Shown: piece by piece, positions 1-64,000 of the stretch
How the letters are laid out: each line of letters starts with the position of its first letter
Numbering within the stretch: position 1 is the stretch's first letter
Source: a virus
Taxonomy: Duplodnaviria > Caudoviricetes
IMG/VR virus record: IMGVR_UViG_3300029288_000116
Span: 1-64,000 of that record
Direction: 5' to 3' (one strand)
Length of the DNA stretch: 64,000 nt
Made by a program: the position numbers and the translations under genes
Notes under the pieces: model-generated
Database searches by the model: none
What the model saw: only the letters and a program-made list of their open reading frames with translations
Told to the model about the DNA's origin: nothing

Positions 1-2
1 AA

Positions 3-212
3 ATAGATTTACAAATTGTTGAAGCAAAGTTATCAACATTAGAACTAGAACCTAATGATATTGTAGTTTTTAAACTAGACCAAAACCTACCGCTACATAT
101 TCTAGAAAAAATTAGACAATACCTAGAAGCTATAATTCCTAATCATAAAATTTTGGTACTCAATGCTGATGTAGAAATGACTATATTAAGAGAGAAAAGA
201 AATGCGGTTTGA
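3..212 (+). CDS. hypothetical protein, 5'-truncated by window edge
   Basis: Open frame from position 3 (IDLQIVEAKLSTLELEPND...) to TGA at 210-212, overlapping the next start. Confidence 0.6.
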   Translation: MDLQIVEAKLSTLELEPNDIVVFKLDQNLPLHILEKIRQYLEAIIPNHKILVLNADVEMTILREKRNAV

Positions 213-1095
213 TGAAGAAAATATAAAAAAATATAATTTTATTCCAATGGCGGATAATAAATTTAGAAGTTTATTAAATGGTATGTCATATAGATATCAT
301 TATGTGTGTTTAGAATGTGGCTATCCTCATTTAAATAGAAAAGTAGTAAGTAATTTTTGTTGTCATAAATGTACAAGGATTAATGAAAATCACAAAATGG
401 TAGGTTCATTAAATCCTATGTTTGGAAAGACCGGAGAAAAAAGCCCAACCTTTGGAAGAAAACATTCAGTAGAGTCTAGATGTTTAATAAGTGAAAATCA
501 CGCAGACGTTAGTAATGAGAAAAATCCTAATTGGAGGGGCGGATACATATCTAGAGATCTTCCTAGATATGATTTATATGCTCCACAACTAGAACCAATT
601 GAAAAATGTGTCCGCGATCCTGAAGACCCAGCACTTTTAAATGTTTTTTGTACTTATAATGGATGTAAAAAACAATTTAGGCCAGCGAGACGAGAAGTCA
701 AAGGCCGATTAAATGGTATTAATTCCGGGCGTGATTGGAATAGATTCTATTGTTCGCCAGAATGTAAACATATATGTCCGTTATTTAAACAAACAGCAGA
801 AAATCTTATGAAGGCAGATGCTATTGCCGCCGGTAGAATTACTTTAAAAAATCTTAGAAACGAAGTTCCAAAATGGATTAGAGACAAGGTCTTAGAGCTA
901 GATGATCATACCTGCCAAATGTGCGGGTCAAAAGATAAGTTACATGTACATCATGAAATTCCTCAGAAAAGAAATCAGATGATGGTAGCCGACATAGAGA
1001 ATTGTGTATCCGTATGTATTCCTTGTCATGTATGGGTGCATACTCAAATTGATGGTTGTAGGTATCATGAATTAGCAAATTTGGAGTTATGTTAA
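202..1095 (+). CDS. HNH homing endonuclease with NUMOD3-like DNA-binding repeats and Zn fingers
   Basis: NPMFGK..GRKHS and NPNWRGG motifs; C-terminal CQMCG..LHVHH..N.VSVCIPCH..VH HNH signature. Confidence 0.85.
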   Translation: MRFDEENIKKYNFIPMADNKFRSLLNGMSYRYHYVCLECGYPHLNRKVVSNFCCHKCTRINENHKMVGSLNPMFGKTGEKSPTFGRKHSVESRCLISENHADVSNEKNPNWRGGYISRDLPRYDLYAPQLEPIEKCVRDPEDPALLNVFCTYNGCKKQFRPARREVKGRLNGINSGRDWNRFYCSPECKHICPLFKQTAENLMKADAIAAGRITLKNLRNEVPKWIRDKVLELDDHTCQMCGSKDKLHVHHEIPQKRNQMMVADIENCVSVCIPCHVWVHTQIDGCRYHELANLELC

Positions 1096-1113
1096 AATAT
1101 AAAGGAGAAAAAT

Positions 1114-1725
1114 ATGGTTTTCGATCACATTAACAAATCGCTTGGAACAGAAACGTTAACTTTTATTGAACCTTCAGGTATAGAACCTATTCTAAATACA
1201 ATAAGAGAATATAATCCACAACTTATAGTGGAGATGGGCACCTTCATGGGTGGTCTGAGTAAATATTTCGTAGAACGGTTCCCAAAAATTCCAGTATTCA
1301 CATTTGATGCTTGGTGGCTTATTAGTCCTGAGGATGCTAAAATCTTCAGAGAAGCTAATGTATCGGTGGTTATTGGTAATGCCTATAAGAATAACCTTAT
1401 TATTCCATATCTTTTACAATTGCCTACTAAAAAGGTGTTTGTTTGCGACGGCGGGTGTAAAATTACAGATTTTAAGGAATTTGCAGGATATTTAAGAGCC
1501 GGGGACTTACTTTTTATACACGATTGGACGAACGGGTCTTATGGAAAAATTATAGAACCTTTACTCTGGAACTTCGACCCCCACCCAATAAATAAAGTAT
1601 TTGATGAAGCCCCAGATCCGTTCATTAGTGACGCTAGATTCTTTATTCGTAAATCTCATCCAATGGAACTTAAAGCCCCGAATGATATAGGCGGTGTGCT
1701 TGTTAACCAACAGAGGGTAGGGTAA
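1114..1725 (+). CDS. class I SAM-dependent methyltransferase (Methyltransf_24/CmcI-like)
   Basis: IVEMGTFMGG motif I, FVCDGG, LRAGDLLFIHDW. Confidence 0.8.
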   Translation: MVFDHINKSLGTETLTFIEPSGIEPILNTIREYNPQLIVEMGTFMGGLSKYFVERFPKIPVFTFDAWWLISPEDAKIFREANVSVVIGNAYKNNLIIPYLLQLPTKKVFVCDGGCKITDFKEFAGYLRAGDLLFIHDWTNGSYGKIIEPLLWNFDPHPINKVFDEAPDPFISDARFFIRKSHPMELKAPNDIGGVLVNQQRVG

Positions 1726-1730
1726 AGTAA

Positions 1731-2420
1731 ATGCAAACTATAACGTTAATGGTAGATTCGGCCTCTAGGCCAGATCTACTTAAAATTACGGTAGAAAGCC
1801 TTAGAAAAAATCTAAAATGTTCTAGTCCGATAAGATGGATGTTTCATGAGGCTGTGCTTAACGAAGACCTTTCAAACCAATGTCTAGAGTACATTAACAG
1901 TTTAGGTATGTTTGAAGTTATCCACAAACAGCATAATCCTCAGGGAGAAATGGTATCGATCGGCACTATGCTAGAGAAAGTAAATTCTCCGTATTTTATT
2001 CATTTTGAGGACGATCATGAACTAGTCAGAGAACTTGATCTAGATCTTTGTGTCGATATATTTGAGAAGTGCCCTAAGGTTAATCAAATAGCTTTTAACA
2101 AAAGACAGACAATGTCTGATGTGTCTGGATGGAATAAGAAAGAGGTAGAATATGAAGGCTATAAACTAACTACCTCACCACATTGGCGCATCTCTCCGGC
2201 CATATGGAGGATGTCTTGGATCAAACCTAGGTGGAAAAGCGTCAAGGGAAATAATGGTCATTGGCTCATGAATGATATTTTGCAACAAGCCTGGAAAGGT
2301 CGTCCAGAAACTAAGACAGCCGATTCGGTTATTGAGGTATTAGGAACATTTTATCTTGGGCCTATTGGCGAACACGCATATGTTGAGCATCTTGGTAGAT
2401 ATAGGAGCGGAAGAGTATAA
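1731..2420 (+). CDS. GT-A fold (GT2-like) glycosyltransferase
   Basis: SASRPDLL N-terminal motif, YFIHFEDD metal-binding motif, C-terminal VEHLG; paralog of 2983..3693. Confidence 0.75.
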   Translation: MQTITLMVDSASRPDLLKITVESLRKNLKCSSPIRWMFHEAVLNEDLSNQCLEYINSLGMFEVIHKQHNPQGEMVSIGTMLEKVNSPYFIHFEDDHELVRELDLDLCVDIFEKCPKVNQIAFNKRQTMSDVSGWNKKEVEYEGYKLTTSPHWRISPAIWRMSWIKPRWKSVKGNNGHWLMNDILQQAWKGRPETKTADSVIEVLGTFYLGPIGEHAYVEHLGRYRSGRV

Positions 2421-2986
2421 TGAAACTACATGTAGCATGCGGTGAAGTGTATCTTAAGGGCTATGTTAACATAGACATTCAGGGATTTGTTAGACAAGAA
2501 AATGCTTGGAAAGACCCTAATGAAACAACCTTTGACAATTATTATACAAAACCCTTAGATTTTACGCCTAAGGATACCAGGGCAAATTTTGTTATAGATG
2601 AGCGAGTAAACATTTTGTTACCGTGGAAATGGAAAGATAATACTATAGATGAAGTTGTTATGATACAGGCCATGGAACATTTTACATATTTTGATGGGTG
2701 TTATATAGTAAAAGAAATTCATAGAGTATTAAAGCCCGGTGGGAAATTTGTTTTTGATTTTCCTGACATTATAGAAACGTTTAATCAATACGCTAATGAT
2801 TTTGATAAGCTAATTCGCCTTTTATACTGCCACTATCGCGACGTTTTTGCCGCGCATAAAATAGGTTATAATGAAGAAACTTTCACAAGATTATTAAAAC
2901 TGGAAAATAGAACTTGGTCCTCTATAGAATTTAAAGAGGTTGTAAAACATGCTTATCCAACTATTGGCGGGGTTGCTGTAAAATGA
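2420..2986 (+). CDS. class I SAM methyltransferase (Methyltransf_11-like, glycan-locus type)
   Basis: KLHVACG..YLKGYVNID, EHF, EIHRVLKPGG..PD. Confidence 0.85.
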   Translation: MKLHVACGEVYLKGYVNIDIQGFVRQENAWKDPNETTFDNYYTKPLDFTPKDTRANFVIDERVNILLPWKWKDNTIDEVVMIQAMEHFTYFDGCYIVKEIHRVLKPGGKFVFDFPDIIETFNQYANDFDKLIRLLYCHYRDVFAAHKIGYNEETFTRLLKLENRTWSSIEFKEVVKHAYPTIGGVAVK

Positions 2987-3693
2987 TAGATATTGATGTA
3001 GTACGTACTTCTGCTTCACGCCCAGAGTTGTTAAAGATCTCAACAGAATCTATTAAGAAAAATCTTAAATACTCTGGAAAACTTAGGTTTCTTCTTCATG
3101 AAGATAAACTAAATGAAAAAGCCTCTGCCGAAGTTATGGAATATGCTCATTCTTGCGGGTTATATGATGTTATTAGACAAGACGAAGCCCCAATGATAGG
3201 GCATAAGAGATCTTTTCTATGGTTGTTCAGCCAGACTATAACAAAATATGTAATTCATTTTGAAGACGATTATGAGTTGATTAAGGAACTTGACCTAGAT
3301 CCTATAGTTAATCTTATGGAAAAGTACCCAGATAGAATCAATCAAATATGCTTTAGTAAAAGAGACATATTACCAGACAAGCCGGGTTTTGTAAAGCACA
3401 CAGAATATTTTGACGGAATTCCTTTAACCACTTCCCAACATTGGATGATGGTTCCTTCAATATGGAGAATGTCTTTTGCTAAAAAAGGAATAGACGGAAT
3501 CCTTAACTATAAAGTACATGATTTCCATTGGGAACTGAACAAACTTCTGAAGGGTAGAAATGTGATTAACAATGCTGAGTGGGTACTTAGGAATACTAAA
3601 ACTTTTTACTATGGAAAAGTACGAGAAGGAAAATTAGTAGAGCATATAGGCAAAATTGACAAATCTGTACGAGAAAAAACTTACAAATGGTAG
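2983..3693 (+). CDS. GT-A fold (GT2-like) glycosyltransferase
   Basis: TSASRPELL, YVIHFEDDY, VEHIG; paralog of 1731..2420. Confidence 0.75.
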   Translation: MIDIDVVRTSASRPELLKISTESIKKNLKYSGKLRFLLHEDKLNEKASAEVMEYAHSCGLYDVIRQDEAPMIGHKRSFLWLFSQTITKYVIHFEDDYELIKELDLDPIVNLMEKYPDRINQICFSKRDILPDKPGFVKHTEYFDGIPLTTSQHWMMVPSIWRMSFAKKGIDGILNYKVHDFHWELNKLLKGRNVINNAEWVLRNTKTFYYGKVREGKLVEHIGKIDKSVREKTYKW

Positions 3694-3731
3694 GTTTACT
3701 TTGTTACTATAGTTTGTTATAATAAACTAAA
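3694..3731 (+). promoter_or_regulatory. T4-early-type sigma70 promoter (GTTTAC -35, extended TG-TATAAT -10)
   Basis: GTTTACT-17 nt-TATAAT-AAACTAAA immediately after a stop codon. Confidence 0.75.
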
Positions 3732-3788
3732 TTAGGCCAGCCCCTTAATCCATTGGGAAGATAGTAGCAGCCAAAAAAGGAGAACCAA

Positions 3789-4016
3789 ATGGGAAGAGGG
3801 TGTTTATGTTCAGAGGGGCGTATTATTCTTACTACTGACGTTACTAGTGGTAGGTCAGACCGAGAATCTTCTTATCGAGCAGATAGGCAATCATTAGAAG
3901 ATATCCCTAAACATTATTGCTTTACTGATAGTAAAATAGTGGATGAAGATATTCCTAAAGGTAAGTGTATTCGTAGGTGTAATGTTTGCGGGAAAATTTT
4001 TGATTCTGAAAAATAG
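3789..4016 (+). CDS. small Cys-containing hypothetical protein
   Basis: AAGGAG RBS; CxC and CNVCG motifs. Confidence 0.6.
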   Translation: MGRGCLCSEGRIILTTDVTSGRSDRESSYRADRQSLEDIPKHYCFTDSKIVDEDIPKGKCIRRCNVCGKIFDSEK

Positions 4017-4070
4017 AGATTGCAAGAGAATAAAAGGGAATTATATACTTAACTCCCGAAAGGAAAGAAA

Positions 4071-4610
4071 ATGATCTGGTTCACAGCCGACTATCACTTA
4101 TCTCATAAGAATATTATCACCTACTGCAATAGGCCTTTTTCCTCGATTAAGGAAATGGACAACTTAATACTAGACAATCTAAAGTCTAGTATTAAGCCCG
4201 GAGATGATATATATTTCCTCGGAGATCTATCATTTAATCTAGAGGCTGCCAGAGAGTTTTTGTCTATAGTAAAGAAATGTAATCTGACTTTTATTAAAGG
4301 AAACCATGATAAAAGTCAAGTTTTACAAGAATTGAGAAACCACAAAATTCCGATATACGGGCTCAAGACTATAACCTTTAAAGATCAACCTATAGTTCTT
4401 TGCCACTATAGCCTTCGGGTCTGGGATCGAAGTCATTTTAATAGTTGGCAACTTTACGCACACAGTCACGGAACCTTGCCTCCGATAGGAAAAGCATATG
4501 ATGTGGGAGTAGATAATAACAACTTTGAGCCCGTTTCTATAGTAGATCTTTTTAAGATAATGGAAAATAGTCCTAATAATTTTAATTACATAGAGAGGGG
4601 GCGAATATGA
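4071..4610 (+). CDS. calcineurin-like metallophosphoesterase
   Basis: DYH, LGD, GNHD, CHY, HSH motifs and the DVGVD C-terminus. Confidence 0.9.
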   Translation: MIWFTADYHLSHKNIITYCNRPFSSIKEMDNLILDNLKSSIKPGDDIYFLGDLSFNLEAAREFLSIVKKCNLTFIKGNHDKSQVLQELRNHKIPIYGLKTITFKDQPIVLCHYSLRVWDRSHFNSWQLYAHSHGTLPPIGKAYDVGVDNNNFEPVSIVDLFKIMENSPNNFNYIERGRI

Positions 4611-4921
4611 GTTTATTTCTATTTTGCGCAGCTATGGTTGTATTCTTCGAGATGGGGTTTGTTACTTCATCTTTATTTGCAATGAACAGATTAGATGATA
4701 GAAAAACCGCCAAAATTTATTTAACTGAACTTTTCCTAACTGTGGCCCCTCAATGCACTCCCGGAGACAGTTTAGTAGATCTTGTTGCGCAAATAGACAA
4801 CTATATAGCTGGGCAGAATGATAAAATAAAAAAATTGAAAGAAGAATATATTGAATTGAAAGAAGAATATAATGAGCTCGAATCTTTTTTGGAAAGGCTG
4901 AAGGAAGAGGAGGAACTGTAA
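4607..4921 (+). CDS. hypothetical membrane-anchored coiled-coil protein
   Basis: N-terminal hydrophobic helix; C-terminal E/K-rich heptads. Confidence 0.6.
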   Translation: MSLFLFCAAMVVFFEMGFVTSSLFAMNRLDDRKTAKIYLTELFLTVAPQCTPGDSLVDLVAQIDNYIAGQNDKIKKLKEEYIELKEEYNELESFLERLKEEEEL

Positions 4922-5172
4922 TGCCGACGGGTCAATGCTGTAGAAAATTCCATGTGTGCTAAAGTTGTGGATTAAATAATGGTTGGGAATATGTATATTG
5001 TTGTGAAGAACATTGGAAACAAAGTAAAGAATATAAAAAGTGGAGAACAAAATTTAGAGCTCTGTACAAAACCATAAATTCTATACAACAAATGTTTCTT
5101 ATGGAATTTTTAACTGAGATGGATTCTGATTATGAAAATGAACTTTATGATTGGGTATGGAGAGTTAACTAA
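4921..5172 (+). pseudogene. Cys-rich small ORF interrupted by an in-frame TAA at 4960-4962
   Basis: MPTGQCCRKFHVC*SCG...WRVN; fills the gap between neighbours exactly (TAATG overlap at 4919-4923; stop abuts the ATG at 5173). Confidence 0.55.
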
Positions 5173-5838
5173 ATGTTAAGATATATATTTAAATGTGCCG
5201 ACAGTTATTGTACAGGATTATCGCCCTTTTATTTAATGATTTACAGCATTGTAGTGGGCCTTGAAACAAAGTCCGCGTTTGAATTCGGGGCCGGGTGGAG
5301 CACGCGGGTAATTCTTGATGCGTTAAAAGGAACTGGTGGACATTTATATTCTATAAGCACAGATTCTCAGAAAGACGTAATGATAAAAACCGAAATGATT
5401 TCTGGAAATCCAATAGGTCCTGGGGTACATGATGTAGAGCAATACTATAGTGAGTATTCAGAAAACTGGACTCATTGTCAGGGCAAATCTGAAACGTATC
5501 TTAAAAACCTAAGAACTCAGAATATAAAAGAACCTTTTGGCTTTGTATTGCATGATGGTTCACATACCGAAGAAGTGGTATATAATGATTTAGTTTTTAT
5601 ACTCCAAAAAATGAAATATAACTCTGTTTTACTTGTTCATGATGTTCTTCATTCTCATTGTGGTAAAGGAATGAGAAATGCTGTAGATAAAGCATTGAAG
5701 CCTTATGAGTATGAAATTGCAACTTTACCATACGGTTTTGGTTTAAGTATCATAGTTCTTAAAGATAATAAGCATAATGGAATTGTGGAAATAAAAAGAC
5801 ATAAACCTACTAGCCAATTTTTAACGGAGGTCTTATGA
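5173..5838 (+). CDS. class I SAM methyltransferase (Methyltransf_24-like)
   Basis: FEFGAGWST, VLHDGSH, LLVHD, YGFGL. Confidence 0.85.
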   Translation: MLRYIFKCADSYCTGLSPFYLMIYSIVVGLETKSAFEFGAGWSTRVILDALKGTGGHLYSISTDSQKDVMIKTEMISGNPIGPGVHDVEQYYSEYSENWTHCQGKSETYLKNLRTQNIKEPFGFVLHDGSHTEEVVYNDLVFILQKMKYNSVLLVHDVLHSHCGKGMRNAVDKALKPYEYEIATLPYGFGLSIIVLKDNKHNGIVEIKRHKPTSQFLTEVL

Positions 5839-6108
5839 CCCTTGTATCTGTGTGGATAGCAATTTTCATATTATTGTTTTTTGTCAATAGGATACAAGCT
5901 GGGGATTATGATTTTACTCCAGCCTTTCTGAGCGCGGTTCTTATGTTAGTGGGCATAGTATTTACTGCCAGTTGGCTAATCAGGGGGTGCGTGGGATAAT
6001 GGATAGAAAATTTACTAAAGAAGAAATAGACAATTTTAAAAAATTCCAAGAACAGATGATTAAAGAGGGACTCATAGTTAGAAAAGAGATAAATAAAGAG
6101 GTTGCCAC

Positions 6109-6327
6109 ATGCAAATAGATGGCAAAGTAGAACAAATTAAAAGGTATAAAATTGTAGGGCCACATTGTTGTGATGAAATGGGTTATCTTTTAAGATCCTC
6201 GTCCTTTAATTCTAAATCTGGTGCTATAATGGTCGGAGCTGATTTCTCTGTTGGTATAAAATATCTGGAAATAAGATTTTGCCCTTTTTGTGGAGAAAAA
6301 ATAACATATAGTGAGACATATCAATGA
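6109..6327 (+). CDS. small Zn-binding hypothetical protein
   Basis: CCDEM ... FCPFCG motif; GAGG RBS. Confidence 0.65.
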   Translation: MQIDGKVEQIKRYKIVGPHCCDEMGYLLRSSSFNSKSGAIMVGADFSVGIKYLEIRFCPFCGEKITYSETYQ

Positions 6328-7271
6328 GGCAGTATAGAATCGCGGTTCTAGGTAAATGGGAAACATACATCTCATATTTTTTGATGGGTAGTCTTCAGGG
6401 GGCGTTCCTTAATGGTGGACTCGGAATTCCTATATCTATAGAAAAGAATTCACCCAATGAAATTTGGAATCAATTAAATTTCTTTAAACCTCATGCGGTC
6501 CTCGCTCATACGATTTTTGACAGACGACCAAATATTGGAGAGCTATTCGAAGTCTTCAGGAAATATAGAAGACATGGTGGTAAGGTTTTCTATCATGCAG
6601 GAGACGCTAGAACTGAACCCAGATATCCTAAAGCCATTAATGATATAGTAGATTATGTTCTATTGAATCATTGGCCTATGATACCTGCCTACAATGTCTG
6701 GAAGATCCCCACAATCCACTGGCCGTATGCAGCGTTGGCCCAGGAAGAAATTGCAAAACCTTCAGCTCTATATGTTTGCGACCTAGGATTTGCTGGAAGT
6801 TTGGAAAATAATCAGCATCACGCACCTAGGGCCAAGTTTATTCAAGCACTCAAGTCTAAAGTTTCTATTAAAATCTTTCCTACTCCAGAAACCGGTAATA
6901 CAAGATTTCAAACTCCAGAATTTGCGGCTTCAGCTAAAGGCTGTCTTGGTTTTCAAATGGGGTTGAATATGCCCCTCTATCAGGATGTTCGGCCTTTTCA
7001 ACTCTGTGGGGCGGGAGCCTTATATTTTCATGATAAACACCCTTCTATGGACAAATTTTTTAAAGATGGAATTCATTATGTCGGCTTTGAAAGAGATAAT
7101 GTAGAAGATTTCTATAATAAATGGACATATTATCTTAATAACCCTGAAGAGGCTAATAAAATCAGGAAAGAAGCTTTTAGGTACTGTCAGGAACATCATA
7201 GTTACAAAGAAAGAATGCGAGGAATAATAAATATACTTGAGGGTAAAGAGTATAAGCTTCACTACATTTAG
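6324..7271 (+). CDS. GT-B glycosyltransferase, CgeB/Glyco_trans_1_2-like
   Basis: DLGFAGS, RPFQLCGAGALY, F.DG.HY, YL.NPEE...IR..A......HSY.ERM C-terminal signature. Confidence 0.85.
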   Translation: MRQYRIAVLGKWETYISYFLMGSLQGAFLNGGLGIPISIEKNSPNEIWNQLNFFKPHAVLAHTIFDRRPNIGELFEVFRKYRRHGGKVFYHAGDARTEPRYPKAINDIVDYVLLNHWPMIPAYNVWKIPTIHWPYAALAQEEIAKPSALYVCDLGFAGSLENNQHHAPRAKFIQALKSKVSIKIFPTPETGNTRFQTPEFAASAKGCLGFQMGLNMPLYQDVRPFQLCGAGALYFHDKHPSMDKFFKDGIHYVGFERDNVEDFYNKWTYYLNNPEEANKIRKEAFRYCQEHHSYKERMRGIINILEGKEYKLHYI

Positions 7272-7366
7272 GTAGAACTTCGGAGACCTTTGGCTCCGAC
7301 TACACACTATGCCGACTTTAAACACTTAAGACCTTACTTTTAGTCGGAAGTAAGAAAGGAAATGTT

Positions 7367-8227
7367 ATGGTTTACAGCAAAAAAATGATAGTCGTGTTAA
7401 AAGTAGATGGTCACATTTTACGGGAATTTAACCACGAGAATCTTTCAGAATTTGAGTCTGAATGTTCTTTGCTCTTACCATTTGGTACAGAGTATTCGTT
7501 AATGTTCAAAAATCTGGAATCTAGAGCGGCAAAGTTAAGAGTCTGGATTGATGGAGAAGATGCACTTGGCGGCAACGCTATTTTGGTACATCCAAACAGA
7601 TCTGTTGATTTAGACGGGTTTATGAATAGTTTCGGTAAAGTTACTAACCGATTCAAATTTATTCAGAAAACTGAACAAATTGTAGAACATCGCGGCGATA
7701 GAATAGATGATGGAATGATAAAAGTAGAATGGACCTTTGAGAAACCTAAACCTATTCAAGTTGATGTTTTTCAAAAAAACTACTATGACTGGACTTGGGT
7801 AGAACCTATCAAGTACTATCCATATTGTCCTCCGTATTCTCCTACTGTTACGTATGGAAATAGTTCAAATTTGCAAAGTAGAAATATTGGAGAAGCTTCT
7901 AATATTTCTTACAGAGCAGTAGCCGGCGCATCAATAACAAACTGTTGTTCTAATGATGTACCAGTAGCCTCTTGCGGCCCACTACCAGATGAAGGAATAA
8001 CCGTTAAGGGTTCTGAGGCAAATCAATCTTTTGTTAACGGATACATTGGAGAACTTGAACCCAATTCCCATGTAATTATCATAAGATTAAAAGGAACATT
8101 TAAGACTTCACAAGTAAAAGTTCCTATAGAAGTAAAAACAAAAATACAATGTACTACCTGTGGTAATAGCGTAAAGTCTGGAAATAAATTTTGTCCAAAC
8201 TGTGGGACATGTTGCGTAGAAATTTAG
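7367..8227 (+). CDS. phage hypothetical protein with C-terminal zinc ribbon
   Basis: LPFGTEYSL.KNL, IDGED, NRFKFI N-terminal domain; CTTCG...KFCPNCG zinc ribbon. Confidence 0.75.
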   Translation: MVYSKKMIVVLKVDGHILREFNHENLSEFESECSLLLPFGTEYSLMFKNLESRAAKLRVWIDGEDALGGNAILVHPNRSVDLDGFMNSFGKVTNRFKFIQKTEQIVEHRGDRIDDGMIKVEWTFEKPKPIQVDVFQKNYYDWTWVEPIKYYPYCPPYSPTVTYGNSSNLQSRNIGEASNISYRAVAGASITNCCSNDVPVASCGPLPDEGITVKGSEANQSFVNGYIGELEPNSHVIIIRLKGTFKTSQVKVPIEVKTKIQCTTCGNSVKSGNKFCPNCGTCCVEI

Positions 8228-8249
8228 AAGTTTAGGATCTTAAACAACT

Positions 8250-8282
8250 AGAGGAGGGTAGAAGATTTTGCCCTCCTCTTTA
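8250..8282 (+). terminator. intrinsic terminator hairpin
   Basis: AGAGGAGGGTA / TGCCCTCCTCT stem followed by a short T run. Confidence 0.7.
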
Positions 8283-8298
8283 ATAAGGAAATTTAACT

Positions 8299-9324
8299 TT
8301 GCCAAAACAATTAAGGATTATTACATTAGGCGACTTTAAACAATACTATTCTTGGTATCTTGCTGGAACTATACAAGGATCCATTCTTAATGGTCATCTT
8401 CATTACTCAGTTCCGATAAGACAAAAGCCTGTAGTTATAGAAGAACAAATCAATTTCTTCAAACCTCATGTACTATTCTGTCATATGATCTTTAGTGAAC
8501 ACCTAGTAGATGCTGAAGGCAAAACATATGAAAGAGAATCATTACATGAGGTGTTGTCTAGGGCTAGAAGAAAGTGGGGTACAAAGATCGTATATCAAGA
8601 AGGAGATGCAAAAAACAGTCCTAGATATTCATATCCTATAACCGATCTTATTGATTTAGGCCTAATAAACAGCCAACTTAACGAAAAATACTCTGAATTA
8701 ATGAAAACAAAATTTATTCACTTTCCTTATTTTGCTTTATATCAAAATGAAATAGAAACGCCTGATAATATATTTAGAACCCAAATGAGCTTCGCTGGAA
8801 ATACTTCACCTAGAAAAGATGGGCATTTACACTCCGGAAGATATGAATTTATAGAAAAACTTAAACATAAATTAGAAATGAAAATTTACCCAGATAAAAA
8901 TATTGGTAATTCTAAATTTTGTACAGCTCAATTAGCAGCAAGTTCTAGTTCTGTTTTAGGAATTCATCAAGGATTTAAAATTCCTGGATATTTAGACACT
9001 AGACCGTGGATGTATTGCGGGGCAGGTGGCCTTTATTTTCATGATGAGGCACCAGCAATGGATCTATTTTTTGAAGATAAAGTTCATTATATTAAGTATA
9101 ATAGGTTTGATGTTGGGGACGTCTACAATAAATATATGCACTACATGAGTGAGAACAGAGAGGCTGGAGACCAAATAAGAAAAGAGGCTTTTAGATATTG
9201 TCAAGCATATCATACATCTAAACATAGAATCAAAGCAGTTTTGGATGTTTTAGAGAACGGTGGAGATAGAATTCCTGGACTATATTTAAAAAATATAAAG
9301 GAGCTAGGTTATGTCCCAGAATAA
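8299..9324 (+). CDS. GT-B glycosyltransferase, CgeB/Glyco_trans_1_2-like
   Basis: Paralog of 6324..7271 (NFFKPH, GDA..PRY, FAG, RP...CGAG.LYFHD, IRKEAFRYCQ..H). Confidence 0.85.
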   Translation: MPKQLRIITLGDFKQYYSWYLAGTIQGSILNGHLHYSVPIRQKPVVIEEQINFFKPHVLFCHMIFSEHLVDAEGKTYERESLHEVLSRARRKWGTKIVYQEGDAKNSPRYSYPITDLIDLGLINSQLNEKYSELMKTKFIHFPYFALYQNEIETPDNIFRTQMSFAGNTSPRKDGHLHSGRYEFIEKLKHKLEMKIYPDKNIGNSKFCTAQLAASSSSVLGIHQGFKIPGYLDTRPWMYCGAGGLYFHDEAPAMDLFFEDKVHYIKYNRFDVGDVYNKYMHYMSENREAGDQIRKEAFRYCQAYHTSKHRIKAVLDVLENGGDRIPGLYLKNIKELGYVPE

Positions 9325-9542
9325 AGAGATTTGCAAAAATTGTAACTGGTTTAAAAATGGTCGGTGTCATAAGAATCCTAAGATTGAGGGGAAATCTCCT
9401 GATGATTTTTGTTCTTATTGGGAACCTAAGGTGTTAAACGAAAAATTATGGTATTATTAGAAAATTGGATACTTAGCTATACTAATGATATTGTGGTCAT
9501 TTTCTATTATATTTCAAAATCTGTGTTTTAAATAGTGTTGTT

Positions 9543-10181
9543 ATGAAAGTAAAGTTGTTTGATGAATTAATTATTCATGATAATTATGTGAGAATAGACG
9601 GAAAGCCGCTTGAGTCTATTCTTGGTAAACACTGCGTATGGGTAGCCGCCCTCGAACTAAAAATTATACTTTCGTTTCAGGGCTATATTGAAAGTACTGC
9701 ATGGCAGCGCGGAAGAAAAGCTAAAGAAATTAGAGAGCTGAATCTAAATGCTGATACTCCAGGGTTTACGATGGAGAGTCTATATAGTATAGCAAATGAA
9801 ACCAGAATCCTACAGATTTTAGCCGAAAAAAATATGTCTCCGTCTTCTAGGGGATATGCCTATTTCAAAACCGCTATGTCCACTATTTTTACAAAAGAAT
9901 TATATACAGATAAGAAGGGTATGTTTGGGTATTATATACAAGATGCAAATAAACTAAGTCGAGGACAATATAACTTTGAGAAATTTAAAGAAGGGTTTTT
10001 AGATACTGGAAGAATTAAAGCAAATTCTGGGGCTATAGGCGATCTAGGAAAAAAAGCCGGGAATCTTGTTAATGGGTACTTAGTTGACGTAAGACGCACA
10101 CGTGAGTATATGATGCAATTTAATGGTCAATTAGATATTGATCCGCTATTAAGAACTTTAAACGTATTTAATAGGACGTAA
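9543..10181 (+). CDS. protein-kinase-like fold protein (putative sugar/glycan kinase)
   Basis: GKH (Gly-loop-like), LKI (beta3 Lys), NETRILQIL (alphaC Glu), GDLGKKAGN (catalytic loop), YLVD (DFG-like). Confidence 0.5.
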   Translation: MKVKLFDELIIHDNYVRIDGKPLESILGKHCVWVAALELKIILSFQGYIESTAWQRGRKAKEIRELNLNADTPGFTMESLYSIANETRILQILAEKNMSPSSRGYAYFKTAMSTIFTKELYTDKKGMFGYYIQDANKLSRGQYNFEKFKEGFLDTGRIKANSGAIGDLGKKAGNLVNGYLVDVRRTREYMMQFNGQLDIDPLLRTLNVFNRT

Positions 10182-10184
10182 TAT

Positions 10185-10529
10185 ATGAAGTTACTAACCA
10201 ATAAGTTGATTTTTGGGCTTTTACAAAATTTCTGTAGATGGAAAAAATGGAATATAAAAAATTTTCCATCACACGATGATTGGAACGTAAAGTCATTTAA
10301 ATGTAATTTATTAGGATTTATTTTGGGTAGTCAAAAATGTCCTAATTGTAATAAAATTGATACACTTTATTCATATGAAAATTACGATTCTTTAACTATA
10401 TTTTGTAGTGAATGCAAAACCGAGTATTACAGTATTACAAATGTGCTCCATTTTGGGGATTTTGGTATACACTCGGCGGCTATTATAAATCTTCCTGATA
10501 TAGGAATTATTAAATCGAGGAATATATGA
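10185..10529 (+). CDS. zinc-ribbon hypothetical protein
   Basis: CPNC ... CSEC. Confidence 0.55.
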   Translation: MKLLTNKLIFGLLQNFCRWKKWNIKNFPSHDDWNVKSFKCNLLGFILGSQKCPNCNKIDTLYSYENYDSLTIFCSECKTEYYSITNVLHFGDFGIHSAAIINLPDIGIIKSRNI

Positions 10530-11176
10530 CAAAAGATGAATTAAAACAACAAATTAATGTTTTAACTCAGTTCCCCCACAAAGAACGATCACAGCCGTAC
10601 CAGAGCTATTACCTTAAAGACGAGGGTTACATAAAAGGCACTAGAGATACTTTATATCGTTTTGACATAATGAAGATCGAAAAAGATTTATCTGGAAAGT
10701 CTGTTTTAGATCTTGGTTGTCAACTCGGTACCATGGGCGTGGAAGCTTATAGAAGAGGGGCCGGCCCTGTTCTCGGAATTGAGTACGAAAAGGACTATGT
10801 AAGTTGTGCTAAAGCCTTAGCAAAATATAATGAATTTGATATTACTTTTATACAAGGCGATTTAACCAAAGGAGATGAAGTTCCTAAATTAGTGAATAAA
10901 TTTTTTAATAATAAGCCGGTTGATGTGGTTCTAGCTTTGGCACTATATAAGCATGTAAAAGAGCATATGTTTAAAGTATTATCAAAAATAAAATTTAAAA
11001 CCCTATATATTGAGTCTCATAATACTGGGACTGCCGGCCTAGAAACTCAACATGTTAAGGAAATGCTTTTATTTATGAAAAAGTATGACTATTCTCCTGT
11101 GTTTATCGACTTCGTCGCTGACAGAAGTCTGCGCGCTATTTGGAGAATTGATTGTCATGACAATGAGGTTCTATAA
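10526..11176 (+). CDS. class I SAM methyltransferase resembling the WbdD methyltransferase domain
   Basis: YQ..RD..R, SVLDLGCQLG, VLGIE...V.CAKALA..N, DVVLALALYKH. Confidence 0.8.
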   Translation: MTKDELKQQINVLTQFPHKERSQPYQSYYLKDEGYIKGTRDTLYRFDIMKIEKDLSGKSVLDLGCQLGTMGVEAYRRGAGPVLGIEYEKDYVSCAKALAKYNEFDITFIQGDLTKGDEVPKLVNKFFNNKPVDVVLALALYKHVKEHMFKVLSKIKFKTLYIESHNTGTAGLETQHVKEMLLFMKKYDYSPVFIDFVADRSLRAIWRIDCHDNEVL

Positions 11177-11353
11177 AGCTGGAATAGGGGTTTTGATATT
11201 CTTTTACCATACAACTCATTTAGAAATCTGTTTTATGTTCAGAAACATAAGATTTTGTCAAGACTATCCTATAGACTACGCTGGGTACTATAATTTTGTT
11301 ACAGGTTAAAGTTTACATTTTTGCACAATATGATTAAATAGTATTAAAGGAGA

Positions 11354-11809
11354 TTGGTAATGTTTGAAGATTTAGTTGATGAAAGTAAATTTAAGCACCT
11401 AGAAGAAGATTGTGGCAGTTGTACTGGGGAAGAATGTGCTGTTGGAGCGTGTGCAGCTTGTTCTGGTTCTTGTCAACCTGAAGTATTAGAAGATGAATTG
11501 CCCATGTCATTTTTACAATCTCCAGACCTTAAACAACTGACACATCTTACTCTAGAAGATCAAATGTATCTAAAGTATCATGTTGGGTATAATATTCAAA
11601 AGTTTTATATGCCTGCATTCGCATATGATTGCTTGGAGAAAATTACAGAATATCCATTTAATGGTTCTTATGGTATTTACAAATTTTGTAAAGGTGGCCC
11701 AAAATCCGTAGAAATTATAGAAAAAGGTAATTTAAGAACTATTTTAATTAAAAGACAAAATAATGCTGGAAAACCTATAGAGTATATTGAATTAGTAGAA
11801 TTATATTAG
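11354..11809 (+). CDS. hypothetical protein with six-Cys N-terminal cluster
   Basis: CGSCTGEECAVGACAACSGSC; AAGGAG RBS; probable start at ATG 11360. Confidence 0.65.
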   Translation: MVMFEDLVDESKFKHLEEDCGSCTGEECAVGACAACSGSCQPEVLEDELPMSFLQSPDLKQLTHLTLEDQMYLKYHVGYNIQKFYMPAFAYDCLEKITEYPFNGSYGIYKFCKGGPKSVEIIEKGNLRTILIKRQNNAGKPIEYIELVELY

Positions 11810-11814
11810 GAACC

Positions 11815-12096
11815 ATGGAAATTTACCTATCTACGCAACTCAGTAACTTTACTATAATTTGTCATTTTAAAGTAGACGATTACTCTAAAATGGTAAAACG
11901 TCTTTTGTCAATAGTTCCATCAAACTTTCTTTTAGGAAAAGACCAATATTTTACTATCGAAGACTATTTTAAGTTGATTCCAGAATCAACACTAGGGCCA
12001 TTTTTCTTTGATGGAAGAATGATATATGGAGGCTCTACTTATTATTTAGATTACGACTTAGAAGATGATGAGGTTTATCCGTTAAAAAGGAAATAG
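11815..12096 (+). CDS. hypothetical protein
   Basis: ORF with AGGA RBS, tightly packed with neighbours. Confidence 0.55.
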   Translation: MEIYLSTQLSNFTIICHFKVDDYSKMVKRLLSIVPSNFLLGKDQYFTIEDYFKLIPESTLGPFFFDGRMIYGGSTYYLDYDLEDDEVYPLKRK

Positions 12097-12102
12097 AAGG
12101 AT

Positions 12103-12894
12103 TTGTCTAAAAGAATTTTAATAACCGGCGGAAGTGGGTATATAGGAACAAATCTTACAACATTTTTAGAAGGTAAAGGCTTTGTTGTAGGTAATGTAGA
12201 TAAGAAACTCGGAATATATGCAGAACATTTAAGACTTCCTAAAAAACATGATTTATTTGCTATAATTCATTTAGCTGCTCTCGCTGGGGTGGTAGAATGC
12301 GACCAGAATCCAGCACAGGCGGTTAAGGATAATATCATAGCTTCTATGAATATATTTTCTTTGGCTGCAGAACATAATATTCCGGTAATTGTAGCCTCCT
12401 CTCAGGCGGTTCAAAAGCCTATGTCTTCAGTGTACGCTTTCACAAAATACACAATGGAGCAGTACACCAAACACTATTTTGAAGCTAACATAAAACTATT
12501 AAGATTCGCTAATGTGTATGGTGGTCAGAATTACCTGGAGACTAAAAATTCGGTTATAGCCTGCTTTGTCCAGAGGGCGCTAAAAAATGAACCGTTAGTA
12601 ATAGACGGTACTGGTTCACACTCGCGGGACTTTATCCACGTAGATGATATATCTAACGCAATTTTTCTGGCGATGTTTTGTAGACAATCCTGCGATTCTC
12701 CGGTGGACATAGGAACTGGTAAATTGACCACTATGAAAGAGCTTGCAGACATGATTTCCGATAACCAGACATATGACCCAGGAAATCCTAGAGCTATAAG
12801 TACCTCCCCAATAAATCCCAGCCCCGCAAAAGACTTTTTCGGATTCGAAGCAAAAATATCAGTTAAAGATTATATAAGTAGTTTAAAATTTTAG
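12103..12894 (+). CDS. NAD-dependent epimerase/dehydratase (extended SDR, GalE-like)
   Basis: ITGGSGYIG, IIHLAA, YAFTK (YxxxK), RFANVYG, RDFIHVDD. Confidence 0.92.
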   Translation: MSKRILITGGSGYIGTNLTTFLEGKGFVVGNVDKKLGIYAEHLRLPKKHDLFAIIHLAALAGVVECDQNPAQAVKDNIIASMNIFSLAAEHNIPVIVASSQAVQKPMSSVYAFTKYTMEQYTKHYFEANIKLLRFANVYGGQNYLETKNSVIACFVQRALKNEPLVIDGTGSHSRDFIHVDDISNAIFLAMFCRQSCDSPVDIGTGKLTTMKELADMISDNQTYDPGNPRAISTSPINPSPAKDFFGFEAKISVKDYISSLKF

Positions 12895-12921
12895 CTTATC
12901 TGCCATGAGTAGAAAAAGTAA

Positions 12922-12952
12922 TGAGGGGGCCACTAAGGCCCCCTCAGCTTTT
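12922..12952 (+). terminator. intrinsic terminator between convergent units
   Basis: Perfect 10-bp stem TGAGGGGGCC/GGCCCCCTCA followed by GCTTTT. Confidence 0.8.
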
Positions 12953-13034
12953 GGATTAGTCTTTTCTGTAGATTTCAATATCATCAGAAATTTTCTTTAA
13001 TATGAGGTAAAGAAAAGCTTCGGTTTTCTTATTT

Positions 13035-13247
13035 TCAATTAAATCGCCCCTCAGGAAGCAACTCTAATTCAGAAACTCCAGGAAAACTGCGACCAGGAAT
13101 ATTTCCGGCACCAAATTCTTTTACCCAACGTTTGTGATTTTCAATATGTTCCTGTTTAAATTTAACCACATCACCTACTTTCCACCTTCTTTGATCATAG
13201 CACGTGCCCCTGTCATAACCACATATGTCGCATTTAAGATTTTTCAT
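13035..13247 (-). CDS. small hypothetical early protein
   Basis: ATG at 13247 follows a GGAGG RBS and the repeated promoter cassette; CDICG motif. Confidence 0.7.
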   Translation of the reverse strand: MKNLKCDICGYDRGTCYDQRRWKVGDVVKFKQEHIENHKRWVKEFGAGNIPGRSFPGVSELELLPEGRFN

Positions 13248-13252
13248 GACTA

Positions 13253-13300
13253 CCTCCAAAGTTTTAGTTTATTATATACCCGGAAGCCAATTTCTGAAAC
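13253..13300 (-). promoter_or_regulatory. repeated early promoter/leader cassette
   Basis: GTTTCAG-17 nt-TATAAT-AAACTAAAACTTTGGAGG. Confidence 0.85.
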
Positions 13301-13307
13301 AAGTTTT

Positions 13308-13880
13308 TTACATTTCGATAAAAACTTCATATAATTCTGGACTCCAGTTTTCCGTAAGATATTTTTTGGCTCTATCCCAAAATTCCCGTACTGAACACTT
13401 GTACCATTCTTCGCACCCCACTCCTTTTACTGGAGAAAAGCGGCACCAAATTTCATCGGTCATTTTAAGATAGATTCTTTTATAATGTCTTTTAAATTTT
13501 TTGTTAAGAATGGTTCCTTGATACGCCCAATGAATGTCATATGCTGAATCATACCAAAAATTTTTTGATTTATAGTGTTTAACGTCTAATTTTTTAAATT
13601 CATTGAGTTTAAGAAGTTCTTCGGTTCCTAATTTAGTATGTAAGTCTTCTAAATTATTAAGTTTTTCCTGTTCCTCTTTCGTAAAGTCTAATCTTCCGTT
13701 ACCACCACCTAAAAAATGTAATTCAGAAGAAAACTGAATTGGAATAGCCCAGATTCCTCTTTTAGCTGGGGTAGTGTTTCCTTCTCTATGAGTTTGGTAT
13801 TGACCATTAACTGGGCCCAGTCTCACAAAAATATGTTTTTCGCTAGGTTTTCTCATAGAACGTTTTCTGAAGTTCTTCAT
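13308..13880 (-). CDS. hypothetical early protein, probably leaderless
   Basis: 190 aa ORF; ATG lies 7 nt after TATAAT with no RBS. Confidence 0.75.
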   Translation of the reverse strand: MKNFRKRSMRKPSEKHIFVRLGPVNGQYQTHREGNTTPAKRGIWAIPIQFSSELHFLGGGNGRLDFTKEEQEKLNNLEDLHTKLGTEELLKLNEFKKLDVKHYKSKNFWYDSAYDIHWAYQGTILNKKFKRHYKRIYLKMTDEIWCRFSPVKGVGCEEWYKCSVREFWDRAKKYLTENWSPELYEVFIEM

Positions 13881-13887
13881 AATGGTT

Positions 13888-13917
13888 ATTATACCATAAT
13901 ATGAAACTTTCTGAAAC
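13888..13917 (-). promoter_or_regulatory. early promoter of the GTTTCAG class
   Basis: GTTTCAG-17 nt-TATAAT. Confidence 0.75.
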
Positions 13918-13923
13918 CAGATT

Positions 13924-13966
13924 TATAAATATTATATTTACATTTTTCCACTATATAGTATAAATA
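13924..13966 (+). promoter_or_regulatory. two T4-type late (gp55) promoter boxes
   Basis: TATAAATA at 13924-13931 and 13959-13966, upstream of the gp16-like gene. Confidence 0.7.
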
Positions 13967-13972
13967 TAATAT

Positions 13973-14353
13973 ATGGACGACGTTTTCAATATACCAGAAG
14001 AAAAAGAGTCCCCAGAGGATTTACTAAGGGCAAACATAGAGAAAGCTAATGAAATATTAAATATAGCCATGTCTAATATTTCAGCTGGGCTGGCAACGCC
14101 GAGAATGCTAGAAGTGGCCGCCAAATTAGTGGACTCAGTTACAAACGCAGCAGAAAAATTAATTGGGGCCGGGTTCGATCTAGAGAGTTTACTTTTAAAA
14201 GAGCGTTTGATAAAATTAAAAGAAAAGGAATTAATGTTGAAATCTAATACGGACGGAGTCCCAAAAACTTTGAATCAGAACATAATCGTGAGTAGCAGAG
14301 AAGACCTTCTAAAGCTATTTCAATCTAAAAAGGGGAATGAGAATGATGAATGA
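13973..14353 (+). CDS. gp16: terminase small subunit (T4 gp16-like)
   Basis: PRMLEVAAKLVDSVTNAAEKL and NQNIIVSSREDLLKL resemble the gp16 motifs PR.YEV..QL......DKL and NN..FVGST.EL.K.L. Confidence 0.7.
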   Translation: MDDVFNIPEEKESPEDLLRANIEKANEILNIAMSNISAGLATPRMLEVAAKLVDSVTNAAEKLIGAGFDLESLLLKERLIKLKEKELMLKSNTDGVPKTLNQNIIVSSREDLLKLFQSKKGNENDE

Positions 14354-16292
14354 AAAGGATTTTAGAGAAGTTATTATTTCTCAAAGATCAAAATCAAAAG
14401 TAGAAGAATGGGCAGGTGCAGCTTTAGATTATTTGTATTTAGTAAAAGAAAATCCTGAGATTGCGCAATTTGCTCCTAGCAGATTGTATAATGCATTAAT
14501 GAAATATGGTACAGAACCTATCGACGATGATAATAAAATTAGAGGATATGAGGATCTTATAAAGTATAATTATTTTGATGATAAGATTTATGGTACTCAG
14601 GAATCTTTACATGATATTATGAAATTTTTTAAGGCCTCTGCTCGTAGGACAGAAACCGGCAGAAGAATTCTTATTCTGGTAGGCCCAGTATCTTCAGGTA
14701 AAAGTACAATAGCTTATATTCTTAAAAGATGTTTAGAGAATGATGACACCCCAGCCTACGAGATTTCTGGGTGCCCAATCCACGAAGATCCCATTCATCT
14801 AATTCCTCTTGGGGACCGGCCATTTTGGGAAGAGCAACTGGGAATTAAAATAGAGGGCAGTCTATGTCCTATTTGCCAAATGAAAATTGACGAAGACTAT
14901 AGAGGCGAATGGGAAAGAGTTCCTGTTAACAGATTCGCCTTTAATGAACAAAGAAGAGTTGGTATTGGTACTTTTCAGCCTTCTGATCCTAAGTCGCAAG
15001 ATGTAAGTGAACTTATTGGAAGAGTTGATTATTCTAAAATGACTATGTACTCAGAAACTGATCCTAGGGCTTTTAAATTTAATGGTGAGCTTCAAGTAGC
15101 CAACCGCGGTATTATTGATTTTATCGAACTTTTAAAGACTGATACTAAACTACTTTATGTTTTGATTACTGCAGCACAGGAACAACTCATTAAAAGTCCT
15201 GGCTTTCCTCAAATGTATATAGATGTTATTTTATTAGCTCATACAAATGAGAGTGAATACTCGAGCTTTAAAGCTGATAAAAAGTCAGAGGCGATTCATG
15301 ATCGTATGTATCCGATTATGGTACCATGGAATCTTAGAGTAGATAATGAAATCCAAATCTATAAGAAACTGATTAAAGAAAGTGAATTTAAAAATATTCA
15401 TATTTCTCCTTTAGCTCTAGAAGTAGCGGCTAAATTTGCAGTATTAACACGCCTTAAAAAGTCTACCAAAGTTTCTTCTCTTATTGAAAAAATGAGACTA
15501 TATAATAATGAAGCACCTGAGGGATTTAAAAGAGAAGAGATCGATATTAAAGAACTTAGACAAGAAGGCAGAGAAAACGCCGAAGGTATGACCGGTATTT
15601 CTCCGAGATTTATTATGAATGCTTTGAATATCGCCTTAGCTTCTAAAGAAGACAAAACTTGTATCAATGCTTTGGATGTTATTCGTAGTTTGAATCACAA
15701 CTTTGAACATCATATTGGATATACTCCAGAAGAAAAGGCAAATTACCAAGCTTTGTTACTCGCAGATAAGGATTCAGTATTAGCCGAATTTAAAACTTTA
15801 GCTAAAAAAGAAGTTCAATTGGCTTTTATCTCTGCCTATGATGATCAAGTCCAGAACTTATTTGCTAATTATCTTAAGAACGCTTTAGCGTATTGCAAGA
15901 AAGAGAAAGTAAAGGACGATGTTCTTGGAGAATTTTCTGATCCTGATGAAAAACTAATGAGAAGTATTGAAGAATCTATCGGAGTTCCTATTAACTCTGT
16001 TAAAGAATTTAGACAAGCTATTTTCGTGCAGAAGAGTTCTTGTCTTGAACGCGGAGAAAAGTTTGACTACACTACATATACTCCATTGAAAGAAGCTATT
16101 GAACATAAGTTAATGAACGATCTTAAGAACGTGGTTTCTTTAACTCTTTGTGATCCTGCTAAATCTCAAGACAAAAAGATCGTAAAGAAGAGGCAAGAAG
16201 TTTTAGATACTCTTAAGGAACGTGGTTATTGCGAATATTGTGCTTACGCTTTGCTTCAGTATGTTGAAGCTTTACTACGGAAAGAATCGTAA
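14337..16292 (+). CDS. prkA: PrkA/YeaG-family AAA+ ATPase (serine kinase / ATP-dependent protease family)
   Basis: LVGPVSSGKST Walker A, CPIHEDP, GIGTFQPSDPKSQD, DPRAF.FNGEL..ANRG..FIE, AHTNESEY, GMTGISPRF, GYC..CA. Confidence 0.95.
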   Translation: MRMMNEKDFREVIISQRSKSKVEEWAGAALDYLYLVKENPEIAQFAPSRLYNALMKYGTEPIDDDNKIRGYEDLIKYNYFDDKIYGTQESLHDIMKFFKASARRTETGRRILILVGPVSSGKSTIAYILKRCLENDDTPAYEISGCPIHEDPIHLIPLGDRPFWEEQLGIKIEGSLCPICQMKIDEDYRGEWERVPVNRFAFNEQRRVGIGTFQPSDPKSQDVSELIGRVDYSKMTMYSETDPRAFKFNGELQVANRGIIDFIELLKTDTKLLYVLITAAQEQLIKSPGFPQMYIDVILLAHTNESEYSSFKADKKSEAIHDRMYPIMVPWNLRVDNEIQIYKKLIKESEFKNIHISPLALEVAAKFAVLTRLKKSTKVSSLIEKMRLYNNEAPEGFKREEIDIKELRQEGRENAEGMTGISPRFIMNALNIALASKEDKTCINALDVIRSLNHNFEHHIGYTPEEKANYQALLLADKDSVLAEFKTLAKKEVQLAFISAYDDQVQNLFANYLKNALAYCKKEKVKDDVLGEFSDPDEKLMRSIEESIGVPINSVKEFRQAIFVQKSSCLERGEKFDYTTYTPLKEAIEHKLMNDLKNVVSLTLCDPAKSQDKKIVKKRQEVLDTLKERGYCEYCAYALLQYVEALLRKES

Positions 16293-16302
16293 GGTAAAAC
16301 AT

Positions 16303-17622
16303 ATGTCGATAGTTGTCCATGATTCTTGGGATCTTTCTGAAAAGTGTAGAAAAGATCGCCAACGCCATAATGAGAAAGTAGATAAGGCTATACGTGATGC
16401 TGCTAGAGATACTTTAGCTGATGAATCTATTATCACTAAACGTGGCGAACGTACTGTAAGAATCCCGGTAAAGGGTCTTAAGGAATGGAGATTTATTTTC
16501 GACCATAACCAAAAAGGAAAGAAAATTGGTGGAGCAGGCCAAGGTAAAATAAAGCCTGGAGATACGATAGCAAAAAAGAATCTAGATCAAGAAGGTAAAG
16601 CTGGAAATCAACCTGGAGAAGATATTATAGAAGTAGATGTGTCTCTAGAATATCTTCTCGAAATTATGTTTGAAGAACTAGGTTTACCTAATCTAGAAGA
16701 CAAAGAAAAGATCGAGAATTTAGTTTCTGCGGGATTTAAATTTGATTCTATAGCTAAAAAGGGTATTCATTCTCAGTTACATAAAAAGAAAACTATCCTA
16801 GAAAGTATCAAAAGATTTGCTGCAGATATACGAGAACTTATGTTAGCCGGGAAGTGTTCAGAAGATGATGCAAAAAGAGCCTACTACCAAGCTAAACATG
16901 ATCTTAAAAAGGCTTTAAAAATAATTTTAACAAACTCTATTGATAAGTATATCGACCCTAATTTAATGAATCCTATGATTAATGATGAGGATCTTAGATT
17001 TAGGAGGGTAGAAGAGAATTTTATTCCTCAAAGTAGGGCTGTAGTAATTTTAATGTGTGATTCTTCAGGTAGTATGGGACAAGAAAAGAAGTATTTAATG
17101 AGATCCTTATTTTTTTGGCTCACACAATTTGTCAGACAATGTTATGAATATGTGGAAATAAGGTTTATAACACATGATACAACAGCGAAGCTTGTGGACG
17201 AGGATGAATTCTTTAAGAAAGGAGAATCCGGGGGTACTTATTGTTATACAGCTTTTGAAATGGCGAATCATTTATTGCAAACTGTGTATCCTGTAGAAGC
17301 CTGGAACGCCTTTTGTTTATACTGCAGTGACGGTGACTCATGGGATGTGAAAAAAGATATAGCGGCTTTAAATCATCTTATAGATTCCGGACTAAGTTTG
17401 TTTGGGTACTATGAAACTCATCCATCAGAAGTTAGGTTCTATGGATTTGATGATGGGGAACTACTCTCAGACATTATAGACGAATTTGATCTTAAAATTT
17501 TGGATATAGGTAAAAATCAAGAGTTCTATAAAAATGTTGATAAACGAATGGTCGCAGGTATAATAAGAAGTAAAGAAGATGTATTTCCAGCACTCAAAGC
17601 TACTCTATATGGAAAGAGGTGA
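16303..17622 (+). CDS. yeaH: YeaH/YhbH (DUF444) vWA-domain protein
   Basis: D..RH, IPVKGLKEWRF, GKAGNQPGED, FEELGLPNL, DLRFR, MIDAS DSSGSM, FF..GESGGT, SDGD; start placed at ATG 16303. Confidence 0.93.
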   Translation: MSIVVHDSWDLSEKCRKDRQRHNEKVDKAIRDAARDTLADESIITKRGERTVRIPVKGLKEWRFIFDHNQKGKKIGGAGQGKIKPGDTIAKKNLDQEGKAGNQPGEDIIEVDVSLEYLLEIMFEELGLPNLEDKEKIENLVSAGFKFDSIAKKGIHSQLHKKKTILESIKRFAADIRELMLAGKCSEDDAKRAYYQAKHDLKKALKIILTNSIDKYIDPNLMNPMINDEDLRFRRVEENFIPQSRAVVILMCDSSGSMGQEKKYLMRSLFFWLTQFVRQCYEYVEIRFITHDTTAKLVDEDEFFKKGESGGTYCYTAFEMANHLLQTVYPVEAWNAFCLYCSDGDSWDVKKDIAALNHLIDSGLSLFGYYETHPSEVRFYGFDDGELLSDIIDEFDLKILDIGKNQEFYKNVDKRMVAGIIRSKEDVFPALKATLYGKR

Positions 17623-17625
17623 TAT

Positions 17626-17718
17626 ATGATAGGATTTATTTTAGGGTTATTAGGGGGTTTATTCGTCGGTCATTTTTTAAGTAAAATGCTTCAAAAACTG
17701 TTAAATAAAGAGAGGTGA
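17626..17718 (+). CDS. 30 aa single-pass membrane peptide
   Basis: GAGGT RBS; MIGFILGLLGGLFVGHFLSKMLQKLLNKER. Confidence 0.55.
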   Translation: MIGFILGLLGGLFVGHFLSKMLQKLLNKER

Positions 17719-17721
17719 TTT

Positions 17722-17850
17722 ATGATTATTGACTGGTACAGGTTCGGCTTCTTTTGTCTTTGTTTATTTGGGTCATTCTTTGCTAGTGGTATTCATGGAA
17801 TTATTTGGTTTATGGCAGGAATAACTTACGTAAATATATGTGAGAGTTAA
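17722..17850 (+). CDS. 42 aa hydrophobic membrane peptide
   Basis: GAGG RBS; MIIDWYRFGFFCLCLFGSFFASGIHGIIWFMAGITYVNICES. Confidence 0.5.
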   Translation: MIIDWYRFGFFCLCLFGSFFASGIHGIIWFMAGITYVNICES

Positions 17851-17852
17851 AG

Positions 17853-18347
17853 ATGAAAAAATGTGAACTATGTGGGGAGACTAGGATATTTCAGGACGAT
17901 CCTACTGATAATGGATATAATTTTGTGGTCTTTTGTTGTTATTCTCAATATCATATAGAATTAAATGGAACACAAAAATTAATACATCAAGGTACCTTAT
18001 GTAAAGACTTTATGTTATATAAACTTAAAAATTCTAGTCCGCATAATGAGTTATCAAACTCTGAAGCAGAAAGGCTTGCGTGGCTTCTCGAAGAACTTGG
18101 AGAAGTACAACAAGCAATAGGTAAAGTACAACAAGCAATAGGTAAAATACTTAGACATGGATATGATAGCAAATGGCCTCCTGATATAGGACCCTCAAAT
18201 AGAGATAATTTAGAAAAAGAAATAAGAGATGTTATCAAGGTGTTAAGATTAATGGACAGATTTACAGATATTAATCTTATGAAAATCGAGAACTCAGTAA
18301 CAGATGACTACTCTAGATGTTATCTACATCACCAGGATCTATCATGA
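17853..18347 (+). CDS. MazG-like NTP pyrophosphohydrolase with N-terminal Cys-rich extension
   Basis: ERLAWLLEELGEVQQAIGK.LRHG ... NRDNLEKEIRDV (EExxE / ExExxD pattern). Confidence 0.75.
   Translation: MKKCELCGETRIFQDDPTDNGYNFVVFCCYSQYHIELNGTQKLIHQGTLCKDFMLYKLKNSSPHNELSNSEAERLAWLLEELGEVQQAIGKVQQAIGKILRHGYDSKWPPDIGPSNRDNLEKEIRDVIKVLRLMDRFTDINLMKIENSVTDDYSRCYLHHQDLS
18103..18144 (+). repeat. perfect 21-bp tandem duplication (VQQAIGK x2)
   Basis: AAGTACAACAAGCAATAGGTA occurs twice in tandem. Confidence 0.95.
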
Positions 18348-19798
18348 AACTGCAAGAAACTCAACGTCTTATTAAAATTGAAGAAAAAATTAAGCAAATC
18401 GCCTCTGAGGAGCTCGGCTTAACTTTTCCTAACATTGAGTTCGATTGTATTCCGGCAGAGAAGATGATCGAAATCATGGCTTGTAGAGGTCCTTCCCAAA
18501 TATCTCATTGGTCTTATGGAAAGAACTATGAAAAAATTAAAACAATCTATAATGAAATTACCCCCGATCTTCCTTATGAAGTTGTTATTAATTCTCTTCC
18601 ACCAAGAGCATATCTTCTTAATAAGAATACCTTAGCAGTTCAGGCCTTGGTCATTGCTCATGTTTATGGACACGTTCATTTCTTTACCAAAAGTAAATTC
18701 TTTTCTAAACATAGAAGAGATATTATAGAACTCATGTCCAATGCCTCTGATAGGTTTAGTAAATACGAAAAGAAATATGGTATTGAAAACGTAGAACCCA
18801 TTATTGATGCTGGGCTGGCTTTACAACAACATGTTAATCCTTATGACGAAGAGACTGAAGAACAGAAAAGAGAACGAGTTTATGAGCACCATAAAAAGAA
18901 AATGCAACCATTTTCTCATGAGTTCTCAGATCTGATTAACACCAATGACCGAGACCGAAATCTTGATATAGAAGCGTATAATAGTCAATTGCGGCTAGCT
19001 CTTAAAAATCTAATTCCAGTAGAGCCAACGGAGGATATTCTACGGTTTATTATTGATAATTCTAGAAACCTTGATGATTGGGAAAAGGATATACTCGAAA
19101 TTATTAGGGAAGAGGGTATGTACTATCACCCAGTTATTAAGACAAAAACAATTAATGAGGGATTTTCCGTCTTTGTGCACCAAAAGATTATGCAAAGACT
19201 TTTTGAGTTAAAATTGCTTACCCAAGAAGAACACGGTCAATACGCGGTAAGTAATTCTCTAGTAAAAGCTCAATCTATGTTTTCCATTAATCCTTATCTA
19301 GTAGGGTCTAAGATGTTAGAAGATATTGAAGACAGATGGAATAAGGGCAAATTTGGAAAAGAATGGGAGAATTGCGAAAATATAACAATAAAAAAGAGTT
19401 GGAATAAGAATCTAGGTTTGGGTTGGAAAAAGGTTTTAGATGTATGTGAATCTTATAATGATTGGTTGTTTATGCAAGATTTTTTAACTACAGACTTAAT
19501 AGAAGAGTTGGAATTATTTATTTATCAGCAGATAGAGACCAGGGACGAAATTAGATTAGTTAGAACAGAACATACTCTAGAAGAGATTAAACAAATGATT
19601 TTAATGAGTTATGCTTTGTCTTATACCCCTAAAATAGAGGTTATAGAAGGAAGAAAAGAATTAATTTTAAGGCATGAATATTTTGGAAATAATCTAGATA
19701 CTAAATATGCTATGGAGACTATAAAACATGTAACAAGACTCTGGGGAGATAAAGTCTTGTTACATACTAGAGATGGAGAAGTTGAATTGGTTTTGTAG
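18344..19798 (+). CDS. spoVR: SpoVR/YcgB family protein
   Basis: HWSYGK.Y, YEVVINS.P..AYL, LVIAHVYGH..FF, EDILRFI, L.DWEKDIL.I.R.E..Y..P...TK..NEG, NPY.VG; ATGA overlap at 18344. Confidence 0.95.
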   Translation: MKLQETQRLIKIEEKIKQIASEELGLTFPNIEFDCIPAEKMIEIMACRGPSQISHWSYGKNYEKIKTIYNEITPDLPYEVVINSLPPRAYLLNKNTLAVQALVIAHVYGHVHFFTKSKFFSKHRRDIIELMSNASDRFSKYEKKYGIENVEPIIDAGLALQQHVNPYDEETEEQKRERVYEHHKKKMQPFSHEFSDLINTNDRDRNLDIEAYNSQLRLALKNLIPVEPTEDILRFIIDNSRNLDDWEKDILEIIREEGMYYHPVIKTKTINEGFSVFVHQKIMQRLFELKLLTQEEHGQYAVSNSLVKAQSMFSINPYLVGSKMLEDIEDRWNKGKFGKEWENCENITIKKSWNKNLGLGWKKVLDVCESYNDWLFMQDFLTTDLIEELELFIYQQIETRDEIRLVRTEHTLEEIKQMILMSYALSYTPKIEVIEGRKELILRHEYFGNNLDTKYAMETIKHVTRLWGDKVLLHTRDGEVELVL

Positions 19799-19799
19799 T

Positions 19800-20033
19800 C
19801 TATTTAGCAACCCACCCAGTATTACTAATTCCAGACTCTTTTACATAAAGCGAAGTATTGGCCCCACCATCCGACCTAAGATATAAACTGCCTGGAACGG
19901 CCACAATAATTCCTTCTGGAGAGCCAGTTCCCCCAGTAATTATCATATCTGTTCCGTTTATTTCAATTTTATTAGATAAAGTTATTTTATCATTACTTGC
20001 GCTAGTTAAAATATTAACATTTAGTGTGCTCAT
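19800..20033 (-). CDS. small virion/fibre-associated protein
   Basis: GTGSPEG.IVA.PGSLYLR.DGGA.TSLYVKESG..NTGW.AK, typical of tail fibre/spike termini. Confidence 0.65.
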   Translation of the reverse strand: MSTLNVNILTSASNDKITLSNKIEINGTDMIITGGTGSPEGIIVAVPGSLYLRSDGGANTSLYVKESGISNTGWVAK

Positions 20034-20323
20034 TCAGTATACTCCATAATTAGATTTCCATTTTCCATTTTAGCTCTATATAATCTTCCAAGGAAAGAAT
20101 TACCAGAAATAGGGTCTGTGCCGGCCCCTTTATCTTTCCATTTAGCCCCAATAGCCACCCAGTCGCCAAACGCAATCGTTCCGCCCACATACACAACCTC
20201 TTCATCCTCTACGAATATTACCCTAGCAACATCATCTATAGTCCATATAGGCAAAGTAGGCACGTTCTGGATCCAAAGTTTTCCCACAAAGTAAAGGCCG
20301 TGGCTTTTTGTCGCGAGACTCAT
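20030..20323 (-). CDS. hypothetical (probable virion) protein
   Basis: Overlapping start/stop within the late operon. Confidence 0.6.
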   Translation of the reverse strand: MSLATKSHGLYFVGKLWIQNVPTLPIWTIDDVARVIFVEDEEVVYVGGTIAFGDWVAIGAKWKDKGAGTDPISGNSFLGRLYRAKMENGNLIMEYTE

Positions 20324-20520
20324 AGTAGTCCACCTTCAATCAAAAATTCTTGTAGTCTCTTCAATTTTTTATCCCTCACAGGTCTATCATTTTCTATTAA
20401 ATTCGTAAGAATTTGGTAGTCTTCTTCAGTATAGACCTCTTTCCTTTCATCCATTTCTTTAATTCTGTTTTCCTGAATCTTTATGTTAGAAACTAGATCA
20501 AATAAAGACTTTGTGGTCAT
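20320..20520 (-). CDS. hypothetical protein
   Basis: Overlapping start/stop within the late operon. Confidence 0.6.
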   Translation of the reverse strand: MTTKSLFDLVSNIKIQENRIKEMDERKEVYTEEDYQILTNLIENDRPVRDKKLKRLQEFLIEGGLL

Positions 20521-21008
20521 TTTCTTTTAATCCCCTTCATTTGATTAGTCCTAAAGTGTGCAGCAACTCTTCTCTGCGTTAACATGTTAAAGTCTTTGAA
20601 ATAACTCCTAACAACCTCTTCTTGAGCTTTATCTGGAGGAATATATTCAAGCCCACGAATATAGTAGACAGGCGAATAAAAATACCTCCGAATCACTTCT
20701 TTCATATAGGGGTATTGAGTTTTTACTCTGTCCCAAGTTAACTTAACATTCCCCTTATTTCTAAGCATTTCCGCCATCCAGGTTTCTACAAACTTTGCTC
20801 TAGTTCCGCGCGGCAGATAATTCAAATTTATAGCTTGGTGGAATCTCCATTGTCTTCCTGTTGTCGGATGTCTCCCAGATAAACTGTTTAAATACAAAAT
20901 AACGGGAGAAGGATCATGTTCGAAAGCTTGATATGAAAATTTATACAAATTCCCAGATTGAAGTGTTACTCCTCCCTGCTTAAAGTTGTAGTGTACTTTT
21001 AAGGCCAC
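20517..21008 (-). CDS. gp2: DNA end protector protein (T4 gp2-like)
   Basis: GNLYKFSY...D.SP, AINLNYLP...RAKF, IRRY. Confidence 0.7.
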   Translation of the reverse strand: MALKVHYNFKQGGVTLQSGNLYKFSYQAFEHDPSPVILYLNSLSGRHPTTGRQWRFHQAINLNYLPRGTRAKFVETWMAEMLRNKGNVKLTWDRVKTQYPYMKEVIRRYFYSPVYYIRGLEYIPPDKAQEEVVRSYFKDFNMLTQRRVAAHFRTNQMKGIKRK

Positions 21009-21011
21009 CTT

Positions 21012-21467
21012 CTACCTCAATAATAAATCTATTCTATTAACAATATTCTTATCATCCCAGAGCTTTTTTCTTAATAAAACCCCAGCAGCTATTCCAGCCA
21101 GCCCTATTCCTATTTTTGTAGCTTTTGATACTTGGCCGCTTGAAGCTTCTCCAGTTTCTGCCCATTTAGCAAAGCTTTCACAGTTATTAAAAATTATGTT
21201 ATATTCCGTTTTTTCTTTTAGTCTTGTGTATACCCTAGATAAGATCATAAACACAGAATCTCTATTTGGAGAATTTTCTACGACTTTCTTTCCACCGCGA
21301 AGAAATTCTTCCATTGTGGATTTTATAACTATTCCGTTCTTCTTAGTTAATACATGGGCATCTCCATAGTGAACAACTTTTTCTCCACGCACTTCTATTC
21401 CATGATGCCAATATATCGGTATCTTGGCTACTTTTCGTAAGACTTTAATATGATCGCCCACAGCCAT
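21012..21467 (-). CDS. LRAT/PLAAT-like permuted NlpC/P60 acyltransferase/hydrolase
   Basis: GDHI, YWHHGI, VVHY, YNIIFNNCESFA.W..TG...S.Q; C-terminal hydrophobic helix. Confidence 0.88.
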   Translation of the reverse strand: MAVGDHIKVLRKVAKIPIYWHHGIEVRGEKVVHYGDAHVLTKKNGIVIKSTMEEFLRGGKKVVENSPNRDSVFMILSRVYTRLKEKTEYNIIFNNCESFAKWAETGEASSGQVSKATKIGIGLAGIAAGVLLRKKLWDDKNIVNRIDLLLR

Positions 21468-21476
21468 TTAAAATCC

Positions 21477-21872
21477 TTACTTTAATTTAGTATAGTCTAT
21501 CGCAGATAGTTCATTTTCTACTGCGTCTTCATAGTCAGGCATATCAAACAGCTCTTTTTTGATCCCGGCATGCTTATGTTGTTGCTTTAAATACATAAGA
21601 AAAGCATTTCTACATATTGTAGTTATATACGCAAAAGCATTTGTTGTTTTTTCTGTATTAAAATTATACAAATATTTGCAACAGGTTAACAAAGCCTCGG
21701 CAACCATATCTTCTCTATATGTGTAACCTGCAAATCTTCCACTACATCCTAAATTTGTCGCAATATCAAAAATCATAGAACCCAAATTCTCTGACATCTT
21801 TCCGCTTTCTTTATAAAGTTTTAATTCTTCTAATAGATCCTTATTTTTCACATAAAATTTAGCATTTGCCAT
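21477..21872 (-). CDS. gp55: late-transcription sigma factor (T4 gp55-like)
   Basis: YVKNKDLL, F.GYTYREDMV..A...C.KY..NFN....NAFAY.T.I..NAF. Confidence 0.9.
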   Translation of the reverse strand: MANAKFYVKNKDLLEELKLYKESGKMSENLGSMIFDIATNLGCSGRFAGYTYREDMVAEALLTCCKYLYNFNTEKTTNAFAYITTICRNAFLMYLKQQHKHAGIKKELFDMPDYEDAVENELSAIDYTKLK

Positions 21873-21882
21873 TGTTCACCTT

Positions 21883-23571
21883 TTAGAAGTTTGTTGTGCT
21901 TACCCTACGCCATTTATTGGTATCAAAACAAAGATAGACATAGGACCCATCCCAGCATATTTGTCCAGCATATCCTGCTGCGGCTGAAGTTGCTGGAGTT
22001 TTAGAAGTTCTGATTCTTATACTATCATCAATAACATCCAATGGAGCGGTAGGAGTAGTATTTTGTCCCAACACTAACCATCCATCTCCCCTTAATTTAG
22101 CTGCTGATGCTTCTAATGTGTTAGTATAAGTAGTTGTCCACTTATAATCACCCGTTCCTAAAGAATACGTAGTAGCAAATTTAGGTCTTAAAGAAAGGTC
22201 GAATATACCAGAAGTAGAAAGGCTGCTTACTTGAAAGTCTCCTAAAGAAGTGGTTTCGAGGTCTGAATATATCCCAGTGCTGTATAATAACCTTAATTGT
22301 GGCCCAGCTGCATCTACAATTTCGAATTTTCTTGTACCAGCAGAATTTCCTACAACAACTCTATTATTTGTTGAATCTATAAATAAGGTATTAGTATCAA
22401 AATTTAAACTATTAGGAATACTTACAGTTCCAGCATTTATCGTTACACTATCGCCGATAACATCTCCGAGAATAGTATTTCCAGATACAGTTAGAGTTCC
22501 AGTTTTAACACTAGTATCTGCGTAAAAAGTTCCTGTAGAAATATTTGTAGCTTCAAGATTTACTGTAAATATTGATGTACTAGATCTTAATATACTAAAA
22601 TACCCAGCTGCCCCTACTGTTTGTCCTATAATTATGTTGTCAATATACCCGCCATCTAAATTTACATTTATAGAATTTAAATTTGTTATGGTGCCATTAG
22701 TTACGGTTCCTAAATTTGTTATATTAGCCGTAGTAATGTTAGCTGTGGTGATGTTAGCTGTAGTTAAAGTAGCTAACGTAGAGGCTAGAGTCGCTATAGT
22801 TCCAGTTGTTATATTAGCTGTAGTTAAAGTAGCTAACGTAGAGGCTAGAGTCGCTATAGTTCCGGTTGTAGCTATTAAAGTAGTAAAAGTTCCTGCAGCT
22901 GGAACCGCTCCACCTATAATGGTTCCATCTATAGCACCACCATTAATGTCAACCAGAGGAATCTGAACGGCCCCGGTTGAATTAAGAATGGTTAAACCAT
23001 TAACACTGTTGTAATTAGATATGTTTAGATCTGTTGCACTTCTTCCACGAATAAAGGCTGCTAATATTGAGTATGTTGGACCAATGTCCCAATTTCCTGT
23101 TAATAATCTGCTACCATTGGTTTTTAGATATTGAGTATGTTCATCTACAGACACATCGGTTTTGTGATCTTGCCACCCCTTTGCTAGAGCGTTATTTACA
23201 ACCTTACTATAATATTCACTAGTAGAATTAGTATCTACACTTCTTCTTGTAACATCAAAAAGCTGCAAATTATCAAGATTTCCAGCGGTTATTCCGCTCC
23301 CAGACCAGGTTATTTTAAAGAGTCTTTGATACTCATAACCATACGTTGATCCACCTTCTTCCAAATCAGCAACAAAAAATTCAAAATATCCATTTGCATC
23401 AGTAATTATTGGGGTTGCATATGAGGTTGTAGGAGACCCAGCTTGTGTTATGTATATATTGGCGTATGTAGCTGAACCTCCGGCCAGAGGATACGCATAA
23501 ACATGTATAATAGCCCCGGAAACAGGCTCTCCTCGATAGTTTAGCAAATAGTTATAGAACTTCGTTTTCAT
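21883..23571 (-). CDS. tail fibre / Thr-rich fibrous virion protein
   Basis: TDANGYFEF N-terminal domain, INGGAIDGT.IG repeats, TTANI repeats, C-terminal G.AGQI.WD..Y.Y.C..TN.W.R. Confidence 0.8.
   Translation of the reverse strand: MKTKFYNYLLNYRGEPVSGAIIHVYAYPLAGGSATYANIYITQAGSPTTSYATPIITDANGYFEFFVADLEEGGSTYGYEYQRLFKITWSGSGITAGNLDNLQLFDVTRRSVDTNSTSEYYSKVVNNALAKGWQDHKTDVSVDEHTQYLKTNGSRLLTGNWDIGPTYSILAAFIRGRSATDLNISNYNSVNGLTILNSTGAVQIPLVDINGGAIDGTIIGGAVPAAGTFTTLIATTGTIATLASTLATLTTANITTGTIATLASTLATLTTANITTANITTANITNLGTVTNGTITNLNSINVNLDGGYIDNIIIGQTVGAAGYFSILRSSTSIFTVNLEATNISTGTFYADTSVKTGTLTVSGNTILGDVIGDSVTINAGTVSIPNSLNFDTNTLFIDSTNNRVVVGNSAGTRKFEIVDAAGPQLRLLYSTGIYSDLETTSLGDFQVSSLSTSGIFDLSLRPKFATTYSLGTGDYKWTTTYTNTLEASAAKLRGDGWLVLGQNTTPTAPLDVIDDSIRIRTSKTPATSAAAGYAGQICWDGSYVYLCFDTNKWRRVSTTNF
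22754..22863 (-). repeat. 60-bp-period tandem repeat (50 bp identical) in the fibre gene
   Basis: TTAGCTGTAGTTAAAGTAGCTAACGTAGAGGCTAGAGTCGCTATAGTTCC at 22754-22803 and 22814-22863. Confidence 0.95.
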
Positions 23572-23589
23572 AGGTGTACCTGCAGTTAT

Positions 23590-26500
23590 TTATAAATTTT
23601 TATTGATTCTATAGAAGCTCGTTATATCGAAATTGGATACTTTATATAGTTCACTTTTGATATACGTATAGAACATAAGTTCATCATCCTCATTAAAAAG
23701 CCCCATTTCGGTTATAGTAGTTTCCTCTTTATTACCATTGAAAAACCCCTTAATATAATATTTATTAGAGTCTTCAGTAATTATTAAATCGTAAATATAC
23801 GAACTTATTAAGGTATTTTTCAGAGCATTATTTCCTATAGCATCATAGTTTTCAGTTGAAGCCCCGTTTCCGATCTCGATATATCCGTTTGACAAAGATT
23901 CTATTACATATTCTTTAGTATATAGTCCACCTAGACATGTTACAAAAGCGTATCCTGACTTTTGCTCTTCAAGAGTAATAGTAATCTGTTTTTTATCTCG
24001 AAACAAAGTTATTGTTTTTGGGAATATTTGTTTTAGTTCGTCATCATAAAGTTGAACTAGTACTCCCTTATGATCCAGGGTATGAGTTATAATCCATTCT
24101 GTAGAAGCAACAGATTGTACATATAGATAGTCACTATTTCTAATTTGGCAATATCCTAAAGTTGGTACATACCACGTAGAAGTCATTTGATCCACTTCTG
24201 TTATGCTAACATTAGATGGCAACATTTGTTCTTTGTCTAAATAGAAGTAATAATCTGAGAGAACTGCACTAGTTTCTTGAGAATGAGTAAATCCCCAAGA
24301 AGCAGAAGCTTCATATGTATTTGTTAAGGTTTCTTTGGCGGCTCCTATTAGACAAAGACCAGAAAATGGAGAATCAAATTCTATAGAAACATTATTAGTA
24401 TCTATTATTTTTACAGAAAGAGGAAATACCATTTCATAGGTATTATCATAACATTGTACTAAAACATTCTCTGTATTTAGACCATGAAATATGCTCCATT
24501 TAGAAGTTGGAACATATTTTCTGTAAATGAACCCGGCAGAAGTAGACTCAGTATCTACACAACAATATGTATAGAAGTCGGCAACATTTCCGTATATATC
24601 ATCATATGTTTTAATAGTTTCTTCACTAAAATCTGTTATTGGAGAAAGCAATAAAGAGTAATGAGAGTATTTGGAAGCCGGTCTAGAGACTTCAAGCTGA
24701 TCATAAAGCATTAAAGCGTAATCTCTATTAAGAATATCTCTATCACATAAAGGCTCACAATTAAGGTCTATTTCAGCCTTATAATGCGGACTCATTAATA
24801 GACCGTCAGCATATGTTAATTGTCCTACTTCTCTTAGAATGGCCATGCCTGAAGCAGAGCTGGCAAAAGACGCTGTGACATTGTCTTTATCCACAGCTTG
24901 AAAATTCTCTGGGCTTCCTTGAAATAAAGTAGTACACACAGAATCAGCTATTCCGCAGGCAACATACCCAATGGCCGAAGTAGGAAATGTAACAACGATA
25001 TTATTCTCGTCTACTATTTCGACCTCAGGTGTATTATCTTTTACTGTAGGAATGAAACTTTGCTCTGCTACATAGATGATAACATCACCAGAAGTAGGGG
25101 TATTAAATAATATATTTGTCCAATTTTTATTATACAAATGTAATTCATCTGGAATAATCTCTATTCCACCACTATAAACTCTAACAACAATCTCATAATT
25201 GTCTAAATAGTGTTCTACCCACCAACAAGCACTTGGAATCGTTTGAGTATATGTAAATACTGATTGATCATGATCTATTTGATATGTATTAATAAATATT
25301 TGTTCTGCTGCGGATAAAGAAACTGAAATAGTATCTGTTGACGCGCTAGCTGAAATAGTATTAAGCAGTCTTCTATTTAAATCATATACTTGAATAAAAA
25401 GGTTAGAAGAAGAGTACTCGTTCATTAATTGAAATACAGTATTGTCTATTCCAGAATAAATGTTTGTAATAATATTCAAAGAATTAAGGTTGTGATTTAT
25501 GTTCCAAATATTTGAACGATATAAGAAGGCTTCAACATAATCTGGAATAGCCACTTCTAAATACCCAGCAAATGGATATGTAGAACTTAAGGCTAAGGTA
25601 TTAGTATATATTGGTCTAATGTCTAGATCATTTACCGCGTTATAGTCGGTATCATATGCTTGAAGTAATTGGACGTCTCCACCACTAACAGTATAAGTGG
25701 ACATCCAACCAGAGGATAAAGGCAAAGTTAATGTTTCATCGGCTTCTAATAGAAAAATTCTGCCATTTTCTTCGCTAGCAAAGTTTACTTTCACAACATC
25801 ATTTGTTATATTATATAAAGAAGAACAATTTGTTGTGGCTTCGCCCTCAGAATAAATTTGATATACTAAATTTTTGGAATTTAAAGTATGGGTTATGGTC
25901 CATGCAGACGTAGCCATACTTAAATAGAAGTCAGCCATTAATGCTTTTGAATCTAAATTATGTTCTATTTCCCATTCCATTTTGTCTATGGCTTGAATAT
26001 GGAAATAGTCACCTGATAGAGCAACAACTTGGGTACCATTATTGCTACTTATATTAGCAACTAAAATATCATTCATACCACTAGGCATTACTGTTTCAAA
26101 TGTACAGATACCAGAAATAGGAAGAGTAGTGGTATTATATGTAAAAGTTGTTGGGTAATATCCTTCTACTAATGGAGCAATTTGATTTAAATTATGAGAA
26201 TGAAGTTCACTTATAGATAGCAAAGGATTCATATACTGAGGCTTAGTTATGAGAGCAAATCCTGTAACCAGTTCATGAAATGTTAATAAAAGAGAACTAG
26301 AGTCTATACATGCAACTTCAGACGGACTAACAAGATTCATATAAGAATCAAAACATTGAATAACCGGAATCCTATCATCAAGGGAATGCGCAATATACCA
26401 CCTATCAGAAGCATAATTCTGTTTATGAATATAACAATTATCTAACGGAACATTAAACCCTTTACCAGAGGCCAGGGTATAATATTCTGCCCCTGTACAA

Positions 26501-27489
26501 CCAACAGATAATGCATCATAGTAGCTAAGATAATTGAAATCTATGAAATACGGTTCTAAATCATAGTCATGAGATAAATCAAAAACACTATCTGGATGCC
26601 ATCTTTCATATACATTTAAATTATTTTCTGTGGCCCAAAATAGAGTTTTAAATGTTATGTATAGAGATGAATAGGTCCCCTTTCTTTTTAGGTAATTAAT
26701 TATATTAGCTACAAGTTCTTTTAGTCTTCTTTCTCTAGCTCTAGTTTCTTCAGAAACTTTATCAATGAATAATGACTCAAAATAGGATTTATTTATTTGA
26801 TAATTATAAATTTCTGCTAAATATGGAAGATAATCGAGAGGTATTTCTTTAGCATCTATCAAAGTTTTTATAGTTTTTGCTCTACTATAAAAAGCATTAT
26901 ATACCTGATCAAAAGTAATTTTAAAGAATTCTTTTAATTTTGTAGTTTGATTATGTTCTGGAATACATGTTAAAGCATATCTATCATATCCCCAGTAGTC
27001 TATTCTATATTGATTAACTTCTTTTTGGGGGTATATTTTACCGATATATTGGTGAATTTTATAAGGATTTATAAAATAAGTCATATCAATAGTATTGGTA
27101 AAACTGCTTCCATTTTCTACAAGGTTATCAACATATTCCTGTACTACCCCGCCCTTTCTTCTTAATAAGTAAAAATCTGTTTCGGCCGGAATATCTAAAG
27201 CACTGGTTGCCGAAGTTTCCATAGAACTCATTCTTTCTAAATAGAAGAAATTGTTATTATAATAGTCTTCTTCAGAGACTCCATAAGGTTTAAACGGTAT
27301 TTCTATTTTTTGAACAACCCCATCTAAATCTTCTATTTTAACAATACCGTAGAAATAACTCCAATTCTCTTCTATTACAGTTGTCATTGGTCCTACAAGA
27401 ACTGATCCTGTATCAGATAAAGCAACAGTACAAAATTTTGCTAAAAAGTCAGCTAGAATAAATTTTGGAAACTCTGAAAATTTAGGCAT
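23590..27489 (-). CDS. baseplate wedge protein (gp7/P2 gpI-like) with repeated beta modules
   Basis: LPYLAE, YLKRKGT tail-I-like motif; multiple W.I.H.L....VQ.YD repeats; ITEMGLFN C-terminus; follows gp6. Confidence 0.75.
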   Translation of the reverse strand: MPKFSEFPKFILADFLAKFCTVALSDTGSVLVGPMTTVIEENWSYFYGIVKIEDLDGVVQKIEIPFKPYGVSEEDYYNNNFFYLERMSSMETSATSALDIPAETDFYLLRRKGGVVQEYVDNLVENGSSFTNTIDMTYFINPYKIHQYIGKIYPQKEVNQYRIDYWGYDRYALTCIPEHNQTTKLKEFFKITFDQVYNAFYSRAKTIKTLIDAKEIPLDYLPYLAEIYNYQINKSYFESLFIDKVSEETRARERRLKELVANIINYLKRKGTYSSLYITFKTLFWATENNLNVYERWHPDSVFDLSHDYDLEPYFIDFNYLSYYDALSVGCTGAEYYTLASGKGFNVPLDNCYIHKQNYASDRWYIAHSLDDRIPVIQCFDSYMNLVSPSEVACIDSSSLLLTFHELVTGFALITKPQYMNPLLSISELHSHNLNQIAPLVEGYYPTTFTYNTTTLPISGICTFETVMPSGMNDILVANISSNNGTQVVALSGDYFHIQAIDKMEWEIEHNLDSKALMADFYLSMATSAWTITHTLNSKNLVYQIYSEGEATTNCSSLYNITNDVVKVNFASEENGRIFLLEADETLTLPLSSGWMSTYTVSGGDVQLLQAYDTDYNAVNDLDIRPIYTNTLALSSTYPFAGYLEVAIPDYVEAFLYRSNIWNINHNLNSLNIITNIYSGIDNTVFQLMNEYSSSNLFIQVYDLNRRLLNTISASASTDTISVSLSAAEQIFINTYQIDHDQSVFTYTQTIPSACWWVEHYLDNYEIVVRVYSGGIEIIPDELHLYNKNWTNILFNTPTSGDVIIYVAEQSFIPTVKDNTPEVEIVDENNIVVTFPTSAIGYVACGIADSVCTTLFQGSPENFQAVDKDNVTASFASSASGMAILREVGQLTYADGLLMSPHYKAEIDLNCEPLCDRDILNRDYALMLYDQLEVSRPASKYSHYSLLLSPITDFSEETIKTYDDIYGNVADFYTYCCVDTESTSAGFIYRKYVPTSKWSIFHGLNTENVLVQCYDNTYEMVFPLSVKIIDTNNVSIEFDSPFSGLCLIGAAKETLTNTYEASASWGFTHSQETSAVLSDYYFYLDKEQMLPSNVSITEVDQMTSTWYVPTLGYCQIRNSDYLYVQSVASTEWIITHTLDHKGVLVQLYDDELKQIFPKTITLFRDKKQITITLEEQKSGYAFVTCLGGLYTKEYVIESLSNGYIEIGNGASTENYDAIGNNALKNTLISSYIYDLIITEDSNKYYIKGFFNGNKEETTITEMGLFNEDDELMFYTYIKSELYKVSNFDITSFYRINKNL

Positions 27490-27490
27490 G

Positions 27491-29248
27491 TTAATAAGTT
27501 TCCTCTAATATGACACAATCTGAAACGCTTAAATATGGAAATTGATTTTGATCTAATTGAATAACTTTAAGTAGATTTTCTTCCCAATGTGCAGTATCGT
27601 AATAAATATATTTAGGATAGTAACTTGAATCATAATTATACGGATTAATCCAAATCTGTCCTATTTTATCATAAAATGATATTTCTCTAATATTTAGATT
27701 TAAAATCCCTGCTACTTTAGAAAAAGAATTTGTTATCGTCTTTTGATTAAGATCTAGAAGAAAATAAACAATTTCGTTAAAAGAAATTTTCTCATTAAAA
27801 GACCGATTTGTGGGTAAAAAATAATACTCTAATTTATCTTTCAGATCTTTTTGCACTTCAATAAATCTATAGTTACTTCTTATTTTAATAGATAAAGTAA
27901 ATTTGAAGTACGTAAAATCTGGAATAACAAATTCTTCATAGGCGCAAAGCATTTTTCTAGGTTCTAAATATTCAGAAATTAGTGTCATATAGTCAGAGTC
28001 GTATGAAGTCGCAATGTTTATTCCGTCATCATTTGTGTAATATATAAGTTTATCAGTCCATGGTTCTTCTGGAACTATACTAAGATATACTTTATTATAA
28101 TTTCTTACATCTCCGTTTGTTATAGGATTTTGTTCTTGTTCTCCCCAAACATTAGCATCTAATATTGTTGAATGTTGAATTAAATATCCTGTATAATCAG
28201 ATTTAGTTACACATCTATATTGAGCATGTGTTATATTCTTTGTATTTTCTTTTATTTGGTCTATTGTTTCAGGACTTGATCCGCCGATAGCACCAGATTC
28301 ATTATTAATACTAAAATCAGCTGTATCTAGGTTATAAACTACTCCAGCTGAAGTCGTCACAGTAATTAGATCATTATTAGCTTGAGTTATCCACCCTGAC
28401 CCTACATTACCGTCTTCTCCTAAAGTTTCAAGTAAGGTAACTTCTATAAGATCTGTAGAAATAGGAATATTTCTTGCCTCAGAAAATTCTATAATGTAAT
28501 TTTCATATTTATCATATCTTAAAGTGTAAACATTATCGTCGTCAGCATAAAGTCCGCTAAGATCTTCATAAAAATCGTCTATTCTTGTCCATTCTGTTCC
28601 ATTTACTTCTAATTTTATTGATGGAATACCGTCAAGAGTATCATCGTCGCAGCCAAAGGTTAATGGACTTAGATAAATTTTATTATCTACAAGGTCTCTA
28701 CCATAATATTGGTAGGATTTTACTCTACCTTGAGAAACATTAATTCCACTATACTCATAATACTCAGTAGTTTCATTTAGTGTAAAGTCATCAGGATAAA
28801 CTAATATTGTTGATTCTGATGTAGAGAAGTATATGGCTTCAGTACCAGAAATATATGCATCCTCTTCAGTTGGAGGAGAAGTCCAAACGTCTGTCCACGG
28901 ATATATTCTTATTGTAGAATTAGGAATCACATTATCAAGAATTGTAAGTTTTAATGTAGTTCTTGCCGAAACATATCCTTTTGGATAATACCCAACTAAT
29001 TGAGCAAGTCGAGAAACGTTTTCGTAAATATCAGCAGAATCTATATAACAGTTTTTAGCTATTTTATTAAGATAGAATGTGTTTAATTCCGCAAGATAAG
29101 AAATAAGTTCAACTAAAACGGTAATGTTCCCGCCGGAGTAGTTTATATTATTAAATGTAGAACTTAATTCTAATTGTTCTTGGATTTTTGCCTTAATTGT
29201 GCTAAAATCCATGTCTACAAAATTTGGCATTAGTACGGATGATGTCAT
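27491..29248 (-). CDS. gp6: baseplate wedge subunit (T4 gp6-like)
   Basis: DF..IK, LA..VGY.P....SA, GG...ETID.IK, AQ.R.VT..DY, VWGE. Confidence 0.9.
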   Translation of the reverse strand: MTSSVLMPNFVDMDFSTIKAKIQEQLELSSTFNNINYSGGNITVLVELISYLAELNTFYLNKIAKNCYIDSADIYENVSRLAQLVGYYPKGYVSARTTLKLTILDNVIPNSTIRIYPWTDVWTSPPTEEDAYISGTEAIYFSTSESTILVYPDDFTLNETTEYYEYSGINVSQGRVKSYQYYGRDLVDNKIYLSPLTFGCDDDTLDGIPSIKLEVNGTEWTRIDDFYEDLSGLYADDDNVYTLRYDKYENYIIEFSEARNIPISTDLIEVTLLETLGEDGNVGSGWITQANNDLITVTTSAGVVYNLDTADFSINNESGAIGGSSPETIDQIKENTKNITHAQYRCVTKSDYTGYLIQHSTILDANVWGEQEQNPITNGDVRNYNKVYLSIVPEEPWTDKLIYYTNDDGINIATSYDSDYMTLISEYLEPRKMLCAYEEFVIPDFTYFKFTLSIKIRSNYRFIEVQKDLKDKLEYYFLPTNRSFNEKISFNEIVYFLLDLNQKTITNSFSKVAGILNLNIREISFYDKIGQIWINPYNYDSSYYPKYIYYDTAHWEENLLKVIQLDQNQFPYLSVSDCVILEETY

Positions 29249-29252
29249 ATGT

Positions 29253-29639
29253 TTACAACCTTTTCAAAATAAAATTCAAAGTTAGGGTTTCTCCAATGGA
29301 TCCTATAGATTTGAGACTATATAAAACCGTAATATTATAAGTAGCTTGTTCCATGGCCATATGTACATTGACGTTCAATATGTCGATTCTGTCTTCCCAG
29401 GTATTTAAGGCATCCAAAATAGCTTCACCAAGGCGCCTAGCAGTATCTTCAGACATTAATTCATGTAAAAGATATACTACTCCATAAGCAAAGTCTGGAA
29501 GCATCCTGCGAGAGCCCTGCATTGTCTTGGCAATATTCATCATAGAAGCTTTGACCGCTTCTATATCACCGAGGGTCTTTATATCCCCGTCTCTCTGTCT
29601 ACTGAGCTCTAAATCTATGTCTTGGTAAGCGTAAGCCAT
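29253..29639 (-). CDS. gp25: baseplate wedge / sheath initiator (T4 gp25-like)
   Basis: YQDIDL, AVK.S..NI..T..G.R...PDF, WE.RI. Confidence 0.9.
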   Translation of the reverse strand: MAYAYQDIDLELSRQRDGDIKTLGDIEAVKASMMNIAKTMQGSRRMLPDFAYGVVYLLHELMSEDTARRLGEAILDALNTWEDRIDILNVNVHMAMEQATYNITVLYSLKSIGSIGETLTLNFILKRL

Positions 29640-32329
29640 TATAAATTATCCAAATCTTCCCAATCGTCGAATTTCCCTTCCCACTCGGCATTTTCCACGG
29701 TTAAATATTTTACTATTTCTCGCACCTGAGTTTCATATTCTACTAAAAGCCTAAACATTTCTTTAAGACTATCTTTTATTCTTCTTATAACCTCTGTTAT
29801 ATATTCGTCGAGCTTTATATATAGAATATTTATATCAATTTTTATAATTGAAGAAACATAAGCAGTTAATATTTGTAAAGCAGAAGTAGCAGCCATTATC
29901 GCGTCAAAACTTGTGTCAGCTTCTGATAAAGCAGTAGAAGCGTCGGTGGTTTCCATTCTAGTATTAAAGTCTATATCACTTTCACCAGGTAACCTAAACA
30001 CTTCATATTGTGGTTCAGTTATTGTTCCGCCATCATATAAATCTTTCATCATAGAAGCCGGTGCTGCTTCAAGAATAGTTCTCAAACTACTAGATATAGT
30101 GGTCTGAAAAAATCTATATTGTTCTTCTGTTATTATTCCACCATCGTATAAATCTTTCATCATAGAAGTTGGGTATGCCCAAAGAATAACTCTTAAACCG
30201 TGATCCATTTCAGGTAATGATAAAAGGGTTGTTGAAACATTTTCTTGTTGATCTGCAGTAAGATACCCGACCCCGGAACACAGAGGGGTCTCGATAAGGC
30301 CTCCAACTGTTACCCAAGAATCGTAATCTATGACACCGAAACCATCTTCAAATTCGTTCATTGTTGCTCTAGCCCAGACTTTTGCTTTAATTACTGGGGC
30401 TAATTGTTCATACATATAATCTATTAAATCGTTCATTTGAAAATCGCCGTTTCCGTCCACAAAAGAAGAAGATAGAGCCAAAGTAACAAAACTCTGTTTT
30501 TCATTTAATTCAGTTACAAGCCCGCCGGAACCAGCTATTGTTGCCATAGAAGTATAGGCTGAAGCCGGGAGAGTATAAAAATATTGATCATTTATATTAT
30601 CTCCGCCGAGCCCAAAATAAGCCTCTCCGCCTTCTAAAAAGCTTCCTATACCAAAAATCCCTGATCTTGGATAGAGATCTATGTCTCCTAATGCAGTATA
30701 AGCCGAATAATCAAAAGCTAAGTCGTATAAACTCTGAAACTGTTGTAATTGATCCTTTATGGTTGGGGTGAATTCTGTTGTAAAGGTCATTCCGGAAGTA
30801 TAAATCTCATTAGCACTAGAATATATAGACATCAAGCTTCTTAGTAAATTAAGATTAGCCGGAATTCCGCTAACCTGATTAAGAATATTCATACCTACTT
30901 GACCAGGAAAATTCATAATAGTACTTGCGTAATTAGCAATAGTTCCGATTAAAAGCTGGGGGGCTGTAGTAATAGTTTGAAATAGTTGTCTAGCCGCCGC
31001 CATTTCAGTTTTAATATATGTAGCTATTTCATCCACTTGCATAACAATTTCTGTAACCGGTTTTAGAACTTCATTTGCCCAACCTATTGCGTCTTGAACA
31101 TAAGCCGCGATTGTTTCTTGGAATTTCTGCATAGCCTCCATTATAGGCTGCATAGCTTTATTTATTGACTCTTGAATACCGGCTAGAGCCGAGTTTGTTT
31201 TATTTAGAGCTTCGGTAATTGGTTTTTTACCTAATAATGTTGGAGTTCCTCCACTTTGATTCGGTCCCATAGAATTTTTTGCAGCCGGGCCATATGCACT
31301 ACTACTTCTAAACCCAGCAGTAAAAGAAGACAAAAAACCGAGGCAAGAATGAGATACTGATCCTTTACCTGAAAATGATTGTGCCCCCCAGACTCCTACA
31401 TTTTGACTAGCTTTTGCTGAAATGTTTTGTGTAGACCCTGCAGCTAAAGTTTGTCCACCAATTCCATAACTAATTTGTTTTCCTTGAACTATTTTTGTTT
31501 CAGCATCTGTAATAGTTATTCTCTTGGTTCCGCCGATAACCTCATTTTCCTTTCCGGTTATGTATCTATATGATTCACCCCCGATATATTCGTAGGATTT
31601 ACCTATAATGAGATTGTATCTATCAGCGTTATTTCTAATTACCATATCTCCAGTAGGAGATATTTCTATATAAGAATTTGATGGATGATATAAATGAAAC
31701 CTTTCTCCAGAAGGAGTATTATCAAGTTCTATTACAAATCCTGCATGTGTTGCTAATATGGTATCATTAGGATATTTGGTAGAATTTAAATAATAATATG
31801 GATCTTTTTCTGACCATGTTCCACTCTCTCCATCTGGAACATTTTCTAATTTTCTAGCTTTTCTAGTTTCAACAACAGTTCCTGTAGAATTATCTCTAGC
31901 TAACCTATTCCAGTCAGACTCTCCTAACATAGAAGATAATGGATAATTACCAGATGGGTCGTTAAAACCGTCTTTAGGATTAGCTTTTAATTTTGGAATA
32001 CCTGGAGCTGAAGCAAAGTAGCGAGGCTGAGTCAGGGCCCCATTCTCAAAAAAAATGTATAAATGGCTGCCCTGAAGTGGCACAGAAAACATTCCAAACC
32101 CAGAAACTGCTCCCTCAAATATTGAAAGACATGGTTCCGCCCAAGGTAAATTAGCAGTAGGAATACCCTCAGTTTCAGAAATAGTCTTTACTTGGGTATG
32201 AATTCCATAAATTCGTACTTTACATCTGCCTCGTTTCTCGGGATCGTTGTTATCTTCGACAACCCCCCTATACACACCATCAAACCGGCCAGAAGAAGGT
32301 AATAGATTTTTAACCGAGATGCGACTCAT
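29639..32329 (-). CDS. gp5: baseplate central spike (T4 gp5-like) with long C-terminal extension
   Basis: GVVEDNNDP.KRGRCKVRI.G.H OB-fold, LPWA, YP, ELDNTPSGER...H.S.SY.EI beta-helix entry; no lysozyme domain seen. Confidence 0.88.
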   Translation of the reverse strand: MSRISVKNLLPSSGRFDGVYRGVVEDNNDPEKRGRCKVRIYGIHTQVKTISETEGIPTANLPWAEPCLSIFEGAVSGFGMFSVPLQGSHLYIFFENGALTQPRYFASAPGIPKLKANPKDGFNDPSGNYPLSSMLGESDWNRLARDNSTGTVVETRKARKLENVPDGESGTWSEKDPYYYLNSTKYPNDTILATHAGFVIELDNTPSGERFHLYHPSNSYIEISPTGDMVIRNNADRYNLIIGKSYEYIGGESYRYITGKENEVIGGTKRITITDAETKIVQGKQISYGIGGQTLAAGSTQNISAKASQNVGVWGAQSFSGKGSVSHSCLGFLSSFTAGFRSSSAYGPAAKNSMGPNQSGGTPTLLGKKPITEALNKTNSALAGIQESINKAMQPIMEAMQKFQETIAAYVQDAIGWANEVLKPVTEIVMQVDEIATYIKTEMAAARQLFQTITTAPQLLIGTIANYASTIMNFPGQVGMNILNQVSGIPANLNLLRSLMSIYSSANEIYTSGMTFTTEFTPTIKDQLQQFQSLYDLAFDYSAYTALGDIDLYPRSGIFGIGSFLEGGEAYFGLGGDNINDQYFYTLPASAYTSMATIAGSGGLVTELNEKQSFVTLALSSSFVDGNGDFQMNDLIDYMYEQLAPVIKAKVWARATMNEFEDGFGVIDYDSWVTVGGLIETPLCSGVGYLTADQQENVSTTLLSLPEMDHGLRVILWAYPTSMMKDLYDGGIITEEQYRFFQTTISSSLRTILEAAPASMMKDLYDGGTITEPQYEVFRLPGESDIDFNTRMETTDASTALSEADTSFDAIMAATSALQILTAYVSSIIKIDINILYIKLDEYITEVIRRIKDSLKEMFRLLVEYETQVREIVKYLTVENAEWEGKFDDWEDLDNL

Positions 32330-33582
32330 GCAAATACACTCTTAAAAATGTCTGTTATAGAATTCAAAGCAATGGTACCACTACCTTGAATTCTGCCATA
32401 TGCATTACGAATACAAGTGAGTGTCTGAATAAAGTACGGAGTCTGGAGAGGAGTAAAACGATGCAACACAGACTTTACTAAATATGAACCGGAGTCCATA
32501 CTAGAATAAAGCTGAGTTGCTGTCATAGAAGGCCACTGAATATTGATCTTCTGCCCAGCATATCGTTTGTTATGACCGGAAACAACCAGCTTCACGCAAT
32601 TTTGTAATGCATAACGCCTTATAAAGTTGTTGTAAAACAAATTTTTCAATACAGTTTTGTCACTTTCTCCAGTCAAATCGTAGACATATTGACTATATTG
32701 TAAACTATCATTATTATTTGTAAACAAAGAATTACTTCCTAGACTGCTGATTTCTTTAACAGCTGTTGCATAAACAAAACTTTCATCAGGTTCTATTCCG
32801 ATCATTGTTTTGGTTTTTGTGTCAAAGCCTAGTAGAGCTCCGCCTCCAAACTCTTTCATTCCTTGATTATCTACTCCATTTTGCTGCCAAGACAAAACCC
32901 TATTATCATTGTTTATTTGGGTAGTTTCCAATACATAAGTATCAGAATCTATGTCAGAGCTATTAAACAAACTATCTATGGTGACAAAATTTATATACTT
33001 TTTTCCATTAGAGAAAAACAAATATCCATAGTTACATTTGCCCTTAGTACCTTTAGACCTATTAGAAATCCATCTTATTGTTTCCATTGGAGTCCAGTAT
33101 GGCATACAAAAATCTTCTAAATAAGTATCGGATGTCTCTATGTTAATGTCTGTGGAAGTCACTTGCAACATATTCTTTACAATATCGGAAATAACAGTTG
33201 AAGCTTTTACTTTAGAACCCCAGGCCTTAGAGAATTTTAAACTTGTCAAATTTTTATAATAGGAATCAGTGAAATAAAGTTCTATGACAGAAGCCTGTCC
33301 TTGTTTGAACCCAGTAGTAGAAGAAATCTTACCAATTCTTAGTAATGAAAATTCTCTTTGTTGAACTGAAGTTTTACCAAAAGCTATTAGAATCTTTTCT
33401 GCCCCAGTTAACGGACCCATCTCTTTTAGACCATATTTATCAGTTAGAGTTAATTTACCGAAACAACAGACACTATAAATATCTTCGCTAAAGTAACAAT
33501 CAAAAATATCTTTATTATCGATCATAACAGTTTTTAAAGCACCTAATTGAATGATAAGGGTAAATATTCCCTGCTCTGACAT
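32326..33582 (-). CDS. baseplate hub protein (gp27-like)
   Basis: EDIYS...G.L.L.D, P.W.P...I.W, YLFF, SG.YLV..V.H.F; directly upstream of gp5. Confidence 0.7.
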   Translation of the reverse strand: MSEQGIFTLIIQLGALKTVMIDNKDIFDCYFSEDIYSVCCFGKLTLTDKYGLKEMGPLTGAEKILIAFGKTSVQQREFSLLRIGKISSTTGFKQGQASVIELYFTDSYYKNLTSLKFSKAWGSKVKASTVISDIVKNMLQVTSTDINIETSDTYLEDFCMPYWTPMETIRWISNRSKGTKGKCNYGYLFFSNGKKYINFVTIDSLFNSSDIDSDTYVLETTQINNDNRVLSWQQNGVDNQGMKEFGGGALLGFDTKTKTMIGIEPDESFVYATAVKEISSLGSNSLFTNNNDSLQYSQYVYDLTGESDKTVLKNLFYNNFIRRYALQNCVKLVVSGHNKRYAGQKINIQWPSMTATQLYSSMDSGSYLVKSVLHRFTPLQTPYFIQTLTCIRNAYGRIQGSGTIALNSITDIFKSVFA

Positions 33583-33597
33583 TATTTAGATCCTATT

Positions 33598-33981
33598 TTA
33601 TTTGTTAGCAATGGCGTTGATCTCTGCTAACAATTGGTAAAGAAAATTTGGTTTAAGTATTTTTAGAGTATTTCCTGGAAGTAGATCCTCAAATGGATTC
33701 AATATATCATTGAACAAACAAATAACCCACCATAAATACGGGCTGTTATAATACTTCATGCTTATAGTATCTGGAAAATCAGTATCATCAATATCATGAT
33801 TAAGAAAATAAAGTACATTTTTATTAGCTTTTTCGTTAATGATATAGTTTCGAAAGAGGTTCAAAAAATACTCTTTGGATTCAGTATCATAAAGAATATT
33901 GAACAAATTTAATTCACTAGTATTACTAAGATAGTGATTAGTTAATGTATAAAAGTCTTTGTCTGATTTTTCTATAGGCAT
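33598..33981 (-). CDS. gp53: baseplate wedge subunit (T4 gp53-like, LysM-like)
   Basis: PDTIS.KYY..P.LWWVI..FN.I.NP. Confidence 0.85.
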   Translation of the reverse strand: MPIEKSDKDFYTLTNHYLSNTSELNLFNILYDTESKEYFLNLFRNYIINEKANKNVLYFLNHDIDDTDFPDTISMKYYNSPYLWWVICLFNDILNPFEDLLPGNTLKILKPNFLYQLLAEINAIANK

Positions 33982-33991
33982 AGTTTATCTC

Positions 33992-34804
33992 TTACATTGC
34001 CCTAGGAGCAGCGTCTGATGTCACAGTAACAGAACTTCCAGTTTCAAAAGTACTATCAAACAATGGAGTTATATCTTGAAATGTTAGTTGTAATTTACAT
34101 GAAGTAGGTTTACCTTTAACAAACGGGTAGGAAAGTTCCGGCTGAACAGTCTTTAGCGCTGCATATTGTAATTTAATAATCCCCTTAGGGATGGATTCTA
34201 TTTTAAAGATGTGTGGTGGAGTTATAGATAAAACATTATTCACTATTTTTTTAGGGCTAGAAAATTTCATTAAATCTATTATTGCATTTTCTATTTTTTC
34301 ATAATCAGAGGCTTGATATACCGCTAGCTCAAAATTAAAATTATATTCCAAATTTTGAGTTCCTTTATAAACTAAAGGGGCATCAACTCTGTAATTTATA
34401 ACATCCCCTGACAACATACTACTAAGTTTGCCGGATAAGGTATCCATCCCCGTTTTTTTACTATCCCAGTTACCACTAAGTAGATTTTTTACATCTGCCC
34501 ATGGAGAAAAATTTCCAGCAGCATTTTTAAGATCTTGCCATGGAATCATCCAGTTAGATATTACATTTGCCATTCTGGAAGTAATATTCTCATAGTTTTC
34601 CCAACTATGATCTAAATTTAATTGGATATCGTTGGGTGCTAAAAATTTAAATACCCCTTCTGTTGCGCCCACTCTTACTTGGGCGTCGGAGCTTCTTATA
34701 TTTGAAGTTTGTCCTTCGTACTTACATGCTGATATTTTTATCCAAAGGCAATCTTGTGGATTACTTGCCCAAGGACCAAAATCTGGAAATTGATATTCTG
34801 CCAT
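33992..34804 (-). CDS. baseplate tail-tube cap (gp48/gp54-like)
   Basis: Y.FP start, FNFEL, PP.IF.I, G.PTS..LQLTFQ.I tube-fold motif. Confidence 0.7.
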   Translation of the reverse strand: MAEYQFPDFGPWASNPQDCLWIKISACKYEGQTSNIRSSDAQVRVGATEGVFKFLAPNDIQLNLDHSWENYENITSRMANVISNWMIPWQDLKNAAGNFSPWADVKNLLSGNWDSKKTGMDTLSGKLSSMLSGDVINYRVDAPLVYKGTQNLEYNFNFELAVYQASDYEKIENAIIDLMKFSSPKKIVNNVLSITPPHIFKIESIPKGIIKLQYAALKTVQPELSYPFVKGKPTSCKLQLTFQDITPLFDSTFETGSSVTVTSDAAPRAM

Positions 34805-34813
34805 TGTTTTTCC

Positions 34814-37800
34814 TTATGGATTAAGAATTGATAATGCTAATCCCATAGTTCCCAGAACATACATATCATCAATCTCAAATGCATTAACTTGTTGCCCCTG
34901 CTGTTTACCGCCGGAACTCATTGTTTGAGAAATGATGTTATTTGTTTGGGTAGCATTTTTACTCATTTCTCCGGGTAAATTTGAAGCGGCTTGAGCGGTG
35001 GCCTGTAAAGCTGCAGTATTAGTTGCTTGTATTTGTGCTGTATTTAATCCTTTTTGTCGTTCCAGATCTGCAATTTGAGAAGTTGTCGTTAATCCAGTTA
35101 ATGGAGATATTTTAGCCATGTTATTCTGTTGTGCCTTACGTATATACTCTTCTGTAGATATACCACTTTTTACTGTATGCCCGGAACCATAGTCTGGGTT
35201 GTAAGACGTTTCTGCCATAAGGGTTTTTCCAGTAGTAGGATCATAATATGCAATAGCTCCATGTCCTAGGCCCACAATAGAGTCCCCAGGCTTAATGTCT
35301 GATGCTCCATACTGCCCAGATTTTAAAAGAGTTCCAGCGTTTTTTCTAAGAAGTTCAGCAGAACCCCCGGTTGTTAGGTCTTTATATTTGGCCATTTGTT
35401 CAGGAGATAGCTGACCCGCCATAGAATCTAGTAAAGTTCTATACCCATAATTTACTAAACCAGTGCAGTCTATTTTCTTCGTTACGTTAGGATCTACTCC
35501 ATGTCCACCGCCATATTCATAACCAAAGTTTTTAGAAGCATATTGTATTCCATTAAACATTGCGGTTAGAGGATCAGTACCTAGTTGAGGTCCTGTAGAT
35601 TTAACACTAGGACCTCCGTATGTTTCCATTAAAAACTTTTTTGTTTCCATTGGGAGTTTACTTCTATCCATAGGGGCATTTGCTCCACCTAAAGCTCTAT
35701 CTAATTTACCCTCTCCCCAATTATAAGCAGCCAGTGCTTTTTCTTTATCTCCTCCATATTTCTTCAATAGCCCAGCATAATAACTAACTCCTTTGTTAAT
35801 ATTTTGTTCCGGGTCATATGCGTTTATATTACCCGCTGTACCGGGCATAAGTTGCATAAGACCCATTGCACCTTTTGGAGAAGTTACACTAGGGTTCCAA
35901 TTTGATTCTGTTTGAATTAGTCTAGCTATATCTGCTGGGGTTATATCAGTTCTACCTGTAGCTTTAATAGCCTGATCTATAAATGGTGCATATGCTGGGT
36001 TTCTTATTATATCTGATGCATTTGCAGGGATAGATGGTGTTCCAATCCCACCTACAATTCCACTACCCCCGCTTATAGCACCTACTGTTTGCGGAGAATT
36101 ACCGCCGCCCAAAGTATTAGTTACTTTTCCTAATACTCCCTTCCATATCTCATTTAACCATCCTACAACATCACTTCCAATACCTAAATACTTGTCTCTA
36201 TTTTTATCATCGAATTTGTTTAGGTCTTTGGTCTGAACCAAATTGGCTTTGACTATGGCCTCATACATTGCATTTTCTGCACTTCCGGCTGAAGGAGATT
36301 CGCCCTTTTTTATATCTTCTTCAATCATATCTCCAACGTTTTTACCGATCCAGCCACCTATAAAGCCACCAATCATTTCTCCAGCAAAAACCCCGGCAGC
36401 AGCCCCAGCAGGGCCGCCTAGTAAAAAACCAAGACCGCCGCCAATGAGAGCCCCCGCGCCTTGCCCAGCAAAAGAACCGCCAACTGCTCCTGCAGTACCA
36501 CCAACACCTTGTCCCTGAGCTGCAGCAAGTCCACCACTTAATAGAGCGCTTCCACCTCTAGTAGTAAATAACTTTTTACCGAGATTTAAACCTCCTTTTG
36601 CAATTGAACCGATTTTACCTTTTAAATAGTCTAAACCTAAATATGAACCAATAAGAGCCGCTATATCACCAAAGTCGATTCCTCCGTCTTCTCCTGGAGG
36701 CTGGGCGCCAACAGAACCAACCTGATTACCAAAAATTCCTTTTTTGAACTTAGCCTTTAATGTTGCTTTTGTTCTAGCATTTCTTTCGTTTTTGGCTTGT
36801 TGGGCTTCTCTATCTTTAGCCTCACGTTTTTTAATCTTTTTTAATTGATTATGTAATCTAGCTTCATCTCTTATGGAGGTATACTTAGCTAAAATAGAGT
36901 CCTTCATAGACTTTACAAAACTAAATATCTTATCTTTAAGAGACTTGTTACCTTTACCAAAAGTCTCAGCTAGGGCCTTTAAACCTCCCTTAAGTTTGCT
37001 AGCGTATTCTGAAATCGTTTTTGCTAATTTTGATTCTCCAAGTTTTTCGAAAAGGGCTTTAATTTTTTGAAATCTTTCAGAGTTGACAATACCTAAGAAC
37101 TTTTCTTTAAAGAGGTCTATTTTATCTAAAACTTTAGATTTAAAATTTTTACTAAGAAACCCAGAAACCATAACAACATCTTTTATATAACCTAAAAACT
37201 TTCCAAATAGTTTAAAATATAGAGGAAATCTAAAGAACTTACTCATGAAAAATTTTATCGGCCTAGTCATAGCAACTGCCTGTTCTCTACTAAATCCTCC
37301 GTATTTGGTTAAAACTGTTCTAGCGGCGAATCTTATTAGAAAAAACTTTATCCACCAACTAAAAATCTTTTTAACCCAACCAAAAAGTCCCTTGGCTGCA
37401 TCCCACACAGCTCCTAACTTATCTCCTAAAATTTCATGAAAATCATTCTTAACCAATTCTATCATTGAAGCAAACTTAGTTTTAATAAACTCTAAAGCTT
37501 TACCGAACACATTATACATAGCCACTCTAGCTGTACCAAAAACGTCGCTTTTTACTTTTCCTATAGTTTTACTAACCATTTTTTTGTATAAAGATCTACC
37601 TACATAAACCCCGATACCAGTAGCAACAGCACCAACAAGAGTAACACCTAGATATTTTAGAAAGGATCTCTCTTGCTTTATTTTTTTGGTATAATAGACT
37701 TTTTGACTACCAGAAATAGCGTTTTGTAGTTTTAGTAGATCTTTAGACGAAATTGTAGCAGGTAAAGATCCGGCTGCGATCTTTACATTTACTGCGTCAG

Positions 37801-37867
37801 CGGCCTTATTTGAAACCCGAACTGGAACAAGAAGGTTTCGATTTTTCACTGCGTCGACAATTGGCAT
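34814..37867 (-). CDS. tape-measure-like protein with SLT lytic transglycosylase and NlpC/P60-like domains
   Basis: Long amphipathic helices, Gly-zipper TM segment, IQTESNWNP..S.KGAMGLMQLMP..A, ALAAYNWG, ET..; Y.YGG..IDCTGLV..GHGAI. Confidence 0.85.
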   Translation of the reverse strand: MPIVDAVKNRNLLVPVRVSNKAADAVNVKIAAGSLPATISSKDLLKLQNAISGSQKVYYTKKIKQERSFLKYLGVTLVGAVATGIGVYVGRSLYKKMVSKTIGKVKSDVFGTARVAMYNVFGKALEFIKTKFASMIELVKNDFHEILGDKLGAVWDAAKGLFGWVKKIFSWWIKFFLIRFAARTVLTKYGGFSREQAVAMTRPIKFFMSKFFRFPLYFKLFGKFLGYIKDVVMVSGFLSKNFKSKVLDKIDLFKEKFLGIVNSERFQKIKALFEKLGESKLAKTISEYASKLKGGLKALAETFGKGNKSLKDKIFSFVKSMKDSILAKYTSIRDEARLHNQLKKIKKREAKDREAQQAKNERNARTKATLKAKFKKGIFGNQVGSVGAQPPGEDGGIDFGDIAALIGSYLGLDYLKGKIGSIAKGGLNLGKKLFTTRGGSALLSGGLAAAQGQGVGGTAGAVGGSFAGQGAGALIGGGLGFLLGGPAGAAAGVFAGEMIGGFIGGWIGKNVGDMIEEDIKKGESPSAGSAENAMYEAIVKANLVQTKDLNKFDDKNRDKYLGIGSDVVGWLNEIWKGVLGKVTNTLGGGNSPQTVGAISGGSGIVGGIGTPSIPANASDIIRNPAYAPFIDQAIKATGRTDITPADIARLIQTESNWNPSVTSPKGAMGLMQLMPGTAGNINAYDPEQNINKGVSYYAGLLKKYGGDKEKALAAYNWGEGKLDRALGGANAPMDRSKLPMETKKFLMETYGGPSVKSTGPQLGTDPLTAMFNGIQYASKNFGYEYGGGHGVDPNVTKKIDCTGLVNYGYRTLLDSMAGQLSPEQMAKYKDLTTGGSAELLRKNAGTLLKSGQYGASDIKPGDSIVGLGHGAIAYYDPTTGKTLMAETSYNPDYGSGHTVKSGISTEEYIRKAQQNNMAKISPLTGLTTTSQIADLERQKGLNTAQIQATNTAALQATAQAASNLPGEMSKNATQTNNIISQTMSSGGKQQGQQVNAFEIDDMYVLGTMGLALSILNP

Positions 37868-37893
37868 TTTAGTTATAACTCCAAAAATAAAAA

Positions 37894-37930
37894 GGTCTTA
37901 AGGATATTTATACAATATCTCCTTAAGACC
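37894..37930 (-). terminator. inverted repeat / terminator enclosing a TATAAATA late promoter
   Basis: GGTCTTAAGG/CCTTAAGACC 10-bp stem followed by T5 on the minus strand; TATAAATA at 37905-37912. Confidence 0.7.
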
Positions 37931-37966
37931 CGAAGATCCGTTCCTTTTAAAGGAAGCGGAGGAAAA

Positions 37967-38161
37967 TTATTGAGCTGTTTTTATGTTACTTTGTGCTTGT
38001 ATTTCCTCTTTAAGCTGTTTGATTACGAGATTTAGAAAAGCCTCTCTTTCAAAGTCGCTCAGCATTGCACTTTCGGTTAGTGAAATTCCGGCGTATTTAC
38101 TCAAATAATATTGTTCTTCTACCAATGCCTCTATCGTTGCACCTTCCGTAACGATAGATTT
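37967..38161 (-). CDS. gp51-like baseplate hub assembly chaperone, probably reached by -1 frameshift from gp26
   Basis: Not in the ORF track; KSIVTEGATIEALVEEQYYLSKYAGISLTESAMLSDFEREAFLNLVIKQLKEE; SLTE..M...ER motif. Confidence 0.7.
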   Translation of the reverse strand, partial: KSIVTEGATIEALVEEQYYLSKYAGISLTESAMLSDFEREAFLNLVIKQLKEEIQAQSNIKTAQ

Positions 38162-38889
38162 TAGAATAAAAAACTTTCTAAAGATATGTTGATCTCTTCC
38201 TCAGATTTGCACCCATCGCACTTCATCTTATACTTAAATTCAACTCCAAAATTAAGATTATCGAACCAATCTCTAATCTTTTCATAAAGTCCTTCGGGAA
38301 TCATATTAACGAATTCATATGCATCTTCAGCAGTTGGTACTGATTCTCCATCTGGGGTTACTATCTTTTTAATACATAGCGCGTGCGACCATAAGGCCTG
38401 ATCAATCATTCTCTGTTGATATTCAAGATCTTTATTTACTTTGGTTGCTGCAACCTTCTGAACTCCACGAGTTAAAATTTGCAATTCAACCGCAATATTA
38501 TCATCTAATTTTACAGAAGTATCATATTTTCCTAGCTTTTTTGTATGTAACTTACTAAGATCGATACTTTGCATTGTTTGTGAAGAACACTTGGGACAAT
38601 TATATACAAATTTGTAAAGATTGCCTTTAGTTCTCCGTCTTATAGCTACAAGTAAAAAGAACCGATCTTCTAGGTATAACTCGTCAATGTTAAAACCTTC
38701 ATCTACAACAGATCCAACAATTAGATCATCTAAAGCCGTTTCTGAATCATCATCCCCAGTACCGTAGGACAAAAGCCTTTTAAGTTGAAAAGTGTTAAAC
38801 GGTTTTATTTTAACTTTCTTTCCAGATCCAGGTAAAGTTTCAGAAAACTCATAACAATTTAAATACTTTTGGACATTTTCTAATGACAC
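38161..38889 (-). CDS. gp26: baseplate hub subunit / tail assembly chaperone (T4 gp26-like)
   Basis: LPGSGKKVKIKPF...K.LL, D.FFL..IR..TKG, CPKC ... CDGC, L.SF. Confidence 0.85.
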   Translation of the reverse strand: MSLENVQKYLNCYEFSETLPGSGKKVKIKPFNTFQLKRLLSYGTGDDDSETALDDLIVGSVVDEGFNIDELYLEDRFFLLVAIRRRTKGNLYKFVYNCPKCSSQTMQSIDLSKLHTKKLGKYDTSVKLDDNIAVELQILTRGVQKVAATKVNKDLEYQQRMIDQALWSHALCIKKIVTPDGESVPTAEDAYEFVNMIPEGLYEKIRDWFDNLNFGVEFKYKMKCDGCKSEEEINISLESFLF

Positions 38890-38955
38890 AATCTATTTCT
38901 CCTTAGTCTATTCTAACATAAAAATTATATCATACTACTTAATATTGTAAACTAT

Positions 38956-39486
38956 TTACACATAAGTGAAGTATGTATAGCTGAAAGTAACATCAAAGGT
39001 AGCAAAATCAGTGGTCTGACTCATATCCAATTGCAGATCGCCAACTTCTGACGGCCATGCAAATTGAAGATTATATACTAGAGAAGTAGTAAAAGTCTTC
39101 GGATTTAATAAATAGAGACTTTGTTCTCTAAAATATTCACTAGGCATTGCGTGTTTATTTGTCTTAGGATTTAAAATAAAATCCTGCCAAGCTAAAAATG
39201 CTTTTCTAATATAAGCATTTACGTCTACATTAAATGTACACGTTAGATTATTATAAGTCCTCTTTCCTGCTGTCTTATAATCGAAACCTTGCCACTGAGT
39301 TATGTTCTCATCAATTGTGCTGGACGGTAGGTTAGCAGTCTTTACCAAGAACCTTGCGTTCGGAACCAAAGAAATTTCGGCAGGAAAGTTAGGTTCAAAA
39401 TAAAATAGATAAGCTCTTGCCCCAGTTTCAAAATTACTTTTAAAAGCGTCAATGTTAAGCTCATTAGCATTAGGTGTATTTGCCAT
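38956..39486 (-). CDS. gp19: tail tube protein (T4 gp19-like)
   Basis: ARAYLF, LP..TI, AG.RTY, AWP..VG.LQLD, F.VTF.Y. Confidence 0.9.
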   Translation of the reverse strand: MANTPNANELNIDAFKSNFETGARAYLFYFEPNFPAEISLVPNARFLVKTANLPSSTIDENITQWQGFDYKTAGKRTYNNLTCTFNVDVNAYIRKAFLAWQDFILNPKTNKHAMPSEYFREQSLYLLNPKTFTTSLVYNLQFAWPSEVGDLQLDMSQTTDFATFDVTFSYTYFTYV

Positions 39487-39507
39487 AATATATCTCCTTC
39501 AAGATGC

Positions 39508-39531
39508 GGAGCTGAGCCTTAACTCAGCTCC
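39508..39531. other. intercistronic hairpin between gp18 and gp19
   Basis: GGAGCTGAG/CTCAGCTCC 9-bp stem with no U-tract. Confidence 0.6.
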
Positions 39532-39548
39532 CAAGTAGTTGTTATTGT

Positions 39549-41315
39549 TTAGACTTCTGCGAAACTAGTCCCGGTTTTCGTGCCCACAAAGTGCAAGCGA
39601 ATGTAGGTGATAGCGTAAACGGGTTTAACGTAAAAGTCTCCTCTTAGTTCTCCCTTTGCAATAGTTTCTGCTGTGTTATTGCTATCATCGCAAACAAGCT
39701 TGTAATCTTCAATGAGACCCTTACCTTTAGCGTCCGCAAAAATTGGGGTTACGTCACTAAGGAACTGTTGACGCTTAATCGCGGTATTAGGTTCCTGTAA
39801 ATAATACTTAGAAACGTCAGACACTTTCTTTTCAAGAATTAGAAAAGTTAGTCTACCATGTACATACCCGAAAATAGACTCTTTTTGTAACATGGTTTTC
39901 TGAGTCCAAATATATTTACCTTGCCCAGCTAGACTTACAACGCTGTTAACATTATGCTTATAAATTTCGTCTCTTTCAGCTAAAGAAGGATTCCATGCTA
40001 GTCTACGAATGCCGTCTAATTTAGCTCTGTTCAAACCTGCTGGGGCTAATCCGCCTGCATCAACACACTTAACATATACGCCGGCTGCATAACCAGAGAA
40101 CGGAACCCAACGATAACGATTAGCATACTTATCTTTAATATCTATCCATGTACCATAAGCTGCAGCGTAACTAGAATTAAAGTCTGAGTAGGCTGCATAA
40201 AGACCTACACTCCAAGTTACCAAATCGTCGGCTTCATTTCCGACATTATTGATTACACTGGCACTTAGACAGTCTGGAATGAACATACAATCTTTACGAG
40301 TATTACATACCTGCATCATTGTGAGCTTAGATGCATTAGGTTTATCACCATCAATAAATACATTGATGGTGTTATCTTCTGCATTAGCGTAGAGGTTAAT
40401 TGCGGCATCCATTACTGTAGTAGAAGGAGCTTCGTTCCCATCAATGCCTGCGCCTACATTATCAGTATTTGTTCCGCCCCCAAGAACTTGCCAAGAAGAG
40501 GTTGCAAAATTAGCAAGAGCCTGGTTCTTATAAGTAGGATTGAGAGTAACTCTAATATAATCAGAATTTTCATTAATCTTACTTTCTACATACATTGCTT
40601 GAGAAAGGTCATCAACCTTTGTTTCATCTGTAGACACATTAAAAGCTTCTACAAAGGCCCAATTACTTTCTACAGTAGTGTCAGAACTTTGTAGACATTC
40701 TTGGACTATAACTAAGAATTCCTTAGTAGATTCTAGTTGAGAATCTACACTACGAATAGCAGCATAAGTATCCCAAGATGCGTGAAGTTTTTGGCGAATT
40801 AAATCATAATTAGTTTTATCACACACAGCAACTCTTAGATAATTACCAGAGTAGCCTCTATATGCAGCGATAATATACATTACATAAGGATCAGGACAAG
40901 CTACTTCATCAGCAAAAGCATCCGGATCAGAAATAGCCCCAACACCAGTACCCAATGTATAGGCTGTTGCTGAGGTCATTTCGCTAAAGGTAGCCGATGT
41001 TCCTACAGTTGCTTTTGTCCCAGAGAAAGTTGAAGAAGTTGGCATAACTCTTGTACAATAAAGATTATTAGAACTCTTTAAAAATCCTATAGCCGAAAAC
41101 ATATCACAGTAACACGGAGCATATGTGGTCGGGGTTCCAAACTTAGTTACTAAGTCTGTTTCATTTATTACTAAAATTGTGTCGTTTTCTCTACCTCTCC
41201 ATGTATTCCTGAGAATAATGGCACCAGCAGGCCCAGTTACTTCTTCGTTATACTGAGTTTGATCTTCCTCAGTTATAGAAATTTGCGGTGAAATTAAATC
41301 TACTAGTTCTGGCAT
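39549..41315 (-). CDS. gp18: contractile tail sheath protein (T4 gp18-like)
   Basis: SP.I.I.E.D, FG.P, RKDC, DKY...RWVP.SG, APAG.NR, RD.IY...VN, EPN, CD.SNNT. Confidence 0.93.
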   Translation of the reverse strand: MPELVDLISPQISITEEDQTQYNEEVTGPAGAIILRNTWRGRENDTILVINETDLVTKFGTPTTYAPCYCDMFSAIGFLKSSNNLYCTRVMPTSSTFSGTKATVGTSATFSEMTSATAYTLGTGVGAISDPDAFADEVACPDPYVMYIIAAYRGYSGNYLRVAVCDKTNYDLIRQKLHASWDTYAAIRSVDSQLESTKEFLVIVQECLQSSDTTVESNWAFVEAFNVSTDETKVDDLSQAMYVESKINENSDYIRVTLNPTYKNQALANFATSSWQVLGGGTNTDNVGAGIDGNEAPSTTVMDAAINLYANAEDNTINVFIDGDKPNASKLTMMQVCNTRKDCMFIPDCLSASVINNVGNEADDLVTWSVGLYAAYSDFNSSYAAAYGTWIDIKDKYANRYRWVPFSGYAAGVYVKCVDAGGLAPAGLNRAKLDGIRRLAWNPSLAERDEIYKHNVNSVVSLAGQGKYIWTQKTMLQKESIFGYVHGRLTFLILEKKVSDVSKYYLQEPNTAIKRQQFLSDVTPIFADAKGKGLIEDYKLVCDDSNNTAETIAKGELRGDFYVKPVYAITYIRLHFVGTKTGTSFAEV

Positions 41316-41512
41316 TGTTCAAATCTCCTTTGTCGGTGAACCGAAGGATCGTTCAGCTCACTCTTGTTTGGGTTATATGGTATAGACAACACATATTTAA
41401 AATTTTGTTTTGGGTCTAAAGGTCGGTAATTCGTACTAGAATGTTCGTCGTTAGTAGTCGTCGTTTGTATATAAGTATTTATTAAAAAATTTCAGATTTT
41501 ATCAAAAAATTA

Positions 41513-41560
41513 GTTTCAGGGGCTTGATGAGTATGATATAATAAACTAAAAGCTTGGAGG
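41513..41560 (+). promoter_or_regulatory. repeated early promoter/leader cassette
   Basis: GTTTCAG-17 nt-TATAAT-AAACTAAAAGCTTGGAGG. Confidence 0.85.
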
Positions 41561-41570
41561 AAAGGAAAAC

Positions 41571-41867
41571 ATGAGTAAATGGGTAAAGATGTGGAAATCA
41601 TATAACAGTGGTCCTGGAGAACCTGTTTATTTTGAATTTGAAAAAAATGAAGATATTAAAAATCTAATAGAGTATTGGGAGGAAGAAGAGTATTGGGATG
41701 AAGGTTATTATGATATTCTATGGGAACAAATTGATAAACCTCCAAAGGAATGGCTTGAAAAGGAAATTAAAGAATACGCTAAAAAATCTAAAAATTTATA
41801 CAAAAATTATCGCAGAGCCAAAATTGCTATAGAAGATACCATTAAAAATTATAAACTTCTTCTATGA
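41571..41867 (+). CDS. hypothetical early protein (paralog of 42224..42517)
   Basis: Shared W.K.W, DI..LI.Y, WE.IDKPP.EWL.KEI, KNLY.NY. Confidence 0.8.
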   Translation: MSKWVKMWKSYNSGPGEPVYFEFEKNEDIKNLIEYWEEEEYWDEGYYDILWEQIDKPPKEWLEKEIKEYAKKSKNLYKNYRRAKIAIEDTIKNYKLLL

Positions 41868-41884
41868 TAAGGAGGTAGAGAAAT

Positions 41885-42070
41885 ATGAACCAGAAATTGC
41901 CTATGAGATATGATGTGGAATATGAGGGTGTACTTACTACGATCTATGAGGATATTTCCGGGGAATTTGAAACCTTAGTGGAAGCTAAGGAGGCGGCAAT
42001 AAAACATTTACACGGCATAATTGAAATGGCCGTATATCAAATAACCCACATTGCAGCAATGCAAAAATAA
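41885..42070 (+). CDS. hypothetical early protein
   Basis: AAGGAGG RBS. Confidence 0.65.
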   Translation: MNQKLPMRYDVEYEGVLTTIYEDISGEFETLVEAKEAAIKHLHGIIEMAVYQITHIAAMQK

Positions 42071-42223
42071 ATTCTAGGAGGAAACTCTGATGGATAAGGA
42101 GCCTTTTGAAATTTGCGATTGGTGCGGAGAAGGGGTACATTGGATCAATTCTCTGGGCTACTGTAAAAAATGTGTGGAGTGGCACATCAAGCAACACCAT
42201 AAAGAAAATAAGGAGAAAGAAAA

Positions 42224-42517
42224 ATGTGGTTAAAAATATGGAGAGATAGTAGTGCAATGGCCGGGAGACCTCACTACGCCGAGTATGAAACTGAAAATGA
42301 TATTGAGGGATTAATAGATTATTTCGACGAAATGATTTATGGCGATGGCTACCATTATATTGAATGGGAAAAAATAGATAAACCCCCAATCGAATGGTTA
42401 AAGAAAGAAATACAGAGAAAAGCAGAAACACTAAAGAATTTATATGCTAACTATAAAGAGAACCGCCATAATTTACAAGAGTTTATTAAGCATTATAAAT
42501 CTTTAATTAAATCATAG
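42224..42517 (+). CDS. hypothetical early protein (paralog of 41571..41867)
   Basis: AAGGAG RBS; motifs shared with the paralog. Confidence 0.8.
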   Translation: MWLKIWRDSSAMAGRPHYAEYETENDIEGLIDYFDEMIYGDGYHYIEWEKIDKPPIEWLKKEIQRKAETLKNLYANYKENRHNLQEFIKHYKSLIKS

Positions 42518-42694
42518 GAGGTAAGAAAAATGGCTAAAAAGGCAAAAGGTTCTGCAGGGAATGGCAAGTCTGTTCGTAAAGTATTTTACTCTGTGTGGGA
42601 CTACGAAAAGAAGGCCGAAATAAAAGTTTCTGAGCCTTCTAGGTCTGAACGTAATCGACGTATTAGACTAGGTTCTATAGTATAAGGAGGTAAA

Positions 42695-42877
42695 ATGGAC
42701 ATTTTTAATCCGTTTCCGTCTTTGGATAAAAATATAGAGGAGATTAAAAAATTGAGAGAGGCTTATGATCTTCTGGTTTCTATTCATCTTGAAATTGGGT
42801 CATATGGGCAAGGGAAACTGTCTCAAGAACTTCTGTTTAAAATGAATGATTTCTTTGAGTTTGACGACTCTGAATAA
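42695..42877 (+). CDS. hypothetical early protein
   Basis: AAGGAGG RBS. Confidence 0.65.
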   Translation: MDIFNPFPSLDKNIEEIKKLREAYDLLVSIHLEIGSYGQGKLSQELLFKMNDFFEFDDSE

Positions 42878-42889
42878 AGGAGATAGTAC

Positions 42890-43093
42890 ATGTCTAGTCC
42901 CAATATACAGTTACTAAAGGCCACTTTAGAAAATCTTGCAAAAGAACTAAAATCTAATAGACCAATGATTTACGGAATAGATGGTGCATGGGCTCAAGGA
43001 TACCAAGGGGGCCAATGGGATGCCGGATTTCATATTGAGGAATTACTAAAAGACTTTTTTGATTATGAAAAACCTGTTTCAGAAACCTCTTAG
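42890..43093 (+). CDS. hypothetical early protein
   Basis: AAGGAG RBS. Confidence 0.65.
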   Translation: MSSPNIQLLKATLENLAKELKSNRPMIYGIDGAWAQGYQGGQWDAGFHIEELLKDFFDYEKPVSETS

Positions 43094-43123
43094 GTATGTT
43101 ATAATAAACTAAAACTTTGGAGG
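43076..43123 (+). promoter_or_regulatory. repeated early promoter/leader cassette
   Basis: GTTTCAG-17 nt-TATAAT-AAACTAAAACTTTGGAGG. Confidence 0.85.
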
Positions 43124-43130
43124 TAAAAGG

Positions 43131-43424
43131 GTGATTAAAGTTTATCATAATAAAAATTTCCTTAATATTCCTTCATGGAAATGGGGTACTGAAGTTAAAC
43201 CTGAAATCGTAGATTTAAAATGGGTGGCAACAGTCGATACGGACGATCTTAATGCGGCTTTTGAAAAAACGAACCATATTGATTGCGCATGGGAATATAA
43301 TGAAGAAGTAAGTTCTTGTCTTATTAAACAAAGGTCTACTTCTTGTGGAGATGTCCTTATACATGGAGATAAAGCGTATGTGGTTGCGGCTGTAGGGTTT
43401 GTCGAGATTGATAACCTTTATTAG
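43131..43424 (+). CDS. YodL-like domain protein
   Basis: DL..AFE.TN..., RSTSCGDV (compare YodL RSLSVGDV), Y.VA.VGF. Confidence 0.55.
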   Translation: MIKVYHNKNFLNIPSWKWGTEVKPEIVDLKWVATVDTDDLNAAFEKTNHIDCAWEYNEEVSSCLIKQRSTSCGDVLIHGDKAYVVAAVGFVEIDNLY

Positions 43425-43432
43425 GTTATTTA

Positions 43433-43477
43433 GTTTCAGAATTTAGGTTAATGTATTATAAACTAAAACTTTGGAGG
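43433..43477 (+). promoter_or_regulatory. degenerate copy of the early cassette (14-nt spacer, TATTAT)
   Basis: GTTTCAG-14 nt-TATTAT-AAACTAAAACTTTGGAGG. Confidence 0.7.
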
Positions 43478-43482
43478 TTGCC

Positions 43483-43731
43483 GTGAACCGAAAACAATTT
43501 ATAGAACTTGTTAAAGAAGCCGAAAAAGGCTCGGTTTACAAAGATGAAGCAGATCTTTGGGAATCTTTGCGGCCGTTTGATGGACTGGCTCTCCATAAAG
43601 AAAGAAGGATGGCAACCAAAAAAGCGGTAATTAATTTCATTCGTTATCAAGCCCTCCAAATGAACGGTAATTGGGACTGGGATGAACTTGAAACCCTTCA
43701 ATATTGTTTTCGTAGAGTGGATCTAATTTAG
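43483..43731 (+). CDS. hypothetical early protein
   Basis: GTG start after the cassette GGAGG. Confidence 0.7.
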   Translation: MNRKQFIELVKEAEKGSVYKDEADLWESLRPFDGLALHKERRMATKKAVINFIRYQALQMNGNWDWDELETLQYCFRRVDLI

Positions 43732-43741
43732 AGGAGGTATT

Positions 43742-43990
43742 ATGTTAATCACCAAAAAATATGTTGACAAAATCGCACCATTTCACGGAAGGACTTCCTG
43801 TGACGATATTAATAGAAATAATGCTTATGGTGGGTGGGATAAAACATATAATTCAAAAACCGGAGCAAAAAATATTATACTTCCTCGTTGTGCTCGATGT
43901 TATCTTCTTGATTCTATTGGGTGTGATACTATGGACTTAGAATTTGAACCTGTAGTTGAAGTTTGGTTGAAGTATAAAGGAGAACGGTAA
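43742..43990 (+). CDS. hypothetical protein
   Basis: GAGGAGG RBS; H.RTSC.D and RC.RC.LL. Confidence 0.7.
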   Translation: MLITKKYVDKIAPFHGRTSCDDINRNNAYGGWDKTYNSKTGAKNIILPRCARCYLLDSIGCDTMDLEFEPVVEVWLKYKGER

Positions 43991-43992
43991 TC

Positions 43993-44292
43993 ATGAATAA
44001 AGTGGTCATTCCCAACTACAGATTTTCCAATTGGAGCCGAGGTCAAAGCAAACCAGGTTCTTGGAAAATAGTATTGGAATATGACCCAAAAGATGTACCT
44101 AAGGATATTGTCTTAACAGAAAAAGCGAAAGAAGTTTGGAAAAAGGAAAAGAGTATTTTTGGATATGCAAACTTTCGAGGACTTAAAACTGGAGACATAT
44201 TATCTATAATCTCAGCAGCAAGGCGATCCGAGGTAAATTTAGGCGCTTCAAGAATGGGTTGGGTATGTTCATATAAAATTAAGGATCGTTAA
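43993..44292 (+). CDS. hypothetical protein
   Basis: AAGGAG RBS. Confidence 0.65.
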   Translation: MNKVVIPNYRFSNWSRGQSKPGSWKIVLEYDPKDVPKDIVLTEKAKEVWKKEKSIFGYANFRGLKTGDILSIISAARRSEVNLGASRMGWVCSYKIKDR

Positions 44293-44858
44293 TATGGAAA
44301 AATGGCAAAAAAGAATGCAAATGCTTAAAAGGTTTAAAAAAGCTAGACTGAAAAAGAAACTTATTAAGAGATGTCTGTTATGTGGTCAAATAATTTCAGA
44401 GGAGAGATAAAATGAACCATAAAATAAATAAAATATTTGTTGCGTTGAACGATACAGCCAAAAAGAGACACATCAAAATCCGAGATCTTCAATATGAAGA
44501 GATTTCCCAAATAGTAAAAACTTATTCTGCTAGTGAAGAAGATTTTTATTTTTTATGGGAAAGTATTATGAAAACCGGACTTGTAAAATAATTTTTGGAG
44601 GATCACTATGGAAGACAAAGAATACGCAAAAAATCAAATTGTAATTCATTCTCTATTAGCTCAATGGTGGATGACCAGAGCACTTAGCTGAGAGGTTAAA
44701 CGGATGGATTTATATCACGTTGAGGGAAGTTATGGAGAGTATCCTAGAGATGAGTTCGCCAATGAAGAAAAGGTTTCTTATGCTGTTGATGCAGCCAAAA
44801 GGCAGATAGACATTATAAAAGATATTAATGATAAGGTTTTTGGGAGGGATGGTAGTTT

Positions 44859-45377
44859 ATGAAATTATTATTTTGTGAAAAATGCGGAGAAATTATTCCT
44901 ATACCGGCCCCTAAAAATAAAATAATATATTGTTCATGTGGTAATATTGGAGGAATATATCAAGATAATTGCGTTTATGCAAATATATATCTGAGGGATG
45001 AAGAATCGTTTCATACATCCAAAGTTTTGGGTTTGAATAATTCAATATTATTAGGACTAGAAAAACAAATAGTTTGTAATGTAGGTGAATGGAATGACAG
45101 TCAACTATCAATATTTGTTGATGGGACTCCTATCAAATATGAGGAAATTAAATGGCCTACATACACTGGTTCGGATTTGGGATCAGCCTTTAATTATTTG
45201 TTAAAAGAGATAGGTAAAGAATTAAAAGATATAAGTTTCATAAAGGATCAAAAAATAAAGTTTAAGGATGGAGGATATGTACTATTAGCTGAACAACCGG
45301 CAAACAAGGATTTTATTTATGTTTCCGTACAGAAAAAAGACGGATATTTGATAGAAACTAAGCTTTTAAGATATTAA
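44859..45377 (+). CDS. hypothetical protein with N-terminal Zn ribbon
   Basis: MKLL.C.KC....CSCG. Confidence 0.7.
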   Translation: MKLLFCEKCGEIIPIPAPKNKIIYCSCGNIGGIYQDNCVYANIYLRDEESFHTSKVLGLNNSILLGLEKQIVCNVGEWNDSQLSIFVDGTPIKYEEIKWPTYTGSDLGSAFNYLLKEIGKELKDISFIKDQKIKFKDGGYVLLAEQPANKDFIYVSVQKKDGYLIETKLLRY

Positions 45378-45392
45378 GGAGAAGAAAAAAAA

Positions 45393-46217
45393 GTGATATG
45401 CTATTTTCATGAAGACTTGGATGGGATATGTTCAGCGGCCATTATAAAACACAAATATCCATGGGTGGAACTTATTCCTTTAAATTATGGAGATGATTAC
45501 GATGAAAAAATCTTCTCTAGAAATTTTAAAAATGAAACTATTTTTTTTGTAGATATAACCACACAACCGGTATCCATAATGAGTGAGTTGACTATATTAA
45601 ACCGAGTGATTATTCTCGATCACCACATCACCGCCATTAATAATATTAAAGCTTTGAATTGGGAGCCTGAAGGTATTTTAGACACATCAAAAGCTGGTTG
45701 CGAGTTAGCTTGGCAATATTGTTTTCCATATCAAGAACTTCCACTTCCTGTTTATTATCTTGGAAGGTATGATGTTTGGGATCATAGTAACGAATTAACT
45801 TTACCGTTTCAGTATGGTATGAGACTATTAAATTTGGCACCAGATTCACATTATTGGAAATATCTTTTTGCTGGGCATAAAGACTCCTATGCCCTAATCA
45901 TCGAAGACGGAGAACTTGTTATTGAGTGGGAAAAAACTCAAAATGCTAAAAGGGCAGCAAACGCCTTTGAAGCAGAGTTTGAAGGCTTAAGAGCTATCGT
46001 TTGTAATGGGGATAGTGGTTCACCTTTGTTTGATTCAGTATATAATGAAGATAAACATGATATTATGGTTAGTTTTATATACACGAAAAATAAAGTTTGG
46101 ACCTATGGTCTTTATTCTACAAAGCCAGATGTGAATTGCGGAGAAATAGCTAAGAGGCGTGGGGGTGGGGGCCATTTTTCAGCGTCAGGATTTCAAAGTA
46201 AAAAATTCTTGTTTTGA
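45393..46217 (+). CDS. DHH/DHHA1 family phosphoesterase
   Basis: H.DLDG.CSA, FVD, LDHH, GGGGH..ASGF. Confidence 0.92.
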   Translation: MICYFHEDLDGICSAAIIKHKYPWVELIPLNYGDDYDEKIFSRNFKNETIFFVDITTQPVSIMSELTILNRVIILDHHITAINNIKALNWEPEGILDTSKAGCELAWQYCFPYQELPLPVYYLGRYDVWDHSNELTLPFQYGMRLLNLAPDSHYWKYLFAGHKDSYALIIEDGELVIEWEKTQNAKRAANAFEAEFEGLRAIVCNGDSGSPLFDSVYNEDKHDIMVSFIYTKNKVWTYGLYSTKPDVNCGEIAKRRGGGGHFSASGFQSKKFLF

Positions 46218-46836
46218 AGGAGTTAACAAATGAAACTGGGTAAAATTCAATCATGTGGAAACATATGTTATGTATCTACCTCAATCGATGAAGTAACTTT
46301 AACGTTTGGTAGAGGTGAACTTGATGAGTGGGGGTTTTGGGAAATTCCATGCGAAATATGTGCTCAGAACCATAAAAAAGCTTATCCTAATGATTTGGTT
46401 TGGCCGGATAAAGATATATGTGATGAGCCTAGTTAAAGGAGAATATTAATGAGATTCCCAAGTAAAAAATCTTCAGGAAAATTTCCTAACAAACTAATAT
46501 TTGCGTTTTTGCCGCGTAGGTGTACGAAGTGTAGAGACACTATATGGTTGGAAGGTATTATTAAATCTTGGTATTATGGACTTAATAGATTTACATGTCT
46601 AAAATGTTATAGTAATGAATAGAGGAGTTATTAAATGAAATATGAGCCGGAATGTGATATGATGTGGGACAAAAATGGGTACATAGCTCGTAGATATTGG
46701 GATAATGTATTTTGTAAATTCTGTGGAGCTCCATTAAGCCCTAATGAGAGTTATGGTGAAGGTCCAGGCGATGGACCTGGAATGTGTATAGAATGTGTAA
46801 GAATTATTTTTAATGAAGTAGAGGAGGAGATGACAA

Positions 46837-47298
46837 ATGCAGAAACTTAGAGATTTTTGCGCTATAGAAATTATGGAATGGGTTCCTCCAAAACAATTAC
46901 CGGAAGGAAGATATTATGATGTTAAAGAAAATGAAGAACTAGGTATTGGATATACTATAGGCTGGAGACATGAAGATGGCACTTTTTACTCCAATAAAGA
47001 ACTAGAACCCTACGAATATTGGAGAACAAAAAATGGGGAAATTGTTAAGGCCCCATGGGGTGGGTATCTTACTAGGGGACAATATACAAGATGGCAACCA
47101 GATAATATTTATAATGGGCAAGCTTTTCTATTAATTGATAAGATCAGAGAAACTAGAAGTGTAGAAATTTATTTTCATAAGAGCAATGGTCTTGATGATG
47201 GAGTTTCTGTAAGAATAGATGATGGGTCATGGTGGTGGGATAAAAGTCTATTTTTAGTTTTGATTAATGCCTATACGGGGATGACATATGGATATTAA
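46837..47298 (+). CDS. hypothetical phage protein
   Basis: GAGGAGGAG RBS; 153 aa ORF. Confidence 0.7.
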   Translation: MQKLRDFCAIEIMEWVPPKQLPEGRYYDVKENEELGIGYTIGWRHEDGTFYSNKELEPYEYWRTKNGEIVKAPWGGYLTRGQYTRWQPDNIYNGQAFLLIDKIRETRSVEIYFHKSNGLDDGVSVRIDDGSWWWDKSLFLVLINAYTGMTYGY

Positions 47299-47450
47299 AA
47301 AAGTTCAAAATGCTTTGTTAGGACTAGCTTTATCTGAACATAAGGGAGAAGTAAATGACGAAATTCCGATTTTATGTGAGGCTTTAGGTATTTTGTGTAA
47401 ATGGTCAGATAAATGGGAAAGATACATATTCTCATGGGAGTCAATATGGT

Positions 47451-47717
47451 ATGAATCAGAAGACTAAGAACATAATTAAAGGAATTCTTCTCATAGCTGT
47501 TCCTTTAATTATAATTATTGTGATAGGATACTATTATGTTCAAAACACTTTTAATTCCACTATGTCGCCAATAACAAAAGGATTTGGAGGAATTACAATA
47601 AACAATCCTCCAGTAGGGCTATTTGATAGTTTAGCACAAATACTTATAGGACTAGGTATTTGTCTTTCAAGTGTTTGTTGGGGTGTAGCTAAAGTTATTA
47701 AAGCATTGAGAACTTAG
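47451..47717 (+). CDS. two-TM membrane protein
   Basis: Two hydrophobic segments. Confidence 0.65.
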   Translation: MNQKTKNIIKGILLIAVPLIIIIVIGYYYVQNTFNSTMSPITKGFGGITINNPPVGLFDSLAQILIGLGICLSSVCWGVAKVIKALRT

Positions 47718-47928
47718 GAGATTAAAATGGCTGGATATATTGGAAAAGTAAAATTGGATAAGGAAATTGTAGAAGGGTTTTTATTAATAGAACAAGATGA
47801 GCGTTACGATGAATATTATGCAATGAAAATAGATGATGAATTATATCACGTTTATGGGGTTAATTTGCCTCGGTTTATTACAAGACTTGACAATTATAAT
47901 TTAGAACAGTATATAGAAAAAGTGCCTA

Positions 47929-48567
47929 ATGGCCTACTATAGTTCAAAAGGCTCTCAGCTTCCCTCAGTCACAACTTTAATAGGGAGATATATTAATAAA
48001 CCTTATTTAGCTAAGTGGGCTAGAGACTTAATGAGAGATTATTCTCTAGATTTTGAAAAAGAGTCCAGAATAGCCACAGAAATTGGTACAATAGCTCATG
48101 AAATGGTAGAATTAGACCTTTTAGGACTACCATTAAAAGTATATCCTAAGAAATCTAAGGACCATATTAAACATGCTTTAATTGCCTATTCCGCTTGGGA
48201 GAAGTGGAAAGAATATCATAAAATTGATAAGTTGCTAGGAACAGAAATAAAATTGACTTCAGAAGAGTATGGATTTGGGGGAACTATTGATATTCCTGCG
48301 GTAATTAATTCAAAAAATACTATATTAGATCTTAAAACATCTAAGTCTATTAGTATAGAGTATCAGATTCAAATTGCCGCGTATGGTAAATTATGGGATG
48401 AAAATAATCCAGATACTAAAATTGAGAGATACGAAATTTTAAGACTTGATAAGTATTCTGGAGAATATGAATACGTAGGATGGGATGAATTAGAAAAACC
48501 TTGGAAGATTTTTAAATATTTTCTAGAAATAGACAAATTATTAAAAGAACTTGGGTATCAATTTTAG
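47929..48567 (+). CDS. PD-(D/E)XK exonuclease (RecB/Cas4-like phage type)
   Basis: PSVTT, GT..H, E, GGTID, ILDLKTS, QIAAY. Confidence 0.88.
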   Translation: MAYYSSKGSQLPSVTTLIGRYINKPYLAKWARDLMRDYSLDFEKESRIATEIGTIAHEMVELDLLGLPLKVYPKKSKDHIKHALIAYSAWEKWKEYHKIDKLLGTEIKLTSEEYGFGGTIDIPAVINSKNTILDLKTSKSISIEYQIQIAAYGKLWDENNPDTKIERYEILRLDKYSGEYEYVGWDELEKPWKIFKYFLEIDKLLKELGYQF

Positions 48568-48616
48568 TTTCAGAAATTATCTAAACATGTTATAATAAAC
48601 TAAAACTCTTTGGAGG
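48567..48616 (+). promoter_or_regulatory. repeated early promoter/leader cassette
   Basis: GTTTCAG-17 nt-TATAAT-AAACTAAAACTCTTTGGAGG. Confidence 0.85.
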
Positions 48617-48621
48617 CTATT

Positions 48622-48927
48622 ATGAGTTATATGAGTGACAATATCCGAGAAGGTAAATATGATAATAAGCTTCCATTTGTATCTAGGAAAAAAGATCCAG
48701 AAGCGTACAAAGAATATAATCAGGAGACTTCTCGTCTTCTAGACCTTTTTATTGATGACCTTGAAAAAGAGTATGATACCTCTAAACTCAAAGGAAAAGA
48801 TAAGATTTTTGCATACGCTTGGGAACAAGGTCATGCGTACGGGTTTAGCGAAGTTGTAATTCACTATGAGGAAATTGCCGCTCTTGTTGTTGAAGTGATG
48901 TTGGCAAATCTTCCAGACAAGAAATAA
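48622..48927 (+). CDS. phage hypothetical protein
   Basis: AWEQGHAYG motif; start after the cassette RBS. Confidence 0.75.
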   Translation: MSYMSDNIREGKYDNKLPFVSRKKDPEAYKEYNQETSRLLDLFIDDLEKEYDTSKLKGKDKIFAYAWEQGHAYGFSEVVIHYEEIAALVVEVMLANLPDKK

Positions 48928-48953
48928 ACTAGAATTCTTTGGAGGAACCGATA

Positions 48954-50177
48954 ATGTCTTTAAAAAATGTTTATTTTGCTTTAGAGGAAATTGCCGCGGA
49001 ACCTTCCACAAACGCTAAACAAATTTTAATTCAAAAATATCTGAATACTCCGTACTTTAAAGAAGTGGTTTATTTTACATATAATCCATTTTTAAAATAT
49101 AAAATCTCTGAAGTTACGTATACTGCATATAACCCATCTGGGTCTCCTGCAGATATTTTCAGTGTGTTAAGGCGCTTATCTGAGCAACGTGGAGCAAATA
49201 ATCAAGATCGCAATGGACTATCTAGAATAGCGTCTATTGATCCAGAAACAGTATCTGTGGTAAATAGAATTCTCAAGAGTGATTTGCGCTGTGGAGCTGG
49301 AACAACTTTATTTAGGAAGTTTATACCAGAAATTCCTAAACACGAGACAATGCTTTGTGGTAAAGATTTTGATAAATTCATGAAGTTAGCAGGGTCTTAT
49401 GATAATGTAGTTGGATCTATAAAACAAGATGGTGTAAGAACTTGGGCCATCGTAGATAAACTTAGACAAAATGTAAAATACTTATCTCGTAACGGGAAAG
49501 AGTTTATTAATTTTGATGTCTTTGACGAAGTTTTTATCGAATTTGCAAAGAAAGTCTATGATAATCAAGACGATTATGTTATTCTTGATGGAGAAGTCGT
49601 TACTAAAGACAAAAACTTTCAAAAAGTACTAACACAATTTAGTAGACATACTGGAGTCCAAAAAGATCTTTTTGAATTCAGAATCTTTGATATTGTTAAT
49701 GATTTACCGTTTTATGCTAGATACGAACTATTAACTAAGCATTTTGAACTCGATACTAATCCAGATCATCCTCCTGTATGTTTGGTTCACCACTTTAGAA
49801 ACTTCAAATCTAAAAAAGAAATTTATGATCTTCTTGATAAAGTTGCAGGAGAAGGTGAAGAAGGTTTAGTAATTAAAACCTTTAATGGCCCCTATGAGAT
49901 GAAAAGATCTAATCATTGGTGTAAACTGAAATTAACTTACACTGAAGATTTACCAGTCTTACGTTTTGAATATGGCACTGGTAAGTATAAGAATTTACTT
50001 GGGGCTCTTATTTGCGACAGAAATGGTGTAGAAGTACGGGTAGGCTCTGGGTATGATGACCAAGAAAGAGTTGATCTACTTAATATACCTTCTATGATAG
50101 AAGTCAAATTCAAAAATGTTACAGATGATGGTTCACTAAGAGAACCTATCTTTGTTAGGGTAAGAGAGGACAAATGA
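48954..50177 (+). CDS. lig: ATP-dependent DNA ligase
   Basis: KQDGVR motif I, SRNGK, LDGE, FDI, EGLVIK, KLK, VGSG, LR.P.F.R.R.DK. Confidence 0.95.
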   Translation: MSLKNVYFALEEIAAEPSTNAKQILIQKYLNTPYFKEVVYFTYNPFLKYKISEVTYTAYNPSGSPADIFSVLRRLSEQRGANNQDRNGLSRIASIDPETVSVVNRILKSDLRCGAGTTLFRKFIPEIPKHETMLCGKDFDKFMKLAGSYDNVVGSIKQDGVRTWAIVDKLRQNVKYLSRNGKEFINFDVFDEVFIEFAKKVYDNQDDYVILDGEVVTKDKNFQKVLTQFSRHTGVQKDLFEFRIFDIVNDLPFYARYELLTKHFELDTNPDHPPVCLVHHFRNFKSKKEIYDLLDKVAGEGEEGLVIKTFNGPYEMKRSNHWCKLKLTYTEDLPVLRFEYGTGKYKNLLGALICDRNGVEVRVGSGYDDQERVDLLNIPSMIEVKFKNVTDDGSLREPIFVRVREDK

Positions 50178-50266
50178 TCTGGATACTATGTCCTATAGTC
50201 TCATTAATTTATTTCTTTTATATTTTTAGTTACAAAGAATCTGCTCCAGCAAGTTGGGAGAAATAA

Positions 50267-50491
50267 ATTAATAGCCGAGAACTTAAATCTTCTGAGGAAT
50301 GGCAAAAACAATTTGAACATTTAATTTATGTTATGGACCCTGATGGATGGGATCGGCATAACTATGATTATTCTTGGTATGACGAGAAAATTACAAAAGA
50401 TGAATTCTTTGGTAGAGTTACTTCTTCTACATGTATATTTAAGGTATCTCCTATGGAACTTTATGATATGTTAACTTCTGGTGAAATATGA
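50267..50491 (+). CDS. small phage protein, possibly with an ATT start
   Basis: Not in the ORF track; KSSEEWQK..MDPDGWDR.NY.YSW..EKIT..EF..R; GGGAG 6 nt before ATT; ATGA overlap with the next gene. Confidence 0.55.
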   Translation: MNSRELKSSEEWQKQFEHLIYVMDPDGWDRHNYDYSWYDEKITKDEFFGRVTSSTCIFKVSPMELYDMLTSGEI

Positions 50492-51078
50492 AAATTGGAT
50501 TCGATTTTGACGCAGTGCTTGTAAACTCAGCTTTGGTTCTCTGTGATATATTATCGCAGACACTTAATAGATTAGTGTTACCTGAAGAAATATGTCTCTA
50601 CGACATCCAAAAAGGTTTTCCGCAGTTATCAGACAAAGACATTATTCATGTAATAGACTCCTTAGTAAATATGGACAACACATTTAAAATTCCTCCATAT
50701 CCTGGGGCCTTAGATTTTCTTAGGTGGTATGGAAAATCAAACCTAGAAATTATAATCATCACTAATAGAGTAGACCTAACTCCGGTATCTGTATATCTAG
50801 AATCTAACTTAGATAAAAAGACTTTTGAAAAAATTAGACTCTTTTATTCTAAAGAAAAAGGTCCATTATCCAGAGCGTTGGGTCTAAAATATTTCATTGA
50901 GGATAGATTTCAAAACATTGTAAATTTAGCTAATCATGGCGTAGTTCCCATAATCTTTAAACAAAATTGGAATAAAAATCGAATCTCCCAAAAAAGTAAT
51001 TTATTTGATTTGTGTGTATTTGTTGATTCATGGGAGGACATATATAATTTTGTTGGGTGTGAGTTTTTTGGGTATTAG
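50488..51078 (+). CDS. HAD-family 5'(3')-deoxyribonucleotidase-like phosphatase
   Basis: IGFDFDAVL (DxD), PYPGA, IITNR, K, FIED, WN. Confidence 0.85.
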   Translation: MKIGFDFDAVLVNSALVLCDILSQTLNRLVLPEEICLYDIQKGFPQLSDKDIIHVIDSLVNMDNTFKIPPYPGALDFLRWYGKSNLEIIIITNRVDLTPVSVYLESNLDKKTFEKIRLFYSKEKGPLSRALGLKYFIEDRFQNIVNLANHGVVPIIFKQNWNKNRISQKSNLFDLCVFVDSWEDIYNFVGCEFFGY

Positions 51079-51080
51079 CG

Positions 51081-51128
51081 GTTTCAGAAATCTTCTAAGC
51101 ATGTTATAATAAATTAAAACCTTGGAGG
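51081..51128 (+). promoter_or_regulatory. repeated early promoter/leader cassette
   Basis: GTTTCAG-17 nt-TATAAT-AAATTAAAACCTTGGAGG. Confidence 0.85.
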
Positions 51129-51135
51129 TATAGTC

Positions 51136-51576
51136 ATGGGTTACTGTATGGATCAAAAAGATGCTCAATTTTATATCCCCAAAAGAAATTATAATAAAGT
51201 TATTGAAGCCATTAAAGCTACAGCCAATGATACTTCTAAAATGGGAGGCGGATCTTACCAGGGCGGCAGAACCATTTCCAAATGGTTTGGTTTTGTTGAT
51301 ATGAATTATGTTAACCTCGGCAATCTTAAAGAAATTTTTGAGTGTTGGCGGTGGATAATTAAGGAAGATGTGCTTGGAATATGCGGAATAGAGTTTATGG
51401 GAGAAAAGGCCGGAGATGATAAAGTTTTATTCCAAGCAATTGCCCCGTATGTTAAATCTGGAAGCAACATTCAAATGGTAGGAGAGGATGGGGCTGCTTG
51501 GAGATGGTATTTTAATGGAACTGATTGTGTTTATCAACATGGTAAAGTAACCTATATGAGGAGGTATAAATCATGA
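51136..51576 (+). CDS. phage hypothetical protein
   Basis: MGY start; GEK.GDD..LF..IAPYV..GS.I...GEDG..WRW.F. Confidence 0.8.
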   Translation: MGYCMDQKDAQFYIPKRNYNKVIEAIKATANDTSKMGGGSYQGGRTISKWFGFVDMNYVNLGNLKEIFECWRWIIKEDVLGICGIEFMGEKAGDDKVLFQAIAPYVKSGSNIQMVGEDGAAWRWYFNGTDCVYQHGKVTYMRRYKS

Positions 51577-51982
51577 AAAAGGTAAAACTTAAGGTGACTA
51601 TAACTTTTGAGTTTGATGCAAATCCTAAATACTATGGCACAGATGTTCCTGCAGAAATGGCAAAAATTGATCAAGAACAATTTTATGAAAACCCAGATAT
51701 TCTGTCGGAAATGATTATCACCGATGAGTACATGGTAAAAGTAGAACCTATAGAATAAGGGGGTTAATTGATGTCTTTAGATACTGTTAAAACTATTATG
51801 TGGTGGAGTTTTTGGATAGTGTTTTTTAATTTAATAATTTTCATAGGAACTGTGCTCGGTGCAATATATTGTCATAAAGCTCTTACGTGGTTGTGCGCGT
51901 TTGAGAGTTCTATCTTTTTATTCGCTGGAGGTATTTTTTATGTTTGCCAAAATTATATTGTGAAAAAGGCGGAGAAAAATTT

Positions 51983-52204
51983 ATGACCCCTTGGGAATAT
52001 CTTAAGTTACCTTATTCATTTTGTTTTGTATATGATAATGGAAACTATACTAGCTATGTTAGGGAGTTTCCAGGTTGCGTAGCTGAAGGAGATGGATTAG
52101 AGGAAACCTGGATTGCTCTTCATGGAGCTGCTTACGATTGTATTGAAGCTACTTTAGACTTGGGACAAGAAATACCTGAACCTTTAACTACGGTGTGGAA
52201 ATGA
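51983..52204 (+). CDS. hicB: HicB-like antitoxin (RNase H-like N-terminal domain only, orphan)
   Basis: YLKLPY, V.EFPGCVAEGD.LEE, LDLGQEIPEP; GGAG RBS before ATG 51983; no hicA seen nearby. Confidence 0.8.
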   Translation: MTPWEYLKLPYSFCFVYDNGNYTSYVREFPGCVAEGDGLEETWIALHGAAYDCIEATLDLGQEIPEPLTTVWK

Positions 52205-52295
52205 AAATGACTTGTCCAAATTGTAAAGAAAGGCGAATATCTAAAGCCGAAACTAGCAAATTCATTGTTTTCCAATGTGATGACTGTGGAGCTAA

Positions 52296-52610
52296 GTGGG
52301 CTACAGAGCGAAAGTAAAAATAATTAAGGAGAAACAAATTATGTTAATGACACCTGAAAATGAAAATTGGGATGAATTTTGCGCCATTCTAGAAGGCCCA
52401 GAAGGCTGTGATTTTAAAGAGGATGAAAATGGCAAAATTACATGGAAATGCGATAGTAGTATGAGTAGGCCGCTAGCTATTAAAATTCTTGCAGAATATT
52501 TTCCGGAAATAAACATTAAAGGTTCATTAGAATATTTCAATGAACACGGCGGTCTTTGTGATTGCGAAATTCTGTTTAATGTGGAAAACCATGGACTTTA
52601 TTTCCTCTAA
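52296..52610 (+). CDS. DUF2695-like protein
   Basis: EHGGLCDCEILFNV motif; real start is probably the internal ATG after AAGGAG. Confidence 0.7.
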   Translation: MGYRAKVKIIKEKQIMLMTPENENWDEFCAILEGPEGCDFKEDENGKITWKCDSSMSRPLAIKILAEYFPEINIKGSLEYFNEHGGLCDCEILFNVENHGLYFL

Positions 52611-53037
52611 CAGAATTAGGTAAATTAGATAACAAAGTAGTTGCTTTAGAATATTCCTTGCTTAAATGGAGGATATGTTGTGTTGCTCTTGTAATATCCT
52701 TGACTATCTATTTGGGGGTTAAATGTTGATGAGAAAAGACCCTGTATTTAATTATTATTGTTATGGCGGGACCATGGTTAAACGAATAGATCTTAAACTG
52801 GCGGAACAAACATATCAATGTCCTCACGCTTGGGATACAGAAGGTGGATTTCCGGCTTGTAAAACTTGTAACGGTAAATTAGAGGGAACAGTTCCTATAA
52901 CAATAAAATATGTGTAGAGGAGATAGAATGATGAACAGGAAAGCTGCTACAAAGTTTGACATCATTTCAGGACAAGCCAACACCCCCGCCAAAGCAATCC
53001 TAACCGCAGCGTGGGCGGCGTTGGAAGGAGGGAAGTG

Positions 53038-53481
53038 ATGGAACCCTGTAGAATTTGCGGTGCAGCGGAATATACAGCCAGTTATGGCGGGCCAGGTATA
53101 TGCCCTAAGTGTGACTGCGGTGTATTCGATGCAAATGTTATGGCATGGAACAATAACAAGTTATCAACCGAACTCGCCGCCCTCAAAGAAGTTTTAGATG
53201 ATAAAAGGCGGTTAACCAGAGAAATTGACGTTATTTTGAATGGAGAAAATGCGGCTAAACAGGCAAGCCTTTGTGACCTGATAGGCCAAATAAAAGAACT
53301 AGCCACTCTCCAGGGTCTGGTGCGGGAGATGGGAGCGGTTCTTGATAAAGTGGCAAATCATAAATGTTGTGAAATAGTAACGGTTGCTAATGGAGAAACT
53401 AAAGTTTCAAGGTATGCAAGAATAGCTACACAAATCCTCAACCGCCCCGAAGTTAAGGCGGTTCTTGAAGGAGGGAAGTAA
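53038..53481 (+). CDS. hypothetical protein, Zn finger + coiled coil
   Basis: CRICG..CPKC; RLTREIDVILNG..AA.QASLCDL. Confidence 0.7.
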   Translation: MEPCRICGAAEYTASYGGPGICPKCDCGVFDANVMAWNNNKLSTELAALKEVLDDKRRLTREIDVILNGENAAKQASLCDLIGQIKELATLQGLVREMGAVLDKVANHKCCEIVTVANGETKVSRYARIATQILNRPEVKAVLEGGK

Positions 53482-53866
53482 TGCTTCCAACCCTAAATGC
53501 TGCTCTTCTTGCTGGGTCAGTCTTATTTTTTGGGATATTTTTAGCAGGAATGAAGACATCTAAAAGTGCCCCAATCGGTAATTTATTCTTATTATTAGCC
53601 TACCTATGCTTATTTTTTGGGTTGGCATCGAAATAAAAAGGAGGGTGAGTGATGGATGATAAGTGTCCGTTTTGTGGGGCTGAGGCCCAATCATTGAGTG
53701 ATCAAATAAAGCCACGGTTTGAACGCTCCGCCCTCAAGAAACTAGTCAAGGAGATGGGGAAGTGACTGTGCTTTATTTATTAGGGGGTTTATTTTTATTA
53801 GGACTAGCCATAATGATCCTAGATTTTACAAACCATTATAATGGTGGTAGATAAGGAAAATTCGAA

Positions 53867-54130
53867 ATGAGTGAATGCCTATCCTGCGGAAGCTGTTGTA
53901 ATGAAATCTCTCCGTTTGGAAATCCTTGTCCATATGTTAAGGAAGTAGAACCTGGATTATTTTTGTGTTCAATCTATTCCAAAAAACCTAAGGTCTGTAG
54001 AGACCATACTTTTGATGGAAGATGGTGTCCTATTGGGTTGTCTATTTTAAAGCCTGAACGGCTGTCAGATTTACACAGAAGAAGTGACAGGATTTATAAA
54101 TTAGTTACTAAACAATTTAAGGAGTTTTAA
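53867..54130 (+). CDS. YkgJ/CxxCxxCC-family cysteine cluster protein
   Basis: CLSCGSCC...CP......CSIY..KP.VCR. Confidence 0.8.
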   Translation: MSECLSCGSCCNEISPFGNPCPYVKEVEPGLFLCSIYSKKPKVCRDHTFDGRWCPIGLSILKPERLSDLHRRSDRIYKLVTKQFKEF

Positions 54131-54339
54131 AATGGGCGTAGATTGGGATTATTCTAAAGAAGGCGGCGGAAAAAAATTTAAAGATAGATATGTACTTGGC
54201 GAAGGAATACCTAATTTTACATCAAACGGCAAAGGTATATCACTATATAACTATGAAAAATATGGAAGTTTAATAAACCTATCAGTGCCAAAAGGATTAG
54301 CTCTACCGCGTATTAACGGACTAATCTATAGATTAGTTC

Positions 54340-54942
54340 TTGAAAGAGTACGTTAAGATGGAACACAAATTATACATAGAAATCAAACCTTCAAAGCATA
54401 TAAAATATGATCCTGACCAGTTATTTGAAACGATATTGTATTTCTGTTGGCAGAAATTAAAACACTTTGATCATGAAGACCTCCCAGAAATCTATATTGA
54501 AATTGGAACTAAGGACGCAGAGAAACTTAAACACAATGGATACTTTGATGTAGTTGGTGATGACTTAACTTATATCTGTTTATCTACTAAGAAATTGAAG
54601 ACTGATAAATACCGGTATAAGGACGGTTTAAAGAGTTTACTCCAAATGTTTCTTCATGAATTTTACCATATGCGTACATGCATAGAAACTTATTTGGAAA
54701 GTGATAGATCCATATCATTATATGATTGGCAACATGAAAGGTATGTTAATTGCCAACAGGAATGCGATGATATGCTTAAGTTGGGAATAGATGAAGATTT
54801 AGTATATTGGTATTCTAAAGAGGAGATGGAGGCAGAAGCCTTCTCATTTGAAAATTTAGCATATATAGAAAATTTATACGGATACGGTGGATTGGTCATA
54901 CCGCCGGATGCATTTGAAATGATACCAAAAATAATTAAATAG
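54340..54942 (+). CDS. putative zincin-like metallopeptidase (HExxH)
   Basis: FLHEFYH ... EMEAEAF. Confidence 0.55.
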   Translation: MKEYVKMEHKLYIEIKPSKHIKYDPDQLFETILYFCWQKLKHFDHEDLPEIYIEIGTKDAEKLKHNGYFDVVGDDLTYICLSTKKLKTDKYRYKDGLKSLLQMFLHEFYHMRTCIETYLESDRSISLYDWQHERYVNCQQECDDMLKLGIDEDLVYWYSKEEMEAEAFSFENLAYIENLYGYGGLVIPPDAFEMIPKIIK

Positions 54943-54956
54943 TAAAGGGGAGAAAA

Positions 54957-55544
54957 ATGACAGCCTTTACCATAGATAAAATAGGAAAAGAACAAGATAA
55001 GATATTAATGAATATTGAAAAAGGGTCAGAACCTTATTTAACAGAAAAGAAACTCGGTAATATACTTCAAGTTCTATTTCCACATAGCACCATAATATAC
55101 GATCGGCTATTAAGTAAAGAGATAAAACTAAGACCTGATTATTTGATAAAAGAAGAAAGATTAATTGTAGAATTTCAGGGGAGTCAGCATTATACTAAAG
55201 GATTTCAAGTATTTAAAGACTCTGAAAGAATTACTATTTTTGAGTCTTTAGGTTTTAAGGTTATTGAAATTCCATATTTTATTCAGCCAACAAAAGATAT
55301 TTTAAGTCTCTTATTTGGTGATTATACTGGTGTTGAACCAGAGGATATGTCTAATGAGTATGAATGTGGCTTTATCCACCCACTATCTTTGTCTTTTGGA
55401 GATTTTTGTAGTTCAGGCTTAAATAAAGCAGAAAATTTTATAAAATCACTTCCAGTAAAAGAACATAATGACATCTTAAGAAGCATGGAAAAAAGAGCGG
55501 AAATAAACAAAATACCTATTGAATTCTATAATCCCCTATCTTAG
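54957..55544 (+). CDS. PD-(D/E)XK endonuclease (DUF559/Vsr-like)
   Basis: TE..L, RPDY...LIVEFQG.QHY, D..R, GFKVIEIPY. Confidence 0.8.
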   Translation: MTAFTIDKIGKEQDKILMNIEKGSEPYLTEKKLGNILQVLFPHSTIIYDRLLSKEIKLRPDYLIKEERLIVEFQGSQHYTKGFQVFKDSERITIFESLGFKVIEIPYFIQPTKDILSLLFGDYTGVEPEDMSNEYECGFIHPLSLSFGDFCSSGLNKAENFIKSLPVKEHNDILRSMEKRAEINKIPIEFYNPLS

Positions 55545-55557
55545 CAATCTATATTCT

Positions 55558-56178
55558 TTAATCGCCTCTAAGACACCCTCTTTCAATCCTAGTTTTACTT
55601 ATTTTTGCTCTAGTTTCTGTGGTTACTTCATGCCCCATTTTAGATTCAGACATTTTTTTGATGCTTTCTGGACTATGGACCCTAGTTCTACATTTAGAAC
55701 AGGGTTCTTTCCTTGTATTAAATTTATGTATATTAGTTTCATATGAATGACCATTAGGACATTTAACATTAAAAGATATTCCGTCATATTCATTATCCAA
55801 GAGAATAGATCCGGTTTGCTCTACGAGTAGTTTTAATTTTTCATAGGTTACAGTATTATGGACAACACGTTCTTCTACAGGTATTTTATCCCAAGCAGCT
55901 TTCCTAGCTTTTGATAAGGACTTACCAGTTTTTTCTCTATATTCAGGATTTTGCCAATTTTTCTTGCTATTAGCTGAATGTTTAGCTTTGGTCTCAGGTA
56001 AATTGGCTGAGCGTTTATTTCTGCAAGTTCTACAAAGTTTCAAATCACCTTGTTTAATATAATTTTTATATACTTGTAAAACCTCAATTTCACAATGTTC
56101 ACAAGTAAACCAGACCTTCTTACCACTACCTCTGGTCAATTTTTCTAATGGTGTACCGTCTTCAGTTCTAAGTAACAT
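55558..56178 (-). CDS. Zn-ribbon / NUMOD3-repeat DNA-binding protein (homing-endonuclease-like, no nuclease domain seen)
   Basis: GSGKKVWFTC..C, C..C, CPNGH..C..C, HSPES.KKMSES.MG, ETRAKIS. Confidence 0.7.
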   Translation of the reverse strand: MLLRTEDGTPLEKLTRGSGKKVWFTCEHCEIEVLQVYKNYIKQGDLKLCRTCRNKRSANLPETKAKHSANSKKNWQNPEYREKTGKSLSKARKAAWDKIPVEERVVHNTVTYEKLKLLVEQTGSILLDNEYDGISFNVKCPNGHSYETNIHKFNTRKEPCSKCRTRVHSPESIKKMSESKMGHEVTTETRAKISKTRIERGCLRGD

Positions 56179-56199
56179 GTTATGTACCTCCTTATAGTC

Positions 56200-56230
56200 T
56201 ATTTATAACATATCTATGGAAAATGTAAAC
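56200..56230 (-). promoter_or_regulatory. hybrid promoter: GTTTAC -35 plus TATAAATA late box
   Basis: GTTTACA-16 nt-TATAAATA then AAGGAGG RBS. Confidence 0.65.
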
Positions 56231-56244
56231 TAAGGAATATGAAC

Positions 56245-56291
56245 AAAGAAAAAGCCTCCAGGTGAACTTTTCTTAACTCACTTAGAGGCTT
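56245..56291 (-). terminator. terminator after the major capsid gene
   Basis: AAGCCTC/GAGGCTT stem with an inner GTGA/TCAC pair, followed by a T-rich run on the minus strand. Confidence 0.65.
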
Positions 56292-56321
56292 AGGGTGCTT
56301 GTAACTAGTTAATATTAAACG

Positions 56322-57527
56322 CTAATCGGTAAAGTTATCGACCTTAACCCATCTGTAATAGAGCGCTGAGCCAAAGATATGTTCATGGATCCCATATCTC
56401 GACATAAGCCCGATAGTAGGATTGAAGGAATCTTCGAAAGTAGCTCTACTTGCCATTAGAGAAATATAAGGCAGATAGATAATACCAGTGTCATATGCGG
56501 AAGGACCCTTGTAACCTACCAAGAAGCCGACTTCATCAGCAAATGTATCACGATAAACAGAGATTCTACCGTCTAGAGTACCAAGTCTTGCGACCCCAGT
56601 GGGGGCAGTATTTACGTCACCGGCAACGGGCCAAATAGTAAAGGCGGAAGTTGCTTCGAAAATGGCGCAAACAGTAGGATGACAGACGACCCAATTACCA
56701 GCCCCTCTACGAGTAGTAATGGCAATGTCATTAGACCTACGGATAAGCATATTGAACAAGGAACGATAACGTTCTCCATCCCATCTGCCATCAGCAGTTA
56801 GGTAATTCCAACCAGAGCTTGTAGTAGCAGAAGCAGTGGCTGAGGTATGAATAGCCGCGATAAGTTCACGATCGATTTCCTGAGTAATTTCATAACTCAG
56901 AATATCCATCATTTCACCTTCAAGATCTAGACCGTGCATGGCTTTAAGATCTTGTGCTACTTCCTGAGACCAACGAGCACGAAGCTTACGAGTCTTGGCT
57001 TCTACTTGGGCCTTTTCAAGAGTCATGTTGACTTCTTTGATATGAGACCCAGTACCGATACCAATACCATAATCACTTCCTACGCCAGAACCAGCCTTAG
57101 AACCAAGAGCTTCCTGAGCTGAAGTAGTAGCAGAATAGGTGTAATCCTTATCTACTGTGTTATAGCCGATTTCCTGACCATGGGCCACGGAATTATAAGT
57201 CTGGCCAGCACGATAGCGCAGTGCAAAAGCTAGGCCTACGGGGCCGGTCATTGGTTGTACGCCAACTAGATCATGGGCAACCAATTCAGGAAAGGTTCTA
57301 CGTACCATAGGAATAGCGATTTGATAAAAATCGCCATTGGTGGAATAAGAACCACTGCGATTAAAAGTAGCTTCAATGTTGGAACCAGATTCGTTTAATT
57401 GTGTGGTCATCCATTTTTCCTGGTTTTCCAGCATAATGGCAGTAGCATTTTTAACTTTCTGGGATTTAATGGGATTGCCTTCGTTAAGAATTTCTTCCCA
57501 CTTTTTAACGGTTTCTTTAATGTTCAT
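56322..57527 (-). CDS. gp23: major capsid protein (T4 gp23-like)
   Basis: LENQ, VRR..P.L.A.D..GVQPM.GP.GL.FALR, A.TRKL.A.W..E.AQDL.A.HGLD.E, EIDRE, SF.P......RYG. Confidence 0.97.
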   Translation of the reverse strand: MNIKETVKKWEEILNEGNPIKSQKVKNATAIMLENQEKWMTTQLNESGSNIEATFNRSGSYSTNGDFYQIAIPMVRRTFPELVAHDLVGVQPMTGPVGLAFALRYRAGQTYNSVAHGQEIGYNTVDKDYTYSATTSAQEALGSKAGSGVGSDYGIGIGTGSHIKEVNMTLEKAQVEAKTRKLRARWSQEVAQDLKAMHGLDLEGEMMDILSYEITQEIDRELIAAIHTSATASATTSSGWNYLTADGRWDGERYRSLFNMLIRRSNDIAITTRRGAGNWVVCHPTVCAIFEATSAFTIWPVAGDVNTAPTGVARLGTLDGRISVYRDTFADEVGFLVGYKGPSAYDTGIIYLPYISLMASRATFEDSFNPTIGLMSRYGIHEHIFGSALYYRWVKVDNFTD

Positions 57528-57539
57528 TAAGTTCTCTCC

Positions 57540-58397
57540 TTAACTTTTGAGAATTTCTTTCCATCTTTCTACCATACTTGAGCGGTAGGTTTCAAATGGA
57601 GACTTTTCTTCTTTGATTAAATCTTTTTTAGGTTTATCTTCTACAGTTATTTTGCCCTTGCCCTCAGATACTTCTGCGTTTTTCATTTTCTTTGAGTCGC
57701 ATTCAGGACACATGGTTATGTTGCAGGCTTTATCCGATTTTCCTTCATAACCACATTCAGGACATACACAGTCATTAGACTTTGCATCTTCGGCCTCATG
57801 TAGTTTATTTTCTACAATAAGATCAAATTTACGATCGATTTCTTTTACGTTTGTTACGCCTTCTAACAGACCCATAACTCGTTTGCGAGCGGGAGTAGTT
57901 AGTCCATCAGTTTTTCTTACTTTATATAGTTCAGCTGCCAGATCTTGAGCATCAGATTCTAATACAAACTTTTCTTCCATTAGGCCGTTAACGTCTTCAT
58001 TTAACTTAAGAATTTCGTCTCTAGCTTCATTCAGAAGCTCTCTGGCTTCGTCGTCGAGCACGCCTTCATCAATACCAATACGTACTTTAAACTGGTCAAT
58101 TAGGTCGGAGTATAGTTCGCCTTTGCGAGCATACTCCATAATATTCTCGGGAATAATCATCTCTTCTTCTAAGATGTCATCTACGAAATTAGAAAACTTA
58201 GAGGTGATATCTTTCTTATAGTCTTCAAATTTTTCTTCATAGTGCTCTAAAAGTTTTTCCTTTTCAACTTCAAGGGCCTCGTTTACTTTTTCCTGAACTT
58301 TTAGGTCAACAATATCATTAAGCTTTTCAGTTATAGCAGCTTGCTGGTCTTCGTTCAAAGACTCGGCTTTTAGCATTTTTAAAATTTCATCAAACAT
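57540..58397 (-). CDS. gp22: prohead core scaffold protein (T4 gp22-like)
   Basis: Acidic coiled coil directly upstream of gp23; multiple L-x-E sites; contains a four-Cys-pair-like insert. Confidence 0.8.
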   Translation of the reverse strand: MFDEILKMLKAESLNEDQQAAITEKLNDIVDLKVQEKVNEALEVEKEKLLEHYEEKFEDYKKDITSKFSNFVDDILEEEMIIPENIMEYARKGELYSDLIDQFKVRIGIDEGVLDDEARELLNEARDEILKLNEDVNGLMEEKFVLESDAQDLAAELYKVRKTDGLTTPARKRVMGLLEGVTNVKEIDRKFDLIVENKLHEAEDAKSNDCVCPECGYEGKSDKACNITMCPECDSKKMKNAEVSEGKGKITVEDKPKKDLIKEEKSPFETYRSSMVERWKEILKS

Positions 58398-58411
58398 TTA
58401 TCTTCTCCTTC

Positions 58412-58825
58412 TTAGCGCTGTTTGGTAAGACCAAGTTTTTTACCAGAAAGACCTTTACCCATTTTTTCCATACGAGCAATTTTAGGTTTTAGCTTTCTTA
58501 TTCTAGCTTTGATCTTAGCTTTATTTTTACGATAATACATCTTAGACTTTCTACGATTTTTAGCGTTAGTCTTTTTTAACAGACGCACTTCGCTGACTTC
58601 ACCCTCGTCCTCATTTTCGGTATCCTCTTCGTCACCCTCATCACCAGAATCAAGTTCGTTGAGAATATCATGTAAACGAACAACCATTTCATCTGATAAA
58701 TTTTCGTCGTCAAGTTCTAGTAAAAATTCTACCATGTTATTGACAAGTTCATCATCAGACATTTGTTCGTTTAGAGGTTCGATGTCAGTACCGAGATATT
58801 TTCTCAGTTTTTCATCTATGTTCAT
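58412..58825 (-). CDS. prohead core protein (gp68-like)
   Basis: Acidic N-terminal half, very basic C-terminal half; head-module position. Confidence 0.6.
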   Translation of the reverse strand: MNIDEKLRKYLGTDIEPLNEQMSDDELVNNMVEFLLELDDENLSDEMVVRLHDILNELDSGDEGDEEDTENEDEGEVSEVRLLKKTNAKNRRKSKMYYRKNKAKIKARIRKLKPKIARMEKMGKGLSGKKLGLTKQR

Positions 58826-58864
58826 ATATTATTGCCCTCCTATTGAGTTGTAATTCCTATAGAG

Positions 58865-58872
58865 TATTTATA
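58865..58872 (-). promoter_or_regulatory. T4-type late promoter
   Basis: TATAAATA upstream of the core/scaffold/capsid genes. Confidence 0.75.
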
Positions 58873-58895
58873 CAAATTTGCATTTTTGTTACAAA

Positions 58896-59054
58896 TTACT
58901 TATGAATTAAAGATTTTATCTTCTTTTCTATCTTATATACAACATTACCAACAGGCCCCCGTTTTTTTCTAGAATCGGCGCTAGCTTTTCTAGCGGCCTC
59001 AGACCAAGCTTCGCCTAAAAGCAATTCTATTCTATTTAGTAGTTTTGTATTCAT
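58896..59054 (-). CDS. 52 aa basic putative internal head protein
   Basis: Not in the ORF track; MNTKLLNRIELLLGEAWSEAARKASADSRKKRG...; GGGGGA RBS. Confidence 0.7.
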   Translation of the reverse strand: MNTKLLNRIELLLGEAWSEAARKASADSRKKRGPVGNVVYKIEKKIKSLIHK

Positions 59055-59055
59055 T

Positions 59056-59340
59056 CTATCCCCCAAAAGTTTTCTTGATATTATTTCCTACTGACTGAAA
59101 TCCCTTTACCGCGATATTTTTTAACACCTCTAGTGGAAGCATTTTAAGATCTGAGTAGGCGGATTTAAGTTTTGTTTGAGCGCCTATCAGTCGTTTAAGA
59201 TTTCTAGCTTCTTCACTTTCTTCTATTATGGCCTCTATTACTTGAAGGGCTGTGTCTACACTATTAAGCATAGATACATATAAAGCTGCTGCAGAATCCT
59301 CATTTAATGTTTTATCTGAAAAATACTCTTTTAGTTCCAT
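59056..59340 (-). CDS. putative internal head protein
   Basis: MELKEYFSDKTLNE N-terminus resembles a T4 capsid-targeting sequence. Confidence 0.65.
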   Translation of the reverse strand: MELKEYFSDKTLNEDSAAALYVSMLNSVDTALQVIEAIIEESEEARNLKRLIGAQTKLKSAYSDLKMLPLEVLKNIAVKGFQSVGNNIKKTFGG

Positions 59341-59352
59341 GAATTTATGGCC

Positions 59353-59796
59353 TTATAAGAATTTTATGCCGGTATAAACCGCGTTCTTATTTCTTTTTCT
59401 ATATGAAGGTAGGTCTATAGAATGAATCTCTGTACCTTTGGTTATTGTTATCCTGACTGGATTATAATTGTCAAAATGTACTTTAATATCTAATGGAGTT
59501 TGGGCACTTTTAAATACCACAGTATCTCCATGTCCGGGGTTATCAGGATCGCTTTTTATAACTCTATCGAAAGCAAAGCCTTTAGATTTTAGAGCAAAAT
59601 CTATTTTGTCTCTTAGGTCTCGATAATAGTTTTTACTATCTTCTGTATTTGTTAGTTTTCCTACAAGTTTAGTGATTAAGCTAACAACGAATTTAAGAAG
59701 AACTGGAGTAGCAACAACCGCAGCAGTTTTAGCTAAAGTTGCAGTTAAGTTTTCAGCCAAAAGTAAATCTATTCTTTTTACGAGATCTTTAGACAT
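59353..59796 (-). CDS. putative internal head protein
   Basis: MSKDLVKRIDLLLAE N-terminus followed by a hydrophobic helix. Confidence 0.65.
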   Translation of the reverse strand: MSKDLVKRIDLLLAENLTATLAKTAAVVATPVLLKFVVSLITKLVGKLTNTEDSKNYYRDLRDKIDFALKSKGFAFDRVIKSDPDNPGHGDTVVFKSAQTPLDIKVHFDNYNPVRITITKGTEIHSIDLPSYRKRNKNAVYTGIKFL

Positions 59797-59798
59797 TT

Positions 59799-60596
59799 CT
59801 ACCTTCCTACGATTTTAATAAGTTTACCGTAAGCCTGTTCTAATAGAGCTCTTGTAGCTACTAACTCAGAATATTTTATCTTATCCCCCGATTCTTTCAT
59901 TACTTTTTCCATAGTCTTTAAAGGAAAATAAGTATCAAAAGTATCAATAGTTTTGGCTAATCCACGAACTATTACAGAACCGTTGCCCTCATCTAGTCGA
60001 GAAAGCTGATTCATTAAGAACTTGAAATACTCTTCTTTAAGTTCTTCTACATTAGGCTCGACTTTATCTTCAGAATCATAAGTAGCAAATGTAGTACCTT
60101 CATAAATACCATTAACCCAAGATGGGTTATTTGATGGACTCGAAACTAGATCCCAAAGGATGAGTTTATATTCGTCATTTACAACTCCAGACTCATTGAC
60201 CGAGCCTAGACCTCTAGAGCTAATACCTATGGGCCCCTCTTTTAAAAGAGTCTTAGCTATCTGTCCGTTTGGGGTATCTAGAATTTTAGCCTTACCATAT
60301 AAATCATCCCCCTTCCATTCAAGTTGCATTGTTCTAATAGCAACTTTGTCTAGATTGGGTTCTGGGTTTGATGGATGGCCGAGCTCTCCCCATAGAGGAA
60401 TGCCCTTTTTTAGATAAGCCTCTTGGAGTTTAGTAACTTCTCTTTCTAAAATAGGTTTCTTGTAAATTCTACCATTAGCATTCTTCTTTTCGGCTGAAGA
60501 GAAGATCCCGACTACATATAGACTTTTGTCCTTAGCGTCTTCCTCAAGAACAACGTCGTAACTGCATTCTGTTATCAGTTTTAATCTCTGGTTCAT
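59799..60596 (-). CDS. gp21: prohead protease (T4 gp21-like)
   Basis: GIF..AE.KNANGRIY, GELGHP, GKAKILDTP.G, GISSRGLGS, DLVS.PS. Confidence 0.95.
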   Translation of the reverse strand: MNQRLKLITECSYDVVLEEDAKDKSLYVVGIFSSAEKKNANGRIYKKPILEREVTKLQEAYLKKGIPLWGELGHPSNPEPNLDKVAIRTMQLEWKGDDLYGKAKILDTPNGQIAKTLLKEGPIGISSRGLGSVNESGVVNDEYKLILWDLVSSPSNNPSWVNGIYEGTTFATYDSEDKVEPNVEELKEEYFKFLMNQLSRLDEGNGSVIVRGLAKTIDTFDTYFPLKTMEKVMKESGDKIKYSELVATRALLEQAYGKLIKIVGR

Positions 60597-60616
60597 AATA
60601 GCTTCCTTTTTATTAC

Positions 60617-60808
60617 TTATTCTTTTTCGCCTTCCTCTTCCTTCTCTACTTTTACCGGATCTACTTCTTTTTCAAGGCCCACCGTGTCTTTTAAATAACT
60701 GTTCTTTGCTGCTTGAATTTCTTTTTTGAGAATTTCTTTGGCAGTCACATAATCATCTTTACTAAATGCGTCTAGAGCATCTTTTACTTTTTCGGTGTCA
60801 ACAGGCAT
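60617..60808 (-). CDS. small prohead core protein (gp67-like position)
   Basis: Charged 63 aa protein between portal and protease; AAGGAG RBS. Confidence 0.6.
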   Translation of the reverse strand: MPVDTEKVKDALDAFSKDDYVTAKEILKKEIQAAKNSYLKDTVGLEKEVDPVKVEKEEEGEKE

Positions 60809-60844
60809 ATGTTATTCTCCTTATAGTTTATTTATTAAAAATTT

Positions 60845-62407
60845 CTAATATCCACCACTTTGCTGTTGTTCAAGTTTTGGATCAGGTCTGAATCCTAGTT
60901 TTATGTCTTCAGCAAACGAGGCAGCATTCGCCTTAATATCATTTTCGTCCCATTCTAAATATTTTCTCATTAAGAAGGACTTTCCCATTTCTGGCAAATT
61001 TGCGAGTGTGAGATAATTATTGAACTTTACTTCTCTCATTATTTGTTCTTGCTTGTCCTTATAGAAAGAAGGCTGAATCATCTTAATGGCTATATTGTCT
61101 CTAGTTAATTCGTATTCAGCTTTAAGACCCTTGAATTCTAGATGAAGTAAAAATAGATTAAGCCACTCATTACAAAAACGATTTTGCTGCCGAGAAAGAA
61201 ATGTCGCCCATTTGATCTCATCTCTGCTAATTTCTCCAGCCGGGCTTCTTGAAAATAAAATCTCTGACTCTCTATCACTTTGCATAGCAGAAACCCTAGA
61301 CATAGGATATTTAAGAGACTGATACAGCTTTCTTTGAAAGTACTTAATATCTGAGAGTTCTGTAAACCCAGCTGTAGAAGATCCACCAACAGTAGAAATA
61401 TCTGAACCTCTTCCCTCGCTCGACGTACTAAGAAAAAAATTGTCCTGTATAGATAAAACATCAGGATTTTGAGTTAATCTACCAGTACTTGGATCATAAC
61501 TCTGTTTCTTCATCATAGAAGACTTTACTTTTTCAACATATTTCATGGCCTTATCTCTGGGCATATTTCCTACGTCTACCTTAAATACTAGTCTCTCGGG
61601 GGCCCTCACAATTCGGTAAATAATGATAGAAGTTTCAAGTAGTTTCAGTGTATTATACGGAACTTTTACCTTTTCCAAATACCCAAAAATCTCAGATTTA
61701 AGTCTTCCATAAATACCATAGTCTACAAGTCCTATTTGGGCTGGTTCAAATTCAATAACATCTTTTTCTGATGGATTTACTTTTTTACCGGAATCTGGAT
61801 TAAGATATTGTCTAAACTTCTTTATTTTACCTGTTATATGATCGTATTCAAAATCCATAGTTTCTGACGGAAGTTTCTTAATTCCGATAATTCCGTTTTT
61901 TTGGTTCTTTTCATCTATTATTCTTTCATAGTAAAATCTACCATCAATAAAATAGCTTCTAAAATAATCATAACAGTTTTCATGGAGTTTAAGTTTATTA
62001 TAGAATAAATCGTCGAATTCCTCTTGAAGTTTATCTATAATATTCTTATTCTTTTTAAGATCTTCCTCTTGAATATCGAGCACTAAAACTTTGCCTTCTA
62101 GATCTTCTTGGGTAGATTCTATACAAGCATCTTCAATAACGTCTGCGATTTCTGGCATTTCAGCGATGTTTCTATAGTTTAAAATTTTTGCTCTTTCATT
62201 ATCGAAAGTTTTATTTATGTAGTGGGCGTAGAACAAATTAAAACTTGAAGTTGACAAAGCCGAAAATTGTGGTAGAAACTCTAACCCCTCACCTGACATA
62301 TTCTTGGCAATTTTCGGTGTTAGCGTAGTTCCGCCCTTGTTTTTAAAGGCTGCTATTGACTCATCCAACTTACTTACATAATTTTTTACGCCAGATAATA
62401 TTCCCAT
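60845..62407 (-). CDS. gp20: portal protein (T4 gp20-like)
   Basis: YR..A..PE, YIDGR-like, IYR..RAPER.VF.VDVGNMP..KA..Y, DIKYF..KLY..L..P.SR, I.RDE.K. Confidence 0.96.
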   Translation of the reverse strand: MGILSGVKNYVSKLDESIAAFKNKGGTTLTPKIAKNMSGEGLEFLPQFSALSTSSFNLFYAHYINKTFDNERAKILNYRNIAEMPEIADVIEDACIESTQEDLEGKVLVLDIQEEDLKKNKNIIDKLQEEFDDLFYNKLKLHENCYDYFRSYFIDGRFYYERIIDEKNQKNGIIGIKKLPSETMDFEYDHITGKIKKFRQYLNPDSGKKVNPSEKDVIEFEPAQIGLVDYGIYGRLKSEIFGYLEKVKVPYNTLKLLETSIIIYRIVRAPERLVFKVDVGNMPRDKAMKYVEKVKSSMMKKQSYDPSTGRLTQNPDVLSIQDNFFLSTSSEGRGSDISTVGGSSTAGFTELSDIKYFQRKLYQSLKYPMSRVSAMQSDRESEILFSRSPAGEISRDEIKWATFLSRQQNRFCNEWLNLFLLHLEFKGLKAEYELTRDNIAIKMIQPSFYKDKQEQIMREVKFNNYLTLANLPEMGKSFLMRKYLEWDENDIKANAASFAEDIKLGFRPDPKLEQQQSGGY

Positions 62408-62564
62408 TTTATACTCCTAAGTATTTTGTACAGTTTATTTTACACATAATAATCAAAAATCAACAAATTCCAAACTTGATAAGTACGAACGGTTTCACGA
62501 ATATGCCGGTCTATATACTCTCGATTAATAATGTTATGTTCTAATAATAAATAGCTAAGAAATT

Positions 62565-63017
62565 TCATTTTATTCCTAAACTTTTTTCAGTCAGTATCTT
62601 AAATTCTATTCCATTCTTTTTACAATATTCATCTGCTGCTTTCCATTTAGCCAAATTCCTAGTATAAGTAACCCATTCTTTTAAATAGTATGAGTCGTTT
62701 TTTTTTCTCGCCGGAACCTTACATTCTTTTTCTGGTTTGATTTCTATAATGTAGTTGTTAATATTGCCGTCTTTTGTTTTAATTCTTACCATAAAATCTG
62801 GATAATAAGATCTAGATTTCTTTTTAACAACATCGTAGTATAAAATCCTAATTGATTCACTAGACCATAGTATTATAGAAGATGTCTTGTCACAATATTC
62901 ACAAAATTTACGTTCCCATGAAGATCTACAAACAGCATGAGTCCCTACGAACTTATCTAGATTCTTTGGAACAAATATTGTATGACCTTTACCAACTTTA
63001 TTTTTTATCCAACTCAT
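62565..63017 (-). CDS. gp4: head completion nuclease (T4 gp4-like, TnsA_N fold)
   Basis: P.N..KF.G, RSSWE.KF...CD, WSSE...I.Y, YYPDF, IEIKP, N.AKW.AA..YC, F.ILTE. Confidence 0.92.
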   Translation of the reverse strand: MSWIKNKVGKGHTIFVPKNLDKFVGTHAVCRSSWERKFCEYCDKTSSIILWSSESIRILYYDVVKKKSRSYYPDFMVRIKTKDGNINNYIIEIKPEKECKVPARKKNDSYYLKEWVTYTRNLAKWKAADEYCKKNGIEFKILTEKSLGIK

Positions 63018-64000
63018 GTTTTTATAATATAATTAATTACCAAATATGGTTGTAAATTATTATGCGCAGTCCCGCCGCCGGTAGAAGAAGTTTGATTTTC
63101 ACCAAGAAAACATGTAAAACCGCTGCCAGCGGGAACAATATTTCCTCCAGTAAGCATTACTGCGGTATGTGTATGCGAAGGTATTTCATTAGTGATTAAG
63201 GTGTGTGTAGCTGCTCCACCTGTTTGACCTAAAGAAGTAAAATTAGCATCTAAAGAATTTTTGCCTACTGGAATAATACCTCTTAAATCTGGAACATTAA
63301 ATGTTGTTGTACCGTCTCCAACACCATATGTTGTATTCGTAATAGCGAATAAATCAGCATATGTAGTTCTTGATACAGCAGAACCATCACAAAGCAAAAA
63401 TCCTGTAGGAGCAGAAAGCCCAGCATATGGAAATATAGAACCCTTAGGAATCAAATCTGTAACATCATCAACATACTTCTTATTAGCGACTTGATAGTCT
63501 TCAGTAGGAGCTTCGCTCGGGGTTAAAGGAAATGCTTGAAAAGTTATTGTGTTTCCTGCTGTACCATCCCATTCAGAATACACCAAAACCGTAGTAGCTC
63601 CTACTGTTATAGTTCCAGAACCCGTAAATATTTGATATGGACCTGCGATAACCGGCCCGCTAAATGTTATTGAAGACCCAGATGCTACACTAATAGTAGC
63701 CCCGGCCATAACATAAACTGACACATTAGTAGGAATGCTAATACTTCCAGAAATTGTCCATATTCCTGGTACTAATACTAAAGTTCTGGTATTTGGAGAC
63801 ATAAGAGCGATAGCGGCTATAGCAGCAGCTATTGTAACCTGGTCTTTCGATGTTCCATATATCCTAGCATCTACCCATGGGCCCATAGATATGATGTCTG
63901 CTGGCTTTATCGCTGTTATATTGTAGCTACCATCAAAAAGTTCTTGAATATATTCCCCAGAGACACCAGTAGGGATTTGAACTATATCAGCGTCTGAATA
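63014..64000 (-). CDS. tail fibre protein with tail-collar domain, 5'-truncated by window edge
   Basis: P.G.I.PYAG..APTGFLLCDGSAVSRTTYA.LF, GDG.TTFNVPDLRG, HNNLQPY; frame stays open to 64000. Confidence 0.9.
   Translation of the reverse strand, partial: YSDADIVQIPTGVSGEYIQELFDGSYNITAIKPADIISMGPWVDARIYGTSKDQVTIAAAIAAIALMSPNTRTLVLVPGIWTISGSISIPTNVSVYVMAGATISVASGSSITFSGPVIAGPYQIFTGSGTITVGATTVLVYSEWDGTAGNTITFQAFPLTPSEAPTEDYQVANKKYVDDVTDLIPKGSIFPYAGLSAPTGFLLCDGSAVSRTTYADLFAITNTTYGVGDGTTTFNVPDLRGIIPVGKNSLDANFTSLGQTGGAATHTLITNEIPSHTHTAVMLTGGNIVPAGSGFTCFLGENQTSSTGGGTAHNNLQPYLVINYIIKT

Follow-up and report, generated by a model that had tools for sequence, protein, structure and literature searches.

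Organisation of the locus

The window analysed here is a stretch of 64,000 nucleotides of DNA from an uncultured T4-like phage. Its plus strand carries, between positions 13973 and 19798, a predicted gp16-type small terminase gene followed by the trio prkA, yeaH and spoVR, as listed in Table 1. All four genes are intact.

Table 1 Features of the gp16-prkA-yeaH-spoVR locus. Positions are those of the window.
Feature	Position	Strand	Basis and remarks
GTTTCAGAAA early-type -35 element	13908..13917	-	Serves the divergent minus-strand gene 13308-13880; directed away from the module
TATAAATA box 1	13924..13931	+	The likelier putative T4-type late promoter; 41-nt leader to the gp16-like start
TATAAATA box 2	13959..13966	+	Ends 6 nt 5' of the ATG; no leader room for the gp16-like start
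Predicted gp16-type small terminase subunit, 126 aa	13973..14353	+	PHROG 445 and 44RR gp16 profile matches
prkA, 649 aa, AAA+ domain and PrkA C-terminal domain	14343..16292	+	Pfam
yeaH (DUF444, vWA), 439 aa	16303..17622	+	Pfam; MIDAS motif DSSGS at residues 253-257
Small hydrophobic ORF, 30 aa	17626..17718	+	GAGGTGA 5' of the ORF; particular to the window phage, not in L092
Small hydrophobic ORF, 42 aa	17722..17850	+	Sequence
Candidate MazG-like NTP pyrophosphohydrolase, 164 aa	17853..18347	+	PHROG 4856 at 1.6e-9; between yeaH and spoVR
spoVR (SpoVR and SpoVR_C domains)	18345..19798	+	Pfam

The original prediction described an intact PrkA/YeaG-YeaH-SpoVR module, and Pfam bears this out for all three genes, with the Walker A lysine and the vWA MIDAS motif retained. 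The three genes are on one strand and in one unit as proposed, but they are not strictly contiguous, because two tiny membrane ORFs and the MazG-like gene are inserted between yeaH and spoVR. The overlap of prkA with the end of the gp16-like gene was also correctly noted: the stop codon of the latter, at 14351-14353, overlaps the prkA start. At the other end, the spoVR stop codon is 1 nt away from that of a convergent minus-strand gene.

Domains of the encoded proteins

PrkA (ORF 14337/14343-16292) matches AAA_PrkA (PF08298) at 4.1e-117 over profile positions 4-357 of 358, followed by a full-length PrkA C-terminal domain (PF06798; 7.5e-68, positions 1-255 of 255). The form present in the protein database is the 649-residue form starting at 14343. 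The Walker A motif is GPVSSGKS, and its lysine, K120, is found without exception in 59 phage, 38 cellular and 4 Thermus-phage sequences, as well as in Ralstonia phage RsoM2USA and E. coli. In B. subtilis PrkA the Walker A lysine is K108, which is needed for both ATPase and protease activity (PMC9512850). The phage protein is of a Cys-rich subtype, with C144, C175, C178, C440, C630 and C633 all missing from E. coli YeaG. In relatives of the phage, LAGLIDADG inteins are inserted in the AAA+ domain, one relative having three. The best PrkA match in a cultured phage is 36% identical, and no other prkA or spoVR is present in the assembly that holds the phage contigs.

DUF444/YeaH (PF04285) is identified at 3e-83 in ORF 16222-17622, whose likely start is the ATG at 16303, 11 nt past the prkA stop. 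The MIDAS residues D253, S255 and S257, together with T312 and D343, are kept in at least 97% of phage copies, and the motif aligns with DVSGS 256 of E. coli YeaH. ORF 18317-19798 contains SpoVR (PF04293, 7.7e-101) and SpoVR_C (PF24755, 4e-9), and 44 columns of the protein are conserved at 97% or above in the phage clade. Its likely start is an ATG at about 18345, in an ATGA overlap with the stop codon TGA of the MazG-like gene (18345-18347). The MazG-like ORF itself scores 0.005 against Pfam MazG, under the cut-off, and contains a perfect 21-bp tandem duplication (18105-18146). Since it is missing from the closest relative, L092, it lies outside the conserved unit.

The small terminase gene

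The ORF upstream of prkA has no Pfam match of its own, and PF11053 gives weak matches only, to 2 of 30 orthologues. It does match PHROG 445 (small terminase) at 7e-8. When a profile of the 30 orthologues was run against the PDB, the sole matches were the two structures of phage 44RR gp16, 3TXQ and 3TXS (E 0.0012), over the central oligomerisation hairpin. These two results uphold the gp16 homology that the original prediction had assumed. An AlphaFold2 model of the protein is a helical hairpin with a pLDDT of about 90, which superposes on 3TXQ with a deviation of 1.9 A over 59 columns. Foldseek run with this model returned no significant match and ranked 3TXQ 5th; helical hairpins are unspecific, so the model indicates consistency only. 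A tblastn search with the protein found nothing in 50,697 cultured-phage records. On sequence grounds, the 126-residue product is a predicted gp16-type small terminase.

The gene does not lie beside the large terminase gene (gp17, TerL) in the window genome, gp17 being about 50 kb away on the other strand. Together with the modest similarity to gp16, and with two genes (517 aa and 268 aa) upstream of gp17 that have no PHROG match, this might suggest that the 126-residue protein is a gp16-derived partner of the trio and not a working small terminase, an unrecognised TerS being encoded beside the relocated gp17. We consider this very unlikely. The ORF is the only one of the gp16 family in the whole assembly, the PDB profile matches are limited to 44RR gp16, and distances between gp16-like proteins follow TerL distances better than those of any other protein compared (Mantel r 0.86). 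Moreover, the spoVR-TerL gap in relatives has a median of 86 nt, which leaves no room for an extra gene.

Conservation in related phages

Gene contexts of homologues were drawn from IMG/VR, one metagenome scan and one genome scan. Relatives in IMG/VR were sampled in two ways, giving 80 contigs via PrkA and, independently, 57 contigs via TerL; the PrkA relatives were found by an alignment-based scan, a single-protein pattern scan having returned nothing. Among the 80 PrkA-sampled contigs the gene order is kept for the gp16-like gene in 76, YeaH in 74, SpoVR in 70 and TerL in 64, and spoVR is directly upstream of TerL in 54 of the 57 TerL-sampled contigs. Together the two samples give the ancestral order gp16-prkA-yeaH-spoVR-gp17. 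The adjacency of gp16 and prkA is thus not limited to the window genome: the junction is at most 100 nt in 75 of 78 related contigs, with many genes overlapping (median gap -11 nt), and it is the tightest of the cluster. The adjacency of gp16 and the trio is a hallmark of the lineage.

It had been suggested that prkA occupies the slot of gp17, with no gp17 in the window. The absence stands, but prkA is not a replacement for gp17: the ancestral layout is gp16-trio-gp17, and gp17 has moved off in a sub-lineage. It is found elsewhere on the contig, at 64046-65599 on the minus strand, 46 bp past the window end. In the window phage and its closest relatives gp17 is about 46 kb from the trio, and gp16 has stayed with the trio. 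A single inversion of 19.8-65.6 kb was considered as the cause and rejected, since the gene orders require more than one. Relatives have the order head-closure, portal, about 5 kb, gp16, trio, TerL; the window phage, L150 and L151 have TerL, a fibre-like gene, head-closure, portal.

The gp17 protein belongs to the Terminase_6N/6C family and is at most 35% identical to TerL of any cultured phage. Other core genes that mark the phage as T4-like, of the Straboviridae/Kyanoviridae kind, are gp20 (portal, PHROG 213, 1e-89), gp21 (Peptidase_S77, 1e-24) and gp23 (7e-97). PrkA as a substitute for the prohead protease was rejected, the phage having its own gp21 homologue. A megablast search of the region found nothing in the 50,697 phage records.

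Promoter elements and timing of expression

Both TATAAATA boxes predicted just upstream of the unit are present on the plus strand (Table 1). Each is a -10-like box without a -35 element, the arrangement taken to mark a late unit. No early cassette points into the unit, again as predicted: GTTTCAGAAA occurs at 13291 and 13908, on the minus strand and facing away in both cases, and is absent from the plus strand within the unit.

The count of the motif over the whole window is not above chance, with 10 sites where 13.8 are expected. On the contig, 7 of 15 sites lie at most 100 nt upstream of a same-strand ORF, in a sequence that is 91% coding. Its placement in relatives is more informative. TATAAATA precedes the gp16-like gene in 25 of 54 relatives and TerL in 27 of 49, against a background of 3.7%, and is also present in the closest relative, L092; it precedes none of the 61 prkA, 57 yeaH or 55 spoVR genes. 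This motif-based evidence agrees with the proposal that the unit lies behind T4-type late promoters, and suggests that this uncultured T4-like phage transcribes gp16, prkA, yeaH, the three small inserted genes and spoVR late, as a single unit behind the promoter.

Phylogeny, selection and host

In the PrkA tree the phage proteins form one clade (SH-aLRT 100) with a stem of 0.99. The nearest cellular PrkAs, in a sample restricted to what two peptide patterns retrieve, do not exceed 41% identity and do not have terminase neighbours. Trios of PrkA, DUF444/vWA and SpoVR also occur in cultured lytic tailed phages, namely the Thermus phages phiYS40, TMA, YS40_Isch, phiLo, MN1 and Lalka8/27a/27b and the Ralstonia jumbo phage RsoM2USA, where they are merely listed in the literature (PMC8504454). 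In the tree the Thermus phages make up a separate clade, and RsoM2USA falls with E. coli YeaG.

Within the lineage, mean pairwise identity is 67.5% for PrkA, 60.7% for TerL, 58.6% for YeaH and 54.2% for SpoVR. Distances correlate with those of TerL (Mantel r 0.62-0.86, p 0.001), the gp16-like protein giving the upper value. dN/dS is 0.13-0.21, compared with 0.15 for TerL; these values come from the pair L043/L086 and from PrkA and YeaH only of the window phage and L092, other pairs being mostly dS-saturated or codon mis-threaded at automatic ORF starts.

The original prediction had named recent neutral capture of host genes as the case that would count against it. The three genes are indeed of cellular origin, and passenger genes are common in phages. 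However, the phage clade is monophyletic with a long stem and low identity to the sampled cellular copies, the trio is present in 54 of the 57 TerL-sampled relatives, dN/dS is low, and PrkA is conserved more than TerL. The tree, dN/dS and co-divergence with TerL all indicate old vertical inheritance, and a recent capture with no role in the phage is extremely improbable. A single, ancient acquisition placed the trio between gp16 and gp17 in the phage from which a large uncultured T4-like lineage descends, and the trio has since been inherited vertically under purifying selection equal to that on the terminase.

The phage bins with a Shapirobacteria-like genome, which is no evidence of a host. 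Comparing the phage contig with the other contigs of the bin gave 45 CRISPR-like short matches; the 40 inspected are all to contigs C7 and C12 and give no host link. These two contigs share TnpB copies and promoter cassettes with the phage contig, and belong to the same phage.

Possible functions of the trio

Recent work favours ATP-dependent bulk proteolysis over kinase signalling for the cellular system (PMC9512850, PMC13684143, of 2022 and 2026). In vitro, B. subtilis PrkA is a protease whose activity depends on ATP and on the Walker A motif (PMC9512850). In E. coli, starvation induces a non-specific breakdown of cytoplasmic proteins that supplies the synthesis of new ones, and this breakdown requires YeaG/SpdA (PMC13684143). 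In six bacteria, yeaG, yeaH and ycgB show tight cofitness (10.1101/072470).

By analogy, our preferred reading, to which we give somewhat less than an even chance, is that the trio breaks down host proteins late in infection, as an ATP-driven degradation machine that recycles them. PrkA, as AAA+ motor or protease, would act together with YeaH, as vWA/MIDAS adaptor, and SpoVR, as in cells, to carry out ATP-driven protein degradation or remodelling. Made late, the machine would degrade host cytoplasmic proteins non-specifically, and the freed amino acids and energy would support the surge in virion-protein production when the host grows slowly or starves. T4 recycles host DNA into nucleotides, and the machine would do the equivalent for protein. 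The link with gp16 would then mainly fix timing and dose.

Several points count against protein recycling. In vitro, PrkA digests casein slowly, over 24 h, and in E. coli the turnover that depends on YeaG amounts to only a few percent per hour; a lytic cycle may not leave enough time for this unless the latent period is long. Phage proteins, too, would be exposed to non-specific proteolysis. Finally, the tight gp16-prkA junction and the Thermus trios near TerL or portal genes could instead reflect a role linked to packaging.

Such a role could take the form of a packaging or head-assembly factor, in which the PrkA-YeaH pair and SpoVR act on terminase, portal, prohead or scaffold as a MoxR-like chaperone or a dedicated protease; we regard this as rather unlikely. 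Most members of the lineage have the trio between gp16 and gp17, its junction with gp16 is the closest in the cluster, and gp16 was kept with it after gp17 moved. In Lalka27b the order is portal, minor head protein, vWA, SpoVR-like, PrkA, two small ORFs and TerL, and in phiYS40 the trio is three genes away from TerL. A role in packaging or head maturation would explain why the trio stayed with gp16 after the gp17 move, and why unrelated Thermus phages have it beside TerL or portal. Against this, no terminase was annotated or detected within 7-8 kb on each side of the trio in MN1, phiLo and RsoM2USA, and such trios at a distance from terminase genes weaken the case for a packaging-specific role. 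Furthermore, the cellular homologues function without any phage, the phage already has its gp21 prohead protease, and TerL has its own late promoter motif in relatives, so that linking the terminase genes does not require the trio. We judge it unlikely that the trio takes a direct part in packaging DNA or maturing heads, for instance as an AAA+/vWA remodeller or protease of terminase, portal or prohead.

It is also conceivable, if quite improbable, that the trio is a signalling module, following its historical description as a 'serine kinase', that drives the host into or out of a stationary or dormant state or times lysis. The MazG family is discussed in connection with phage-host starvation signalling, and a MazG-like gene is inserted in the window operon; it is not, however, found in L092. 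A signalling pathway was proposed by Price et al., and YeaG, according to the reports as cited in PMC9512850 and PMC13684143, autophosphorylates and affects adaptation to nitrogen starvation. In contrast, B. subtilis PrkA showed neither kinase activity nor autophosphorylation, and the C-terminal P-loop of the protein is degenerate (PMC9512850). Late expression would poorly suit host reprogramming, and the sporulation reading of spoVR (PMC8940887) is based on the gene name only.

PrkA/YeaG-YeaH-SpoVR is among the most widespread bacterial modules whose mechanism is unclear, the link to proteolysis dating only from 2022 and 2026. That a lytic virus lineage carries about 4.5 kb for the trio, with PrkA above TerL in conservation and containing inteins, implies that the machine does something important. 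If host proteins are recycled into virion building blocks, this would be a new viral strategy of resource acquisition, parallel to host-DNA recycling and of particular interest where sediments, digesters and landfills offer starved cells to infect. If the role is in packaging, the trio would be a new class of virion-assembly factor taken from a cellular starvation system. The results also show that viral spoVR should not be scored by habit as a 'sporulation' auxiliary gene. For biochemistry and structural studies the phage genes offer a compact, self-contained trio, and the culturable Thermus phages provide a genetic test bed.

Comparison with known systems

No description of a gp16-prkA-yeaH-spoVR arrangement in a phage was found in the literature searched. 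The cellular module, comprising PrkA/YeaG (SpdA), YeaH/YhbH (DUF444) and SpoVR/YcgB, is encoded by yeaGH and ycgB in E. coli and by prkA-yhbH and spoVR in B. subtilis. It has the same three Pfam families at full length and, in most operons, the same gene order as in the phage, with 25 of 45 sampled cellular loci colinear. The phage trio differs in forming its own clade, and in having a putative T4-type late promoter, a putative translational coupling to a small terminase gene, and a location in a viral genome.

In MoxR-type pairs such as RavA-ViaA, the gene for an AAA+ ATPase is beside that for a vWA/MIDAS protein, a pairing suggestive of ATP-driven work on protein substrates. PrkA differs from these in its own AAA subfamily, its large C-terminal domain and its obligatory third partner, SpoVR, and Pfam scans of the trio gave no match to the MoxR family.

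The trios of cultured phages are separate acquisitions, with PrkA 28-36% identical to that of the window lineage. The order in the Thermus phages is vWA-SpoVR-PrkA, and none of the cultured phages is T4-like or has gp16 fused in front of the trio.

The closest comparison for the terminase genes is the gp16-gp17 operon of T4. The lineage shares with it a gp16-type small subunit, a gp17-type large subunit, TATAAATA late boxes, gp20, gp21 and gp23. It differs in having about 4-5.5 kb of cellular-type genes between gp16 and gp17, and the window phage differs further in that its gp17 is about 46 kb away on the other strand.

Architecture of the prkA-yeaH-spoVR module

The unit lies on the plus strand at 13973-19798, in the order 126-aa gp16-like ORF, prkA, yeaH, two small hydrophobic ORFs, a MazG-like ORF and spoVR. 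All three genes of the trio are matched by Pfam, as expected from the original prediction of an intact three-gene module, but they are not contiguous, since the two small ORFs and the MazG-like gene separate yeaH from spoVR. The proposed overlap of prkA with the gp16-like gene is clear: the prkA start codons (14337, 14343 and 14346), with an AAGGGG Shine-Dalgarno sequence in front, are overlapped by the end of that gene, whose stop is at 14351-14353. The most likely start of yeaH is 11 nt past the prkA stop, and that of spoVR is an ATGA overlap with the stop of the MazG-like ORF. The stop of a convergent gene is 1 nt from that of spoVR.

The 30-aa and 42-aa ORFs may encode membrane peptides. 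A sigma70-like site (TTGATA-16-TATAAT, 11/12 matches) at 17537-17564 could drive this inserted cassette. The MazG-like ORF is Cys-rich near its N-terminus, and seven of its residues are repeated through a perfect 21-bp tandem duplication (18105-18146).

Features of the module, of the contig (C2) and of related phage contigs (L-numbers)
Feature	Location	Strand	Remarks
gp16-like ORF, 126 aa	from 13973	+	first gene of unit
prkA	14343-16292	+	AAA_PrkA 4e-117; PrkA C-terminal domain 7.5e-68
yeaH	likely start 16303	+	DUF444, 3e-83
Small hydrophobic ORF, 30 aa	17626-17718	+	GAGGTGA in front
Small hydrophobic ORF, 42 aa	17722-17850	+	
MazG-like ORF, 164 aa	17853-18347	+	PHROG 4856, 1.6e-9; Pfam MazG below cut-off
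spoVR	ends unit at 19798	+	SpoVR 7.7e-101, plus SpoVR_C
Large terminase (TerL/gp17)	C2 64046-65599	-	Terminase_6N/6C
Portal	C2		PHROG 213, 1e-89
gp21 prohead protease	C2		T4-type core gene
gp23 major capsid protein	C2		T4-type core gene
517-aa protein	C2:65603-67156	-	directly upstream of gp17
268-aa protein	C2:67157-67963	-	directly upstream of gp17
Intein-bearing prkA (LAGLIDADG)	L080:4758-10397; L076:5994-9296; L084:5754-9146		
Endonuclease genes in module gaps (examples)	L007:10043-10723; L052:10020-10736; L029:12072-12983; L025:13074-14309		

Identity of the small terminase

No Pfam family matches the 126-aa ORF, but PHROG 445 (small terminase) does so at 7e-8. A profile was built from orthologues on related contigs (30 aligned), and has exactly two matches among 177,635 PDB sequences, both of them the small terminase gp16 of the T4-like phage 44RR (E 0.0012). 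The match spans the central hairpin, and an S(A/P)R.VEV..QL motif is common to both. The AlphaFold model, computed from the same 30-sequence alignment, is a helical hairpin (pLDDT ~90) that superposes on 3TXQ at 1.9 A; its Foldseek E-value falls short of significance, as one would expect of so simple a fold. No other gp16-family ORF occurs anywhere in the assembly. We accept the ORF as the predicted small terminase, with a slight remaining doubt.

Gene order across the lineage

The contig, from a 1.16-Mb metagenome bin, is 95 kb long, and the window covers its first 64 kb. The original prediction placed prkA in the usual slot of gp17, and indeed there is no gp17 in the window; it was located just beyond the window end, on the minus strand. 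The comparison with relatives shows however that prkA did not take its place. Alignment-based searching of IMG/VR for PrkA gave 80 loci at 53-64% identity. By tblastn, a gp16-like gene is immediately upstream of prkA in 76 of these, so that the adjacency is not unique to the present genome, while yeaH is found in 74, spoVR in 70, and TerL directly downstream on the same strand in 64. Median gaps are -11 nt for gp16-prkA (<=100 nt in 75/78), 8 nt for yeaH-spoVR and 86 nt for spoVR-TerL. A second sampling was made independently via TerL; of the 57 loci whose upstream sequence was long enough, 54 have spoVR directly in front of TerL. It follows that the ancestral order was gp16-prkA-yeaH-spoVR-gp17.

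Among the exceptions are the phages most closely related to this one. Its order TerL, fibre-like gene, head-closure gene, portal recurs in L150 and L151 (TerL 85% identical). L092 (PrkA 85% identical) keeps gp16-prkA-yeaH-spoVR, and after spoVR come the convergent genes seen in the window; the locus has neither TerL nor the MazG-like gene, and no space for the two small ORFs. Thus gp17 moved off in this sub-lineage, and gp16 remained with the trio. Three other relatives (L057, L058 and L059) keep gp16-prkA-yeaH but show neither spoVR nor TerL in the 8 kb that follow, and are possibly a natural two-gene variant of the module. The 517-aa and 268-aa proteins upstream of the relocated gp17 have no match in PHROG; the former has a 46% identical homologue near the truncated module of L057-L059.

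No cultured phage has a TerL more than 35% identical to that of this phage; the top matches are cyanomyophages and other T4-like phages. The TnpB copies and promoter cassettes of C2 also occur on contigs C7 and C12, which gives a phage genome of ~175 kb. The uL2 from the remainder of the bin clusters with Candidatus Shapirobacteria at 90% identity. Such a host would be remarkable if true, but the phage DNA in this bin is probably a binning artefact, missed by marker-based contamination scores.

Promoters

The two predicted TATAAATA boxes are at 13924 and 13959, upstream of the gp16-like ORF, and no GTTTCAGAAA early-type element is directed into the unit, the nearby ones all being on the minus strand and serving a divergent gene. 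The raw TATAAATA count over the window does not exceed chance. On C2, which is 91% coding, 7/15 sites lie no more than 100 nt in front of an ORF on the same strand, several of these ORFs being large and on the strand of the head genes; by this placement TATAAATA appears to act like a T4 late promoter. Distinct upstream regions of the relatives were searched for an exact TATAAATA within 150 nt (background 3.7% of 160-nt windows). It is found upstream of gp16-like genes in 25/54 and of TerL in 27/49, and never upstream of prkA (0/61), yeaH (0/57) or spoVR (0/55). In L092 the box is ~70 nt upstream of gp16. This motif evidence fits a single late transcript for gp16 and the trio, with gp17 on a separate late promoter.

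Origin and selection

A PrkA search of 185,579 species genomes, with the cellular sample restricted by two search patterns, found as best matches three small MAG contigs (60-63% identity), which fall inside the phage clade. Beyond these, identity drops sharply to <=41% (Cloacimonadota, Krumholzibacteriota, Latescibacterota, Planctomycetota, Bdellovibrionota, Myxococcota and others), and no gp16 or TerL was found near these cellular loci. In the maximum-likelihood tree the T4-like phage copies form one clade (SH-aLRT 100, stem 0.99 substitutions per site), Thermus phages form another, and Ralstonia phage RsoM2USA joins E. coli YeaG; the module was therefore taken up by phages at least three times.

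Recent, neutral capture of host genes is contradicted by this single clade and by conservation resembling that of TerL. Mean pairwise identity over 30 distinct relatives with all five genes is 67.5% for PrkA, 60.7% for TerL, 58.6% for YeaH, 54.2% for SpoVR and 37.9% for gp16, and the distances of the four other genes track those of TerL (Mantel r 0.62-0.86, p 0.001). In the only pair with unsaturated dS, dN/dS is 0.135 (PrkA), 0.16 (YeaH) and 0.21 (SpoVR), against 0.15 for TerL. The Walker A lysine (K120), the MIDAS residues of YeaH and 44 positions in SpoVR are retained in >=97% of copies.

In several relatives, LAGLIDADG inteins split the AAA+ domain of PrkA. The prkA of L080, a 1,880-aa open frame, contains three, with one sitting at the Walker A loop (P-loop). 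Free-standing homing endonuclease genes (HNH; CapR/zinc-finger plus REase/Vsr-like) recur in relatives in the gaps between prkA and yeaH and between yeaH and spoVR. All this marks the trio as core genes rather than passengers.

Possible function

The trio has been in phage genome records for years (e.g. phiYS40, NC_008584). It was listed without comment in RsoM2USA (PMC8504454), and viral spoVR was scored as a 'sporulation' auxiliary gene (PMC8940887). Our literature search found no paper on the gp16-trio-gp17 layout or on any function of the trio in phage. New results are the statistics on promoters, the sampling that starts from TerL, the sub-lineage in which gp17 moved off while gp16 kept its place with the trio, the PrkA inteins, and the link to the 2026 SpdA paper (PMC13684143).

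The trio probably works, is expressed late and is under selection as a unit. What it does is a more tentative matter. Roles in sporulation, or in signalling or dormancy, rest mostly on old annotations. The main alternative is a role in packaging or head assembly, suggested by how tightly gp16 and prkA are joined and by the position of the trio beside TerL or portal in the Thermus phages Lalka27b and phiYS40. However, no terminase is annotated or detected within 7-8 kb each side of the trio in MN1, phiLo (both Thermus phages) and RsoM2USA, and the present phage already has gp21.

On the basis of the late-promoter context and three published studies, we favour, tentatively, a role in protein breakdown. 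On casein, B. subtilis PrkA acts as a PMSF-sensitive protease that depends on ATP and on Walker A, and it shows no kinase activity (PMC9512850). In E. coli, the largely non-specific breakdown of cytoplasmic proteins induced by starvation requires YeaG (renamed SpdA), and provides the amino acids and ATP with which new proteins are made (PMC13684143). yeaG, yeaH and ycgB are mutual best cofitness partners in six bacteria (10.1101/072470). The phage would thus produce its own copy of the machine late in infection and turn host protein into virion building blocks, with the greatest benefit in slow-growing or starved hosts.

The phage protein also differs from its E. coli counterpart. Six cysteines (C144, C175, C178, C440, C630 and C633) are invariant in PrkA of the T4-like phage clade, largely kept in Thermus phages, and found in roughly one half to two thirds of the cellular PrkAs sampled, whereas E. 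coli YeaG and the PrkA of RsoM2USA lack them. They may mark a metal-binding subtype.
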